DNA from: Sphagnum compactum
Taxonomy: Eukaryota
Reading direction: 5' to 3'
NCBI GenBank assembly: GCA_965153455.1
Contig: OZ234493.1
Span: forward strand, 434,001 to 498,000
Length of the DNA stretch: 64,000 nucleotides
Shown here: in pieces, positions 1-64,000 of the stretch
Layout: each line of letters opens with the position of its first letter
Numbering within the stretch: the first letter of the stretch is position 1
Program-made: the position numbers and the translations under genes
The notes under the pieces: generated by a model
The model's database searches: none
What the model was told of the DNA's origin: nothing
The model's input: the letters and a program-made list of their open reading frames with translations, nothing else

Positions 1-390
1 TTTCACCCCTTCGTGTTCATGGTTACCATTCAATATTGTCCATGCAACTTTTTGGGAAGGATGGTATTATTTTTGCAATTCTCTGCAGAATGAAGCTTAA
101 TGGAAGGTGCCAAGGTGGGGGCAATCCCAAAATAAAGGGCCGTAGTACCATGCGGTAGCTGAGCTCAGCCCTGCTTTTGAGGAAAATCCCCACCCCTGAA
201 CCTCACATATGCTGTACTAATATAGCAGAAGGCAATTGTTATGATAAGACCATGAGGCAATTGTTATCATGAGCCTCCATGCACATAGATCACAAGGAAA
301 TAGGATTTAGTAGGTGTAAGAGGCCCCTGTAGGGGTAAGATGCCTCTTCAAAAAGAGGAGGCATTATTCATAAGGTTAAAACACGCCTGA
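1..390. repeat. Segmental duplication block 'Z' (upstream flank of the Chloroplast_duf gene array), copy 1
   Basis: Aligns by eye with 28690-29055 and 16955-17340, e.g. tgcaactttttgggaagg, ttttgcaattctct, gagctcagcc, gaggaggcattattca. Confidence 0.8.
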
Positions 391-1256
391 GATGATGGGA
401 CTATTTTAATATCAAAATGCAAGCATTTTTTTTTCTTTTGGATTTTTTTTCCTTTGTCTTGTTTAAAATTTTTTTTCTAATATTTATTTCAATTAATCTA
501 TTTCTTCTAATTTTCTATATTTTTATTGTCATCATTTTTTTCATTGAGCATGCATATTTTATGCCCAACATTTGGGTATTGTAGAAACCATCCAAAAAAA
601 TCAACTGACATTTTATGCTTCAAATGTGGGTATTGCAAAATCATTTTAACAAAATAAATGTTTATTTTGTGACCCTTATGCAAGTATTTCACATTGAACT
701 TTATGTTTTTGAAGTTTTTTTAATGCAATAATGCAACATTGCAATATGTTTCAAACTCGTATTTTTAAGGAAAATTTTAACAAAGTATTAATGCAATGCT
801 CACATTCAAAACATGTAAACATAATATAAACATGAGGTTACAATTGCAATAAGACAAAACTTGTATGTATTGATGCAAATATCACATTTATAAAAACTTT
901 TGTTAATTTTCAAAAAATGGAAAACATGAACTCCATGTCATTGTTTATGTTAAAAAAATCTAAGTAAGATATGCATGCTACTTTCTAACTTCAAGAAACA
1001 CCTTTCGAACCCATTTTCATTAGCCACCATGTCATGTGTTCATTAATATATTCTTGTTGTTGTAATCATCTTAATAGCATGTTGATGAGTGTAAAATTGA
1101 TAGTGATACAATTAGAGTTGAATGATATTAGTTATAAATTGGTATTTCATGATTATTCAAAGTCTGCAACAAACACATGATACACATTAATATGCAAATT
1201 TGAAAAATATAAACCAAACCCCAAAAAGTTACATGGGTATGAACATATATATCGTA

Positions 1257-1619
1257 CCGTCGCGCTCGTTTCACACCAATATTAATTATTTTAGGGGTAC
1301 TGTGAAAAAAAATATATATTTGAGGGGGGAAGTGCGAAATGTGAAACAAACAAAATTAATTAATTTTACGGTGTAAATGCGAAAAAGAAAAATTAATTAA
1401 TTCTACGGTGTAAATGCGAAAAGGTAAAATTAATTAATTTTACGGTGTAAATGCCAAAAGGCAAAATTAATTAATTCTACGGTGTAAATGCGAAAAGGCA
1501 GATCCATTGAAATGTGAAATGATAGACCATTGTAATTAATTATTTGTGGGTCGATGCGAAAATGAAAATCGTCCAAAATTAAATATTTTGCACCGGGTGG
1601 TGTAAAACGAGCGCGACGG
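1257..1619. mobile_element. Tc1/mariner-type MITE (363 bp), TA target-site duplication
   Basis: TIRs CCGTCGCGCTCGTTTCACACCA ... TGGTGTAAAACGAGCGCGACGG; TA at 1255-1256 and 1620-1621. Confidence 0.85.
1352..1497. repeat. Four ~36-bp tandem repeats inside the MITE
   Basis: aaaattaattaatt(t/c)tacggtgtaaatgc(g/c)aaaa repeated four times. Confidence 0.9.
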
Positions 1620-3539
1620 TACGGTAATCTATTGGATTTTTTTAAAAAAAAAGTTGGAAAAATAATTGAAAGTAAGAAATTTAAAAATTTTAAAAACAAA
1701 CTTCATGTTTTGGAATTTTGAAGACCAAAAATAATGGAAAACAGGGGGAAAACAAAAAAAAAAAATTAGGACAAACATAGTAAAAGAAAATAAATTCTTT
1801 TAGCATTTAAAAATAGAAAAAATGGGAAAATAAGGTGAAAAAACCCAAAAAATCTTCTTATTTTTTAAAGAAACCAAAACAAGGAAAACAAAGCAATGAA
1901 AAGGAAAAAAAAATAGAATTCTTCTTCTTGAATTAACAATAACAAGTAAAAAATCCTTCAAGTAAAAACAAAGAAAAGGAAAAAAATAAAAGAATCTTCT
2001 AGAATTAGAACTAAAACTAATTTTTTTTAAAAAACGAGTTTGTCTTCTATTTTTTTATTTCCATTTCCTTCTTTTTTATTATTTTGTCTTTTTCTCTCTT
2101 TTTTTCTTACTTTTTTTTGTTGCTTCTACTTTCAAACCAAAACAAAAAAAAGACAACGAAAAGGATAAAGGCATACCTTGCGTGATGTGTATAACTAAAT
2201 GATGATGCAACAACAAATGGCAACAAGTGCAACAATGTGATAAAAAAAAAAAAAATGTTTGAAAAGAGAGAAGGAAAACAAAAAAAGGAGGAAATGATGA
2301 AAAAGTTGTAACAGTAGAGGAAAGCAAAGAAATAAAAGATGAAAAAAAACTAAAATAGTAATAAAAATGAAAAAGAAAATAATAAAAAGAAAAATCTATA
2401 GCACAAACAAAAGAGAAAAAATAAAAATAATAATAGTTATAACATTTTTAAAAAAAGAACAAATGATGAAGAAAAAGCTACTGCGACACGAAAAGAGAAG
2501 ACGAAAGAAAAAACGAAAGAGAAGACGAAGAAATAGGAGGGAAAAACAGGGAATTTGTTTTTGAAATCTCAGTGAAGACTGAGCCAATGAAAAGAATAAA
2601 AAATCCACTTCAATGTTTGGTTTAGGTTAAATGGTTTGGGTTCATCCCAAAACGGTCAAAACAGTCTCATCCACAACTGGTGCATTGGTGGGTGCTGGTT
2701 CACTCAGGCCACAATGCAACAGGGCATTACACCTGGACCTTGGGCTTTTACTTCGATGCACAGGGTGTGCATTGCCCTGGTGCCACGGTACACTTGCGTA
2801 ATGACGGGTGTTAGTATGATAGGGCCTCCGAGCACAATGCCTAAAATTTAAAAATGCATTTTCTTATTGTACTGGGAACACTGCGTGACTGCCATGAGGT
2901 TATTATTACATGTAGGATCATGGCATTCCCGAAATAAATGGTCCCTTGGTGGAGGGGCAATTATTTAGGGGCAAAACGGGCATGTATCATGAATGCCCCA
3001 CTCCCAGTACATTTCCTGGCATAAAAACCTAGTACTTGGTTCTTAGTTTGGTTTTAGAACCTAGAAAAAAATTGCAACAATTCCAATTCAGGGTCCATAA
3101 CCTCCTGTTCTAATTAACCTTTGGTTCCGGATCCTATATCCATAACATGAAGACCAACAATTTGGAAATACTCAAACTTTTATTCCGTGAAGAATAGAAT
3201 TATTACAAATGTTTGAAGATTTCAAACAAATCAAAATAAGGCTCATTCTAAATTCTAAACTACACTACATGTTCCAAGTTGCTGAATCCAAAACAAGAAA
3301 AAGCCAGTGGAAAAATTAAAAAATTAATTCCAAGAGAAAAATATTGTTACAAAAGCTTTGAAAGCTTCAATCTTCAAACCAATGCAAACTACAAACTAGC
3401 CTATTGTAAACTCTAATTTACTCCAAATATTTCAAGGATTAGAACTTTTTTTTCATTGCCATTTGGTATCATGTTTAGGGCTTCATCTAATAATAACACC
3501 AAATTGAGTAGTGGCCTTGGCAACCTTGACCACAACAAC

Positions 3540-3945
3540 CCCAAAACAACCCTGAAATAGCCCTAATATTTTCTTCACCCAAACCTAAATTCTATAACCC
3601 AAAACCTACTCAAATAGCCCCAAATCTGCCCTAGTATTTCCTTCACAAAAATCTAAATTCTACAACCCAAAACCCATTCAATCAACCCCAAATCTGCCCT
3701 AGTCTGTCCTTCACCCAAAACCTAAATTCTACAACCAAAAACCCACTTAAACAACCCTAAAACAACCCCAAATTTGCCCTAGTCTATCCTTCACTTGAAA
3801 TCTTAATTCTACAATCCAAAACCCTTCGAACAACACCAACTTTGCCCTAATATTTCTTCCTAACCCAAAACCCTAATACTAACCACCAATACCCCTTCAA
3901 ACAACCCCCCAGTTTACCCTAGTCTTCCCTTCACCCAAAACCTTA
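3540..3945. repeat. Degenerate ~60-70-bp tandem repeats (hAT subterminal region)
   Basis: Recurring cccaaaacctaaattctacaacccaaaaccc...ccccaaat(c/t)tgccctagt units. Confidence 0.75.
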
Positions 3946-4249
3946 AATTTTCACTTGTGCACCCCAATACAACCATGTCAAATCAAGGTTACAAGCTAAC
4001 CCTAATTCAATAAGGTGTAACAAAGGTAGAAACCCTAAACATGGTGCTTAACAAATAATTTGGTTACATAATCTTCAAGGGTCAGGGTTTTTAGTTTCTA
4101 GAAGCAACTTCAATCCATGGTCGTTTTAATGTTGCTCCAGGGTCTGGGAGAAAAAAACACAAGAAATTGAATTCAAACTTTTTTAAAAAACTATCTAATG
4201 AACAAAAAGAAAATTGACATGATTCCAAAACCCAAAAAAAATCATTCTT

Positions 4250-6563
4250 ATCTATTGCCATTTTCTTTGATGTCTAGAAGACCAACTTGATTAAAAAAAC
4301 CTTCATTTTCTTCCAGAAGGGCCTCCTCCATGTCCATGAATTGTGTCATGGACATCAAGCCTTCAACACAAGCATCATTCGGCCGATTCTTGTAGATGTT
4401 ATAAAGCAACTCAGGATTCTCTATGCCCAATCAAGAGCATTGAAGGTTGGTGCATATACCTACCACATTAAAAACTCTTTCCACTTCAATCTACAAGCCC
4501 ACAATTCTGAGAATTTGTCAAGCCACAGACCAAACGTATGAGAATTGTACTTCATGCACTCTCCACCATTCTAGTGGATTTTTGGCCTCCTCCTTGGTAA
4601 TTTTCTTGAACTTGAAATGGTTCAACTATTTTTTCATTACTAATGATTTTGATGTCATTTCTTCATTAGTTTCCATAAGATCATAAAGACTTGTGCGTTC
4701 AACACTACAAGATGTAGAGCTAAAAGCTCCTACACCTACATCACTTGGGTTTAGAAAGTTGTATGTAGAAACAAGAAGTGGAAGCAAAACATGATGATCA
4801 TACTCATTAGCAATTTGCAATGTTCTTTCCTTATCAACAAATTGAATAACTAGCCCCAAACCCTTGTAACGGGCGTTTAACATCATACACAACATGTTAT
4901 GGGCTTGATTCTTTTGAAAAGAAAGCATAAAGACAAAAATGGGTTTAGGACTTGTATCATTTGTTTCTACATGTTTGGTTGAAAGATATGGAGTCCCCCA
5001 TCAAAATATTGGGTTTCATTAAAATTAGGTTTAAAACCATTAGCTTGAAACTGAGATACAAGTGATATGGTAGTAGCTAGGGCATCCGGAAGCAACTAGT
5101 ATCCTCGTCTTTGGTTTAGCAAGCATCGTTGAACTACGGGGCCCAAAGTATGAGCAACAACTTGGGCTATTGCCCAAACTTGGGGACTAGGCACATGACC
5201 TTGTAAAGCCAATGATTGTTGACTTCCGTAGCAAAGAGTAATCACGTGCTTATACTCAAAAGTCTTTTGGAATATGACAACGCTTGAAGCAAAGTGAGTT
5301 TTCATAGGAGTCTATGTGGAGGCACCCCCACCAACTCATAGGCCTTGTGCCATTCTTGCCATCCTTTGCCACTTTTCTTGGTCCAAGTAATGGTTTTATG
5401 TAAAATTGATTATGCTTCTTTAATTGAAACAAATGGCAAGCCAACACATACCTTAAAGTCGTTTATTGCATACTCACAACACTTTGACATTACATGACCC
5501 CAATAAGAACCTACAAAAGGTATCAATAATCCCAAAACTTCACAAGACACAATAAATGTTAATGTGGAAGTCATGGTGGCAAGATTGTTCCCTTCATCTT
5601 TGACATATGCAAGAACACAAGTATTAAGCCTGCGTATTGCAAGCACATCATTCACTTGCATTGCCATGGCATTTTTTTGATGTGTCTATAGTTTCAAAAA
5701 ATCTGATAGTCACATCACAAGGCTCCCACTTGTCATTCAAGAAATGAACAATAAGAACAAATGTATCAACACCTCCCTTTGACATCTAAAGATCAAAAGA
5801 TATGGTGCATCTATTACATGATTGAAAGGTTGGAGAAACAAACCTTTCCTTTGTCCATTTGGTAATCATATGTAAAATATTATTTTAAAACTTTTGCCTT
5901 GATGGGAAAGTCAATTGAACATTATGCCTTAAAATTAATCTCCTAAAAAAAAGAGCTTCAACAAATGACAAAGGCACAAGTTCCTTTAATGCAATGAACA
6001 ACACAAAATCTTTTTCAAATTGTTTTTGATGAGGATCATTTTTGCTATAAGGAACAAAATTACTAAAAAAGGTAAAAATGGTGCTAAGAGTTGGGCCAAA
6101 CCTTTTTTTTGCTAGATTTCTTTCTCCTTCAAACCCATCTTTTTGTCGTTTAGTGCACTCATTCCAAAGCTGTCGATGAACCCCTTGCAAATGTTTTCGC
6201 AATGTAGAAATCCCATTTGTAGATCCATAGCTAATCAAATCCTTTTTTTGGCCTGTAGGTGGAGCATGAGGGCAACACACAACACATTTTAGTTGCTCAA
6301 CTTTTATAGGTGAACTTGAACTTGAACTTACTTCTAGTGAAGGAGAGTTTAACTATGCATAAAATGCCCAAGTTGTGGCTATTCAACTTTTGGGTTTCCA
6401 ATAATCTCAATTATTTGCAAACAAGGCCCATAATTCTGAACAACTTGTGTTTGTAAAATTAAACATGTGATGTTGATGTTGAGGGCAAATTAGAAATAGA
6501 AGCACAAAACTCCATTGTTAGTGGAGCCTCTATTGGAAAAATGATTTCTTTGTCAAAATCCAT
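4250..6563 (-). pseudogene. hAT transposase pseudogene (BED finger, DDE core, C-terminal dimerisation domain)
   Basis: Fragments in several frames: CVVC...LRKHLQGVH (BED-like), KELVPLSFVE..FRRLI, ISFDL*MSKGGVDTF, AYVKDEGNNL, MMLNARYK, PLEWWRVHEVQF...VERVFN. Many stops and frameshifts. Confidence 0.85.
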
Positions 6564-6589
6564 GATCCTGTCATTGAAGCAACACATGA

Positions 6590-7215
6590 AATGCAACCAT
6601 GAAAAAAAAAAAGCAGAACCACAAGGAGCAGAAACAAACAAAAACAAGTAGAACTTGACCATAAGGAGCAGAAACAAACAAAGACAACTAGAGCTTGACC
6701 ATAAGTCGCAATAAAATGCGACCACAAGGAGTAGTGACAAAGTGCAACCACGAAGGGCATCAACAAAACACGACCCAAAAAAGTAATAAAGTGAAACCAA
6801 GAGTAGCAACAGAACACAACCATAAGGAACAACATAATGCGATCACGAGCAACAATAAAATGCGACCACAAGGAGCAACAATAGAGCATGACCATGAGCA
6901 ACAATAGAGCACGACCATAAGGAGCAACAAAGTTCAACCACGGGCAACTATAGAATGTGACCACAAGGAGTAATAGAGCTCGATCATGAACAACAATAAA
7001 GCGTGACCACAAGCAACAACAAAGTGTGACCATGAGGAACACTAGAAACTTGAACACAACATGATTAGAAGAGCAGGAGAGACCTATAAAGCACAACCAC
7101 GAGGAACAACATAGTGCGACCACGAAAAATAACAAAAAGTAGTAGAACATGACCACAAGGAGCAACAGAGTAGTAGAGCACGACCACAAGGAGCAATAGA
7201 ACAACAAAGAAGAAT
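6590..7215. repeat. Degenerate ~27-bp tandem repeats (gaccacaaggagcaacaatagagc-type); the array resumes at about 10718-10790
   Basis: Motif visible many times; it accounts for the spurious Leu/Cys-rich ORFs in 6459-7285. Confidence 0.8.
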
Positions 7216-8503
7216 GAGAGCATGAAGAACTATGAGCCATACCAACATAGTCGTGTCCGGTAGTCTCAATTTTTAAGAGTTGCATCAGGGATATTCGAAT
7301 GTGGTAAGGTTATTAGGGGTTTTTAACAACTTCATGTTGGAATAGGGGATGATGAATGCCCATGGTTCTATGGGGGGGTTGTTTTCTTTTCTGAAATATG
7401 ATATTGGTGAATAAGGTGTTGGGTTAGTTTTTTTCTTCAACAAAAAGCTGGTAAACCATAATTTTAAAACCTCAGTGGCGTAATTAGGGGTGAGAAATCT
7501 TTAGAGGGTGGGGGGTGGAAGTAGACACCAAAATTCATGGTGTGCAACAAAACTTTGGTCTTGTTCTGGTATTTAGTGAGTAGCAAGGATGTTTGAGATT
7601 CATGAAGCAGGTGAGGGGGTGTCAATGAAAGGTCTAATAGAGTTAAAACAATCTTCAAACCTTATAAGCATAAAATTAATTCGAAACAACTTAACGATTA
7701 AATAAACAGGGGGATAGGGTGGCAATGGCAACATGAGTTTCATAATGAATGAAACATTTATTTAAATTATGGATAAGCTCAACGAGGAGTTGCAATTACA
7801 TGTTGAGTCCTTGGCTATACCACAATGATAGTTCATAACTGTAGGAAATCTAGGATGCGTCGAATGGTGCAAATTAAGTAATCCGCCTTGCTATTAGGAG
7901 GTAGTTGGCGAATCAGATCGCGCAATTAATGATAGTGTCCAACACCAGAAATTGAAGACCATGTGAAGATGGAGGTGTCTTTAGTTTCATAACAACCTTC
8001 ATAGACGGTTTCAGGTTCATCACCAAAAGCGGGGTCAACTTGCAACAAAATCACCAGGGTGCGAGAGTTTGGATAAATGCAATAATACCAACCTCAAGGG
8101 GGATCGACTACAAGACGAGCGCGCACCTTTTGCGGTTCGGGGTTTTCATCACGAAGATGCTGCGTCAATGTCAAATCTAAAAATGACTCCGGAGCCGGTT
8201 CTTCATTCAATTGTGTAGCTTGAGGTTCATAAGATGTGACCATGCGCGACACCATAATTTCAAGGAAAAGAGAAGAGATCTTTAATCAAAATCAAATCAA
8301 CAACGAATGTGTGGAAAACTTGTGACATCGAAATGTGTGGTCGTAATTTATAGGTCCAAGAAAAAAATGGAAATGTGTAAGTAACAGCCTAGAACCATGG
8401 TAAAGTAAAAGCTTAAGATCATAGGAAAAAATGAAGGTTGAAGTAAAATTTGTTGGGGGGAAAGTGAAAAGAGATGAAGATGTGCTTCTCCTTCTCCTTT
8501 CTT

Positions 8504-8650
8504 GGGCCACCAAACATTCAAACCTTCCATCGGCCACAAAGCATTGAAACCTTTCAAGGGCCACCAAGCAATGGAACCTTCCATGGGCCACCAAGCAATG
8601 GAACCTTCCATGGGCCACTAAGCATTGGAACCTTCAATTGGCCACCAAGT
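8504..8650. repeat. ~27-bp tandem repeat, about 5 copies
   Basis: gggccaccaagcaatggaaccttccat and variants. Confidence 0.85.
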
Positions 8651-8856
8651 TGGGATTTTCCTTCACCTCCTTCTTTCTCTTTCTCTTCAAAGGGGCGAAT
8701 TCGGATCCTTTGGAACTTTTTTTTTTCCAAAGGATAATTTTTGATTCAAATCTTGAGAATATTTGTTCTCACAACCTTTTTGAGTAGGAAAAAAATGATT
8801 AGGTTTAGTAGATGGTGGAAAGAAGGAGAGTAGAATGGACATTTGAAGTAGTTTTG

Positions 8857-9676
8857 TGACGTGCTCCTTGGTCCCGGGGTGAACCCACTTGAGGGTTCAC
8901 CAATGTGAAGTTGCGGAAAGTGGGGACCGAAGGACACGCTCCTGACTTCCAACTCTAGAAAGGGGTAGAGGGTCGAGTTGGAAGCCCCGGGATTAGACTA
9001 GGAAGATGGACTAGTAGATCAAGCACGAATCTGCATCCAAAACCAACCACAAATGGGTTAGTTCACCTTCGGGAACACCCTTGGGTGTTGGGACAAGCCA
9101 CGGGCAATTTGGACTACTTGACTCACCACGGCCCGGACTTGGGGGAAGCCACCACCTTCCCCCTTATAGTTATCTCTGCAGCTCACCACGGAGGCTATAT
9201 CCAAATGGCACATTTTGTTGGGACTCCCGAAATGGAGTCCCGAAATTGTCCCTGCGGGACTCCTGGGACTTTGAACGGTCATAACTCCCGATTCCGAAGT
9301 CCGATCGCAATGAGGTTTAAACCAAAGTTGTAGCCCTCGTCGAGATCTTTCCAACGCCATGTCGCACTCCCTAAGGCGACGTCGGGAAAGGGTCGATTCC
9401 CGACTTTTAGTGGTCGGGAGTCAAACTGCAAGTTTGACTCCCGGCCCTTCTTTTGCCCATAACTTGGGCTGCAGATGTCCAAATGGCCAATGCGAGGCCA
9501 TTTTCGATATCTACGTTTCAAGACCTTTCCAATGACACCAAGAACACCTCAATGCGAGGTGTTTTGCCCCTTGCTGTTGAGCTCTAAACATTCGGGAGTC
9601 CCGGAGGACTCCAAACCTCCAACTTTTCCAAGTGTTGGGCTTCACCCCCACACTTGGACAAAGTGGGGTTGCGACA
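8857..9676. mobile_element. Solo LTR (820 bp) with 5-bp TSD
   Basis: Starts TGACG, ends GCGACA (TG...CA); TTTTG at 8852-8856 and 9677-9681; GC-richer than the flanks; no second LTR or internal domain in the window. Confidence 0.85.
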
Positions 9677-9739
9677 TTTTGAAAGAATGGAAATGAGTAG
9701 GCATAGTGTTGGGAGTTTAAAATCTTAGAGAAATTTCAC

Positions 9740-10296
9740 AAACCCTCTCAGGTTTAGTAGCATAACTTTTTGCTAGTTTAGTTGTAGAGTTTAGGATTTG
9801 AAGGAAGGTGCGCCTTGTAGTTAGCTTTCTAATGAACTAAGGCAAGCCAGATTTGAATAACGTATGTGTTAGGAATAATATTTCAAGTGATTAGTGGTCT
9901 GCAGCCAAGTTGAACTCTCTACCTTCATAAAACCCTCTCGGGTTTGGTAGCATAACTTCTTGCTGATTTAGCTGCAGAGCTTAGGATTTGGTAAGAAGGT
10001 GCACCTTGTAGTTATTTTTGTAACAAACTAATGCAAGCCAAATTTGAATAATGTATGTGTTAGGAATAATATTTCCAGTGACTAGTGGTCTGCAGTTAAG
10101 TTGAACTTTTACCTTCGTAAAACCCTCTCGGGTTTGGTAGCATAACTTCTTGCTGGTTGAGCTATAGAGCTTAAGATTTGGTAAGAAGGTGCGCCTTGTA
10201 GTTAGTTTTTTAATGAGCCTTAGCAAACTAGATTTGGATAATGTATGTGATAGGAATAATATTTTAAGTGATTGGAGGTCTACTGCCAAGTTGAAC
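9740..10296. repeat. Three 190-bp tandem repeats
   Basis: aaccctctc(a/g)ggttt..tagcataact starts at 9741, 9931 and 10121. Confidence 0.9.
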
Positions 10297-11392
10297 ATGG
10301 AGTTGAAGCCTTAAAAATTAGTTTAAATGAAAAACAATTTGACATAAAATTCTAAGATTCGGAGTGTTTGGGCTTTGAAAAATATATCTGTCAATCCTAA
10401 ATCTAAATGATGCATAGGAAGCAAGTTACTTGGTTTCAACTACAATCGCAATCTAACATCTAGAAATACACTTGCACTTTTCTTTCACCAGTAGCATATG
10501 TATTTTAAAGTATAATCGCCTCATAGAACCGGGAGTAGAGGGACAGAAAGTCGCCTCACCTGAACATACCATCAGGAATGAAGACCATTGTCGCATTGTC
10601 GCATTGTCATGTGAAACCTACCATTACCATCACCAAGCTTGCCACTACCAAGCTCGCCATCTCCATTGCCACAAATTTGCAAACAATAGAAGGAAAAAAA
10701 ATCAGCTCAAGTTTTGCCACGAGTAGCAACAGAGCATGACCATGAGGAGTAGCAGGGAATAGAGTGTGACCACAAGCAATAATAGAGACGTTTGACAGCA
10801 TGAGCAATGGCAAGGATGTGATTGAATCCACAACTAACCTTTTTTTCTGCGAGCTTCCTCGCGAGCTTTTCCTAATAAGTTTCAATGCTTGAGTTTTTTC
10901 AAACCTTGGACACACAACATTAAAGAAAAAAATCCCTTTGGAGCTTTGATGCTTAACTTCTCTTGAACACACAACACAAAAAAAACCCTCTTGAGCTTCT
11001 CTGTTGAGCTTGAATGCCTGAGAAAAAAAGTCTTGCAAGCTTGAGTTTACTCGCTTGACAAAAATCAAAAGAAGCGGGAATGAAGCGAAATGAGAACCAA
11101 AACTCCAAAATCAGTGGATGCCCTAACCTAACCCTAAATTAAAAACCAGACTGAATTTTTAGAAAAAATCCAGTCCAGTTCCAGTTTTCTTCCCACTTGG
11201 AATTGACCCCCCGGTCAGGTTCCAGTTCTAGGTCAAACCGACCCTCCGATTCCCTCCTCGTTCCATACTCAACCCCATGCCTTGCCGGTTCCACTGGTTC
11301 TAAAATCCAGATCTGGTTCCAGTTAGGTTATTTGGAACCGACACCAGAACTGCTGGTTCCTACCCGCCCATGCGGGTACCCGGCCAACACTG

Positions 11393-11479
11393 GTAATCAC
11401 CCACTGCAAATTGGTTTCCAAAAATCAGTTTAGAGAATGCAGGGCCACTAGAGAACACCATGGCGTTGCATGCAGCCAT
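11393..11479 (-). pseudogene. 5' remnant (29 codons) of a Chloroplast_duf/At4g22030-like paralog, cut by the hAT terminus
   Basis: MAACNAMVFSSGPAFSKLIFGNQFAVGDY versus the intact gene's MAACNALSTASNLGSQFISGNQFAVGDAY; homology stops exactly at CAGTG (11392). Confidence 0.85.
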
Positions 11480-11670
11480 AATAGAATGCAAGTATAGCTT
11501 CTCAAGCACAGTCTGGAGGACGAGATATGAAACTTTGTAGGCGCGAAAGTGGATTGTAGGCTGCAAGCTGTGCTTGTGTTCAGGAACTGATGAGGGAACG
11601 AGAGCAGTAAGCGAGGAAAGGGTTGAGAGAGTGAGAGTTTGGAAATGATGGACGAATGGGAAAGGAGTGC

Positions 11671-11683
11671 TTATATAAACAGC
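11671..11683 (-). promoter_or_regulatory. Putative TATA box of the truncated paralog
   Basis: Minus-strand GCTGTTTATATAAGC, same context as GCTGTTTATAAAAAGC upstream of the intact gene, followed by a CT-rich 5' UTR-like stretch. Confidence 0.6.
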
Positions 11684-12419
11684 AAACGCCGCAAGACAAA
11701 TTGGACAAACTGAAACCAAGCTAGGGAAAAAGCGAAATGCAGTAACCTATACCTAGCCAAAGACGCGTACCTCATGTGCATGGCCTGAGTACTACTGGAA
11801 CTTTTACCATAGGGTAAGGACTGTGCTACAGGGGCCTTTGTGGGAATGAGGGCCCCAGTTTTTGGGCAGGGTATCTGGAAGTCCTATAAGGCAAAGGCAT
11901 TCTTGCATTGTGTAATTTAAGGCCAATTCATGAACAGTTCAAATGTCTTTGGATGGAGAATACTGCACGAAGAGTCAATCATGGACTACTAGTGTGGCCT
12001 ATCCTGTTGGCCCAAGTGTGAACATAATTGCTTCAAGTGTCAACATCCCTGATGATAGAGCCCAATTGTCAAAAAAATATTTTAACTTTTAAATTAATTT
12101 CTTGTGATAAAAATGATTCAAAATTGAATATCTCTCTAACCGTAGGTATAGAAAATTATGGAATCACCTGCAAGAAATCCTACTTGTCAAGGGCTTTTTA
12201 GTAGCATGAAGACCTTGCCCCAATTTCTCTAAATTTTTTAGTTTTGATTTCATTAAATTTTAGCAATGGTGGGGGCACCAGGGTGTAGGTGATCTCAACC
12301 GGAAAAACAAAACAAACAAGAACAAACAAACTACCTTCAGCAAGAGATAAATGGAACAAGCCTAGTAAGGCCCCCTTCAATCTAGGACCATGTGAAGTCC
12401 AGTAGGGCCAACATGCCAT

Positions 12420-12915
12420 TCTGTCACATGGTAATATCAGGTTCTATTAAGCACACAACAAGCATGTAATGCATATTACATGCTGCAAATACAATTGAAA
12501 AACATTAGGTCAATGTTTTATGTTTGGTCACATATGTGACGCCGCAAGCGGTACCCTTGTGAATATTAAGAAAGGCCTCATGAAATTGCTCTTTTGGGGA
12601 CCAACTTGGGTTTGTCCTATTTGCTTTCCTGAAGTTGTGGGAGTAGGAGGTCAAAATTATGTACATGAGAGACACCCTAGGTGAAATAAGTGGCGTGCCT
12701 AGCATCAAAACTACTACATGGCGGACAAGTGTATACGTTGGGGCCTTGTTCTGAGTCTTAAAAGGAGTTAGATATATGTCACAAAAACTAGAAACAATAT
12801 TAAGTAATAAAACGGGTCATTGAAGATTTACAAAATTAAATGCAATGCACGAATGGTGAGGATTAGAGATATTGAAAAGTGATAGTGAGGATTAGAGATA
12901 TTGAAAAGTGATAGC
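12420..12915. repeat. Segmental duplication block 'X', copy 1 (copy 2 at about 17612-18045)
   Basis: Shared ctgtcacatggtaat..gttctattaagcacac, gctttcctgaa.ttgtg, ttagatatt..aa.gtgatag. Confidence 0.8.
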
Positions 12916-13324
12916 CTCGTGATTAGTGTATTTTCTTCAAAATTCTAAGGTGTCTTGGCAAGCTACATAAAACTCATGTGGAGGTATTGACGGCAAGTTG
13001 AAAATGTGAGGGGGTAAAGGATTATGATTACAATAAAACACTTGTAGAGCACCGACCCAAAATGCAAAAATAGCATAAATCAAAATATCACTCATGCAAT
13101 GCATAAAGATTCAAAAAAAGAAAATTCCAATTCAATGAAAAGGAATTGGGGTGAAGATCCAAACCTCCATTATTTTATACTCCCATTAAGAGCCGCATAC
13201 ATTTGGTACTAAGTTGAAATGTTGATTAGTAACTGTAATTTTCATGTCATGTTAAATAATTTGTTCCTACCATACAAGCTACAAGTGCAATATAATCAAT
13301 AAATTTTTTTTCACCATGAACAAT

Positions 13325-13552
13325 CCTATTTGGCCCCCACTAAGATGGTTCTTTCCAAACACCAAATGCAACATTCAAGGGGGAAATGGACATGTTTAAT
13401 GTTATCCCTAAGTGCTCCCTAGTCTGACCTCCTGTCCAAACCTGAGTTTTCTGTTTCATGCCCAGTTTGTAGCTATCTAGTTTCTGTAAAACTTCTGTTT
13501 TGCTGAAAACCAAACAAATCACCTCTAAAATTCAAATTCTGTATATTGTACC
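13325..13552. repeat. Segmental duplication block 'Y' (downstream flank of the gene), homologous to about 25725-25868
   Basis: Shared tttggccc, ttctttccaaaca, acattcaagggggaa.tggaca, aaaaccaaaca. Confidence 0.7.
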
Positions 13553-13851
13553 CAGTGTTTTTTTTTGGGTCCGCAATTTCACCAAAATGCGAAAAAAAAG
13601 AAGCATTCAGGCAGTGACCCTTACAAAGGCTAATTCTTGGAATTTTTTCAGAAAATATGTTAAAAAAGCAGGAGTTTGGGACTAGATTTGCCAAATTTTG
13701 AGCACCTACTCCTGCAGATTGCCAAACATCAGCAAGATAACCATTTTTATAAGAAAAATCTACATGTCCTGTTGTCATTTAATGCTAATTTAGCCTTCTT
13801 GGGATGCTAGCCAATGATGCAACATCAGAAAATTGAAAAAAAAGTTCCCTG
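13553..13851. mobile_element. hAT-type MITE (CAGTG.../...CCCTG ends)
   Basis: CAGTGTTTTTT start and AAAAAAAAGTTCCCTG end; degenerate 8-bp flanks ATTGTACC / ATTGCAAG. Confidence 0.55.
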
Positions 13852-13949
13852 ATTGCAAGACCATGAATTTTTATTACAAAATTTCTACTGAAAATTCTCC
13901 AGAAAATTCTTTTCGTTTTTAATAAATTTTTGAGTTTACTTGCCTGATG

Positions 13950-16020
13950 TTTAGCAGTGTGCGAATTGGGGTTGGCTTTCAGCCAGAGCCTCAGCTCCCA
14001 TTTCGTTACACGACACTCAACATCAAACTAGGGTTTATGACAATGTCGCGCTTTGCAATTTCCTCCCGAAGGCTTATTGCCAAAAGTAGACTCTGCTGCA
14101 GCACCCATGCACTGCTGCAGTAGGTCAGCTAACCTGTCTGCCCCCAGATGCCCGATTGAGTCAACAACCCATAGGTTTCCAAGATTCGCTACTAAGGCAA
14201 GCTGATACTTTTCAGCTTTTGATTTATCATATTTGAACCTAGGTAAGAATTTTTTTGTTACAACTGTATGTTGTGGGTCAACAAAGCTACAATCGATGCT
14301 CAACCGTAGGTGTAACGGCTTGTGGTCAGAGTCTCCCCCCATCACGCAATAGCGGGTGTCGTCTATTATCACCTCGAGGTGTGTAGCATCTTGTTAAATT
14401 GCAGGTGAGCCAACAATATAATCGACAATGCTACGCCCCCCATTTGCCAAACAAGTGAACTCCCCTGATTCGTCACCAGGTGTCCGGTCGTTGAGGATGA
14501 GCAACCTAGCGTCACAACATAGGTCCAGGAACTCGCGACCCCAGCCGCCAACACTAGCGTCGCGGTTTTGACGCTTAGCCACAACATTTGGTTGCTTAGT
14601 TTGTGTGTGTTCAGGCGCCTGTAACAGTTCACAAAGGTCGCTAGTGTCGATGGTATTTGGTAACATTGCAGTTCGCGCATTAAAATCCCCTCCCAATAAT
14701 ACTATGCCCCCTAAAGTTTGAACTTCAGCAATATCTACTGCCAGGTTTTGGAACAAGGATTCGTTTTCGTGTTTGGAGCCGACAGGGGTAGCATACACCA
14801 CGCAAACATACAAGTCAGAGGCAGCACCCCTGCTGACCCGTAGCCATAGATAAAAATCGTGGCTTCCTTGTTTCCATTGTGACAAGTTTGGGCCGAGGTG
14901 GTTGCGAAAGTAAGCGACAACCCCCCCGCTATGTTTTATCGCTTTTATTCTTCCCGGTTGCACAGTGCGCGCTACCGCACGTGAGTCAAACCCTTCAATG
15001 TGTGGCAAATGTTGGCTTGAGAAGTGCCAGGTTTCAGTTAATAAGACAAGGTCAACATCTTGAAATAACTCTAGTATTTGCACCCCCATTTCTAGTTTAT
15101 TTACACCACCCTCGTGCATGTTCCATAATACTATGCATAGGTCTTTCTAGTCCCCGTGGCCTTAGATAGAGGAGGGTGGGCAAATTTGAGTGCCGTTGAC
15201 GAAGAGTTCGGCTGCACGCCAGAAGGCACACTTGCCTACCGCCTTGGCCTCCTTGAACAGCGGCCACCGCTGTAACTTGAGCGTCTGTTGCGCAGACGTG
15301 AAGTCCTCGTTTAGGCTAGTTTGGTCCCCGCCAGGCTTTTGCGCCTTCGCAGTGCGGCTTGGCGATCTTCGTTTGTTGTGAATTTGAGCAGCACCGCATC
15401 GGGGCGCGCACCCGTCGTCAAGGTGGAGGTTCGTGCGATCGCAGGCTGCTGCCGCATGGCGGTGATGACCTTGGCGCGCAACCTCATTTACCCTTGCAAC
15501 AGCTCTGTGTTGAGCCGTTGCACCAACTTTTTCTTGGTTTCACCCTCCTTGGCCTCAAAGCCCATGATGCGCAAGTTGAGCTTGCGTTCCTCTTATTTGG
15601 GCGCATCGGCCAGGGTCTCCACAGCCCGGTTGACCACCTAGCGCACGTTCTTAGCCATCACTGTGGTCCACTTGGGCTCTTTCGCAGAAGCAGCCTTCGT
15701 TGTGACAGCTGCAGCCGCCTCGCGCTCCATCAGTTGGTTGATCGCAAGGTTGCCAGCAGCCGCAAGAGATGCAATCTTTTCGATGGCCGCCTCCATCTTG
15801 GACAACCGCGCGTCAACAGGTGTGCTGTTGGTCTTGAGGCCCATGACTAGCCAGTGCCCAGTTAGGGCTGATTGGTATACCGCTAGGGGTGTATTGTCTA
15901 GAACATTGAGCCCAACGTTGTTGCAATACGTTTTGGCAGTGTCCTTCTTCAGTGTGAAAATGTCTAATGCTACATTGAAAGGACACCGCAGCATTGTGGC
16001 ATCGAGTGCCATCGCGGAGT
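13950..16020 (-). mobile_element. Non-LTR retrotransposon (LINE) fragment: disrupted ORF1 (~16011-15160) and ORF2 APE endonuclease (~15140-14030); no reverse transcriptase
   Basis: APE motifs LWN, LTETW, SGGV, VYA, GGDFNART, GDESGEFT, SIVDY, SDHKPL. ORF1 contains ERKLNLRIMGF and in-frame TAG/TAA stops. GC-rich island. Confidence 0.85.
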
Positions 16021-16589
16021 TTTTCAAATCTTAAACCCTAAATCAATGTCTATTTTTTCAAAAGGACTTGAGAAGTCAAAAAACATATGGGTTTTAGCCC
16101 CCAAAAAAAATAAAAAAAAGGTTCAGAAGTCAAAACCAAGAACTTGGAATTGTCCTTGCTGGCTGGCTGTCACAGGAGCTTTTGAAATCCAGAACGTCCC
16201 CACCAGGCATTTGACATAGTGATGTCCCAAATTTTTAAGTCCCGGAAACCAGGTCTTGAAAGGAAAAGATCTCAAAATAGAGATCCCAAATCGAGTCCCA
16301 GAAACTACTAGGTCTCAAAATGCAGATCTCGAATTGAGTCCCAAAAAGCTTGAGGTCTCAAAACCTGGGCCCCGTCAGCACGCCCCCCTCCATCTCTCTC
16401 GCGACGACACACACGGGGTTTGTCCTGCCTTTTGTGTGTTTTGTCGCTCCTCCTGAGGATCAACGTCAAGATTTTTTCTCGTGGACCAAATCACGCTGCG
16501 GACAAATGCCGAAGAAATAGTCCAACAATGTTGGGTGGTGCTGCACGAAGACGAAAGCTTGGAGAAGACAAATCATGAACTAATTATTA

Positions 16590-17340
16590 ATTATTGGTGC
16601 TTTCAATAATAAAATTTTGCAAATCTTTATCATTTATTGGAACATTTTTCAAATTCACAACTGGGGTTTTCTTTCAAATTTTTGATGTTTTCACGTTGTG
16701 GATCATCCCCAGGTGGAATTAGCGAAATTTAGCTACAAGTCAGAGAAAGTGAAAATTCTAAAGAATCCTGCTACATTGCTGAAACTTATTATCTAAATAT
16801 GGCGATTTCAGAAAAACTATTCCTGAAAAAATCTGACGGCTTTGGTGCATTCTTTTCCACAAATGTCCTTTGTATTTGTCACACTGGCCATTGAAGCTTG
16901 TCAGCTCCCTCAAAATATCAAGAAAACATTAACTTTTGAGGCTTTTAAAATTATGCCCCTCCTTGTGAATGCTTGCCAAACTATTGATGGTTTTTTGGGA
17001 GGGTGGTTCTGTTCTTGCAATTCTCTGAAGAGTAAGGTGTAATGGAAGGTGCAAAGGTGGGGGACATCCCAAAATGAGGCCTTAGTAGGAAGTGTGATGA
17101 GATTAGCAGTGCATTTCAGGAATGTCCTCACCCCTGAGCCTAACACATCCTAATGTCACACAAGGCGTGCAGTTGTAACTTATGAAGAGAGCACAAGGCA
17201 AATGTTTTGATGAGATTACATGCACTTAAATAAATCGAAGGTTACCAGGCAACTGGAGTTACTAGGTGTAAGAGGCCCCAGGAGGGGTAAGGTGCTGAGG
17301 AGGCATTATTCACAAGGGCGAAACGTCTGGGAGATGTTTG
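16590..17340. repeat. Segmental duplication block 'Z', copy 2 (includes a shared degenerate MITE)
   Basis: Colinear similarity to 28070-29055 starting at ttggtgctttca.taataaa. Confidence 0.8.
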
Positions 17341-17611
17341 TAGTGTTTCTGGAGGGCATGTTGTCAAGGTGCCTTCTGAATACACTAGGAAATCTCCTTA
17401 GTGATGGGTTAGAGGTGGAGCCGAGCCCAGGCCTGAATCCCATGAAGCCTGCTGTCAAGGGAGTTTACTGAATGTAAGTACCTGGTTAACATTTTTATTT
17501 GAATTTTTTTCCTTGTGAGACCCAGTGTGTATCCACCAGGGATCAGGGGAAATTTCTATAAAGGAGGGCGGGCATTTCAAGAAATGAAATGCCTGCACAC
17601 CAAGATGCAAT

Positions 17612-18045
17612 TCTGTCACATGGTAATGGGTTCTATTAAGCACACCAAAAGCATACATAATGCAAGTACAAGGAAACAAAATTAGATCAAGGTTTTTTTT
17701 GGGTTCACATGTGTGAGGCCACAAGTGGTATCCATGTGAATACTGAGAACTGCCCAATGAAATTTCTTTTTGGTCACCAAGTTGTGCTTGTCCTTTTTAG
17801 CTTTCCTGAAATTTGTGAAAGTAGAAGCACAAAACTGTTTGCATGTGTAAGAGACCCTAACAAGGGCAATGAATCACATCAAATTATGACATGGTCAACA
17901 AGAGTATATGTGAGGCTTGGTTTGGAGTCTCAAAACGAATTAGATATTTCACAAATACTAGGAACAATAAGTTAAAAAATGCATCCCTAAACTAAATGCA
18001 AAGAGATGGGTAATGAAGCTTTAGATATTGGAAGGTGATAGGGCT
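17612..18045. repeat. Segmental duplication block 'X', copy 2
   Basis: Colinear with 12420-12915. Confidence 0.8.
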
Positions 18046-18156
18046 AGAGATAAGCTGAAATATGGAGTACATGATGGGACAAAAGAGCTCATTAGGTACT
18101 CATGCCATCATTCTCATATTGTGATGTTCACATGGGCCTCCTCTATTAGCTTATCA

Positions 18157-21100
18157 CTAGTTTGAACCCCGTGCCTAATACATTTCCAAAACCTCTCTAT
18201 ATACCACATTCCGCATGTATCCATCGGGACCCTGGCCGCTGAAAATCTTGATGTTTGCATTGCTTGTGACCCGTAAAATAACAACATACAGCTGACCATG
18301 GGAAAGATCGAAGACGGAAAATATACCCCAATGTTGTTCAATGTCTGACCTTGACTCTTGTTGATTGTCATCGCAAATGCCATTTGAACAGGAAATTGAC
18401 GACGACGCAAAACAAATTGCCAATCAGTCCCAGAGGGGGACATGATGATGCGGGGTATGAACACACGTTTGCCGACGTTATTTCCTGTGATGATCTCCAC
18501 TTCAATGACACGCTGACCCAATCTCTTGACAATCAACCTCGTACTATTGCACAATCCTATTGATTGACTGAGATTGCACAACAAAAGGATTGGCACGCCC
18601 ACTTTGAGTTCTAGCTTATGATTTGCAATACCGCTGAATTGCAAAGTGTTCAAAAATTCCATCGGATACAATGAATCCATTGAAATTCCTGTAGCAGCAC
18701 TTGCACCTTCTTCTGTCGGAGCCAAAGAATCTGCACACAGGTACGTGTGCAATTCTTCAGATAGCGATTCAAGAATTGCACTGTTGACTTCATCAATGTC
18801 AATATTTTTGGGACCCATAATGCTTCGTTGCATAAGATACATGGCATCTCCAGAGTGGTGTTGGTGATCTAGATAGATGGTTTGGATTAATCCTCTTAAG
18901 CTGCAAACTTTTGCTGGCAGCCTCATTTGGGACGGGAGCTTGATCCAGTCTGGATCGACACCTTCTTCTTCTGCAATGGCAGGAAGACTGTCGTCTCCAA
19001 CATTCAACACCCATTTGACAAACTTTCGCTGCTTTTCAGAATTGGCTGCCATGACTCGCATGTTGATATGAAGATGAAGAATTGTAACATGCTGCCAAAG
19101 ATGTGATCGAAGCAACGAAGCACTGACAATGTCTTTCTTGTCCTCCCTTCGAAACAATAGGCAGGATTTGTCAAAAATCCCCACCAAGGACCACGGTTTT
19201 CCCACCAAAGATCTTCTCGGTTGCTTGTGCATCATCCAATTGCATCAAATCACACAAGGTCCGATCAACAGCTTCGAAAGTTCGGCAATGCATCATTGGT
19301 GCCTCATCCCAAATGATCAGATCAGCTTTACACACCAATTCGGCCACTTTCATTTGTTGTGTGATGTTGAAAGTGAACTCATTGTGTGGATCAATCGAAA
19401 TCTTGAATCTTGAATGGGTAGTTCTGCCACCCAGAAGTAGCAAAGATGCAATTCCTGATGAGGCAACTATAAGCATGATTTTGCCTTGCCCTCGTAGACG
19501 GGACAAAAGCGTTGTCCAAACAAATGTTTTGCCGATTCCACCACTGCCATACACAAAGAACAGCTTGCCATCTTTGTTTGTCACGGCATTCAAAATAGTT
19601 TCGTATGCGTTACGCTAATCATCATTGAGCTTATCTTCTGCATCGTCTACATCTGTGGTCAATGAATGCTGATAATAAACCAGCTCTTTTTGGACCAATC
19701 GGTTTCCTCCATGAACAAAAGGGATGTAATTAGACTTGGGAAGTGTTGGAAAATCTTCCAGGTGATGTCTGTTGCGGATGAGAACCTGATCGATTTCATA
19801 CAATGCACGATCCTTTAGTGCATCCTCAGAAAGGGTAATAACTGGATCATCACGCTCGCGGCGTGTCATTGCCTTAATGTCATCATTCAAAGACTCCCAA
19901 TGTGCATCCTATAGTTATTTGGGATTCATCACCTCACAAAACATCAGCATGGAGGCAAACATGACATGTAGTTGTCATCCTAAGGCCCAAAGACCGACTT
20001 CTTCCAAGGCTTGATGCCATTCATTGTCGTCTGCAAGCAAACCCATTGCAATGCATGCATCTTTGAATGTGTCGTGCTCTGTGCCATCCACTGTCCGCAA
20101 ATGCTCATAGGATGTGGCACCTTTGACGCAGTTCAGCAGCATCCGCAAATAATAACGTTCACCTGATGTCGAGTGTGCATAATACATGCAACTAATGGCA
20201 AAGCCTCTCTTGCGCATTGTCCATCGCTTCAACTTCCGATTCCACACCCATTGCTGAAGGAATTGATCAAAGATAGGGCTTTGTGCAACTTTTGATTCTT
20301 GGTTTATTTTGAACCATTCCGTCAGCATCGTTCTGGAAATGGTTAATCGTGTTGCCACTTCCTGCACATCATCATCATCGTTGAACAGCACCATTTATTG
20401 ATTGGGCAAATGGTATTGCAAACGCTTAATGGCAGGAAACCCCTCATGCATATCAAACTTGAAGATGCGCCACACTACTTCCGATGTAGATACATAGCGA
20501 CAATCGAGATTTTTTTAAATTTCATCAGCTTCGACCACATTCCCTTCAGTGGCATTATTGCTCTAACGTGAGATCTCAATAGTTGCATGATCATGTCCTT
20601 TGTAAACGTACTTGAATAGATACTTGACTGGACAAATGTTGTTGTAGACCTCAACGTTGATGTGCGCATTGTATTTGGTTGACAAATAGACATTGTGTGG
20701 TACCACCCAATGATTGTCCAATTCAACGCCATGAACCAGAACTATGCGCCCTATATCTTTGCGTCGATAAATAGGACATTCGTTTACATCCGTCACCGTC
20801 TCAGATTCGAACTTGCGTGGATATTGTTTTTTGCATTTGCCATCTTCCATGCATGGGGCATTTGGAAACACAACTCCACATGGACTATGCATCATGCATG
20901 TGGAAACCGTCTCGTGTGCCAACCTATTTGTCTCTGGATTTGGAAATTCAGCACTGATCATGCGATCTACATCCTTGACTGTGTGTGGTTTGCAATCTTC
21001 GACAAAGAAGATGAGAATGTGTGCATGCGGTAGCCCACGTTTTTGAAACTCAATGACATAGATTCCCGCAATCATGCGTCCCAGAATATGCTTCTTGTGA

Positions 21101-23110
21101 ATGTCATTGATCAACTTCTTTAGCTTGATTTTGAGCACTTGGGTTACCAAATCCGATCGATCCTGAGGTTGTTGTTTGGGTAGCAACGCTCTCTTGATCT
21201 CAGGCCATTGGGGATTGCAAGTGAATATAACAAATGCATTTGGGCAGCGAGCCCCTCTGCAGATTGCCATCGCATCTTGATTATTCTGAACCATGTGACG
21301 TGGACCTCCTGTGAAAGAAGATGGCAAAATGATCCTTCTGTCCGATGGCAACAACGTGATTGTCATTTGCAATGATGGCGTCTTGAAGGTCTTGATAGAG
21401 ATCTGCACGAAGCTTTTTTTAATTCAGGTGCAGATACCTCAAGTGGTTTTGTTCGACAGCCGCATAAGCATCCACAATGTATTGTTGCCTCAATCGGTCA
21501 CCCCGAAGCAACGCAATGCCATTAGTGTCTCGATGTTGAAGTCGATAACCGTAAAATTTGGCCATTGTCACATTGCGATGCTTTGTATGATGCTCAGATT
21601 CTTTCGCATAATCTTCATCCAAATCCTCATTAGCATCTTATAAAACAACACCATTGAGCGGAATATTTGGATGCCATCCATCCTCACCGTAAGGAAATAG
21701 CAATAGATAATGTACAGCCATGTATCCCACATGTAGCTCGGAAATGTGCTGAAACGGGCCAGCTTGTTGAGCAACGACGATGTCACACTTATCTATAGCC
21801 TCAGAACCATCTCCTACCATCAATGCAGTGATTTCATCGGCCATCGACACATTGTATCGGTGGGCATCTTTTGTCGAGAGGCAATGAGACGCAATTTCAG
21901 ATCCGTGGGAGCCCCTTCTGTTGCCATCATATCCCTTGCCATTTTGAACACTTTGACATAGGGATTAATATTGTACATCATGGTTAACAACCGATCCAAC
22001 GTCATTGGATCAAGCAATGGCATAACGGCATGGCGGTTTTGACGTTCGCTCTCTGTATCATGAATGTACAGCTCTGCAAACTGTGGACGCTGTCCTTCGG
22101 CAGGACACAAGGATCCGATTTTGTGATAAAGCTCACCTTGAACTTTGTGATAAAGTACGGTCCAGTGCCTCTTGTTACCAACTCAACTTTGGCACCGAAC
22201 GAAGTGAATGCCAACACCGAATTGTATATGCGAATTTGATCTCGAAATTTGACGAGACTTCTCTCTTTGTTGGTTAAAAGAAGACGGTACTTTGCTCTTG
22301 CGATGTTCCAAGAAGATTCGGAAACTAAATTTTGCCATTTTCGCAACATAGAGAAAACTATGGGTTGTTGTTGCTCGACTTTGCCAATTGTTCTTAAATC
22401 CACATTTTCACATTGCAGAATCCACAGATTGTGTCCATTTCTCCACAATCCCATTGTGCCGGGGTTGACGCGTCTTTGTTTCCAAACAATTGCAACGCGT
22501 CATTGCCAAGAGAAGGTTGTGCACGTGCTGCTGCTTGTTGTACAGTTCGCCATTCTCAACGTAGATGATTACTTCGCTCTTGTGGCGTTTTAGATGGCCC
22601 GACTGACTCTACAAACAATTGCAATGCGTCATTGCCAAAAGAAGGTTATGCATGTGCTGCTGCTTCTTGTACGATTCGCCGTTCTCGATGCAGACGATTA
22701 CTTCGCTCTTATGGCATTTCAGATGGCTCGGTCGACTTTGCAAACAATTGCAATGCGTCATTGCCAAGAAATGTTGTGCACATGCTGTTGCTTGTTGTAT
22801 GGTTCGCCATTCTTGACGCAAACAATTACTTCGCTCTTGTGGTGTTTCAGATGGCCCGACCGATTCTATATGTTACCTGGCACACCGTTCTCTCTACAGG
22901 CAATTGCGACATTCATGTGCAAATTTCAACATGTCTTGATTGAATTCTTCTGGAGCATTAATGTGTGGAACAAGATTTTCCAAAAAGTTAGTTTGCTCAT
23001 CATTCTGCTGAGCTTCTTAGTGCTATTGAAGGGCTACCAAAGTTGCCAAAGCACTACCATGCTGCACAATGAGTGCACGCATACGTTCTTGTATGTCTTC
23101 GAGCATTGTG
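18157..23110 (-). mobile_element. Helitron with degenerate RepHel ORF; 3' end defined, 5' end not identified
   Basis: Rep motifs FTCNPQWPEI, IEFQKRGLPHAHILI (HUH), KYLFKYVYKG; PIF1 helicase motifs GSGGIGKT, IIWDEAPM, FGGKTVVLGGDF, FAMTINKSQGQT, HGQLYV. Minus-strand 3' end GGCACGGGGTTCAAACTAG|T at 18157. Many stops and frameshifts. Confidence 0.92.
22483..22860 (-). repeat. Three 129-bp (43-codon) tandem repeats in the RepHel N-terminal region
   Basis: caaacaattgcaa starts at 22483, 22612 and 22741. Confidence 0.9.
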
Positions 23111-23165
23111 GAAAATATATGTTGGGTTTGTTGCTGATATTTATATCAAATCTTGGGGGGGGGGG

Positions 23166-23428
23166 TTTCTCCTACATTCTCGTATTCTGGTGCCGTATTT
23201 CTCCTGGAAGTAGTCTCATAGGCGTCATCACAGCAACACGGGTAACATCGATCGCGATGAGGTTTTCGTCTCCAAGAAAAAGAAGGAGATTGTTGCTACA
23301 GCAGTAGGAAGATGGGGAGTCACAGAATACCTTCAACATCCATTGGGTCGGATCTTGATGATCGCTTTCATGCTTCTGTTAGGATGGCCTCTCTATCTGA
23401 TTTGCAACGTTTCAGGGAAAAAATACCT
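23166..23428 (+). pseudogene. FAD2: Omega-6 (delta-12) fatty acid desaturase internal fragment
   Basis: [38 protein letters not shown]...HPLGRILMIAFMLLLGWPLYLICNVSGKKY, containing the second His box HRRHH; stop at 23211; no N- or C-terminus. Confidence 0.9.
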
Positions 23429-23487
23429 GTAGAGAATATATGTTGGGTTTGTTGCTGATATTGATATCAAAATCTGGGGGGGGGGGG

Positions 23488-23562
23488 TTTCTCCTGCACT
23501 CTTGTCTGCTGGTGCCGTATTTCTCTTAGAAGTATTTTCACAGGTGTCATCACAGTAACACG
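23488..23562 (+). pseudogene. FAD2: Second, shorter FAD2 fragment
   Basis: FLLHSCLLVPYFS*KYFHRCHHSNT, preceded by the same atatatgttgggtttgttgctgatatt...poly-G leader as the first fragment. Confidence 0.85.
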
Positions 23563-24487
23563 ATGCCTACAATAGGAAGGGCAATGTGAAGTAGTAGCTT
23601 ATAAGGGTTTAGCTATTGCAAATTGTTTCAATCTTCTCAAAGCATGACAATTGGGATGTGCTCCTTCTGGGAGTCTATATGGTCTTAGTCCTGACTGCTA
23701 AAGCTTGTCGCGGTCATCACGATGTTGCCCAAAGCATTGCTGATGGTTTGTGGAGCTGGTGAATGTAGCATCTTGGGCCAATTTGCTTTGGTTTCAATGG
23801 TGTTTGCTGTACATCTCTTTACAAACATGAAGAAAACCACATGTAAGTTCAGTTGCTCTTTTCTGCTTGTGGATTGTATTCTACACATAGATTTAAGCCT
23901 TGTCCAATTCCCCCTTCACCCTTAAACCCTAAACCCTAATTCTTTTTCCATTTCAATTTTGCACTGTTTCTTCATTCTTTCATCTCACCAATTTGCCTGA
24001 CCAAGCTCTACCTTTTGGCATACAGCAGTATCAGGTCAATGAATTTCACCTGGCTGAATTCTCCCATGGTTTTATCTAACCCAAACCCAACTCCAAAAAG
24101 CAATAGGAAGTCATTCTTGGAATATTTGAAAGACATGTCATGAAATGAGCAAAACATCCTGAGCTTTTCAAATTGACACTTTTGGAAACTCTAATCTCTA
24201 CAGACTATCTGGGATTAACAACCAATGCCATGAAAATCACACAACAACTACACTCCTAGTTTTGAAGCTTCTTGTAAGTTCTGCCGCCGCACCTAGATCT
24301 ACATCTTGAGGTTTTCATTCCCAAGAAGAAAAAGGAGATGGGGTGGGTGGGTGGTGCTGCAACTACAACGATGCTCCTCCTCTTCCTCCACAAAGCCAGC
24401 AGAATAAGCTGAGTAGAGAGATAGAGAGAGAGGAAAGAACAACCCCCCCCAAAAAAAAACTCAAAGAGAAAATAAAAGATTGGGTAC

Positions 24488-24703
24488 CCAATGAATAGGA
24501 GGGTACATAGAATTAGTGCATACTGGACACTCCAGCAGCTCATGTACATTGCTGGTATGTGCAACAGCAGATGATGTCTTTTGCTTTAATGTAAGAAATG
24601 GGTTTTTTGACTCCACCTCCGATTTTTCTGTGTTGGATGGTGTGTCTCCTTCTTCCCTCATGGGTGATTCAGGAATGTCCATTTTCAAGTTCCCAGGTGC
24701 CAT
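24488..24703 (-). pseudogene. SINA/SINAT E3 ubiquitin ligase first coding exon only (half of the RING finger)
   Basis: MAPGNLK...SNVHELLECPVCTNSMYPPIH(W) followed by a GT donor at 24487; conserved Q replaced by W. I found no downstream exon of the C.NGH.LC..CK...CPTCR type. Confidence 0.85.
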
Positions 24704-26193
24704 ACAATTGTCGTCTACTACTATTACTACTCTTCTCTCCATAACCCCTGTTTCTTCTCCTAACCTTCCCCCCCCCAACTTTCTTCCCAGACAGTCACCT
24801 TCCTCCGGCGCCAAACCTGCCAACAAATGCAACCCCTGATTGTCAATGAATCTAATCAATTGACAAAGTAAAAGCGCCTAGTTGCAATGATAGTGTCACT
24901 GAGTCCTAGGGCACACAATACACAAAATCTGGTGCAGGAAGTACCATGAAGAAATAAGTTGAAGACATAAAGATTATAGTAGCCACTATATGTGATGCAC
25001 AATGCAAGACTGCTTAAATGTGCTGGCAGCCACAGGTCCCTGCTGAGTTTCAAAGTTTATAAAACTTGTGGGCCTCTAACAGCACTTTGTCTGCAGCATC
25101 ACACACTGATCCAACCATCTCTATTTGCCTCTGATGGTGAAATAACCAGCAAGCACAAAAACTTACATGCAGATTCCACTCATTAACGCCTACAAAGATG
25201 ATGAAGAATCTCCATTTGACACACGCCTGGAGAAGGGCATATGTGCTTATATACCATGGAGAAGGATTGGCATGTAAAACGATGAAAATATTGATTGAAA
25301 AAAAAATCAATCCCTCAAATTCCCTCAAATCAATCCCTCAAATAGGCATCTATTTCAAGTATTAATGCAGGAATCATGTCTAAGTATTCAGTGACGATAA
25401 GGCACATCTTAAATTTTGCAAAAACTATCACCTCATAAAATAGACAGGAATATTCTTCTGTCCCTATATAAAACTTGAAACTTCCACAACTTCTCGAAAT
25501 TGAAACCTGGGTTCACAATCCCCCTGCCCTTGATGCGTTTTGGTTTCCTTCTTCGCAATGGATTTGTCCATTTGTGTTAAAAAATGAAAGCAAAAAAACC
25601 TGAGTCACAACAGGGATGTCCAAACAGCTAAGATGGAAGAATTTAGAAACTAGAAATGTACCGACTATTACGCCTCCTGTAATTTTGCTTCATTTGGTCA
25701 CATGTCTCAAAAGCATTTTATGCTACCCTGTTTGGCCCTAACTACTGTGTTTTCTTTCCAAACATCAGATCTGACATTCAAGGGGGAAGTGGACAAATTC
25801 TTGTGTAAGAATTTGGTGTTGCAAAAACCAAACACACCAACCCCAAATACGGATTCCGTATTTTACACGGCCACACTGTAAAATTTGAAAGGACTTAGAA
25901 TTTAGAGCCTAATGGTTACTTTATAAAAAGTCGGGTGCAATGTACATTGGTGAAAATCATCAACCCAGTACCTAGTTATTGTAGTGGGAGGAGATGACAG
26001 GCATCCATCACTTAATCTAATGAGTCTAACCTCTCTCTTTAATTTCTGTAATTTCTTTCTTTGTTTCACAACATTGTTTCCACTACTTATGGAAAGTCCT
26101 CTAATGGCTCTCCAAAATGGGCTAGTTTCTTTGTTACTCCTGCAAAATTGGTGGCCCCATAAGGACAATTCTTCTTCACAAAAGCTGAGCTCT

Positions 26194-27558
26194 TCAGAAG
26201 AGTTTCCCAGCAGTCTTTTCCTCTGCTGAAAACGATGGCATTTGGTCACGCCGACCCAATTGCAGTGCAATCTTTTGGTGGTATAACTCTCCGTCCTCTC
26301 TCTGGCAAACCGGTATCCTCATCGTGCTTTGGATATCTTGCTCCATCTCTGCATAGTAACCTGCGCAGTTCCTGTACAGCTCAAATATCATTCCAATCTG
26401 CCCACCGTTGGAAAAGCTACTCACTAACACCGCTACTATACTGCAGGCTGCCGCCACTCCTGCCAACTGAATCCCGGGCCAGCATCCCAGCAAGCTCAGC
26501 ACAGCCGCAACCACTGCAAACACTGGAGCCGATATTGCTAGCCTTTTGTTAGGAGTCTCCTTGTTTCTGGCCGCCCGCACGTATTTTGCTATGTCCGATG
26601 TCTGCAGCTTATCTGCTGTTCGCTGGAGGTCCTTCGTGATGGCATCGGTCCAGCCATTCGTGTTGTTGGCTGGGATTTCCGTCTCGGTGAGGTCAGCAAC
26701 AGGGCCAAGTACGGAGGGTGCCACGACCTTGGGGAATTTCTCGAGGCCATTGGGCTTCAAGGGGAGAGGAAACCCGACGTCAAGAGCCTGCAGCCTGCCC
26801 ATCACCTCTTCCATGTACAGGTGTCCATCCTTGCGTAGGCGTGGATCGATCAACAAAGTGGTTTGGATGTCTCTTGCCAGCCGCTTATGGAAGCGAGACG
26901 CAGTGCGTTGCTCTTCAGCGAGCTGTGAGGGCTGATACTTGCTGGCCAAGTACATAAATCCAGCGGCACCGCCGTTGAGAAGGAAGGCGGCCACGGACAT
27001 GCTCAAAGAGGTACTCCCGACGCCGCTGTTCATGGCGGCCAGCATGGCCGCTGCGATGGTGGTCATGTTGACAGTCATGTGGCAGAGCTTGTTCCAGTTA
27101 TCTCGTTGGACACCGATGATGGCATGCATCTCGCTACGATCTTCGGCCGCTAAGGCGATGTTTCGCAACTGAGCCACCAGCATAAAATCCTCGACTCCAT
27201 TTCTATCAGTCCAGCCTTTGGTATTGCGCTGCGATGGAGATGTGGGGGAGCCGGGGCCTGCTGGATTGAATGAGATCCAGTCTTGGTCGACGGAGTTGAA
27301 CATGGTGTGTCTGGGTGTTGCGAGTGCACAAGAAGGCCTTAGCGACCTGTAATTACACCTGCGACGCTTTGATCCATGTCCAGACTTCCGAGAGATCCGA
27401 ATTGGCACTTGTATCAAACCCTGGGAACTACCTTTATGGGCAGTAGTAGGAGTAACACAATGGCTAGAGCCGTAAGCATCACCGACTGCAAATTGGTTTC
27501 CAGAAATGAATTGAGAGCCTAAATTACTGGCAGTAGAGAGGGCATTGCAGGCAGCCAT
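26194..27558 (-). CDS. Chloroplast_duf / petal formation-expressed family protein ('probable F-box protein At4g22030'-like), 454 aa, intronless, probable plastid transit peptide
   Basis: Family-typical motifs DRSEMHAIIGVQRDNWNKL, QPSQLAEEQR, LQALDVGFPLPL, NGW, GGQIGMIFELYRNCAGYY, REDGELYHQKIALQLGR, AGKLF*. Ser/Thr/Arg-rich N-terminus. ATG at 27558 (the ORF-track start 27591 is TTG). Confidence 0.9.
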   Translation of the reverse strand: MAACNALSTASNLGSQFISGNQFAVGDAYGSSHCVTPTTAHKGSSQGLIQVPIRISRKSGHGSKRRRCNYRSLRPSCALATPRHTMFNSVDQDWISFNPAGPGSPTSPSQRNTKGWTDRNGVEDFMLVAQLRNIALAAEDRSEMHAIIGVQRDNWNKLCHMTVNMTTIAAAMLAAMNSGVGSTSLSMSVAAFLLNGGAAGFMYLASKYQPSQLAEEQRTASRFHKRLARDIQTTLLIDPRLRKDGHLYMEEVMGRLQALDVGFPLPLKPNGLEKFPKVVAPSVLGPVADLTETEIPANNTNGWTDAITKDLQRTADKLQTSDIAKYVRAARNKETPNKRLAISAPVFAVVAAVLSLLGCWPGIQLAGVAAACSIVAVLVSSFSNGGQIGMIFELYRNCAGYYAEMEQDIQSTMRIPVCQREDGELYHQKIALQLGRRDQMPSFSAEEKTAGKLF

Positions 27559-27817
27559 ATTGTTTGTAATGGAAGAATCTAAGCCTCTCAACCAGAGAGC
27601 AGCAAGTGAGGTAAAATTCGAAAGAAAGGTTAGAAAATGATCTAAATTGCTGTGGATGAGGAACTAATTTGTTGCTGGAGAAGTGTTAGGATTGTAGCCT
27701 GCTGCAAGTGGTGGTGTTGAGGTAGAGTAAGCAAAGAGAGCAGTGAGAGAGGAAGTATGGACTTTGGAGAGATTAGAGTTTGAGAATGAGGAATGAAGTG
27801 GAGGGGGGAAGGAGAGC

Positions 27818-27966
27818 TTTTTATAAACAGCAAGAGCTGGAAATAGTCAAATGGGAAAACAAATATTCCCTGAAAACAAGGGTTTACGTGGATGAAGGAG
27901 AGTCAAAAGCGAGTAGGGAATACAGGGGTGGCCCATTGGCCATTGTTTGACTTGTAATCTCACGTG
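27818..27966 (-). promoter_or_regulatory. Putative core promoter: TATA box (27825-27818), ABRE-like ACGTGG (27886-27891), G-box CACGTG (27961-27966)
   Basis: Motifs read directly from the sequence upstream of a CT-rich leader; function untested. Confidence 0.5.
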
Positions 27967-28069
27967 CAATGCCAACATTATCAGTTGCTAGTCTTCCAGA
28001 CCTGACGTTGAGCAATTCAACGGGGACTTATATCCTCTCGTGTTGTACTTCCAGTTCCTGGCTGTCCCT

Positions 28070-29055
28070 ATTGGTGCTTTCACTAATAAAGTGTTTTGCT
28101 GGTTTATATTGTTTATTGAAACATTTTGGAAATTTACAACTAGGGGTTTTATTTCAATTTTTTGATATAGCAACAGTCGCCATGGTCCACAGGAAGAATT
28201 TGCCAGATTTAGCTACAGGTCAGAGAGGAAAGTAGAAAATTGAAGAATTCTCCTATACTTGGCGTCCTGTTGGAACCTATGGTTTAAATATAGTGATTTT
28301 AGAAAAGTAATTCCTCCAAAATCTGACAACTTCGGTGCATTTTTTTCACAAAAATCCTTTGTATATGAGTCACACTGGACTTGTATTGGTGAAAAAAGTT
28401 GATGTTCACAACTTCTTAGATTCCTTTGTGGTTCATGCAATAATGAAGTTTTACAGGTTCACATCATTTAGTGGAACATTTTGCAAATTCACAACTTGTT
28501 ATTTTTTGGTCAGAAAAGTTTTGAATCATCAGACTTAGTTTGTGTTTTGGAAGGTTGGAACTTGGAACTTCAGGTAGGTACCATATTTTTGGAATGCCCC
28601 CAGCCTAAAGACTTAAGTAGTCTGCCACTGTGCCTCTTCAGGTCTCTCAAAACATCAAGAAAATGTAAACTTTTAAAGGCTTTCTAAATTACGCCTCTCC
28701 CTGTCAATGGTTGCCATTAAATATTGTAGATGCAACTTTTTGGGAAGGGTGGTTCTGTTTTTGCAATTCTCTAAAGAATGAAAATGGATAGTAGGAAGTT
28801 GGGGTAATCCCAAAACAAGGGGCCTTAGTAGGGTGTGGTATCCGAGCTCAGCCCAGCATTTGAGGAATGTCCCCACCTATCGACTATAGTAACTTAGCAG
28901 AAGGCAACTGATACCATAAGACCACCATGAAATTGTTATCATGAGCCTCCATGCGCAAAGGTCAGAAGGGAATAGGAGTTACAAGGAGGCCCTTGTAGAG
29001 GTAAGGTGCCATTAGAGGAGGCATTATTCATAAGGGTAAAACCAGCCTGAGATGT
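28070..29055. repeat. Segmental duplication block 'Z', copy 3
   Basis: Colinear with 16590-17340 and 1-390. Confidence 0.8.
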
Positions 29056-29569
29056 TTGTGCTTGTACCCTCCTTTATTGTTAGACTTGGTGGAAATTAAT
29101 TGAAAAATCAAATGGTGAGAATTCAGAGAAATTTCATAATTGTATTGAAAGTGTATGAAAATTTGTGATCCAAATTGATAAATATTCTAAAAGTTTCAAA
29201 TTGGAAGAATGAAACATGAAAATTGGTCCATGTTGCTTAATGTGAACTATGGCTTACATTTCATAATAGGAGAAAGGAATCTTGATGATTGAAACAATGA
29301 AGACAAAATTTAATTTAAATTTAAGATTATAGCTCTACTCTCGAATGGTAATCTCAAGATATCATATGGAGCAATTATAATGAGAAAAAAAGTAAAAGAC
29401 AAGAGACACATATAAAAAACTAGAGTTCAAATATTTGAGAACCCCATGTGTACAACTTTTAAAATTTTAATTTAAGTACGGAAATGGTGGCATAGCCTAA
29501 AATTAATTGATTTCAACACTCGCCCCTCAAAATTGACCATTCCAAATGATAGTATATCTAGAAGGCATG

Positions 29570-30310
29570 TTATCAGGAGTACTATTTCTTCTCCTTTTGA
29601 GGGTGATTTGAAAAATGAAATCCCTGCTCCATTTCAAAATACCTTTTTTTTTCTTGTCTTTTTTATGAACTAGATCCTCATTTCAAATCCTTGCAGGTTC
29701 TTGAAAACTACGAGGGGCATAAAAATATAATCCACCTTGTAATTGAATATGATGTGAAAGAAGTCATCTGTTTCTTATGAAATTTGTTGAATAGTTAAAC
29801 CCTGCTGTCGAAGCTCAAGCAATTGCTCCAATTGATGGATTTGCTTTTGAAGATAAAGAAACTAACATGTTTTGTATTGGAGCATCCATAGAAGAATCTT
29901 CATGGGCATGGGTTATTATTGAACTATCTTTGTTTTGGAGGTTATTTATCCATCTATTTATTTGTGCCAATCCACTAGCTTGGTGGCAAACCCATGTGGG
30001 TTAATTTCCAAATGTAAGCGTAATTACCATACAATTTTTTGGGATCCCAAAATTTCAAGTTGAGACAAGAAAAATTCTTTGCTTGGTTGGTATTTTGACA
30101 ACTTTGAGGTGCTTCTACTTACAATTGGAAATTTTATTTGGATTACAATAATTATCATAATGGTAAAAATTGATTTAATGACCTAACTTGAACTGTACAC
30201 CAAATGTAGATCTAAAGGATTATATGAAGGCTTAAATTGTTTTAGCTAAAAAAATTTATCAATTGATTAAAAAGGTTAAATACTTTGAAGAGCTATAAGT
30301 TGACAGAGAT
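29570..30310 (+). mobile_element. Second hAT transposase remnant (C-terminal dimerisation region)
   Basis: PLAWWQTHVG*FPNVSVITIQFFGIPKFQVETRKILCLVGILTTLRC at about 29972-30112. Confidence 0.7.
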
Positions 30311-32350
30311 TAGATTATTCATTTAAACCTTACACATTAGTTTTTAGTTCTTATTATTTTTATTTTCCATCTATCCTTGACCCTAATTTTTTTATTTTCA
30401 AGTTTGTTGTTATAGGGTTGATTATTTATGGACCAATTTATGGAGGTTAATAAAAAATAAAAATTGTTAGTCAAGTTGTTGGGAGCTATTGATTTCTTCT
30501 TGGGTTTTATGTGTGTGGGGTTGGGGTGTTGGGAGTGGTTTTGTGTTTATGTGGGTGTTGGTTTTTCTCCAAGGAACTTGTGTTGCAATGGGCAAAGTTC
30601 TTGCAAAGGTCTTTAAAGAAATGGGGTTCAATTCCCCCATATTAAACTACTTGATTTCAAATGTTTGAATTTTATTTTTTTACACAACTAACATGTAAAA
30701 TTTGTTACAAATACCTTGTATGCATATTTGGAAATTAACATGAATTTGAAAACCAACAAATACATAATCAACAATGAACACATTTTTTTTATGGATGAAT
30801 AATTGTTTTTACAAGGAAATTTTTTAAATATCCGAATACATATCATTTAGTTAATTTTTGAAAATAATATGCTCTATTCATATCCTTTTGACCAATCTAA
30901 AATATTATCACTAACCAACATTGGTAAAGACTTGTTTGCAAGCTTGACTGAAACAATAACATGCACAATGCAAAGTTAAACATAAACAAGGGCTTTGGTG
31001 AATGTAAAACACTACCAATATTTTTTTAATGTATACACTAATGAAAAAACTATCATTTGCAACCAACTTTTATAAATAAAAAGTGCCATTTGCAATTCAA
31101 AAATGTGGTTTGTAATTACTTTTTAATTACAAACAACATATTTTAAGTGCAAAAATTGATTATAAACAATAGTTTTTTTCTAGTGCTATTAGGGTCCCTC
31201 ACTAACCTAAAGATTGACTAATTTAAAATTTAAATTATCTATCACTTTTGTGAAGATCTACTAGGTTTGCGATATATTTTATGGATATTTATCCATATTT
31301 GCCTACAATTTGGGTAGATTGTTTGAAAATTTGGCAATTATATTATAAGGCAAATTTGGTCATGACTCCCTGCAAACCTTGTAGAAGATTGTCAAAATGT
31401 ATGAAAATTGTCAAAACTCTTTTCTAATTTTATCTCAATTTATTACCTAATAGAAGGTTCATAAGTTACTAGATTATGTTTTTTGAGTTCTTCTTAGTAT
31501 GGTGGAAATCATATTTGATATGATTTTTTAAAAGCAGATTAAAGGTTGTTGATGATTTCTCTTTATGATTATTTATTTATTCATATAGTGCTTTCCAAAT
31601 AAAATCATGCCATAGGAACAAATAAAATACAAATAAAAACTTATGAATACACCTAGCTTTGTTCAATTTATTGAATTGCCCAATAAAGTACTATTTACTA
31701 TAAAAATTGGCAAGAGTAAGAGAGTCATAAGCTTAAGGGCACTTGCTTTGTCAAAGAAAGCAAATGGTCTCATATCAATGCAAGATATAACCATTAAAAG
31801 CTTAAATGTTAATCAATTGAAAAAAATGGATAAATCTTATGTATGTTTCTTGGGTAAAATTAATGTCTCACAAATAAATTTAAAAAACGCATTTTAAACC
31901 ATGAGTCCCTTTACTTATAATCATACTTTTCTAGTTTTACATCAAAGCATCACTCTCAACAAAATATATGTTTTAAGTAAACAAAAGAACACCTTGGTAA
32001 ATACCGAGGACGTATAAATTAATGTAAAAATCAAAATAGCATGAAGCTTTAGTAATAATTGGAGATTTTCAAAAGGGAGTGTTTTGATATGGTTATATCC
32101 TCTCATTTCCAAGACCTTGAGCTGAGTATCAAAAAATAAAATCTATTTTTTATATATTCTATCTAATAGTGTGTGCTTGAGAATTTATTTATTATTTTCT
32201 AGATTTCTTTGTTTTCAAAATACTAGGTAAAATATTTTCCATTTAATAGGCCCACCTTTTATTCATGTTTGTCATTTCTCAATACTTATTGTGTAAATAT
32301 ATCATATAAATGGGTAACTTTGCAATATAATGAGCCACTACAAGTGTAAT

Positions 32351-35200
32351 CACTACAGAAAAACATGTAAATCGATTTTCACTTGGAGTTCAAATTTAGA
32401 ATTACTCACATAACTTTCATATTATTATGTAACATACATTCTTGGATGACATATAAAAATTTAAATAATTTCTATTAAGGTGTGAAGGTTGAAAAGGACT
32501 AATTTAACATTGAACCACTCATGACTGTCCTGAATTATGTGTAAAATGTTTTAAAAATTGAGCCAATTTTTTTGAAAAATATATATTTATATGCAAATCC
32601 AGGCACTATTATATTATATAAGGTTTGGAATTAGACTTTTAATTTTTATGATTTTTAATGCACATTATGTTGAATCTATGCAATTTTGTAATATTTTAAT
32701 TCAAAAAATTAAGTTTTATGGGTCTTAAATAATTTTCTCATATAGTTGATGAGTACTAACATTTATCTGAATTAAGCTATGTGGTTTAAAATTCATATTC
32801 CAGTGAATAATGTGGCCAAATTTTGATATATTTTATGATGAGAAAGGATTTAAGGTAAGGATGAGAAAGGTTGATAGAAAAGGATGAAAAAGGGGGATGC
32901 ATAGGGGTAGAACTGGTGAACCCTAAAACATGCACTAAACCCTAGAATGTTTCAAATGAAAGAAACAAAGTTGTGAGTTGATTCATTGATGAAATATGAA
33001 TGTTGAGGAGATTTTCAAACATCTTTTGTAATAATGGCGGGAGGCAAAGTTCCATTGAAGAAAACCCTAGCTATGGAAGATTCAAAAAGATAGAGGTTTA
33101 CACGCAAGGAGGTCAAGAGAATTGCTACTATTGTTTGGGCCACAGTGAAGCGCATTGTAACTTCATTGGAAGACAAAAAGGATGATTCTAATAATGAAAT
33201 ATTTTACACCCCTCCTCAAAGCCCGTCAAAGAAATTTCTGTCAAACTTGAAGATCATATGTTTCAAGATCATAGCAAAAGGCGATCAAAAACCTTGTTAG
33301 ATTATCATGAAACAATTGTAAAGCAATTGTTTGACCTACAATGTGCTTCATTTTGTGTTTCACCAAAGTCTAAAAAGATGTCAGCTACCTACACATTATG
33401 CCCCTTTTACACATCGCCTATTGCCGAATGCTCTGGGGCATCACTTGAACCACTTGTCAGTAGACAAGATTACTCCACAAAAGTCCAATTGCATACATAG
33501 CTAGCAAGGTATGAACTCCATCCTCTGAAATGATTTTCTTGAACCTATTGTCACTTTAGGGTTTTTTGGTGATGTTGCACTTAAGTTGGATCAATTTTAG
33601 TTTCTAATGCTCAAGAGTTTTGAATTTTTGTAAAAGGCCACCCAAATCAATCATGAGCAACTCGAGCCAAAGAAACCCGAACTTGAATGCAAAAAACATT
33701 GATGGTCAAGACGAAGGTGAGTCAGAGGACATTAAAATCAAGTACCACTCCTAGTATGAGTTGAAGAGGAAGGCAAATACATGCGAACGTGTGAAGCAAT
33801 GTAGGATGCAAAAAATTGCTCGCATCGCAGAAAAATAAGCACGTCATGAATCTGAGGTTATTCATGTAAAAAACGTAGTTCAGCTAAAATCTTTGAACAC
33901 GTATAAAAACCATATGCAAAAAGTCGTGTTGCAGAGGTGTTTAGGAAAATAGCCACGTTTGCTTTTGATAAGATGAAACAATTGGAACTCAATGTCTAAC
34001 AAGTTAGCATTGAAAAATTCCTTGCTCATCCATTAATGCAAAACATGCTTATTGACTACCTAACCAATTTACAATGTTTGAAGGCACATGAAGAAGTAGT
34101 GTCCAATTTGAAATCTAGGATCATAAATCATCTAACTGGTCAACAAAAGGCACAAGTTATGGCTACTAAGGATATTGTTTGTATGTTGGCATCAGGTCAG
34201 TCAATAAACAACTAGAAGGGTCTTGTAAAGGTGTTGGGTGTAGATAGGCAAAACATACAAAAAACGATGGATCGGTAGATTCAATTAAATACATCATAGG
34301 ATGCATTTTGGATTACTTTTAGACGAGCAAAACATTGAGATTCCCTACCTCAATCTATGAGACATCTAATGGCGTACTGGTAGACAGTAGAAACCATTAT
34401 TTCTCCTATTGCAAAAGATGTCATAAGACGATGCATTGGCATGAAGTTGGATGAAATGCATCCAACCCATTTTCTCCAAGTCTCATAGGTGCAAATGCTT
34501 AGATGTCTAAGAATTCGTAAAGGGGTGCAATCACAGTTGAAAGAGCCAAAAACCATGTCAAACACTCATGAAAACTACAAATTAAAACAAAGATGTCTAT
34601 GTGATGCCATTAAAAAATCACAATAATTAGTAAAAGTTGTGTTAAATGAGTAATATGAATGTTGAAAACTTCAAATTGAAAAGTAATTTATTTTAATTTT
34701 AAGTTTTTTTGTGTGTTTAGGACTCTTGAAGTTGACCACCTACTTCATTAGATAATAGTCAATTTTCACATGGCCCCTTAAATTAAAAATTATAGACTTG
34801 TTCATCTTGAATTTTGTTGAGGTGATATTAGACTGCCAAATTCAATAAAAAAGGACTCAATATCCATTATATATATAATAAAAATTTATAGAAATTCAAA
34901 ATGTGTTTCAAGCTTAAGAGTCTTTTGTCACATGTAAATGAGGTTTAATGAATATGGTGTATGAAGCAAAGTTGTAGCTTGCAATATTAAAAACTTAACT
35001 ATAAAATATCAAAAAAAATTTCAAACAATTTTACTACTTTTTAAAAGCATCCTAAAAGAATGTGCAATTTTGAAAAAATATTTGTATGAGTAAATTATAT
35101 AAGTCAACTAAGTTGAGACATTTGGAGAATGCATAGTTTAGGTAAGTTTAACTTGCAAAACATTCCATACAAAAATTCCATCTAGGCTTCATGTAGTGAT
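32351..35200 (+). mobile_element. Highly degenerate DNA transposon, possibly CACTA/CMC-type; right boundary uncertain
   Basis: CACTACAGAAAAAC at 32351; decayed coding remnant at about 34010-34490 (EKFLAHPLMQ...KVLGVDRQNI...ETIISPIAKDVIRR...HPTHFLQVS). No convincing TSD. Confidence 0.4.
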
Positions 35201-35925
35201 TAGTTAGATCCATTTAGGTTCTATTTGAAGATCCTACAAGGAATTGAATAGTTTTCATCTAAAAAAATAGTGATTAAGTGACCAATTTACGTCGTCTTTT
35301 CATCCAAAATTCAAAAACCTAAAATTTGGCATCTCACTATAACTTGAGATCCAATGGTTGAGGTACTTGGAAGTAAAATCCCCCCCCCCCCCCCCCCCCT
35401 TGTTGTCTATCGCATGTGATGGCAAAGCTTGCACAAGTGATTGTGGCAAGTATCGAACTAACATTATGCCTTTGCATCAAAACTTGACAGAGTGACCGTG
35501 TGCTTTAGAGCGTGTGAAATTAACTAAATGTGCAATAAGGCTTGTCAGACTGATCGTGTGCACTAGAGCTTGTCAAGGTGACCATGTGCACTATAAACTT
35601 GCCAAAATGTACATTGGAACTTGCTAGTCAAGGTGATCGTGTGTAGTCAAACATGTGCGAAAGTGTTTGTATGGAATAAATAATTTATTTTCCTTCACAT
35701 TGGCATTTTGATGTTTATCACAACCAAGTGTGCATTGAAGCTTTAAAACTCATATTAGAAGAGTTTGCATTCTTCAATGTTAACTTTTCAATGTTTGTAT
35801 AACTTAGAACATATAGTCAAAGTGTGTCATGGATGTTTTGTTCTATTTGTATGTTTGTGTGGTCTTGGCATTTTGGCAAGTTGGGTTCAATTGTGATACT
35901 TGTTTCCATGAACAACAACACTGTT

Positions 35926-36105
35926 TTCATGTGTGACCAATTTTCATGTGTGAACAATAGCCAACAAGGAATTGCTTTCATGTGTGACCAATAGCCAACA
36001 AGGAACTGTCTTCACATGTCATTAGTTGCCAACAAAGAACTATCTTCATGTGTGACCAACAGCTAATAAAAAACAAGCTAGTGGCCAGTAGCCAACAAGG
36101 AACAA
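35926..36105. repeat. Degenerate ~35-bp tandem repeats
   Basis: tcatgtgtgaccaatagccaacaaggaa-type units. Confidence 0.7.
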
Positions 36106-37308
36106 ATTAGTGAACAAAGTTATGCAACAAAGAAAGAGTGAACAAGCTGATGAACAACATTGTAATAACCATCGATCCCTACTTGGAGCAATTGGTCCAA
36201 CATCAAGCTTGTTCCATACGCCATTTCTGTTCAAAAAAGATCACAATCTATTGTAACAAACCCAATTGTTGCACGATCAAGCAAATGCATCTAGAATTGG
36301 TGCTTTAAAACCAGAACTCTTTTAAGCTTATGAACATGTTTTTCCTTGCATTTGTCTTTGATTATGCTTGATGTAATAAAAGTGTTTAAAAGGTTGTTGG
36401 ACTAGGTTACAAAAATCGAAGGTTTTTTCACAATGGATCTAGCACCATAGATCGGTCTATGGCCTTTGCACAATGAATGTGAGACCAATTTATGGCTACT
36501 TGTTGTGTAGCCAAAACATTGCATGGACTGCGGTTGCCGAATTCAAAAATATTTCTTTCGGTGGCAAAAGCACCATAAATCCGTCTCACAATTGACCTCC
36601 ATGTTTTTACAACTTAAAGGTATTTGATCATGTCTGTTTAGATGTGGGGGTTTGGTTTAGATGCCATGAAAGCAAAATCTGAAGGAAATCTAATGGTGAA
36701 TACATCAGCTAGTGTCATTGATATGTCGTTTTGATGTCGAGATTGCCCAAAGAGCTGAGTTTTCAAACCTAACTGGCGTATGGCAACTCAAGAGGCCATT
36801 AGAGTGGGGAAAAACACCGTGTATGTTTAAATTTTGTAGCTTAAAATAAAAGAATAATTTGTGCAAAATTATCAAAGAGCATTCCATTCAATTTTATATG
36901 AAAAAGTTGTCAAATTCATGGCTTGGCCCGAAAGTCCTTTGTATATTATTCAAATTTTTTTCAAGCAAGTGTTTTCTTGTTGTTTAATGCAGGTTGGAGG
37001 ATAATAGATTGTTTGGGAGGATTTCGCTAAAGTCCAATATATACTCACTTGCATTAATTGGTGCAGTCATGAGGATGAGCTAAACCTTGTTCAAAAGTAG
37101 GGTTGAGGTGTGTATAACTCCCATAATCTAGTAATTCATTTTGGTTTGCATGGCATGTTTTTACTAGACTTACTAAGAACTTTGAATTGTGATAATGTTA
37201 ATATAAATTAATTGCTTTACATGGTGTTTTTAGGTTTGGGTTTGATACATTTAAGGTGCATCTTTTGTTTTTAGCTTTGCATCAATAGTGGAAGACCATG
37301 AGTTTGTA

Positions 37309-37632
37309 ATGGGCGAAATCTAACCAAATCTACCGACTAATATTATTTTGCACCACATTTGGCCCAAAGTATGTGCAATTCCTTCATGGCCAAATTGAAT
37401 GCTATCATTTTTTACATTGCGTATCATTAGCAAAGCATGGAAGGACTTGGTAGATGGTAGTCAAGATTGGGCCCATTGCAAGTTCCATCTTCTTGAGCTT
37501 CAATTTCAAGAACAAAGATTGGAGGAGTTACACAATGAACAAAAATTGGAAGAACATGGACTGGAAGGCTGCAACACCTTAGATGGTTCTGTTAGTGAAT
37601 CGAAAACAAAAGTTGATAGCACATCATTGTGA
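37309..37632 (+). pseudogene. F-box-like gene fragment with stops
   Basis: MGEI*PNLPTNIILHHIWPKV...LRIISKAWKDLVDGSQDW follows the LP..I...I...LR.VSK.W..LV F-box pattern. Confidence 0.4.
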
Positions 37633-38287
37633 ATTCAAGAATTAAAAGTAAGTGCCCATGCTATGTAACGAAATTTGAATTTTGGATTCATTAGCTAGCA
37701 CATACTCTTTTTATTTTTATAATGTAGTTTAAAAAAATATTGACATTAAATAAAGTGTTGTTGGGTATGAGTGTTGAGCTAATTGCTGAACTTTCTTCAA
37801 TTGATTGGCTTACATAATAACTTTGTTGATCACTTGAAAGTGTAGAAGCTTGGTTTGGGTCATAATCAAATTCAAGCAATGTTGTTAAGGAAACGAGTTT
37901 GTCATGGAATGTAAACATGACAAATTTTCTTGGGGAGGCAAGGATACAAAAACCAAGCATTGAACAGGTTAAGTTTAGTCCATGTCAAACTTGTCTTTGA
38001 TCTCAATGAACTGCAATTCATACATAGCCTTGAAATGAAAATTGTGTTAAATCATGCAAGTTTGGTGAACTTTTTCTAATGTTAAAAGTTTGTGGCATTA
38101 TGTTTTCCAAATTGTATCATGAGTCCCTGTCTTACCACTCATATAACTTTTACTTAGTACTCAAGGGCCTTGGCCTCTAGTATTTAGTACTTAAAATCCT
38201 CTTCCATAAGTTGAAGTCTAGTTCTCACCACTTGCACACATGATTCAAGACTTTGAATTCTAGTCTTAGCACTTTTACAATTTTCTA

Positions 38288-38685
38288 ATTTAGCACTAAA
38301 GTCCTTGGTTTAGCATTGTTCAAGTCATTAAGTGCAATTGGGTAAAGTTTTCTTCTCACCACTTACTTACACCACTCTTTACTTTGCTAGACTTAACATG
38401 TAGAATGTGTATTTTAGCACTAGAGTGCTTGGTTTAGCATTGTTAAGTCATTGTGTAATTAAGTAGATCCTTTTCTCACCACTTACTTACACCACTCTTC
38501 ACTTTGGGTGCTAGACTTAACATGTAAAATGTGTATTTTAGCAATAAAGTTCTTGGTTTAGCAATGCTAAGTCATTGTGTGATTAGGTGAAGTCCTTTTG
38601 TCACCACTTACCTACACCACTCTTTACTTTGGGTGCTAGACTTAACATGTAGAATTTATATATTTTAACACTAAAGTCATTGGTC
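38288..38685. repeat. Three ~125-bp tandem repeats
   Basis: ttagcactaaag..cttggtttagca...tcaccacttac.tacaccactctt.acttt...gctagacttaacatgta repeated. Confidence 0.9.
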
Positions 38686-39838
38686 TTATAATACAATGCA
38701 GCATTTGCCATTGCAAAATTTCATACTTCGTTCTTAGATAATCAACCCTAAGTTAGTTGTGTCCCTATAATATTATTCAGTGTTCTTTGTCCATCCAAGT
38801 TGCCTTGCTTTAGAACATGAACTTGAATTAGTTTTTGGAAAAAGCTTGAACTCATTATGTTTTTTAAAAACACACATATTTGTAGTTACACAGCTGTGAA
38901 GCCAGCAGCCCAATGGAAAGAGACTTTTAGTCTGATACATTTGTGTCAAGATACAAGATGAGAGATTGGTGATGATGTTCTTCAATGTACTAATATTTTA
39001 AGTTACTTGTACATGTATTTTTGATCAATAGTACGTTTATCCATCTTGTACATGTGTCAATTTTCACTAAGATCGAAATTTTGAATGCAAAGTTTATTGT
39101 GATCTTTGTTGAAAAGGGTGACTCTTTGTCAAATCTGTTTTGATGGGTTTTTGCCTTCCAAATTCAAGACTTGTTTGAGTATGGTAAAGCCACAAGGTGG
39201 GAACATTTCAGAATTATAAAGCACAAAATGAGCAAATCCCAGTCTACAGGTCTAGACCCACCTTCAGAGAAGGTTCCCCACCTGTGGGCCTTATACCATC
39301 TTAAACAAATGAACCATAAGCCTAAACATAAGTAGGTCACAAGGCAGTAGGATTGAGAGGCACCTTTACACCTACAAATAGGCCTAAGGTGCCTCCTTTT
39401 CTGAGGAGGCATTACTAGGGTACAGGTTTCCATGATCTCCCAACCACCCATGAATAGAATAGTGGGAAATCAATTCTAGTGGGCCAGTGTCTCAACTGTC
39501 TGAGTGGGAGGTAATACAAATAAGGCCAGGGCAAAATGACAACCATGTGGGGAAGTTACTTGGACAAAAAATGGTGGATGATTGATCACTTTGTTTCTTG
39601 TTTCCCTTGCCATAGAATTTTTTGGGTAAAGAATTTTGCAATATGTATGTTGATGGTGTTGGACCAACACCAGCATTGCAATAGCCATTTCCAGGGTCTC
39701 TCAAGAAGGTGCACATCGCATCTTAGGTTTGAACTTTGATCCCAAGACCACTCTATTATGGATTAATGATATTATCTTGACCTACTACCTCCCACAGTAC
39801 CCCCTTTTGAAAACCCAATCTCAAAAAAAAACACAATA

Positions 39839-40262
39839 CCGTAGTGCCACGAAAGGTTCGGGCGGGCTGTAACGATCAATTTAATTAATCTTGAGGAAAT
39901 TTTTTGGAAAAGGTCCATCAGTGCTGCAGGAAATGCATTGTTTTCAAGGAAAGGTCCAGTAATCTGCCAAAAAGGTCCATTACAGGTCCAAGCCAATTTC
40001 CACTTTTTCATGAATTCCTGAATGTTCTGGACCAGCCAGAACGAAGCTTTGACATAGCGAGTGAAGAACTGCTGGCAGATCAATGACCCTTGTGAGAAGG
40101 TTCGTTATACGCGCGACAGCGCGAAGCTTTTTTTGGCGCCAAAAGGTCCGCTTTTGGAGGAAAACGTTCGTTACAGAAGTTCAAAAGTCATTTATTTGCC
40201 CAATAAAGGATCGTTTCAGCCTCCAGCCCGAATTCATTAACGAACCTTTCGTGGCACTACGG
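39839..40262. mobile_element. Tc1/mariner-type MITE (424 bp), TA TSD
   Basis: Perfect 22-bp TIR CCGTAGTGCCACGAAAGGTTCG ... CGAACCTTTCGTGGCACTACGG; TA at 39837-39838 and 40263-40264. Confidence 0.9.
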
Positions 40263-41699
40263 TATTTCACCATTAATTGGAGCCTTTTTCATTCACTGTA
40301 TTCCCAATGGCTGTTGCCCATGTCCTCAAATAAAGTTGCAATTGCATAGTAGGTGAGTGGAAGACATGGAAACTTACCCTTACTATACGTACAAGGTGCC
40401 CTCCAAATACATCACACTATGAAAATTCTCAGATTCACTTAACCCACCAGATTCTGTGAGATTTTATAAAACTGTCCGGACTTTTGGGAGCAGACTAATT
40501 GTGAGATTTTGCAAGCGACCTGGCAGATAGGGACAGTGGTGAGCAAAGTTGGAATTCGCTGGTATTCATTCACGCCAGGGCCACTTTTAGGGTACTTTCC
40601 TTCCTCAATTTCAGGGAGCTAAAAAGACTTGAAACTTTCCAGCAGATTCTCCAGGAAAAAACGTCCAGCACCCATTTATGAATCAAATATAGGCCTGCCG
40701 GCGCAAGCTTGCCGGGTCTTGCATCCAGCCGCCTCATGAATTTATGCACACGCGATCAAAACTTGCAGAACCATGCAATGTGCTCATTTGGGGATGTTCC
40801 ACAGTGTACACGCTCATGCTGGACCTCACCTAACCTCCCCTGGTCTTACATCACATGACTACATGACTAAAATTTTTAGCCAGATCCACGCCACATGGAA
40901 GAGAACCCCAGGCATACAAGCTGCTGCTGGGCTCCAGTACTTTTGGGGTAAAAATGCAAAAACCCAGGACTTGAAAGTTCAAACTAGATGTTATTGAATT
41001 CAATCACAAAGTTTTGACAATCACCCTTTACTTAGGACTTCTTTCTTTTCATTACTCTGCTCTGATCATATTATGTTTTGTCAACCAGCCTTATTCACAG
41101 TCATCTGAAAGCTCTCCCAGCCAAGCATTGACCAATTATAGGATCTTTGTGAATTAAAGTGTGACTCATCTTGTAATGACATTTGTCCTTTTTAATGAAA
41201 ATATGTGTTCCGAGAGTTCCAGACATGATTAATTACACAATTTCAAAGCACTCGCAGCTCTCCAATGGAAAGGTACTGTCCCAGTGACTTTCCATTAGGC
41301 TGCTGGGATCAAAACTGTGTGTAACTGCGATCACAGCAGTCTAATATAAGGAGTCCCTTCGTCAATCGAGTCAACCCGCCGGCAGGGCCAGTACTAGGAA
41401 TTCTCCACTTTGCTTTGATTGGACAGATTTCATTTTTACCCTTGTTTTTGGGGATGCTCAGAGCTCTGCTTCCACTTTGTACACTTGCAGCTGTTGAAAT
41501 TGTTTCCCGGGAAACGCTGCCTCCACTTTGTCTGTTGCTCTTGTTTTGGGGAAACACTTCAAGCTTTGTCTTGTAGCTGTTGCTGTTTTGTGCCAAACTG
41601 CACTGTTCCCACTTTGTCTTCCATGAGTTGTTGCTATCTTGATTATAAGCAAGACGTCCCACTCCACTAATCATTACAAAATCACTCGATCTCTAACAC

Positions 41700-41880
41700 T
41701 TTCCTCTCACATTGCTGGAGCTAAATTGCTAATTAGTGGCAGAACAGCAACACTTGACTTATAGAATCCACACATAATTTTTCCAGCAACAAAGCTGTTT
41801 CCTCTCGCACTGCTGGAGCTAAATTGCTGATTGGTCCTAGAAACAGCAACACTTAACTTATATAGAATCCACACTTAATT
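41700..41880. repeat. Local duplication of ~80 bp (period ~98)
   Basis: ttcctctc.ca.tgctggagctaaattgct...acagcaacactt.actta..tagaatccacac occurs twice. Confidence 0.85.
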
Positions 41881-43107
41881 GTTCCTGCTTCTTTTGCCAC
41901 ATTGAACTTTCCGATATTACATCACTTACTGGACTGTGCTGTGAGAGGCTATTTGCATGATAATACTAATATGGTGTAACCAAAAAGATGGGCATACCAG
42001 TTTCCCCAAGAACACATTGACTACACAACAACAACACAGCATCAGCTTTATACTCAAAGCTCACAGCCTCAAGAATTTATCCGGCAAATTTCCAATGTTA
42101 CACAATCATGAAAGATGGATGTTCCATAGTTATCAGATCTACTAGATATAGGTCTACAAGGGTCAGACAGCTCCGATTTCATTCTCTTGAGCATCAACTG
42201 ACCACATTGGCACATCAGGAGTTTCCCTCAACACCAACTCACCCATAATAACAACAGTTGTAGCAGAATACCCCAATGTTACTTACACAACTGTCACACT
42301 GGAAAGTGCCACTGGAACCCTTACAAATAACAAACTACACTCCAAGAAATCACATGAAGCTCAATCTTAGAATACAGAAGTCCCCACTCGTTCTGCAGAA
42401 CAAACTCAGGAAGTTTGACAAATGCTGCCACAGTGCCCATACTGGAATAGTTCTACAGAACCCAGCTGAACACTTCAAGCACACATTCAGAGGTCTCAGA
42501 CTTCTGGGTAATCTCTTCCTTCATCCAAAACACTTAAAACCCCCATCACAATGCTCACTCACACATACTCCTTTGCCAATAGGGTCGCTCACGAAATCCC
42601 TAGTTCTTTCATCATTCCCCTTATCATTGACCTATGTCTGTAAAGCTACCCAGCTTCTTCCTAAGAGGTCTACAGCGCAGCGGAAAGAACAATAACAACC
42701 TCCCAGAAAGACAAACCAGATCCTTATTTCGGGCATTCATCCCTTCATCCCATTCTGAATGCCATCTATACAATGCCAAAAAAAAGAAAAACAACACAAA
42801 ACCAGCCAGCTCAATGCTTAGCTTCAAATTCACTGAGTCCTTTTGTAGTTGCTCTGCCTCCCTTGCTCCACAGCTCGCACAACTCTCCTCCATTCAAAAG
42901 TAAAACAACAAACATTATACTCATCCCTAGATTTTAGCACTCTATTCAAAATAAACCTATCATCACATCAAAGCTTCCTCCAAGAAACTTTTCTGTGAAT
43001 GACAATACGACAAAACAGAAGACGGTTTTCAGCGCCATGACAATAACAGAAATCAGGCTGTCCACACAGTAACCCTAAGAACTTCTCATCCATACTTTTC
43101 TGTTACA

Positions 43108-43757
43108 ATGGCTCAGACAGGCCTGTCCGGTGCCCCAGGATGTGAATTGATTTCTGGAAACCAATTTATGGAAGATGATTACAGCTCTGATCATGGCAAT
43201 ACTGTTCCAACCAGTACTCTTAATGGCACTTCAGAGGGGCTGCTCACAAAATTGCCTATCCGAATATCTACAAAATCTGTGCATGGATCAAAGCGCGGGA
43301 GATGTTACGGGTTCATAACGCCTTCTGCACTCGCCACACCGAGAGACACGACGTTCAGCTCGGTAGACAGCCAAGACTGGAATTCGTCCAATCCTGCAGT
43401 GGGTGCTACCCACTCTCCCGTGAGATCTCCATCGCGGTGCAATGCCAAAGGATGACTGACAGACTCGGGGTTGAGGATTCTACAGCAGTGGCTCAGCTTC
43501 GCAACATCGCCTTAGCGGCCGAAGATCGTAGCGAGACGCATGCGATCATCGGTGTCCAATGAGTTAACTGGAACAAGCACTGAAACTGCGCGGGTTAGTA
43601 TGCAGAGACGGAGCAAGATATCCAAAGCACGATGAGCGTACCTGTTTGCCAAAGAGAAGACGGAGAATCGAACCACCAAAAGATTGCACTGCAACTGGGT
43701 CGGCGTGACCAGATGCCATTGTTTTCATCGGAGGAAAAGACTGCTGGCAAGCTCTTC
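43108..43757 (+). pseudogene. Inverted pseudogene paralog of the 26194-27558 gene with a ~0.7-kb internal deletion
   Basis: LISGNQF...PIRISTKSVHGSKR...PSALATPR; 1-nt deletion at about 43454; CGA>TGA at 43560; NWNK joined directly to NCAG*YAE at about 43582; ends EEKTAGKLF. Confidence 0.92.
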
Positions 43758-45198
43758 TTGCGTCCCGCTCAGCTCCATCGTAAACCCTATATGGGCCCAT
43801 TTAGGGTTCAGGGTTTAGGGTGTAAAGTCCACTTTTGTTTGAGTAATTGGAGTTTAGCCGATTTTTTGAACAGCTGTTTGTGCTAAATCCCTCTCTGTTC
43901 AGCTGGTTGTTTACGAAATTCTTAGTGCTCATAGCTTGCTCGTATTGCGTGTAGTTGTGCAGCACTAAAATCCCAAGACATCAGTGTTTTTCAATGAAGT
44001 TTGCTTGACTGTGAACTGATGTAACAATGCCCTCTCCTTCTTTCGAAACTAGTCGCCAAGGGGGTTGTTGTAAATATCTTTCACACTAAAGGTCATCAAC
44101 CAGTTTTTCTGCAATGCGTTAACCCAAGTGATGATTTTGGAGATTATTTCTTATGGTGTTTCTGAGATTCTGCTTTTAAAATTCTGAAAATTTTACCACA
44201 TTTTGAACCATCTAGTTAGAGATGCAAATGTAGAAGGATACAAAAACCTTTCTACTTAATGTCTTTTTCATGTTAGACAAATGTGTACATCTTGTTATGG
44301 ATGATCTCCATTTACTCTGGATGGCAAAAAAATTGAAGAAAAAAGAGTACTCAAAAGAGCTTCAACCTTGTCTGCTTGCAGATTATTGAGCATTGACCCA
44401 TGATTCTCCCCAAGATGGAAGATTAACTGAAACTCTGCATCAATTAACACTCTGTGAAAACTCGGATACTACTGATGAATGTGTAGTCAAGGCTTGTTTA
44501 TAAATTGTAGATGGAAACTGAAAGGAGGTGCAGTCTCCCCATGTGTTCATTTTAAATGGTATACATCATTCAAATGTCGGGATATTGATGCATCACATGC
44601 ATAGTTACCAAATACACAGGCTGAACTCCTGAATATACATGTCGTACCCATATTCATGGCCAGTGTACACAAATGTGAGCATATACATACTATGGAATGG
44701 TCAAAGACCGGCCCATTATGTTGGGTAAGGCATCAGGTGAGCCCATTTGGCCTAGTCAGGTAACAAACCCAACATAATGAGACCATTACATGACATTAAG
44801 GTCTGGGGTGACAGATTCAATGAGATTTATGAAAATTGTGTTTGACAGACACATTTTGGTCATTGTTATGAGTGTATGATCATCATCAGAAGATTATTTC
44901 ATGTAATGCAATCAAGAAAATGACATACTCTCCCACCCCAGACCATAATCTGTGACAGAATACACCTCTTCATTTTTTGAGGTCAAAATTTAGGAAAAGT
45001 TCACCAGAAAGAAAGAAAGAAAGAAAGAAAAATACTTCCCATACCTGGTTACTACGATCCCATGATACATACCAGTGTTGGTCTGGTACCATACCTATGA
45101 CTGATGTTCAGCACAAATTAATTCATAAATGTCTTTGTTGAAAAGACTAAAACATGTACTGCTTCTTGCTGAAATCCCTGGAATTCGAACCCTGATCC

Positions 45199-45531
45199 CA
45201 GTGCTTTTTTTCAATTTTCATATGTTGCACCAAAAGTGGCAATCAGCCATAAGAGGATTAAACCAAATGTGACTATATTTAGAAGTAGAAAATCTAGGAA
45301 TCTTATTACATGTTGCTGAACACTGGAGCCTATTAGCTAAATATAGCAATTTCAAAAGAAGAAAGCTAGAAATCTGCCCAAATCCTCAAATTTTTTTGGT
45401 GATTTCCATAACTTACTTTCTTGAAATGTGATGATTTTCTTGAAAACTTTCCAAAAAGTTCCCTTGACCATGTCGTTTGGAACTGTGTTTTCCAGCAAAA
45501 TGACAAATTTTAGCCACGAAAAAATGCACTG
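45199..45531. mobile_element. hAT-type MITE with 8-bp TSD
   Basis: CAGTGCTTTTTT ... AAAAAATGCACTG; flanks CCTGATCC / CCTCATCC (7 of 8 identical). Confidence 0.85.
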
Positions 45532-48500
45532 CCTCATCCTCTTCCAGGCTTTACAAATACAAAACACATGGAGCACATTTTATACTAATTTCTTAACTGC
45601 AGAAATTTCAAATATTAAAATTGAGATTATTGAACGTGGTTTTCTCAAATAAATAAATATTTGGACATCACCCTGTCGAACATCAGTTGTAAGTACTGTA
45701 TTGTCTTTTGAACATACCAGCTGCTCCTAGTATTAAGGTTTTAAAAAAATTCATTATTCATCCCATGTGGGTACTAGCATTGGGTCTTCTTAAACTTTCA
45801 TATACAGTTTGGTCTTGGTAGGAGGCCCATAACTGTTTTTGGGCTGTGGTATATGGCAGGTGCATAACTAATGTTGAGACTGGTATATAACTGGTAGAAG
45901 GCTGGTATTACCTTAGCTCATACCAGATTGGTAGGGTCCAGTGTTTTTTTATGGCAAATTTTTGCACTCTGCTGACAAAAAAAATGTTGCTCAAATCCAA
46001 CAAAGGGATTTGGATGGTGAAATCAAGGCCAAGTGACCAAGAATCTATGCCCTAAAAGGCACTAGTAGCTTTGTGCTTGATCAATGTTGAATGTGAAGTG
46101 TCGTCTTCATTAACTCACCTGGTCATTGGGTTGCCAAATGCATATCCCTTGCTGCCTCTCCATCACAACTACATTGTGTCTCAACTTGTTGCCATTGCCA
46201 ATAGTATTTTGAGCTTTCAATAGTAGATCATTACTAGTAATGTGAGCTATGTACAAGAGACCCCCCACTAGTATGGTGGCATGGATTCTATTTATATGGT
46301 GACAGATGCATTAAGGATATGGTTCAAATTGGGAAAGGAAGTAGTTCCAACGGCAACAAATCTAAAGTTTTTTTTGCAAAGTACAAGCTCAAGGATGGAG
46401 CTTTGATTTTTAAAAGTTTGCTTTAATGTGGATTCCCATTTCAATTTTGAATTTTCCATTCTTGTATCTATTGTTGTCGTTTGTTTCTTGCATTGGATAT
46501 CTTTGTTTTTGGTATTTTGAAGGGTGGCATTTGAGAATGGCACAACATGCAATGGAGTGGAAAGGATGAATTGGGGAGGAACAATGCAAGTTGCAAGTTG
46601 CAAGGGCTTTCATTTTTATTATTTTTTGACTTGTTGAGCTTTGAAAAAAAAGTTCCTTCTTCTTGCCAAGTGTGATTGTGTGCGTCAAATGCATGTCAAC
46701 CTAGTTTTACTATGGTAGAAGGCCGAAATTAAATGTTGTTTTTCATTTGAAAATCCAACTCAACCAAGTTTTAAATTTGTGTTTTTCAAATCACAAATAA
46801 AGATTATGTGTTTGCACTTTGCACCTTGAGTTACTCTTCTGTGTCTACAAACAATCAACTTTGCACACACCTTGGGACCTTTAGTTAATTTGCACATGAC
46901 TATTGTTTAGGCACCATGAGCTTCATGCAATTTATTTTTTTGGTGTTGCATGCTTTTGTTTTTATGAATCATTCACTTTTAGCTTTGGTTTTGACACACA
47001 TTTGTTGCAAGGACCTTACCAAGGGTTTTTAAAAAATTCTCCAAGTATGTTGGTTGGCTACCATGTGGTTCTAGTGGCATCCCAAGGTGGCTTTTTTCTA
47101 TGGGTTGGTGATTTTAATTGGTTAAATAAAAATTATTTAGCTTCAAAATGTGGCTAATCGAAATAGACTTAATTCATAAACTAGTGGTAAAAATTGAATG
47201 ATTGTTTTAGGTTGAAATGGTATTGAAATTTTATCACACTTAAATACAAGGGGCTATTAGATGTGTGGAAGGTCAAAAAGAGGCATAAAAACTTGAATAC
47301 AATAGCTTATGTGGTTACCAAAGAGTATGAAGAATAAATGTCAATAGACGGTGAAAGGTTGATGAAAGAATTGATTAATTAGTTTATTTGAACTTTGAAA
47401 ACCATCATTTTTTTTACTATGGGTTTGTAAAGAGCGTTGAGTTTGGAGGAGAAACTGTTAATATGATAACAACAAGATCACAATGTCACCAATCACCCAT
47501 TTGTCTATCAACACACACAACATTTAAGTTGCAATTTGTCATATTCAACGGGAAATATGTTTGAATTTCACAAATATTTTTTTGTATCATGTTGGGCATA
47601 ATCTTTTTGCACTCACAAAATTAAAAAGTAAAAAACCCATCTTCACACCTAAAATAACAATAATCAAATTTAAATTGTGTGGAGAAAGACAAACAAACAA
47701 ACCAAGGAAATAATAGAGCCGAAAGAAAGAAAGAGAGAGAAAACATACAATGATAACCTAATATCCAAACATGTAAAGAATATTAATGGCTCTTGTCAAT
47801 ATATGGCACTTTTGCAATTGGCACATTGTGTACCACATTTGGAATCTGAAAACAACACAAAAAATTTAAATTTTTGAACAAACTTTGCATTGAACCATTT
47901 CCATTTTCCCATCCTTTGGACAAACATGTTTTGACCATGAAAATCTTTTAGCTCAACATTCTTGGTAAACCCAATCAATCCCATTCAACCTTCCTCTCAT
48001 CTTTGGTTCAATAATTGTAGGCTCATGAAAAACTTCAATAGTAGTTGTGGGTGTGAATTCATCCACCATCAAACCCTTTCCCTTTGAAGACACAAATTTT
48101 ATAGTTGTAGGAAGAGGCTCAATAATGTTCAATTGCAACCTAGCAAAAGACATAGGAGGTGTGAAAGGTCTATACAATCTCTTACAATAAGTGTAATGGG
48201 ATATGTAGAATTTACTAACATGAGATTGCTAAAACTAGGATTGACAAATGTGAAAAAAATGAGGTGATGGTGACTTTTCACACGTGTAAATGATTATGCA
48301 TTAATATTTTGGTTTACAATTAAAAATTAATTTAAAAGAAAAAGTTTTTATGAATAACTAAACATGTTTTTTCATAATTATTTCTTGCACATGTCACATG
48401 TGCATACAACTATAAATTTTGAGCCTAATGAATGTAAACCACTAATCAAATGGTATAAAAATAATCAAACTTTCCCTTTAGCACTTTGTTTCAAAATTTC

Positions 48501-51500
48501 AAGCTTTTAAAATTTTGATATGAATTAGTTTTTCATCAAGTTCACCCAATGAACATGCATATTAAAGGAAAACATGTGCTTTTGTTATAGGAAAACTTGA
48601 AATCAATAGCATGATTTTATGCATTCTTTTTACATTCCTTGATAATAAAATACTGTAATATGAAACCTTAAATTGATTAAAGATTCAAAAAGATTTTTTC
48701 AATGTTTAATACATTATTGGATATTTTTCTTTACTTATTATTTCAATACTCTGAATATAAAAACAAAATATTACACCATACTTATAGTACACTAAACACT
48801 AAAAAATTCAAAATTATCCTTTATAATCCTTTTTTTGTTAGACATTTTTAGAACCCTAGCTGTGAATGAGCCCTTTTATCTTAACCAGTCAACTCAACAC
48901 TAGTGTTTAGTGTGAACCATCAATTGAAAATAACTCGTGTGAACCCGTTGTGGGGTGGATGGTTCTATGCTTTTATCCTTACACTTTCTCTTTTTGGTGC
49001 TAGACCATGGTTCTTTGTGAAAGAAATAAGAATTTTGTTTTGTTTGAGATTTTTGAATGTTGAGTGCATGAACAAAAGGATATTTTATGTTGATATGAAA
49101 TTAATTACTTGCATTGCTTTGTTCTCGAAGGAAACCAAAAAAGGATCATGCATACATCAAGCAAGCTTGCAAGCACACAACATACCACCAGTCATAGAAA
49201 ATCAATGTTTCTTGAATTACAGAAAGATGTTCATATATTATTATGATCAATTGTTGCAATGGTACCTCATCAAATTGCATTGATGACATCAAAAGTGATG
49301 AACGAGCACCAAATTCAAAACAAGATGAATTGCATATGGTTTCCATGCCTAGCATGCATGGTCCAATATATCCTACATAATTTAAGTCTTCTAAGGAATT
49401 TTTTTGTGCAGCGATTGTCCATAAGAAGATTTAGCCAAATCTGGCTATAAACCAGAAATAAAATACAAATCTTTAATCATCAGTTTATTGTTGGTTACAC
49501 GATCAAAACCAAATATACAAATCTGGTGATTAAATTTTTTTAATTTTTAATTTCTTTTTGGTGAAATTTCATCAGGAAGAAAACTGCTTTGACAGTCCAC
49601 TAATTGGGATTGCAAGTGCAAGGTACTTACAATGGGTGCTACATGGGTCAGTAGCCAATATTCATTCCACTGTGCAATGTTATATTATGTCTTCTTCAAA
49701 TGCATTATAATTTAGGTGTTCTACAATTATCTGGAAGCATACATTTTAATGTGTACCATCTGGTTCTTATAAAATATGGTTTTGGGAAAACACCATAAGC
49801 AATAAAGAGTATGTTGTAATTTCGAAAGCCTACTATTTTTGTTTCTTTTCAGATTCAACTAGTTATTTGCAGTGTAAAATTACATATTACAAAGCTTTGA
49901 CAAAATGTTCTATACGCTTGTAAAATTATTATAACTTCCAATTTTACATTTGGTTGATGAATGTGAATGGTTGGTACATAGCTCTTAACCGCCATGGTGA
50001 GCTGTAGGATGGGAATACAATGAAAATCTGTTTCCTGTCCACACACCATCCATTATGCAGCATGGGGTGCATGGTGTGCTGGTGCTAGATCACTGTGGCC
50101 TCTGAAACAGGGAGTCAGTTCTTACTTTTGAGATTTATTTAATGAGAGCAGGTCCACCCGGAGCAGAAGAATGGCGTGTACTTTGGATGAATTACAGCCT
50201 TAGCAGGAATACCTTATCATAAGGTCAGTTTCGTCATTAAATAATCCTCAAAATAGTGAAATGAAACTTTGTGAAAATATGAAGTTGACATGTTCAAAAT
50301 CATCATAATTATCATAGCTACAATGTGGATAATTTCATCACTCATATCGTAATATTAAAGTAGATGATGGAAAAAAATATAATTTTAAAACTAAAAAACG
50401 AATTCATTTTTTGAAAAAAAAATGAAATTCATGTTGTCAATGTGGAAACTGGCCCAAGGCCATGGTATGGGTTTGGACTAGTGTTGAACTGGTATTGAGT
50501 ACTTTCAAAAAACTTTCATGCCAGCCTGATGTCGGTCTTAGGCTCAATGCTGACTTTGCCTGGCATATGTCAGGTATAAACGTATGTCAGGTACCATACC
50601 AGATTGATAACTAGTATGAGGCCTCAGGTCATACTCTACTCCTATGTTTTTCAATATGAATACTCATGTCAGTACTGTATACCCAGGTTGCACCCTACAT
50701 ATCTATATACCTGTACAACACTGGTTTGGACCAATAATTTGCACCTGACACAGAGGTGTCCCACTCAGCGCACTAAAAAATGTTAATTGGCCAGCCATTA
50801 CGATTGGCTCAACATTTTACGCACAAGGTTCGACAGTAGTTAAAGTAGTTGTAGTAGTCGTACAGGTAGGAGCAATGAAAATATATGTAGCACCAGTGGA
50901 GGCGCTCAGGAAAAAGGAAAGAGGGGATGAAACTCAATTCACCACCCAAATGATGATGAAACCCTGCCCAACTCCATAAAAAGAAAGCACCCAAGAAAGG
51001 GAGAGAAAAGGAAACTAGGGGCAAGGACCAAAGTCCAGGGCAGCAAACCACCCAGAGGTGGGCCACAGAGAGGAGGGCCACACAGAGGAAAGGGGAATCA
51101 TTAAGTATAGAAACCTCCGTCAGTTTGCATCCGTCAGTTTGCATGAAGCATATCAACTAAAGAAAGGGGAGGTAAAATGGTGGAATTAGTTTGGGTCTGA
51201 GTTATTTCGTATTACAAAATTTCATTCCCAGTTAGGCATTTGATGCCATATTATGCCGAAACTGCCATATTATGCAAAAACTGGTCGTTTTCGCCCCCTA
51301 ATAGCCTGACCTTTGGGATAACTTTAAGATATTAATTGTTTTTCAGCTGTCTGACTTTGAGAGTCCTAGCAAGACAAATAATAGTTTGGTTTGGCAGGCT
51401 TTCCACCCCGCATCCATTACTGACTCTGGTGGTCAGGCAGAGTCAGGAAGAGACTGATTACTGAACCATGCTGAGTTTCATTTGGTCCCACAATTTGAGA

Positions 51501-51646
51501 ATTGTTCACACGCTAAAATCATGTTCTGATCTGAATCATTCAGGGGTTTTCTAAACATTAGAAATATCCATTTGGTGGACTAAATCACTATCTCCAAGTT
51601 CAACATTTTTCACATTAATGTGCTATTATTAGTGACCTCCTTGAAC

Positions 51647-51935
51647 CAGTGATATTTTTTTCAACATTCTGGTGTTGTGTGTCTTTGGACTGCATCCCAA
51701 GAGGAATTTAGCATTAATTGTTGACAAGTTTTTAGAACATGTCTAAATATATAGTAAGAGAACTAGTTATAAAAACGCTACCAAAGAGTGTAAATGTGGT
51801 GAAATTTTTCTTTAAAACATTTTGGTCAAAATTTGGTGTTTTTGTCAGAAACAATGAGTATATTGCAACAGAAAGTTATCTTTCTACTTATATTTTTCAC
51901 ATTTTTGCAAACTGTCTCACCCAAAAAAAATGCTG
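51647..51935. mobile_element. Degenerate hAT-type MITE
   Basis: CAGTGATATTTTTT ... AAAAAAAATGCTG; flanks CCTTGAAC / ATTGGAAC. Confidence 0.5.
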
Positions 51936-53603
51936 ATTGGAACTTATCATAAAAATCTGATGATTTGAACAAAGAATTCCAGAATCTAGCGGATCAAATC
52001 CTCTGCATAGATCAAATCATATTTTTCAAACCAAAATTTAATCAAATTTCACCAACGAAACAAAGCTGAAGACATGATAAAAGATGAAGTTGGCAAGTTG
52101 TCTGATAACTATCTCAAGCACCATTTATTAAGCAGTTTAGTATATCATATGAGTAATCAGCAACCAAGTGATCCCTCTGTTAATCTTGCCATTAAGGTCT
52201 TGCCATTAACAAATTTTGTAATTTTCTTGACTGTGCATCATATGACATAATCTTTCAGTAATAGTCAAACACTTATAATAATGACCAAAATCTCTGTTAA
52301 AACTGAATTTTCTTCAAAATTGTAGAATCTGACACCGGACACCTTAATGTCAAGCCCCTGAACATCATGGCTGTATTTCCCAGCTCACCTTAACACACTA
52401 ATCTGGCTCGTAACCCAACACAGTGGACAGGGGCTTAAGCATTCCATAGTCAATAACAGGCAACTTGGCGAGCTATTACCCAATGAGCCTGGCCGGCTTG
52501 TTAGTGACCAGTGAGGTAACTAATAAGGTAATTCAATACTTATATTTGTGGCCACGACTACAAAAGAAGAGACAAAAGAAGAAACTACAATTCAAAAACG
52601 TTGGTACGTACTAGCTTTTTATCCCATCAAAAACAAATCAAAACCGTCCATTCAAATTCTGAAGGACCTCTGGGTCGAAACATGATGACAGTATCTTCGC
52701 TTCCGCCAAGAACCAACCGCAGCTGTCGATTTTAATTCCGACCTCGGTGTCGAAACCTGATGCCTGCCAGGTTGGCTCTTCGCTTAGACGTTCACGATCC
52801 GGTTGCACCCACCACCGCGCAGCGAGCACGCGAGAACGGAAGAACTCGGAAGACCTCGCCAACATGAACAACGATCTGATGATTGCCCAAAAATTGCTAA
52901 AAATTGGAAGAAAATCTTAGAAGCTCAAGCAGCTCATAAACTCGAAAATGCAAACAAGTATGCATGAATACGACACTAAGACAAAATTTTGAACAATTTC
53001 GGGGACGTTTAAGCTCTTGAATAATTAGATATTCTGCAGTACGCACCATTTGATACAAAACAAGTTTGCAGATCTGCTGCAGGAGCAATTTTCACTATTG
53101 CAGAAATTCATCCATAGGCAAACAATTCATGATCTACTGCAACTCTGATACACTACTAATTTGTAGTGAATCAAATACAATATTGACCCCGTAATGGGTA
53201 CCTGCAGGGAAGCAATTGGAACTTATGATGTAGGAATCGTGAGCAGTAGTGTGTTTCTAGTGTTAATAATGTCTCCGAGTACTTACTACAGGTCATGCTG
53301 TGATCTGAAGAACTCTAGTTTTGATGTAGTTTTGATCTCTAGTGAAGAACTAATCTTCCGTGGTCTACTTTGACGCTGAAGACTAATTAGCTTTTTCAAT
53401 GTGCAGTGATCACATGAAAGATTGTAGAGGTGTTGTAGGTTGGGAACTAGTCGTGTCGGGGGCGTTTCAACCGTTTGTCTTAGACGAGGGGCTCCGCCCG
53501 GGCTTGGAGGCTCTCCAGTAGGAGCTGATCTGAAGAGATCATCAATAGCTGGAGCCTCGAGCGCGGAGTCAATACCATCGAAAGCTTCTGGTTTTGGTGG
53601 AGA

Positions 53604-54992
53604 TCAAGAACTCGCGGAACTGATTGTGGTCGCGAGTACAGTCTGTCGTTTAGGTGGGAGCGGGCTTGGAGGGTGACCTGTGGGAGCTGGTCTAGACAGA
53701 TCAAGATCAGGAGCCTCGCGTTCCGGGAATATGGCGTCGAAAGATTCAGGATTTGGTGGAGCATTCGCGATCTGTCGTTTAGGTGGGAGCGGGCTTGGAG
53801 GGTGACCTGTAGGAGCTGGTCTAGACAAATCAAGATCAGGAGCCTCGCGTTCAAGAAATATATCATCTAAAGACTCAGGATTTGGTGGAGCATTCGTGAT
53901 CTGTCGTTTACGTGGGAGCGGGCTTGGAGGGTGACCTGTAGGAGCTGGTCTAGACAAATCAAGATCAGGAGCCTCGCGTTCAAGAAATATATCATCTAAA
54001 GATTCAGGATTTGGCGGAGCATTCGTGATCTGTCGTTTAGGTGGGAGCGGGCTTGGAGGGTGACCTGTAGGAGCTGGTCTAGACAGATCAAGATCAGGAG
54101 CCTCGCGTTCCGGGAATATGGCGTCGAAAGATTCAGGATTTGGTGGAGCATTCGCGATCTGTCGTTTAGGTGGGAGCGGGCTTGGAGGGTGACCTGTAGG
54201 AGCTGGTCTAGACAGATCAAGATCAGGAGCCTCGCGTTTCGGGAATATGGCGTCGAAAGATTCAGGATTTGGTGGAGCATTCGTGATCTGTCGTTTAGGT
54301 GGGCGCGGGCTTGGAGGGTGACCTGTAGGAGCTGGTCTAGACAGATCAAGATCAGGAGCCTCGCGTTCCAGGAATATGGTGTCGAAAGATTCAGAATTTC
54401 GTTTAGGTGGGAGCGGGCTTGGAGGGTGACCTGTAGGAGCTGGTCTAGACAGATCAAGATCAGGAGCCTCGCGTTTCGGGAATATGGCGTCGAAAGATTC
54501 AGGATTTGGTGGAGCATTCGTGATCTGTCGTTTAGGTGGGCGCGGGCTTGGAGGGTGACCTGTAGGAGCTGGTCTAGACAGATCAAGATCAGGAGCCTCG
54601 CGTTCCAGGAATATGGTGTCGAAAGATTCAGAATTTCGTTTAGGTGGGAGCGGGCTTGGAGGGTGACCTGTAGGAGCTGGTCTAGACAGATCAAGATCAG
54701 GAGCCTCGAGATCCGTGAGGATAGTATCGAAAGAGTACTGATGTTTTGGTGCAGCGGTCGTGATCATGGGCTGCGCGACCGTCTGTCGAAGAGCGGCGGG
54801 TGGGTGTGGAAGGTGACGAGTAGGAGCCGGTCTGGAGATATCTAGAGGAGTGGGTGGGCTTTGAGGGTGACGTGAAGGAGGCTTTCTAGTGTAGTCTATG
54901 ATCGAGCTCCATGACATTTCAACTTCTGGATCTGCAGCATCTTCCGTTGAGCTGACTTCAGTCTCGTAGTTGCCAGGAATCATTCTCCAAAA
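53604..54992 (-). CDS. Exon 2 of a putative secreted multi-repeat peptide precursor (462 aa + stop)
   Basis: Acceptor ctgtttctttgcag|TTT at 54993/54992, phase 0, in frame with exon 1; uninterrupted ORF with nine DLDLSRPAPTGHPPSP(L/R)P(P/R)KR units; TGA at 53606-53604. Confidence 0.85.
   Translation of the reverse strand, partial: FWRMIPGNYETEVSSTEDAADPEVEMSWSSIIDYTRKPPSRHPQSPPTPLDISRPAPTRHLPHPPAALRQTVAQPMITTAAPKHQYSFDTILTDLEAPDLDLSRPAPTGHPPSPLPPKRNSESFDTIFLEREAPDLDLSRPAPTGHPPSPRPPKRQITNAPPNPESFDAIFPKREAPDLDLSRPAPTGHPPSPLPPKRNSESFDTIFLEREAPDLDLSRPAPTGHPPSPRPPKRQITNAPPNPESFDAIFPKREAPDLDLSRPAPTGHPPSPLPPKRQIANAPPNPESFDAIFPEREAPDLDLSRPAPTGHPPSPLPPKRQITNAPPNPESLDDIFLEREAPDLDLSRPAPTGHPPSPLPRKRQITNAPPNPESLDDIFLEREAPDLDLSRPAPTGHPPSPLPPKRQIANAPPNPESFDAIFPEREAPDLDLSRPAPTGHPPSPLPPKRQTVLATTISSASS
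53646..54698 (-). repeat. Coding tandem array: 9 cores in units of 108 or 129 bp
   Basis: Unit lengths 36, 43, 36, 43, 43, 43, 43, 43 and 21 aa sum to 351 codons = 1053 bp; all length changes preserve frame. Confidence 0.95.
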
Positions 54993-55213
54993 CTGCAAAG
55001 AAACAGTGCCATGTGTGTACGTTATTGAGAGTACTAGAATGAACAAAAAGAATACGGATGTCTATCTATGCCCTACATGGTGAGGAACGAGAACCCATCC
55101 GGAGTCTAAGGCGAGTGCATGAAAGACGGACAAGACGCCAAATTTAGTCAAAGCATACAAGTCATGCGGTGCTGGTTAAGATTTGGGCCATTGTATACAG
55201 CAGCTGGACTTAC
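54993..55213 (-). other. Predicted 221-nt GT-AG intron of the precursor gene
   Basis: Donor TTG|GTAAGT at 55214/55213; pyrimidine-rich acceptor ending TTTGCAG at 54993; both phase 0. Confidence 0.8.
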
Positions 55214-55519
55214 CAAATCTATTCCATTCTGCATATTCGTAAAGAGGTCGTGGAGGACTTCAACTAGGGAAGACGAAGCGACAGAGGCCTTCAAAGTTCC
55301 AGCTGGAGCTTTGAATAGTCCTAGTGTAGTTGCGACTGCAGGCGGAGAAGGAGATTGGCGGTAAAGGAAACGGCGTGATGGAGGAGTGACACTGACGGGC
55401 GCGGCGATGCCGAGAGGGATATTTGACATTGCAAGAATTACGAGACATGAAGCCAATATTACTCGCAAGCTCATGATCTGCGCCTCCTTTGAATTCTCCC
55501 TTCTCAAATTTCTAGCCAT
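55214..55519 (-). CDS. Exon 1 of the putative peptide precursor (102 aa): signal peptide and pro-region
   Basis: MARNLRRENSKEAQI-MSLRVILASCLVILAMSNIPLGIAA|P shows basic n-region, hydrophobic h-region and small-residue cleavage site; alternative ATG at 55474; RRFL motif shortly after. Confidence 0.75.
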
Positions 55520-55560
55520 CTGTTACAACGGTTAATAAGCTCTCTTGAGACTGGAAGGCT

Positions 55561-55567
55561 TATATAA
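55561..55567 (-). promoter_or_regulatory. Putative TATA box of the precursor gene
   Basis: TATATAA 42 nt upstream of the first ATG and 87 nt upstream of the second. The region could instead be the end of a 5' UTR intron (taacag|ATG). Confidence 0.4.
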
Positions 55568-55997
55568 GTTCACACTAATTCCTTTCAATCGACGAATGGG
55601 CTCTGAAAATAAAATCTTTCTCGAGTAAAGCTCTTCTTGATTTTTTGATCAACTCTACAACCCTCTTAAATATCTAATCTTCTTCAAATCGTCCTGCAGC
55701 CTGCTGCAGCAGCACGATCTACACATGCAGCTGGTTCTAATTTGGGTTACAAGCCCCTTTTAGAAAATCACTGAAATCTGAACCCGCCCCTCAAAATCTC
55801 CCGGAGCTGCAGAAAACATACAAAGAAAGCTTCCTATTCCTAAGTTCGACCAGTAATCCGCTGACTTGGCTCCTCACAATAATTTCTTCAAATAGGAAAA
55901 CAATAGTTGCTGCTTACTGTTTCTTCCTCCTCTTTCTCCTCCTCCTCCTCTTCTTCTTCCTCTTCTTAACCCCAAACCTAGCAAATTATGTCTCGCT

Positions 55998-56165
55998 CAG
56001 TGACTCGCTCATTTCTCATCAACTCTCGACTTTTGCTTGTCAGTCAGTCGCTGATTTCTCATCAACTCTCGACCTTTGTTTGTCAGTGAGTAGCTCATTT
56101 CTCATCACCTCTCGACCTTTGCTTGTCAGTCAGTCCTCATTTCTCATCAACTCTCGACCTTTGTT
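55998..56165. repeat. Four 43-bp tandem repeats
   Basis: cagt.a.t.gct.atttctcatca.ctctcgac.tttg.ttgt starting at 55998, 56041, 56084 and 56127. Confidence 0.92.
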
Positions 56166-58674
56166 TTACGACGCATGAAAAAGAAAGAAAGAAAAACTAA
56201 CGAATGTTCTCGCCTCCTCCTCAGCGCAACTGCTGTGATTCACAGCCGCTGCAGAGACTTCACCACATCACGCAGTAAGAAAGACTGGCAGTCCGAGGAA
56301 GAAGAGTCTGTCGCCCCTAAAATTTGTATCAGGAGCCTGGACGTACTCTTGCCTGCAGCTCTTGCTCTGTACTCACGAGGTCTCTACGTCTCCGCCGGAG
56401 GGAATGAAGGCATTACCCAGGTCGACCCGGTGCAGGTGCGCCAGTGTTTGACAAGGTTTCCCGTACTCTTCTCGTCAAACTTTAAACATTAAAACGTGTC
56501 AGGGACGCGCTTTGACCCCGCTATTTTGTTGTTTTGTGAACTGGGCTCCCTTTCCACCGCCTTTTTCACGCGAAACGCTAAATAACCCCCTTCCCCCCCC
56601 CCCTCCCAATCGAGCTCTGTCCGGCGCCCTTTCTGGGCCTGACAGTGCAGCCCTGCGGAGAACCGTGTGGTTCTGCTGCACGGTTTGAATTTTTGACTGT
56701 CGGAGTTATTTCAATAGAAAAGAAACCAAATTCCTTTATGTGCTTGAGCCTATGTCAGTGGATAGTTCCATTTTGTGTTTGGGACGTTTCGATTTCGAAT
56801 TTGCTGGGCAGCAGCAGGCCAAGAAATTAATTCTAGCAGAACAGAGAGCTTTTGACATGTCCTTTTTTCTGAACAGGAGAACATGTAGAACCGTGCTGCT
56901 TGGTTCTATGCAGAACCAAGCAGGGCCGCAAAATGTGCAAGAAGACAAGACAAACATGCACCCGACAGAGCTCGATGGGAAGGGGCGGTGGGGGGGGGGG
57001 GGGGCGGGGGTTTTTAGGGTCTCGCCATTTTTATCCCCTCTTTTTTTTCCTTTTTTCTTCTCTGTTCTCAGTACCAATTCTTTTTTTGTGTGGACACTTT
57101 TAGCAAAATTATGAACATAAGGTTTAAGGCTTAACAAGTTTCTATCTGCAAATACCTCACCCACTACTCATTTTCAACACTAACTAATTCCTCGGAGGGT
57201 CAGCTGGAAAAAGAAACAATAAAACTACTAACAATTGCCAAAATTTTAGAAAATCAAAACCAGTTCAAAACCCAAGATAACCTTGAAACTTACTAGTGGA
57301 CTTTAGTGTACTTACAGACTATTGTTGAAATTTTGAGATTGCGGCTGTCACACCCCTTTATTTTAATATTTCAACAAGATTTGTCAAACATGGGTTGTAA
57401 GTACAATAGCAATTACACATTGAACTGTTGGTTTGCTCAGGATAACTAAGAAAACAAATCCATGGCGCCCCCATTCTCATTGCGTGAAATAAAGTTTCCA
57501 GGCCTACTCACAACCCTATTTTGCTGAACCTTGAAAACAGTCGTTGCTTTCTACCATTTCCATTGGTCTTTTAAAATTCTCACAAACCTTACAAAACCTA
57601 TTATTGTTAGTTCACTCAAGATATAACTGTGAAAAAAATTCAGACCGCCAAATCCAGCAGTTTCATTGGCTCATTATTTCTGCATGCCTACATACAAGTA
57701 TCAACACCCCCTTGTATATTTGTACACTAATTGTGTAAGGCTTGTCTATATATAGACAGGGTTTTAAATGAATATTCTGTGAAAAATATTTGACTTTAAG
57801 AAAAAACTCATCAACTGTTTTTAGGAAAAACACTTTTTTCAAGAAATTTTTTTTGTCACATTTTGGCATAGCTTTTTATTTTGGGGTAGCTTTTTATCAG
57901 CTTTTTTGTAGCTCAGACAGTTCTGGAGCAGATGTGTTGCCAATTAATGCAAAATCATTGATGCTATATTAGAAAACTGAAAAAGAGAAAGAAAAAAGCA
58001 CTGCTTTAAAGTTCTAGGTCATGAAATACTCTGACCAAAAGCCAGAAATTAATGTTAAATCCTTTAATTATTTGATCCTGTTTGGTATTGTTGGAAAGGG
58101 AGCAAAGAAATTCAATCACCTAAACTTTGAGAAATTTGTCACTTTACAAGATCAATTGGGAGGAGACGATTAGGCTTCTCAGTTCATGCAGGATACAATC
58201 TAGATTTGCTCATACTTTATTCTACTAGTTCTATGAAGTGTGCCCAGAAATTTCCAAGCGTATTTGGAATGCAACTTACTGCAATAAAATATCCCTCCAA
58301 AAAAGAGGAAAATATCACACCTACCAATCGGTAAATAGTAGGCTAAGTTGTGAAGATCCCCCTTCCACCTACTTATAACTTTGAACACCTTAACAAATGA
58401 AAGTTTTGGAGTGCACTCAATTGCCAATAGATGTTGGTATTTGCCCCTCCCACCGCCCATGCCTTGTCAGTTGCAAATAGGTGTCACTCACTGATAGGTA
58501 CCACCTAATACTTAAACAATCGGTAAGGGCCACACAGCTCACGGATAATGGTCCCAAAATGGTTGGCAAGAGTCAGCTACATTGGGCCTACGCTGGGCCC
58601 CAACACCCCTCTTCTTTTGGAAATGTCCCCACCATACATACGGCTTTACTACTGTACACTATCCCTCTCCCAGA

Positions 58675-58839
58675 CAGTGTTTTTTTCTTCTGACAGAATT
58701 TTTTTTGTTGGTTTTTTAACAAAATGGGAAATTCTGGAAAACCTTGTTTTCTTATTTGAAATTTGACTAATTTTTCTTTTCTTTTTTTGGGAAAAAATCC
58801 CCAATTCTTTATTTTTTGAAATTGAAAAACAAACCCCTG
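58675..58839. mobile_element. Short hAT-type MITE
   Basis: CAGTGTTTTTTT ... AAACAAACCCCTG; flanks CTCCCAGA / CTCCCTCC. Confidence 0.5.
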
Positions 58840-59952
58840 CTCCCTCCCTGACTATTACAAGATAAACATTTTCAATACATATGCATATACATGTTTGACA
58901 TACTTCTGGGATACACTTCAAATACGTGTTTTGATTTATTTATACAGTACATATTCTTCTTTGTATTTATTAGATGGGGGGTACCTCCCAAGTTCAAGTC
59001 TATTTTTTCTTTTTCTTTTTTGGCTATGAGCCATTTTGACTGGCCCATGATCGCAAATGAAAACTAAAGCTTCGGAGGCTTTGCCCAAAAGAAAAGTTTA
59101 TATTCAAATCTAGGGAGTGCCAAAATCCCCTTTGGCTTACCTGTATAGGTGAAAAGGGGAGACCTTCGGGTGTTGAGTATATGGGATAAAATTTTGGTGC
59201 TATTTGGAACATCTTTGGGAACATGATGACATTCAGAACTTAGGGAACAGTCAACAAGAACCCCTTGGAAACTCTATGGAAACACATTTGGAACAGAAAA
59301 ACGTACTTATAATTCATGTGTTTGCCTATATAGTGCATGTATTGGGTAGAGATAATGGCATGGAATTCTTTACCTGGGCCAGTTTAACTGCCCACACCAG
59401 GTGGTAAGTGGGGGTGCATAAATTTAGAGTTGCCATACAGTTGAAACTTGAAAGGTTGAGAGTTGAAACACAGAGGGTGAACGGCATTTTTAAGGTGACA
59501 AAGGGAGGATCAACATGGGAACAACTTCTAGTTTCTAGTTCCCCTTGCCTTTTAAATTAAATTTGGAGAAAGGTATGATTTTTTGTCAAAACCTTTGGTG
59601 TAGTTTTTGGCCGTATTTGCCCAAAATATGGTACATCTACAGAGCATTGAATGTGTTATGGAATGTTAGAACAGCTCTACGTGCCAAGATGCCAGAAATT
59701 TATTGTAGCATTCCTGCACGCCCATTTCACTTTTGAAACTTGAAGGAAACTCAGGAATACCATGCAAAAAACAGGCATGCACGACGTGACTCAAATATTG
59801 CATGCACTAAAAGTAGTATCCAATAAAAGGTTCTCAAAGCCTTGAAATCGTAAAGAGTGAGACAAGGGCAATGTACCAAAGTCCACATTAAATGAGCGTA
59901 ATGAGATCAATGTGGCGGTGGGTTCAACATTATCTGGGCTCGAAATCAGGTG

Positions 59953-60020
59953 TAACGAATTGAATGCAACTCAATTTAACGAATTGAATGCAACTCAATT
60001 TAACGAATTGAATGCAACTC
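59953..60020. repeat. Three 24-bp tandem repeats
   Basis: taacgaattgaatgcaactcaatt three times (last copy partial). Confidence 0.95.
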
Positions 60021-63000
60021 CATTTATGAATCCTTTGACGTATGATTGTATTTGCTTGTTCCCAACTAGGCGGTGTTTTTTTCAAAGATCTTAGAATATT
60101 CCACAGTGCAGAGTTTGGCCTTTTTTCAGTAAAGCACAGCGAATGTGTCTACTGTCAAAAATCAGGAAGAGCTTACAGGCGACAGTCCCCATTTTTTCGT
60201 CCTGAAAGTGGCGATACTTTCATCTTTGAAGAAGAAATGATGGGGCAACAACATTTATCTTAAGAATGATGATGAAGCCCCAAGTATTTCTTTATATATC
60301 CAAAATTGGCTCCACATGAACTTTCTATGCTCAACAAAGTAGATGATTAATAGTAACCAATGCTTTGTCGCTCCTCAACAAGTAAAGGAGACCATTAAAA
60401 GCTAGAATACTAACATCAAGAGTTAAAATACCAAAGACAAGAAACTAAATTCAGGACTAGAAGCACATTAGATCCACACAAGAGAGAAGAAAAAAAATTC
60501 TCTTAGCCCTAACTCATCAAATTTGTTGACAAACAAAATATTGCAATTAAGTCAATCACCACAAAATATAGAAAATCTCCATAGTTATTTGCGAAGTCCA
60601 CAAAATACTTGCAAGCTAGTCATGGGAATCATGAAAGGAAGATGTCACAGAAACTAGGAAGTAGCTAATGTGATTGTAACCAAATTGTACATTGACCTAT
60701 GTGTTTAAATTGTGCACACCATGCATTGGAAATTGGATTGTACAGAAAGTTACCTAAGATAAAATGTGTCTAGGAATACATTTCAATAATTGTTCCACCA
60801 TATGATTGCAATTCAAGTTTAGACTTCATAAAGACCAACATTGAGAACATTCTTTCATCCTTAACACTTGGGCAAGAACTTGAACAACAATTTCAACAAC
60901 CTTTAAATATTTGGACATGCCAATCCTCAAAATTCACAAAGCTTCAATGCTTGTCGGAAGCTCAGTTGATGGATTCAATTCATAAGGGTATGATTGTAGC
61001 ATTTGAGCATGTAATAAGTTTGTTTTAAACTAGCTAAACAAAATGTGCTAGAACTTACTTTTATGTTAGAAATTAGACAAAATATGGCATTTAATATGCA
61101 AAAATTTAAAATAATGAATAATACCTTTCAATGAACCATCAACTTGAAATTACCAAATATTTACTTTCACATTCTTACATGTACTTGCATTTTTGAAAAT
61201 CTACTTAATCTAATGCATATTAAGAAGATGAAACAGAATATTATTATACTAAAGTTAGAAAAATCTTCATATTTATCATTAAACTAAAAAAATATTTAAA
61301 AATTTTCTATATTAAAATATAGTTTATGGCTATTCTCACTCAAAAAGGAAAGATCACATAATACCATGGCCAACTTTAGCATGCTTGCATCCTGTGATAG
61401 TTCATGAAGATTTAACAATGTCATCACCAACATATCATTCATATATGAAGTTCATCCATCATTATCCATTTTTTAAGCATTGTATGAAATTCATATACCA
61501 TAGTTCACTTTTCATTTTTAACATATGAAGTTCATCCACCACCATCCACTTTTCATACATAAATGTGTATTTTTAGGAAGTTTTTTTCAAAAGGTCCTTT
61601 GGATGGTGGACCATACAAAAACTTCCATGGTGTAGTGTAGTAATTAGTTGAATTTTTTAAAAATTTTAAATTGACAAATTTCCCAACCAATTTTATTTTT
61701 AAAATTTATGATGTAGCCACATGAGTGAGCATTTCATCACAAATTTTATTGTATAGGATCATTAAATAGTAACCAATAAACAACATTGTGAGGACATGTG
61801 CCCCTCTTAGTTCAACATAGTTGAATTAAAAAATGGGTAAAATTTTGGTGAATGTTTATTAAAAATAAGCATTTTCAATAAAAATCCAACAATAAAATTT
61901 AGTGGAATTTTTTTTTCACAAGCATTTTTTAATGGTTTTGTGATGTAACCAAAGTTGTAATCATCCAAAAAATAATGTAGCAAAATTTGACTCTTGGTTA
62001 CATATGGTAATATATGAAAGTTATTTTTAAAAAAATCTTTTTATATTTGTGGCTACTTATTAGAACTAGCACAAAAATTTGACGATTTGGAATTTCTTTT
62101 GGAAATCTAGTAAATTTGGCGCAATTTTTCCATTAAAATTCGTTGTATAAGTTGGAATCATATGTTTCAAGTCAAACTTTGGCCGAAAATCACTATTAAA
62201 AATTAATCCATGGGGCTTGGTTAACTACCCATCAAAATTACGCAAACTTTATTAACCTTGAACTTAATTCTTCCCTTGGCAACCAAGGAATACCAATTTT
62301 ACCTACATTAATACAAGTAGTTAAAAAAAATAGTATTCACATTGCAAGGATCAATTATAACATGAAATTGAAATGCTAATGTTGAACCATGAAATTTAAT
62401 AACTAATGTTAATGAAATCTCAAAAACATCTAATAATGAATTTGAAAAATGTTGTGCATAGTTGCCACACGCGAAGAACTCAAAGATGAACTTGACTTAA
62501 ACACAAAAAGCAACAAAAGGAAGGTTAAATTATTTTATACCTCTATTTATGTCCAAGGGGGAATTCACTTGAATGAAGCACCCATGCAACAAGCATGACA
62601 AGCAATGGCAATATTGATGAACAATAGTAATATGACCATGTATGTGTCAAATGACAAGCAAGAAGGAGACAAATTTAGGGGTTGTACTTACAACAAGATG
62701 AATAATGAACAAAAATAAATCAAAAGGAAACAATCAAAACAAATCAACATGAAGTTCACTTGAAACAATTAGGTCTAGTTGAAGCAATGGCGACGCATTA
62801 GCAAATCAATGGTGTGGAATAACAAATCAATGTGGACCAAGATATGTTGAAAAGGACCAAAATGTTACAAGGACCTTACATGTAGTTTGTCCATTAGCTG
62901 GACAAAGCAATGTTCCACGGAAGTGAAAAGCTTGATTCCTCACTTGTTTGTTATTCTTATGACAAACATATCAAAGAAAAAAATTTAAATCAAACCTTGC

Positions 63001-64000
63001 TTGTTCATGGAATAAAGCTTGTTAAAGAAACCGAATAGAATAAGTGAGTAGAGCAGTAAGTTAGGAGGGAAAGAAAAAAATTGGGCCTGTGCCAAACATC
63101 CAAAAGGAAAGAAAGTGTGAAAGAGACAAAAATCCGAGGAAAAAAGACAGCCAACATAACCTAGGCTAGCTAAGTGTTCATGAGAAAATTTTCATCCATG
63201 CAAAGGAATCATCATTTTTCATTTAGGGCCATTACTAATGTAGGTGTTCATTCATCCAAATAGCCTTCCCTTGACATCTCCAATTGGGAAATAATTCAAT
63301 TTGCACCTATGTCTCACAGTTCTTTTTTATTACCACTCTGATTAACCAAACCTATTTCTTCCTTTGACATTCACAAGTTGGGGAATATATTTGAATGCAC
63401 CCATTTTTCATAATTGTTTTTCTCAATTCATTTTTTTACACAACTTTTATTCCAACTTTAGTTCTTCAAGCACCACTAACTCAAAGAATGAATATAAGCT
63501 TAGTACTATAGCACCAACATGGATTACTAGGGGTAAAAGTTTAATTAAATAATATTGTGACTTTGGAGTAAAAGGATGGGTAAGTATGGAAAGAAATAAT
63601 TCAACTTATTAGTTTTATCTTTAGAATCTTTGACTAGGACATAGTTTAAAACTCATCTGAATAATTTAAATTACTTATTTTGGATTAGACGTAATTAAAA
63701 ATGAACTATCTAAACTTAACTAAAACTTGACTAAATTTTTCAAGTGTTTTGTATGGAATGTGGTTGTTACAATGGATTTTTGTTGAGCACCTCACCTATG
63801 TGATAGTAGGGATTTGATTCAAAATTAACTTTCATAAGTCCCAAACCATTCCCCATGTACCTCTTCCTTCCCTATAATACATTCCATTCAAACTTTACTT
63901 CCTAGGGATTAAGTATTTCCCAATCCCACCAACTTTCTTCAACCCATCCACTTCCAAAGCCCCCAAAGCATTCCCAACCACCTAAACATGTACACTTCCC

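Follow-up and report, generated by a model that had tools for sequence, protein, structure and literature searches.

Hydroxyproline-rich systemin (HypSys) and insect apidaecin-type precursors carry several Pro-rich peptides within one secreted precursor, HypSys being known only from a few angiosperm families. In apidaecin precursors, acidic EAEP-type spacers and basic processing sites lie between the peptides, and the apidaecins themselves are strongly cationic. Among known Pro-rich repeat proteins, the PPVYK-type repeat is a Lys-rich motif. Secreted Pro-rich tandem-repeat proteins have been delimited, in the criteria quoted from Newman & Cooper 2011 (PMC3149072), by tandem repeats with a Pro content of 20% or more, a repeat domain no shorter than 100 amino acids and a SignalP-predicted signal peptide, and extensins are characterized in one account by repeated Ser with 3–5 Pro, often accompanied by Tyr-X-Tyr (PMC4769139). 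For fungal Kex2-processed repeat proteins (KEPs), the steps outlined for a published pipeline comprise KR/RR cutting into at least four fragments, at least three repeats between sites and repeats covering at least 15% of the length, together with a predicted signal peptide and the absence of transmembrane segments by SignalP and TMHMM (Le Marquer et al. 2019, PMC6339444). The CLE motif is summarized as 12–13 amino acids with H-N or H-H at the end (as in RTVPSGPDPLHH and KEVPNGPNPLHN) and the CEP domain as 15 amino acids with a C-terminal GxGH (DFRPTNPGNSPGVGH), CEPs reportedly originating in gymnosperms according to the same source (PMC8462819).

The locus compared here with these systems lies on the minus strand of a 64,000-nucleotide stretch of Sphagnum compactum DNA (the window, whose numbering is used throughout). 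Coding exon 1 (55214..55519, 102 codons) and coding exon 2 (53604..54992, 462 codons followed by TGA at 53604–53606) are joined as 55519..55214 + 54992..53604 through a 221-nt phase-0 intron (54993..55213, GTAAGT..TTGCAG), giving a spliced product of 564 amino acids. The preliminary description had predicted this junction between two separate ORFs, and transcript data bear it out. A polyA RNA run (X22, 706 reads) from the organism of the same label gives an exon depth of 33–62 and a depth of 0 in the intron bins at 55020–55201, and the 54992/55214 junction is spanned by 30 reads with 21 different starts. First mates map nearly all to the plus strand, which in a stranded library indicates minus-strand RNA. 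A spliced metatranscriptome contig from a relative (L004) has the identical junction with the intron removed, and the length and ends of the intron are the same in L001 and L005. The gene is thus expressed as a polyadenylated minus-strand transcript with the predicted splicing. An antisense gene within the repeat array was considered and set aside, the antisense ORFs being repeat artefacts; opposite-strand RNA depth is 0–1.

Translation could begin at the ATG at 55519, which has the context TAACAGATGG with A at −3 and G at +4 and lies 6 nt downstream of an in-frame TAA; a second in-frame ATG (residue 16) is located at 55474. The first 39 residues (55403..55519, minus strand) resemble a signal peptide, as had been proposed, in their sequence features and hydropathy: a basic n-region with R19 is followed by a 12-residue hydrophobic run, VILASCLVILAM, and by a polar c-region, SNIPLGIAA|P, with small residues at the putative cleavage point. 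All of the four highest-scoring 19-residue and five highest-scoring 11-residue Kyte–Doolittle windows printed fall in this segment, and the hydropathy maximum is found only at residues 18–38. The sole Cys of the protein, residue 25, is inside the hydrophobic segment, so that the earlier statement that no Cys follows the signal region stands. Pro accounts for 20.6% of the whole protein, and the mature protein has four Tyr in total. Scans of the protein sequence found no N-glycosylation sequon, no SPPP, no YXY and no hydrophobic C-terminal GPI-type tail. A GPI anchor was considered and is unlikely because the C-terminus is not hydrophobic. Single-sequence AF2 runs gave a mean pLDDT of 45.1 without secondary structure for exon 2, and a mean of 49.8 for the full ortholog, with helices only at residues 11–32, within the signal-like segment, and at 85–106 and 131–134.

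The greater part of exon 2 is a nine-unit array that ends in a C-terminal tail, QTVLATTISSASS (53607..54737, minus strand). Two units are 36 residues long, six are 43 residues long and the last has 47. Each follows the layout ES(F/L)D.IF..(E/K)R, then EAPDLDLSRPAPTGHPPSP, then (L/R)P(P/R)KR, then QI(T/A)NAPPNP. The core string APDLDLSRPAPTGHPPSP is present nine times, preceded by ERE in six units, KRE in two and DLE in one, and followed by (L/R)P(P/R)KR, so that the nine identical Pro-rich cores and the flanks attributed to them are indeed there. Tandem Repeats Finder scores of 1327–1623 over 53642..54734 (periods of 129 and 108 nt, 90–100% matches) place the array far above chance. A 237-nt double unit at 54162..54708 is repeated 2.3 times at 100%; with tandem copies this close to perfect, the nine cores represent one recently amplified sequence rather than nine independent observations. 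The core varies at only two sites within the array, both synonymous, a point that speaks against an HRGP-type (hydroxyproline-rich glycoprotein) product. Upstream of the array are two old, diverged copies of the core, DYTRKPPSRHPQSP and LDISRPAPTRHLPHPP, followed by ..AALRQTV and a linker (54738..54896, minus strand). A decayed tenth unit (..EAPAIDDLFRSAPTGEPPSPGGAPRLRQTV..) lies just past the stop codon, in the 3′ untranslated region (53457..53603, minus strand). Readthrough into this unit was considered and is ruled out by the sequence of the relatives, in which it carries an in-frame TAG together with 3-nt and 2-nt deletions (L004 and L005) and, across the relatives' contigs, indels of 1, 2 and 3 nt.

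In composition, the protein falls within the published description of secreted Pro-rich tandem-repeat proteins: the unit has 27.9% Pro, the 377-residue array has 24.7% Pro and 47% Pro, Ala, Ser and Thr combined, and the sequence features of the N-terminus fit a signal peptide. It shares with the described Pro-rich repeat classes a signal-like N-terminus, a Pro-rich array, frequent sites of the Hyp-glycosylation type (nine PPSP and 42 [AST]P), disorder and fast change in copy number. We consider that there is about an even chance that the product is a lineage-restricted, secreted, intrinsically disordered Pro-rich tandem-repeat protein that acts mainly as an intact glycoprotein of the hydroxyproline-rich (HRGP) type. 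The protein is probably secreted and probably Hyp-O-glycosylated. The N-terminus would direct it into the endoplasmic reticulum, and PPSP, AP, TP and SP sites would be prolyl-hydroxylated and O-glycosylated; the product would remain largely intact outside the cell, and the composition, length and openness of the repeat would outweigh its exact sequence. The moss protein nevertheless differs from the described classes in having no sequence similarity to any of them and no SP3–5, Tyr cross-link motif or Lys-rich PPVYK-type repeat. With an SPPP count of 0 and its few Tyr, it is also unlike an extensin. The absence of canonical HRGP motifs (SPPP, YXY, a hydrophobic C-terminal GPI-type tail) counts against an HRGP-type protein. 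The moss unit is long (36 or 43 residues), with an acidic and hydrophobic head and a KR end; an ESFDAIF piece and a KR end in every unit are rarely met in structural proteins of the wall, whereas polyprotein precursors typically have them.

Pfam searches with exon 1, exon 2, the full ortholog and the protein P0002, a one-unit form that may be genuine or a collapsed assembly, identified no family: the single match, Plug_translocon (E 0.15), was below the cut-off. In this respect the preliminary description was right to call the family unnamed. Rfam had no match over the window. Among 1.84 billion representatives there were three matches at E ≤ 0.001, one of them real; P0003 (E 1.3e-4) and P0004 (E 6.9e-4) proved on inspection to be unrelated repeat proteins. 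In a collection of 5.8 billion proteins, exon 2 found nothing at near lengths and, at shorter lengths, only P0002, the same real match as before, and exon 1 found nothing at longer lengths. Two queries of the ESM Atlas reached best scores of 0.77 and 0.78, under the level of a lead. A tblastn search of the rest of the window for a paralog found none, its best outside match being 27 amino acids at 24760..24840 (E 0.005), and the string PAPTGHPPSP had no occurrence that we found in the literature. The 241 million metagenome records searched contained five loci (L001–L005), without exception from close relatives. In the searches made, the gene thus has no homologs beyond a few mosses that are close relatives of one another.

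The preliminary description had likened the core to CLE peptides at R1, P4, T5, G6 and P9, and to CEP peptides. CLE and CEP genes do have in common with this locus secreted precursors, sometimes multi-domain, with Pro/Hyp-containing motifs of 12–15 amino acids. The R, P, T, G and P of the unit correspond to five positions of the moss-type CLE consensus that had been used, and this number of identities was matched by 1119 of 20000 shuffled units; the five identities to the CEP consensus were matched by 2276 of 20000. Against individual peptides, identities were 4/12 for CLV3 (reached in 2998 of 5000 shuffles), 3/12 for MpCLE2 (4980 of 5000), 4/12 for CLE41 (2985 of 5000) and 4/15 for CEP1 (3693 of 5000). 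The best of 14 comparisons was that with CIF1, at 7/21 identities (104 of 5000 shuffles); in the remaining 13, the score was reached in at least 2005 of 5000. Likeness to CLE, CEP, RGF, PSY, CIF and IDA peptides is therefore at shuffle level only. Unlike CLE, the unit core R-P-A-P-T-G-H-P-P-S-P-L has no H or N at positions 11–12, as had been recognized from the outset, and thus no H-N or H-H end; unlike CEP, the unit contains no GxGH, and the terminal N looked for in the RGF and CIF comparison is also absent. Moreover, the CLE-like positions vary in orthologs (R/I, T/A and G/R/L): in L001, R is replaced by I in 3/3 units and T by A in 2/3, and in other units G is R or L. Judged by these comparisons, the gene product is not a CLE/CEP-type ligand precursor and the case for a hormone is weak; the repeats change too freely between close relatives to fit a conserved peptide hormone well.

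The orthologous loci are diverged by about 4%, and the comparisons span three lineages. Exon 1 was found in all five loci. Across the three lineages the reading frame and the stop codon are kept, the latter in L004 and L005 and unaltered in the relatives' contigs, and the indels inside the ORF (54, 108 and 129 nt) are all multiples of three. The relatives lack 54 nt at 54798..54851, in frame, which removes TPLDISRPAPTRHLPHPP. The number of units per array is nine in the window, six in L005, five in L004 and at least three in L001, and lineage-specific changes are common to neighbouring units. This makes the array a young coding minisatellite, with each lineage expanding, contracting and homogenizing it separately. 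Best-matching units differ between lineages at 4–18 of 129 nt; their summed pN/pS values are 0.71, 2.43 and 0.80, so that purifying selection on the units was not detected by this measure. Within the unit, variability is lowest in the core, with 7 of 19 columns variable versus 8 of 10 in the spacer head, an observation that counts against an HRGP-type protein. The earlier expectation that a peptide core should be better conserved than its spacers holds for the spacer head but not for the QI(T/A)NAPPNP piece, which is conserved about equally with the core (4 of 9 columns variable).

These data also bear on whether the locus could be a young transcript with no settled function, the long ORF of which would see little or no translation, its repeat being open because several frames of the unit are free of stops. 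Both strands of the array do carry other open frames (255 aa and 281 aa), and the homologs found are all from close relatives. Nucleotide divergence in exon 1 (3.6–4.6%) is similar to that in the intron (3.2–4.1%), with leader, exon 1 and intron together at 3.2–4.6%. The 5′ leader (55520..56327, minus strand) is at least 808 nt long, with no further intron seen; its RNA depth is about 30–47 and continuous from 55520 up to 55900, where the stretch examined ends, and L004, which is spliced and cDNA-type, is collinear with the window from 56327 to 55214 and down to 53002. The leader contains 11 upstream ATGs, among them the starts of two in-frame uORFs at 55819 (19 codons) and 55726 (23 codons), and that of L004 has 19 in 922 nt. 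Translation efficiency is uncertain because the leader is so long and rich in upstream ATGs, a feature that likewise counts against an HRGP-type product. However, the 11 upstream ATGs are fewer than the 18.0 expected from base composition, and the three lineages all retain exon 1 with its start context, the phase-0 junction and the stop codon. Indels in the ORF preserve the frame, whereas those after the stop codon do not, and exon 1 has a pN/pS of 0.41–0.60 between lineages. A transcript of this kind is accordingly an improbable description of the locus. The 3′ untranslated region (53002..53603, minus strand) is at least 600 nt long, as defined by RNA depth (34–59 down to 53200, the end of the stretch examined) and by collinearity with L004.

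The KR that ends each unit raises the question of a polyprotein, as had been proposed, which we regard as unlikely, though less so than an untranslated transcript. Once the signal peptide was removed, a protease acting at basic sites would cut after KR (or R) in a moss-lineage precursor with a rapidly expanding array of five to nine units, freeing many Hyp-rich peptides of 36–43 residues, roughly 40, or shorter, with a role in defence or signalling; such a precursor would most resemble the fungal KEPs and the multi-copy precursors of Pro-rich peptides. KR closes 9/9 units in the window, 6/6 in L005 and 5/5 in L004, as well as the half-unit before the array in L004 and L005, and the R of the site is invariant in 23/23 units examined. 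KR-EAP, found in two units, has the KR-EA pattern known from Kex2/Ste13 sites, the putative peptide core is the best-kept block of the unit, and nine copies would raise the peptide dose. With 11 KR and one RR beyond residue 39 and a nine-unit array that covers 377 of 564 residues, the protein passes the sequence steps of the KEP pipeline as outlined (PMC6339444). It shares with fungal KEPs a signal-type N-terminus, at least three near-identical KR-closed units and a copy number that varies between relatives.

Against such processing, K is replaced by M in 2/3 of the units seen in L001. This MR variant (AAA to ATG) is the sole form in the one RNA contig of the relatives that covers that position (depth 784.5) and makes up 7.9 of a depth of 26.4 in a DNA run of another labelled organism. 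The upstream boundary varies among units (ER, KR, EG, EH and DL), and because it is not conserved, only whole fragments of 36–43 residues would have defined ends. The units are without detectable purifying selection, and the best-conserved part of the protein is outside the repeats. Plant subtilases are assigned to subfamily S8A and kexins to S8B in the classification quoted (PMC6713707), so that neither the kexin nor the retention of dibasic sites expected of a KEP is matched by the plant host and the MR lineage. The long Pro-rich units differ from fungal KEPs as well. The likeness to apidaecins and HypSys concerns the layout of the precursor, and the moss unit, with six acidic versus four basic residues, is unlike the apidaecins. 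Cleavage at KR, taken as a putative site, is possible. If the polyprotein did exist, the fast change of its units would point to an arms race and not to an absence of function, and the invariant first copy, headed by DY, might be a separate tyrosine-sulfated peptide.

That copy begins at the end of the most conserved segment of the gene, 39 acidic, non-repeat residues, FWRMIPGNYETEV...SSIIDYTRKPP (54876..54992, minus strand), which differ between lineages at 0/117, 1/117 and 1/117 nucleotides, in contrast to about 4% elsewhere; the segment is far better conserved than core or spacer. DY occurs once in the protein (residues 135–136), ending the acidic segment and heading the oldest copy, whereas the array units have DL in 9/9 cases. 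By inspection, the unit core is matched at 8/14 positions by the DY copy, which has Y where the core has L. The functional element might then be this segment with the single copy DYTRKPP[ST].HP.SP, a sulfated, Hyp-containing peptide in the style of PSY, RGF or CIF, and the downstream DL-type repeats, as paralogous copies that lack Tyr and have expanded, would themselves contribute little function. Plant tyrosylprotein sulfotransferase is described as requiring Asp before Tyr and as being helped by acidic flanks, and DY is stated to be present in all known sulfated peptides but one (PMC6698702); here, the single DY is preceded by an acidic stretch. Yet likeness to PSY1, RGF1, MpRGF and CIF1 is at chance, most of the CIF1 matches are lost in L001 or L005, and the C-terminal N or HN is absent. 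The acidic segment may also be constrained at the RNA level, beside the splice acceptor, rather than as a peptide, because its synonymous sites are conserved too. A sulfated peptide is therefore highly improbable, the least likely of the readings considered.

Taken as an intact glycoprotein, the product would be one more lineage-specific secreted Pro-rich repeat protein. The usefulness of the locus lies mainly in a gene model that is clean, has RNA support and is split by ORF calling of the prokaryote style, and in an example of turnover in a coding minisatellite at a sequence divergence of about 4%. The hope that it might be informative about peptide-hormone evolution is not borne out for CLE or CEP hormones. 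Lineage-specific peptide families described so far come mostly from angiosperms, in the statement of one preprint (bioRxiv 10.1101/2024.05.13.593875). The gene would matter more if unit-length peptides occurred: a polyprotein in the style of the Kex2-processed repeat proteins would be unexpected in a bryophyte and would represent a plant counterpart of those fungal precursors.

The two-exon repeat gene on the minus strand is confirmed to be real and expressed. From a start codon at 55519 (ATG; an in-frame TAA precedes it by 6 nt), the first ORF piece runs for 102 codons (55519..55214) to GAT TTG, followed by GTAAGT (55214/55213). A 221-nt intron (55213..54993, with TTGCAG as its 3' end at 54993) separates it from a second piece of 462 codons (54992..53604), which closes with TGA at 53606-53604. 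Scripted joining by coordinates yields a product of 564 residues, 20.6% of them proline and only one, residue 25, a cysteine.

Among 23 listed public runs, 20 contain the stretch or part of it (six RNA), under the labels of four coded organisms, 'moss metagenome' and 'plant metagenome'. Reads from four of the 23 were aligned on 2701 bases around the gene. The polyA RNA run X22, whose species label is that of the best DNA-holding run, contributed 706 reads, with a depth of 33–62 over both exons against 0 in bins 55020-55201 of the intron; 54992 is connected to 55214 by thirty reads with 21 different starts, which omit the 221 nt in between (plus-strand ends CT..AC). First mates lie essentially all on the plus strand, opposite-orientation depth is 0–1, and coverage extends beyond both ends of the stretch examined. 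In the metatranscriptome runs X15 and X16, contigs connect 54993 with 55217 at depth 90.9, with two non-matching letters in between; we take this to be the splice 54992/55214. The two runs also contain an unspliced contig of depth 24. Exon depth, the empty intron and the junction reads of X22 establish transcription and splicing at 55214/54992, so the refuting condition of a missing transcript or junction, named in the preliminary description, does not apply. At 54239, 53589, 55755-55756 and 55816 the RNA run has letters other than the window's (38–61 of 38–61 reads each); one such difference, AAA to GAA, turns KRE of unit 5 into ERE. These fixed differences reflect either a strain difference or the placement of ERE-unit reads on the unit 5 copy.

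The product contains APDLDLSRPAPTGHPPSP nine times, preceded by ERE in six units, KRE in two and DLE in one, and followed by (L/R)P(P/R)KR; on re-examination of the sequence, the earlier account of a spliced 564-residue protein with nine identical Pro-rich cores and KR ends proved accurate. Tandem Repeats Finder places the array at 53642..54734, with periods of 129 and 108 nt (90–100% matches, scores up to 1623), and within it lie 2.3 copies of a 237-nt double unit that are 100% identical. The nine cores are one sequence amplified recently, and their identity is therefore uninformative on selection. Two other ORFs span the array (53996-54845), of 255 aa on the minus strand in another frame and 281 aa on the plus strand, kept open solely by the absence of stop codons from the unit in those frames; opposite-orientation RNA depth across the array region is 0–1.

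Pfam gives no match for the exon 2 product (E up to 1) or the full ortholog (E up to 5). A HMMER search of 1.84 billion representatives gave three matches at E <= 0.001, the only relative being P0002, a 111-aa Logan protein (E 6e-44). A word-indexed collection of 5.8 billion contained no match of similar or greater length and, among shorter proteins, P0002 only; the ESM Atlas search gave no lead, and no paralog was found elsewhere in the window. P0002, from two contigs (longest 3891 nt), reads as the first unit fused directly to the C-terminal tail, with a single repeat unit; it could be genuine, as a one-unit allele or species, or result from collapse of the array in assembly. Metagenome contigs were pattern-scanned with the window protein aligned to P0002, and five loci, L001–L005, came out of 93 pattern matches. 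L005 is collinear with the window across about 9 kb and is thus the orthologous locus; L001 to L003 form a single lineage with contigs that stop within the array; and L004 is a spliced contig of 2647 nt, the intron absent exactly at the predicted junction, with an uninterrupted ORF of 374 codons and the same ATG and stop as the window's.

The surroundings are plant nuclear DNA with many mobile elements, including minus-strand Helitron/PIF1 pieces (18117-21423; Helitron_like_N E 6e-38, Pif1_2B_dom E 1e-18, PIF1 E 2e-8) and a minus-strand LINE-type endonuclease ORF (14397-15146; Exo_endo_phos E 5e-10). A 489-aa single-ORF gene on the same strand (26197-27663) matches PF14476 (Chloroplast_duf, 'Petal formation-expressed'; E 3e-83), and a plus-strand ORF of 150 aa (43003-43455), by eye like its N-terminal part and without a Pfam match, could be the fragment of a paralog. 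The repeat gene has no other recognisable gene within about 9 kb.

The gene's frame is conserved, with the same start, junction and stop in all lineages. ORF-internal indels measure 54, 108 and 129 nt, and exon 1 has a pN/pS of 0.41–0.60 between lineages. This conservation argues against a weakly translated young transcript, a distinctly improbable reading despite the long leader with its upstream ATGs (11 across 808 nt for the window, 19 across 922 nt for L004). The window's leader also contains a 43-nt tandem repeat (55997-56163; 3.9 copies, 88% matches), with short TCC/TCCTCT-type repeats upstream of it at 55921-55965. Beyond the TGA, a decayed tenth unit continues in the same frame (53457-53603, minus strand); L004 and L005 have an in-frame TAG and 3-nt and 2-nt deletions there, and relatives' contigs carry 1–3-nt indels, which marks the stop as ancestral and the unit as now 3' UTR.

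The best-conserved piece of the gene is not the repeat; it is the acidic non-repeat segment encoded by the first 117 nt of exon 2 (54876-54992, minus strand), ending in ..SSIIDYTRKPP. Three lineages differ there at 0, 1 and 1 positions, synonymous sites included, where our arithmetic from the local rate predicts about 4–5 per pair; divergence among the window, L001 and L005 is 4.2–4.5% in the leader, 3.2–4.1% in the intron and 3.6–4.6% in exon 1. The near-invariance could be protein constraint or RNA-level constraint beside the splice acceptor. A function centred on this segment as a sulfated DY peptide would accord with the TPST requirement for DY with acidic flanks, as excerpted from PMC6698702, and is highly improbable, similarity lending it no support.

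Comparison of 23 units (nine from the window, six from L005, five from L004 and three from L001) showed variable columns at 8/10 positions of the spacer head, 7/19 of the core, 4/5 of (L)PPKR and 4/9 of QI(T/A)NAPPNP; AP-D, L, PAP, HPPSP and the R of KR are invariant. The sequence of both L001 array units is EAPDVDLSIPAPAGHPPSPLPPMR, which means loss of the leading R as well as the dibasic K in L001, and the same variants recur in relatives' contigs, high-depth RNA contigs included. Best-matching units between lineages have summed pN/pS values of 0.71, 2.43 and 0.80, from small counts and non-independent pairs, and the units show no purifying selection. Lineage-specific changes are common to neighbouring units, and arrays, of 9, 6, 5 and at least 3 units, are homogenised within lineages. 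A polyprotein cleaved at the KR unit ends is unlikely: KR closes every unit in two of three lineages, its R is invariant, two KR-EAP sites occur and the protein formally complies with the pipeline for fungal Kex2-processed repeat proteins as excerpted from PMC6339444, but one lineage has MR in place of KR, the upstream unit boundary is unconserved, unit evolution is near-neutral, and plant subtilases are S8A in the excerpt of PMC6713707.

Reference mature peptides from Table 1 of PMC8462819 were compared with the unit by best ungapped identity against shuffles of the same unit. Scores against CLV3, MpCLE2, CEP1, CLE41, IDA, MpIDA1, PSY1, RGF1, MpRGF and CIF1 were all ordinary, each being reached by at least 2942 of 5000 shuffles, and, with the consensus strings of the preliminary description, 5.6% of shuffles attained the five identities to CLE and 11.4% the five to CEP. 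The unit lacks the defining HN/HH end of CLE and GxGH end of CEP, as well as the terminal N defining RGF and CIF, and the CLE-/CEP-like core positions vary among the 23 units (R/I, T/A, G/R/L). The gene is real and expressed, its reading as a hormone precursor is supported in part only, and the CLE/CEP link is unsupported. The DY segment shares 7 of 21 positions with CIF1, a score that 104 of 5000 shuffles also attain; across 14 comparisons this lacks significance, and the orthologs have largely lost the matches.

Sequence features at the N terminus fit a cleaved signal peptide, for which it is a candidate. The remainder is predicted to be disordered: AF2 gave a mean pLDDT of 45.1 without secondary structure for the exon 2 product, and of 49.8 for the full-length ortholog, where helices are limited to the signal helix, one at 85-106 and a four-residue one at 131-134, weak evidence since both were single-sequence runs. 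Proline makes up 24.7% of the array and P+A+S+T together 47%, there are 9 PPSP and 42 [AST]P sites, and the sequence has neither an N-glycosylation sequon nor a Cys after the signal; this composition falls within the operational definition of secreted Pro-rich tandem-repeat proteins excerpted from PMC3149072. Frame, periodicity and composition are kept while sequence drifts and copy number changes, a pattern that suits a bulk extracellular protein better than a ligand. We put at about even the chance that the product is such a bulk, probably Hyp-O-glycosylated extracellular protein; the gene itself is an orphan in the broad class of secreted Pro-rich repeat proteins.
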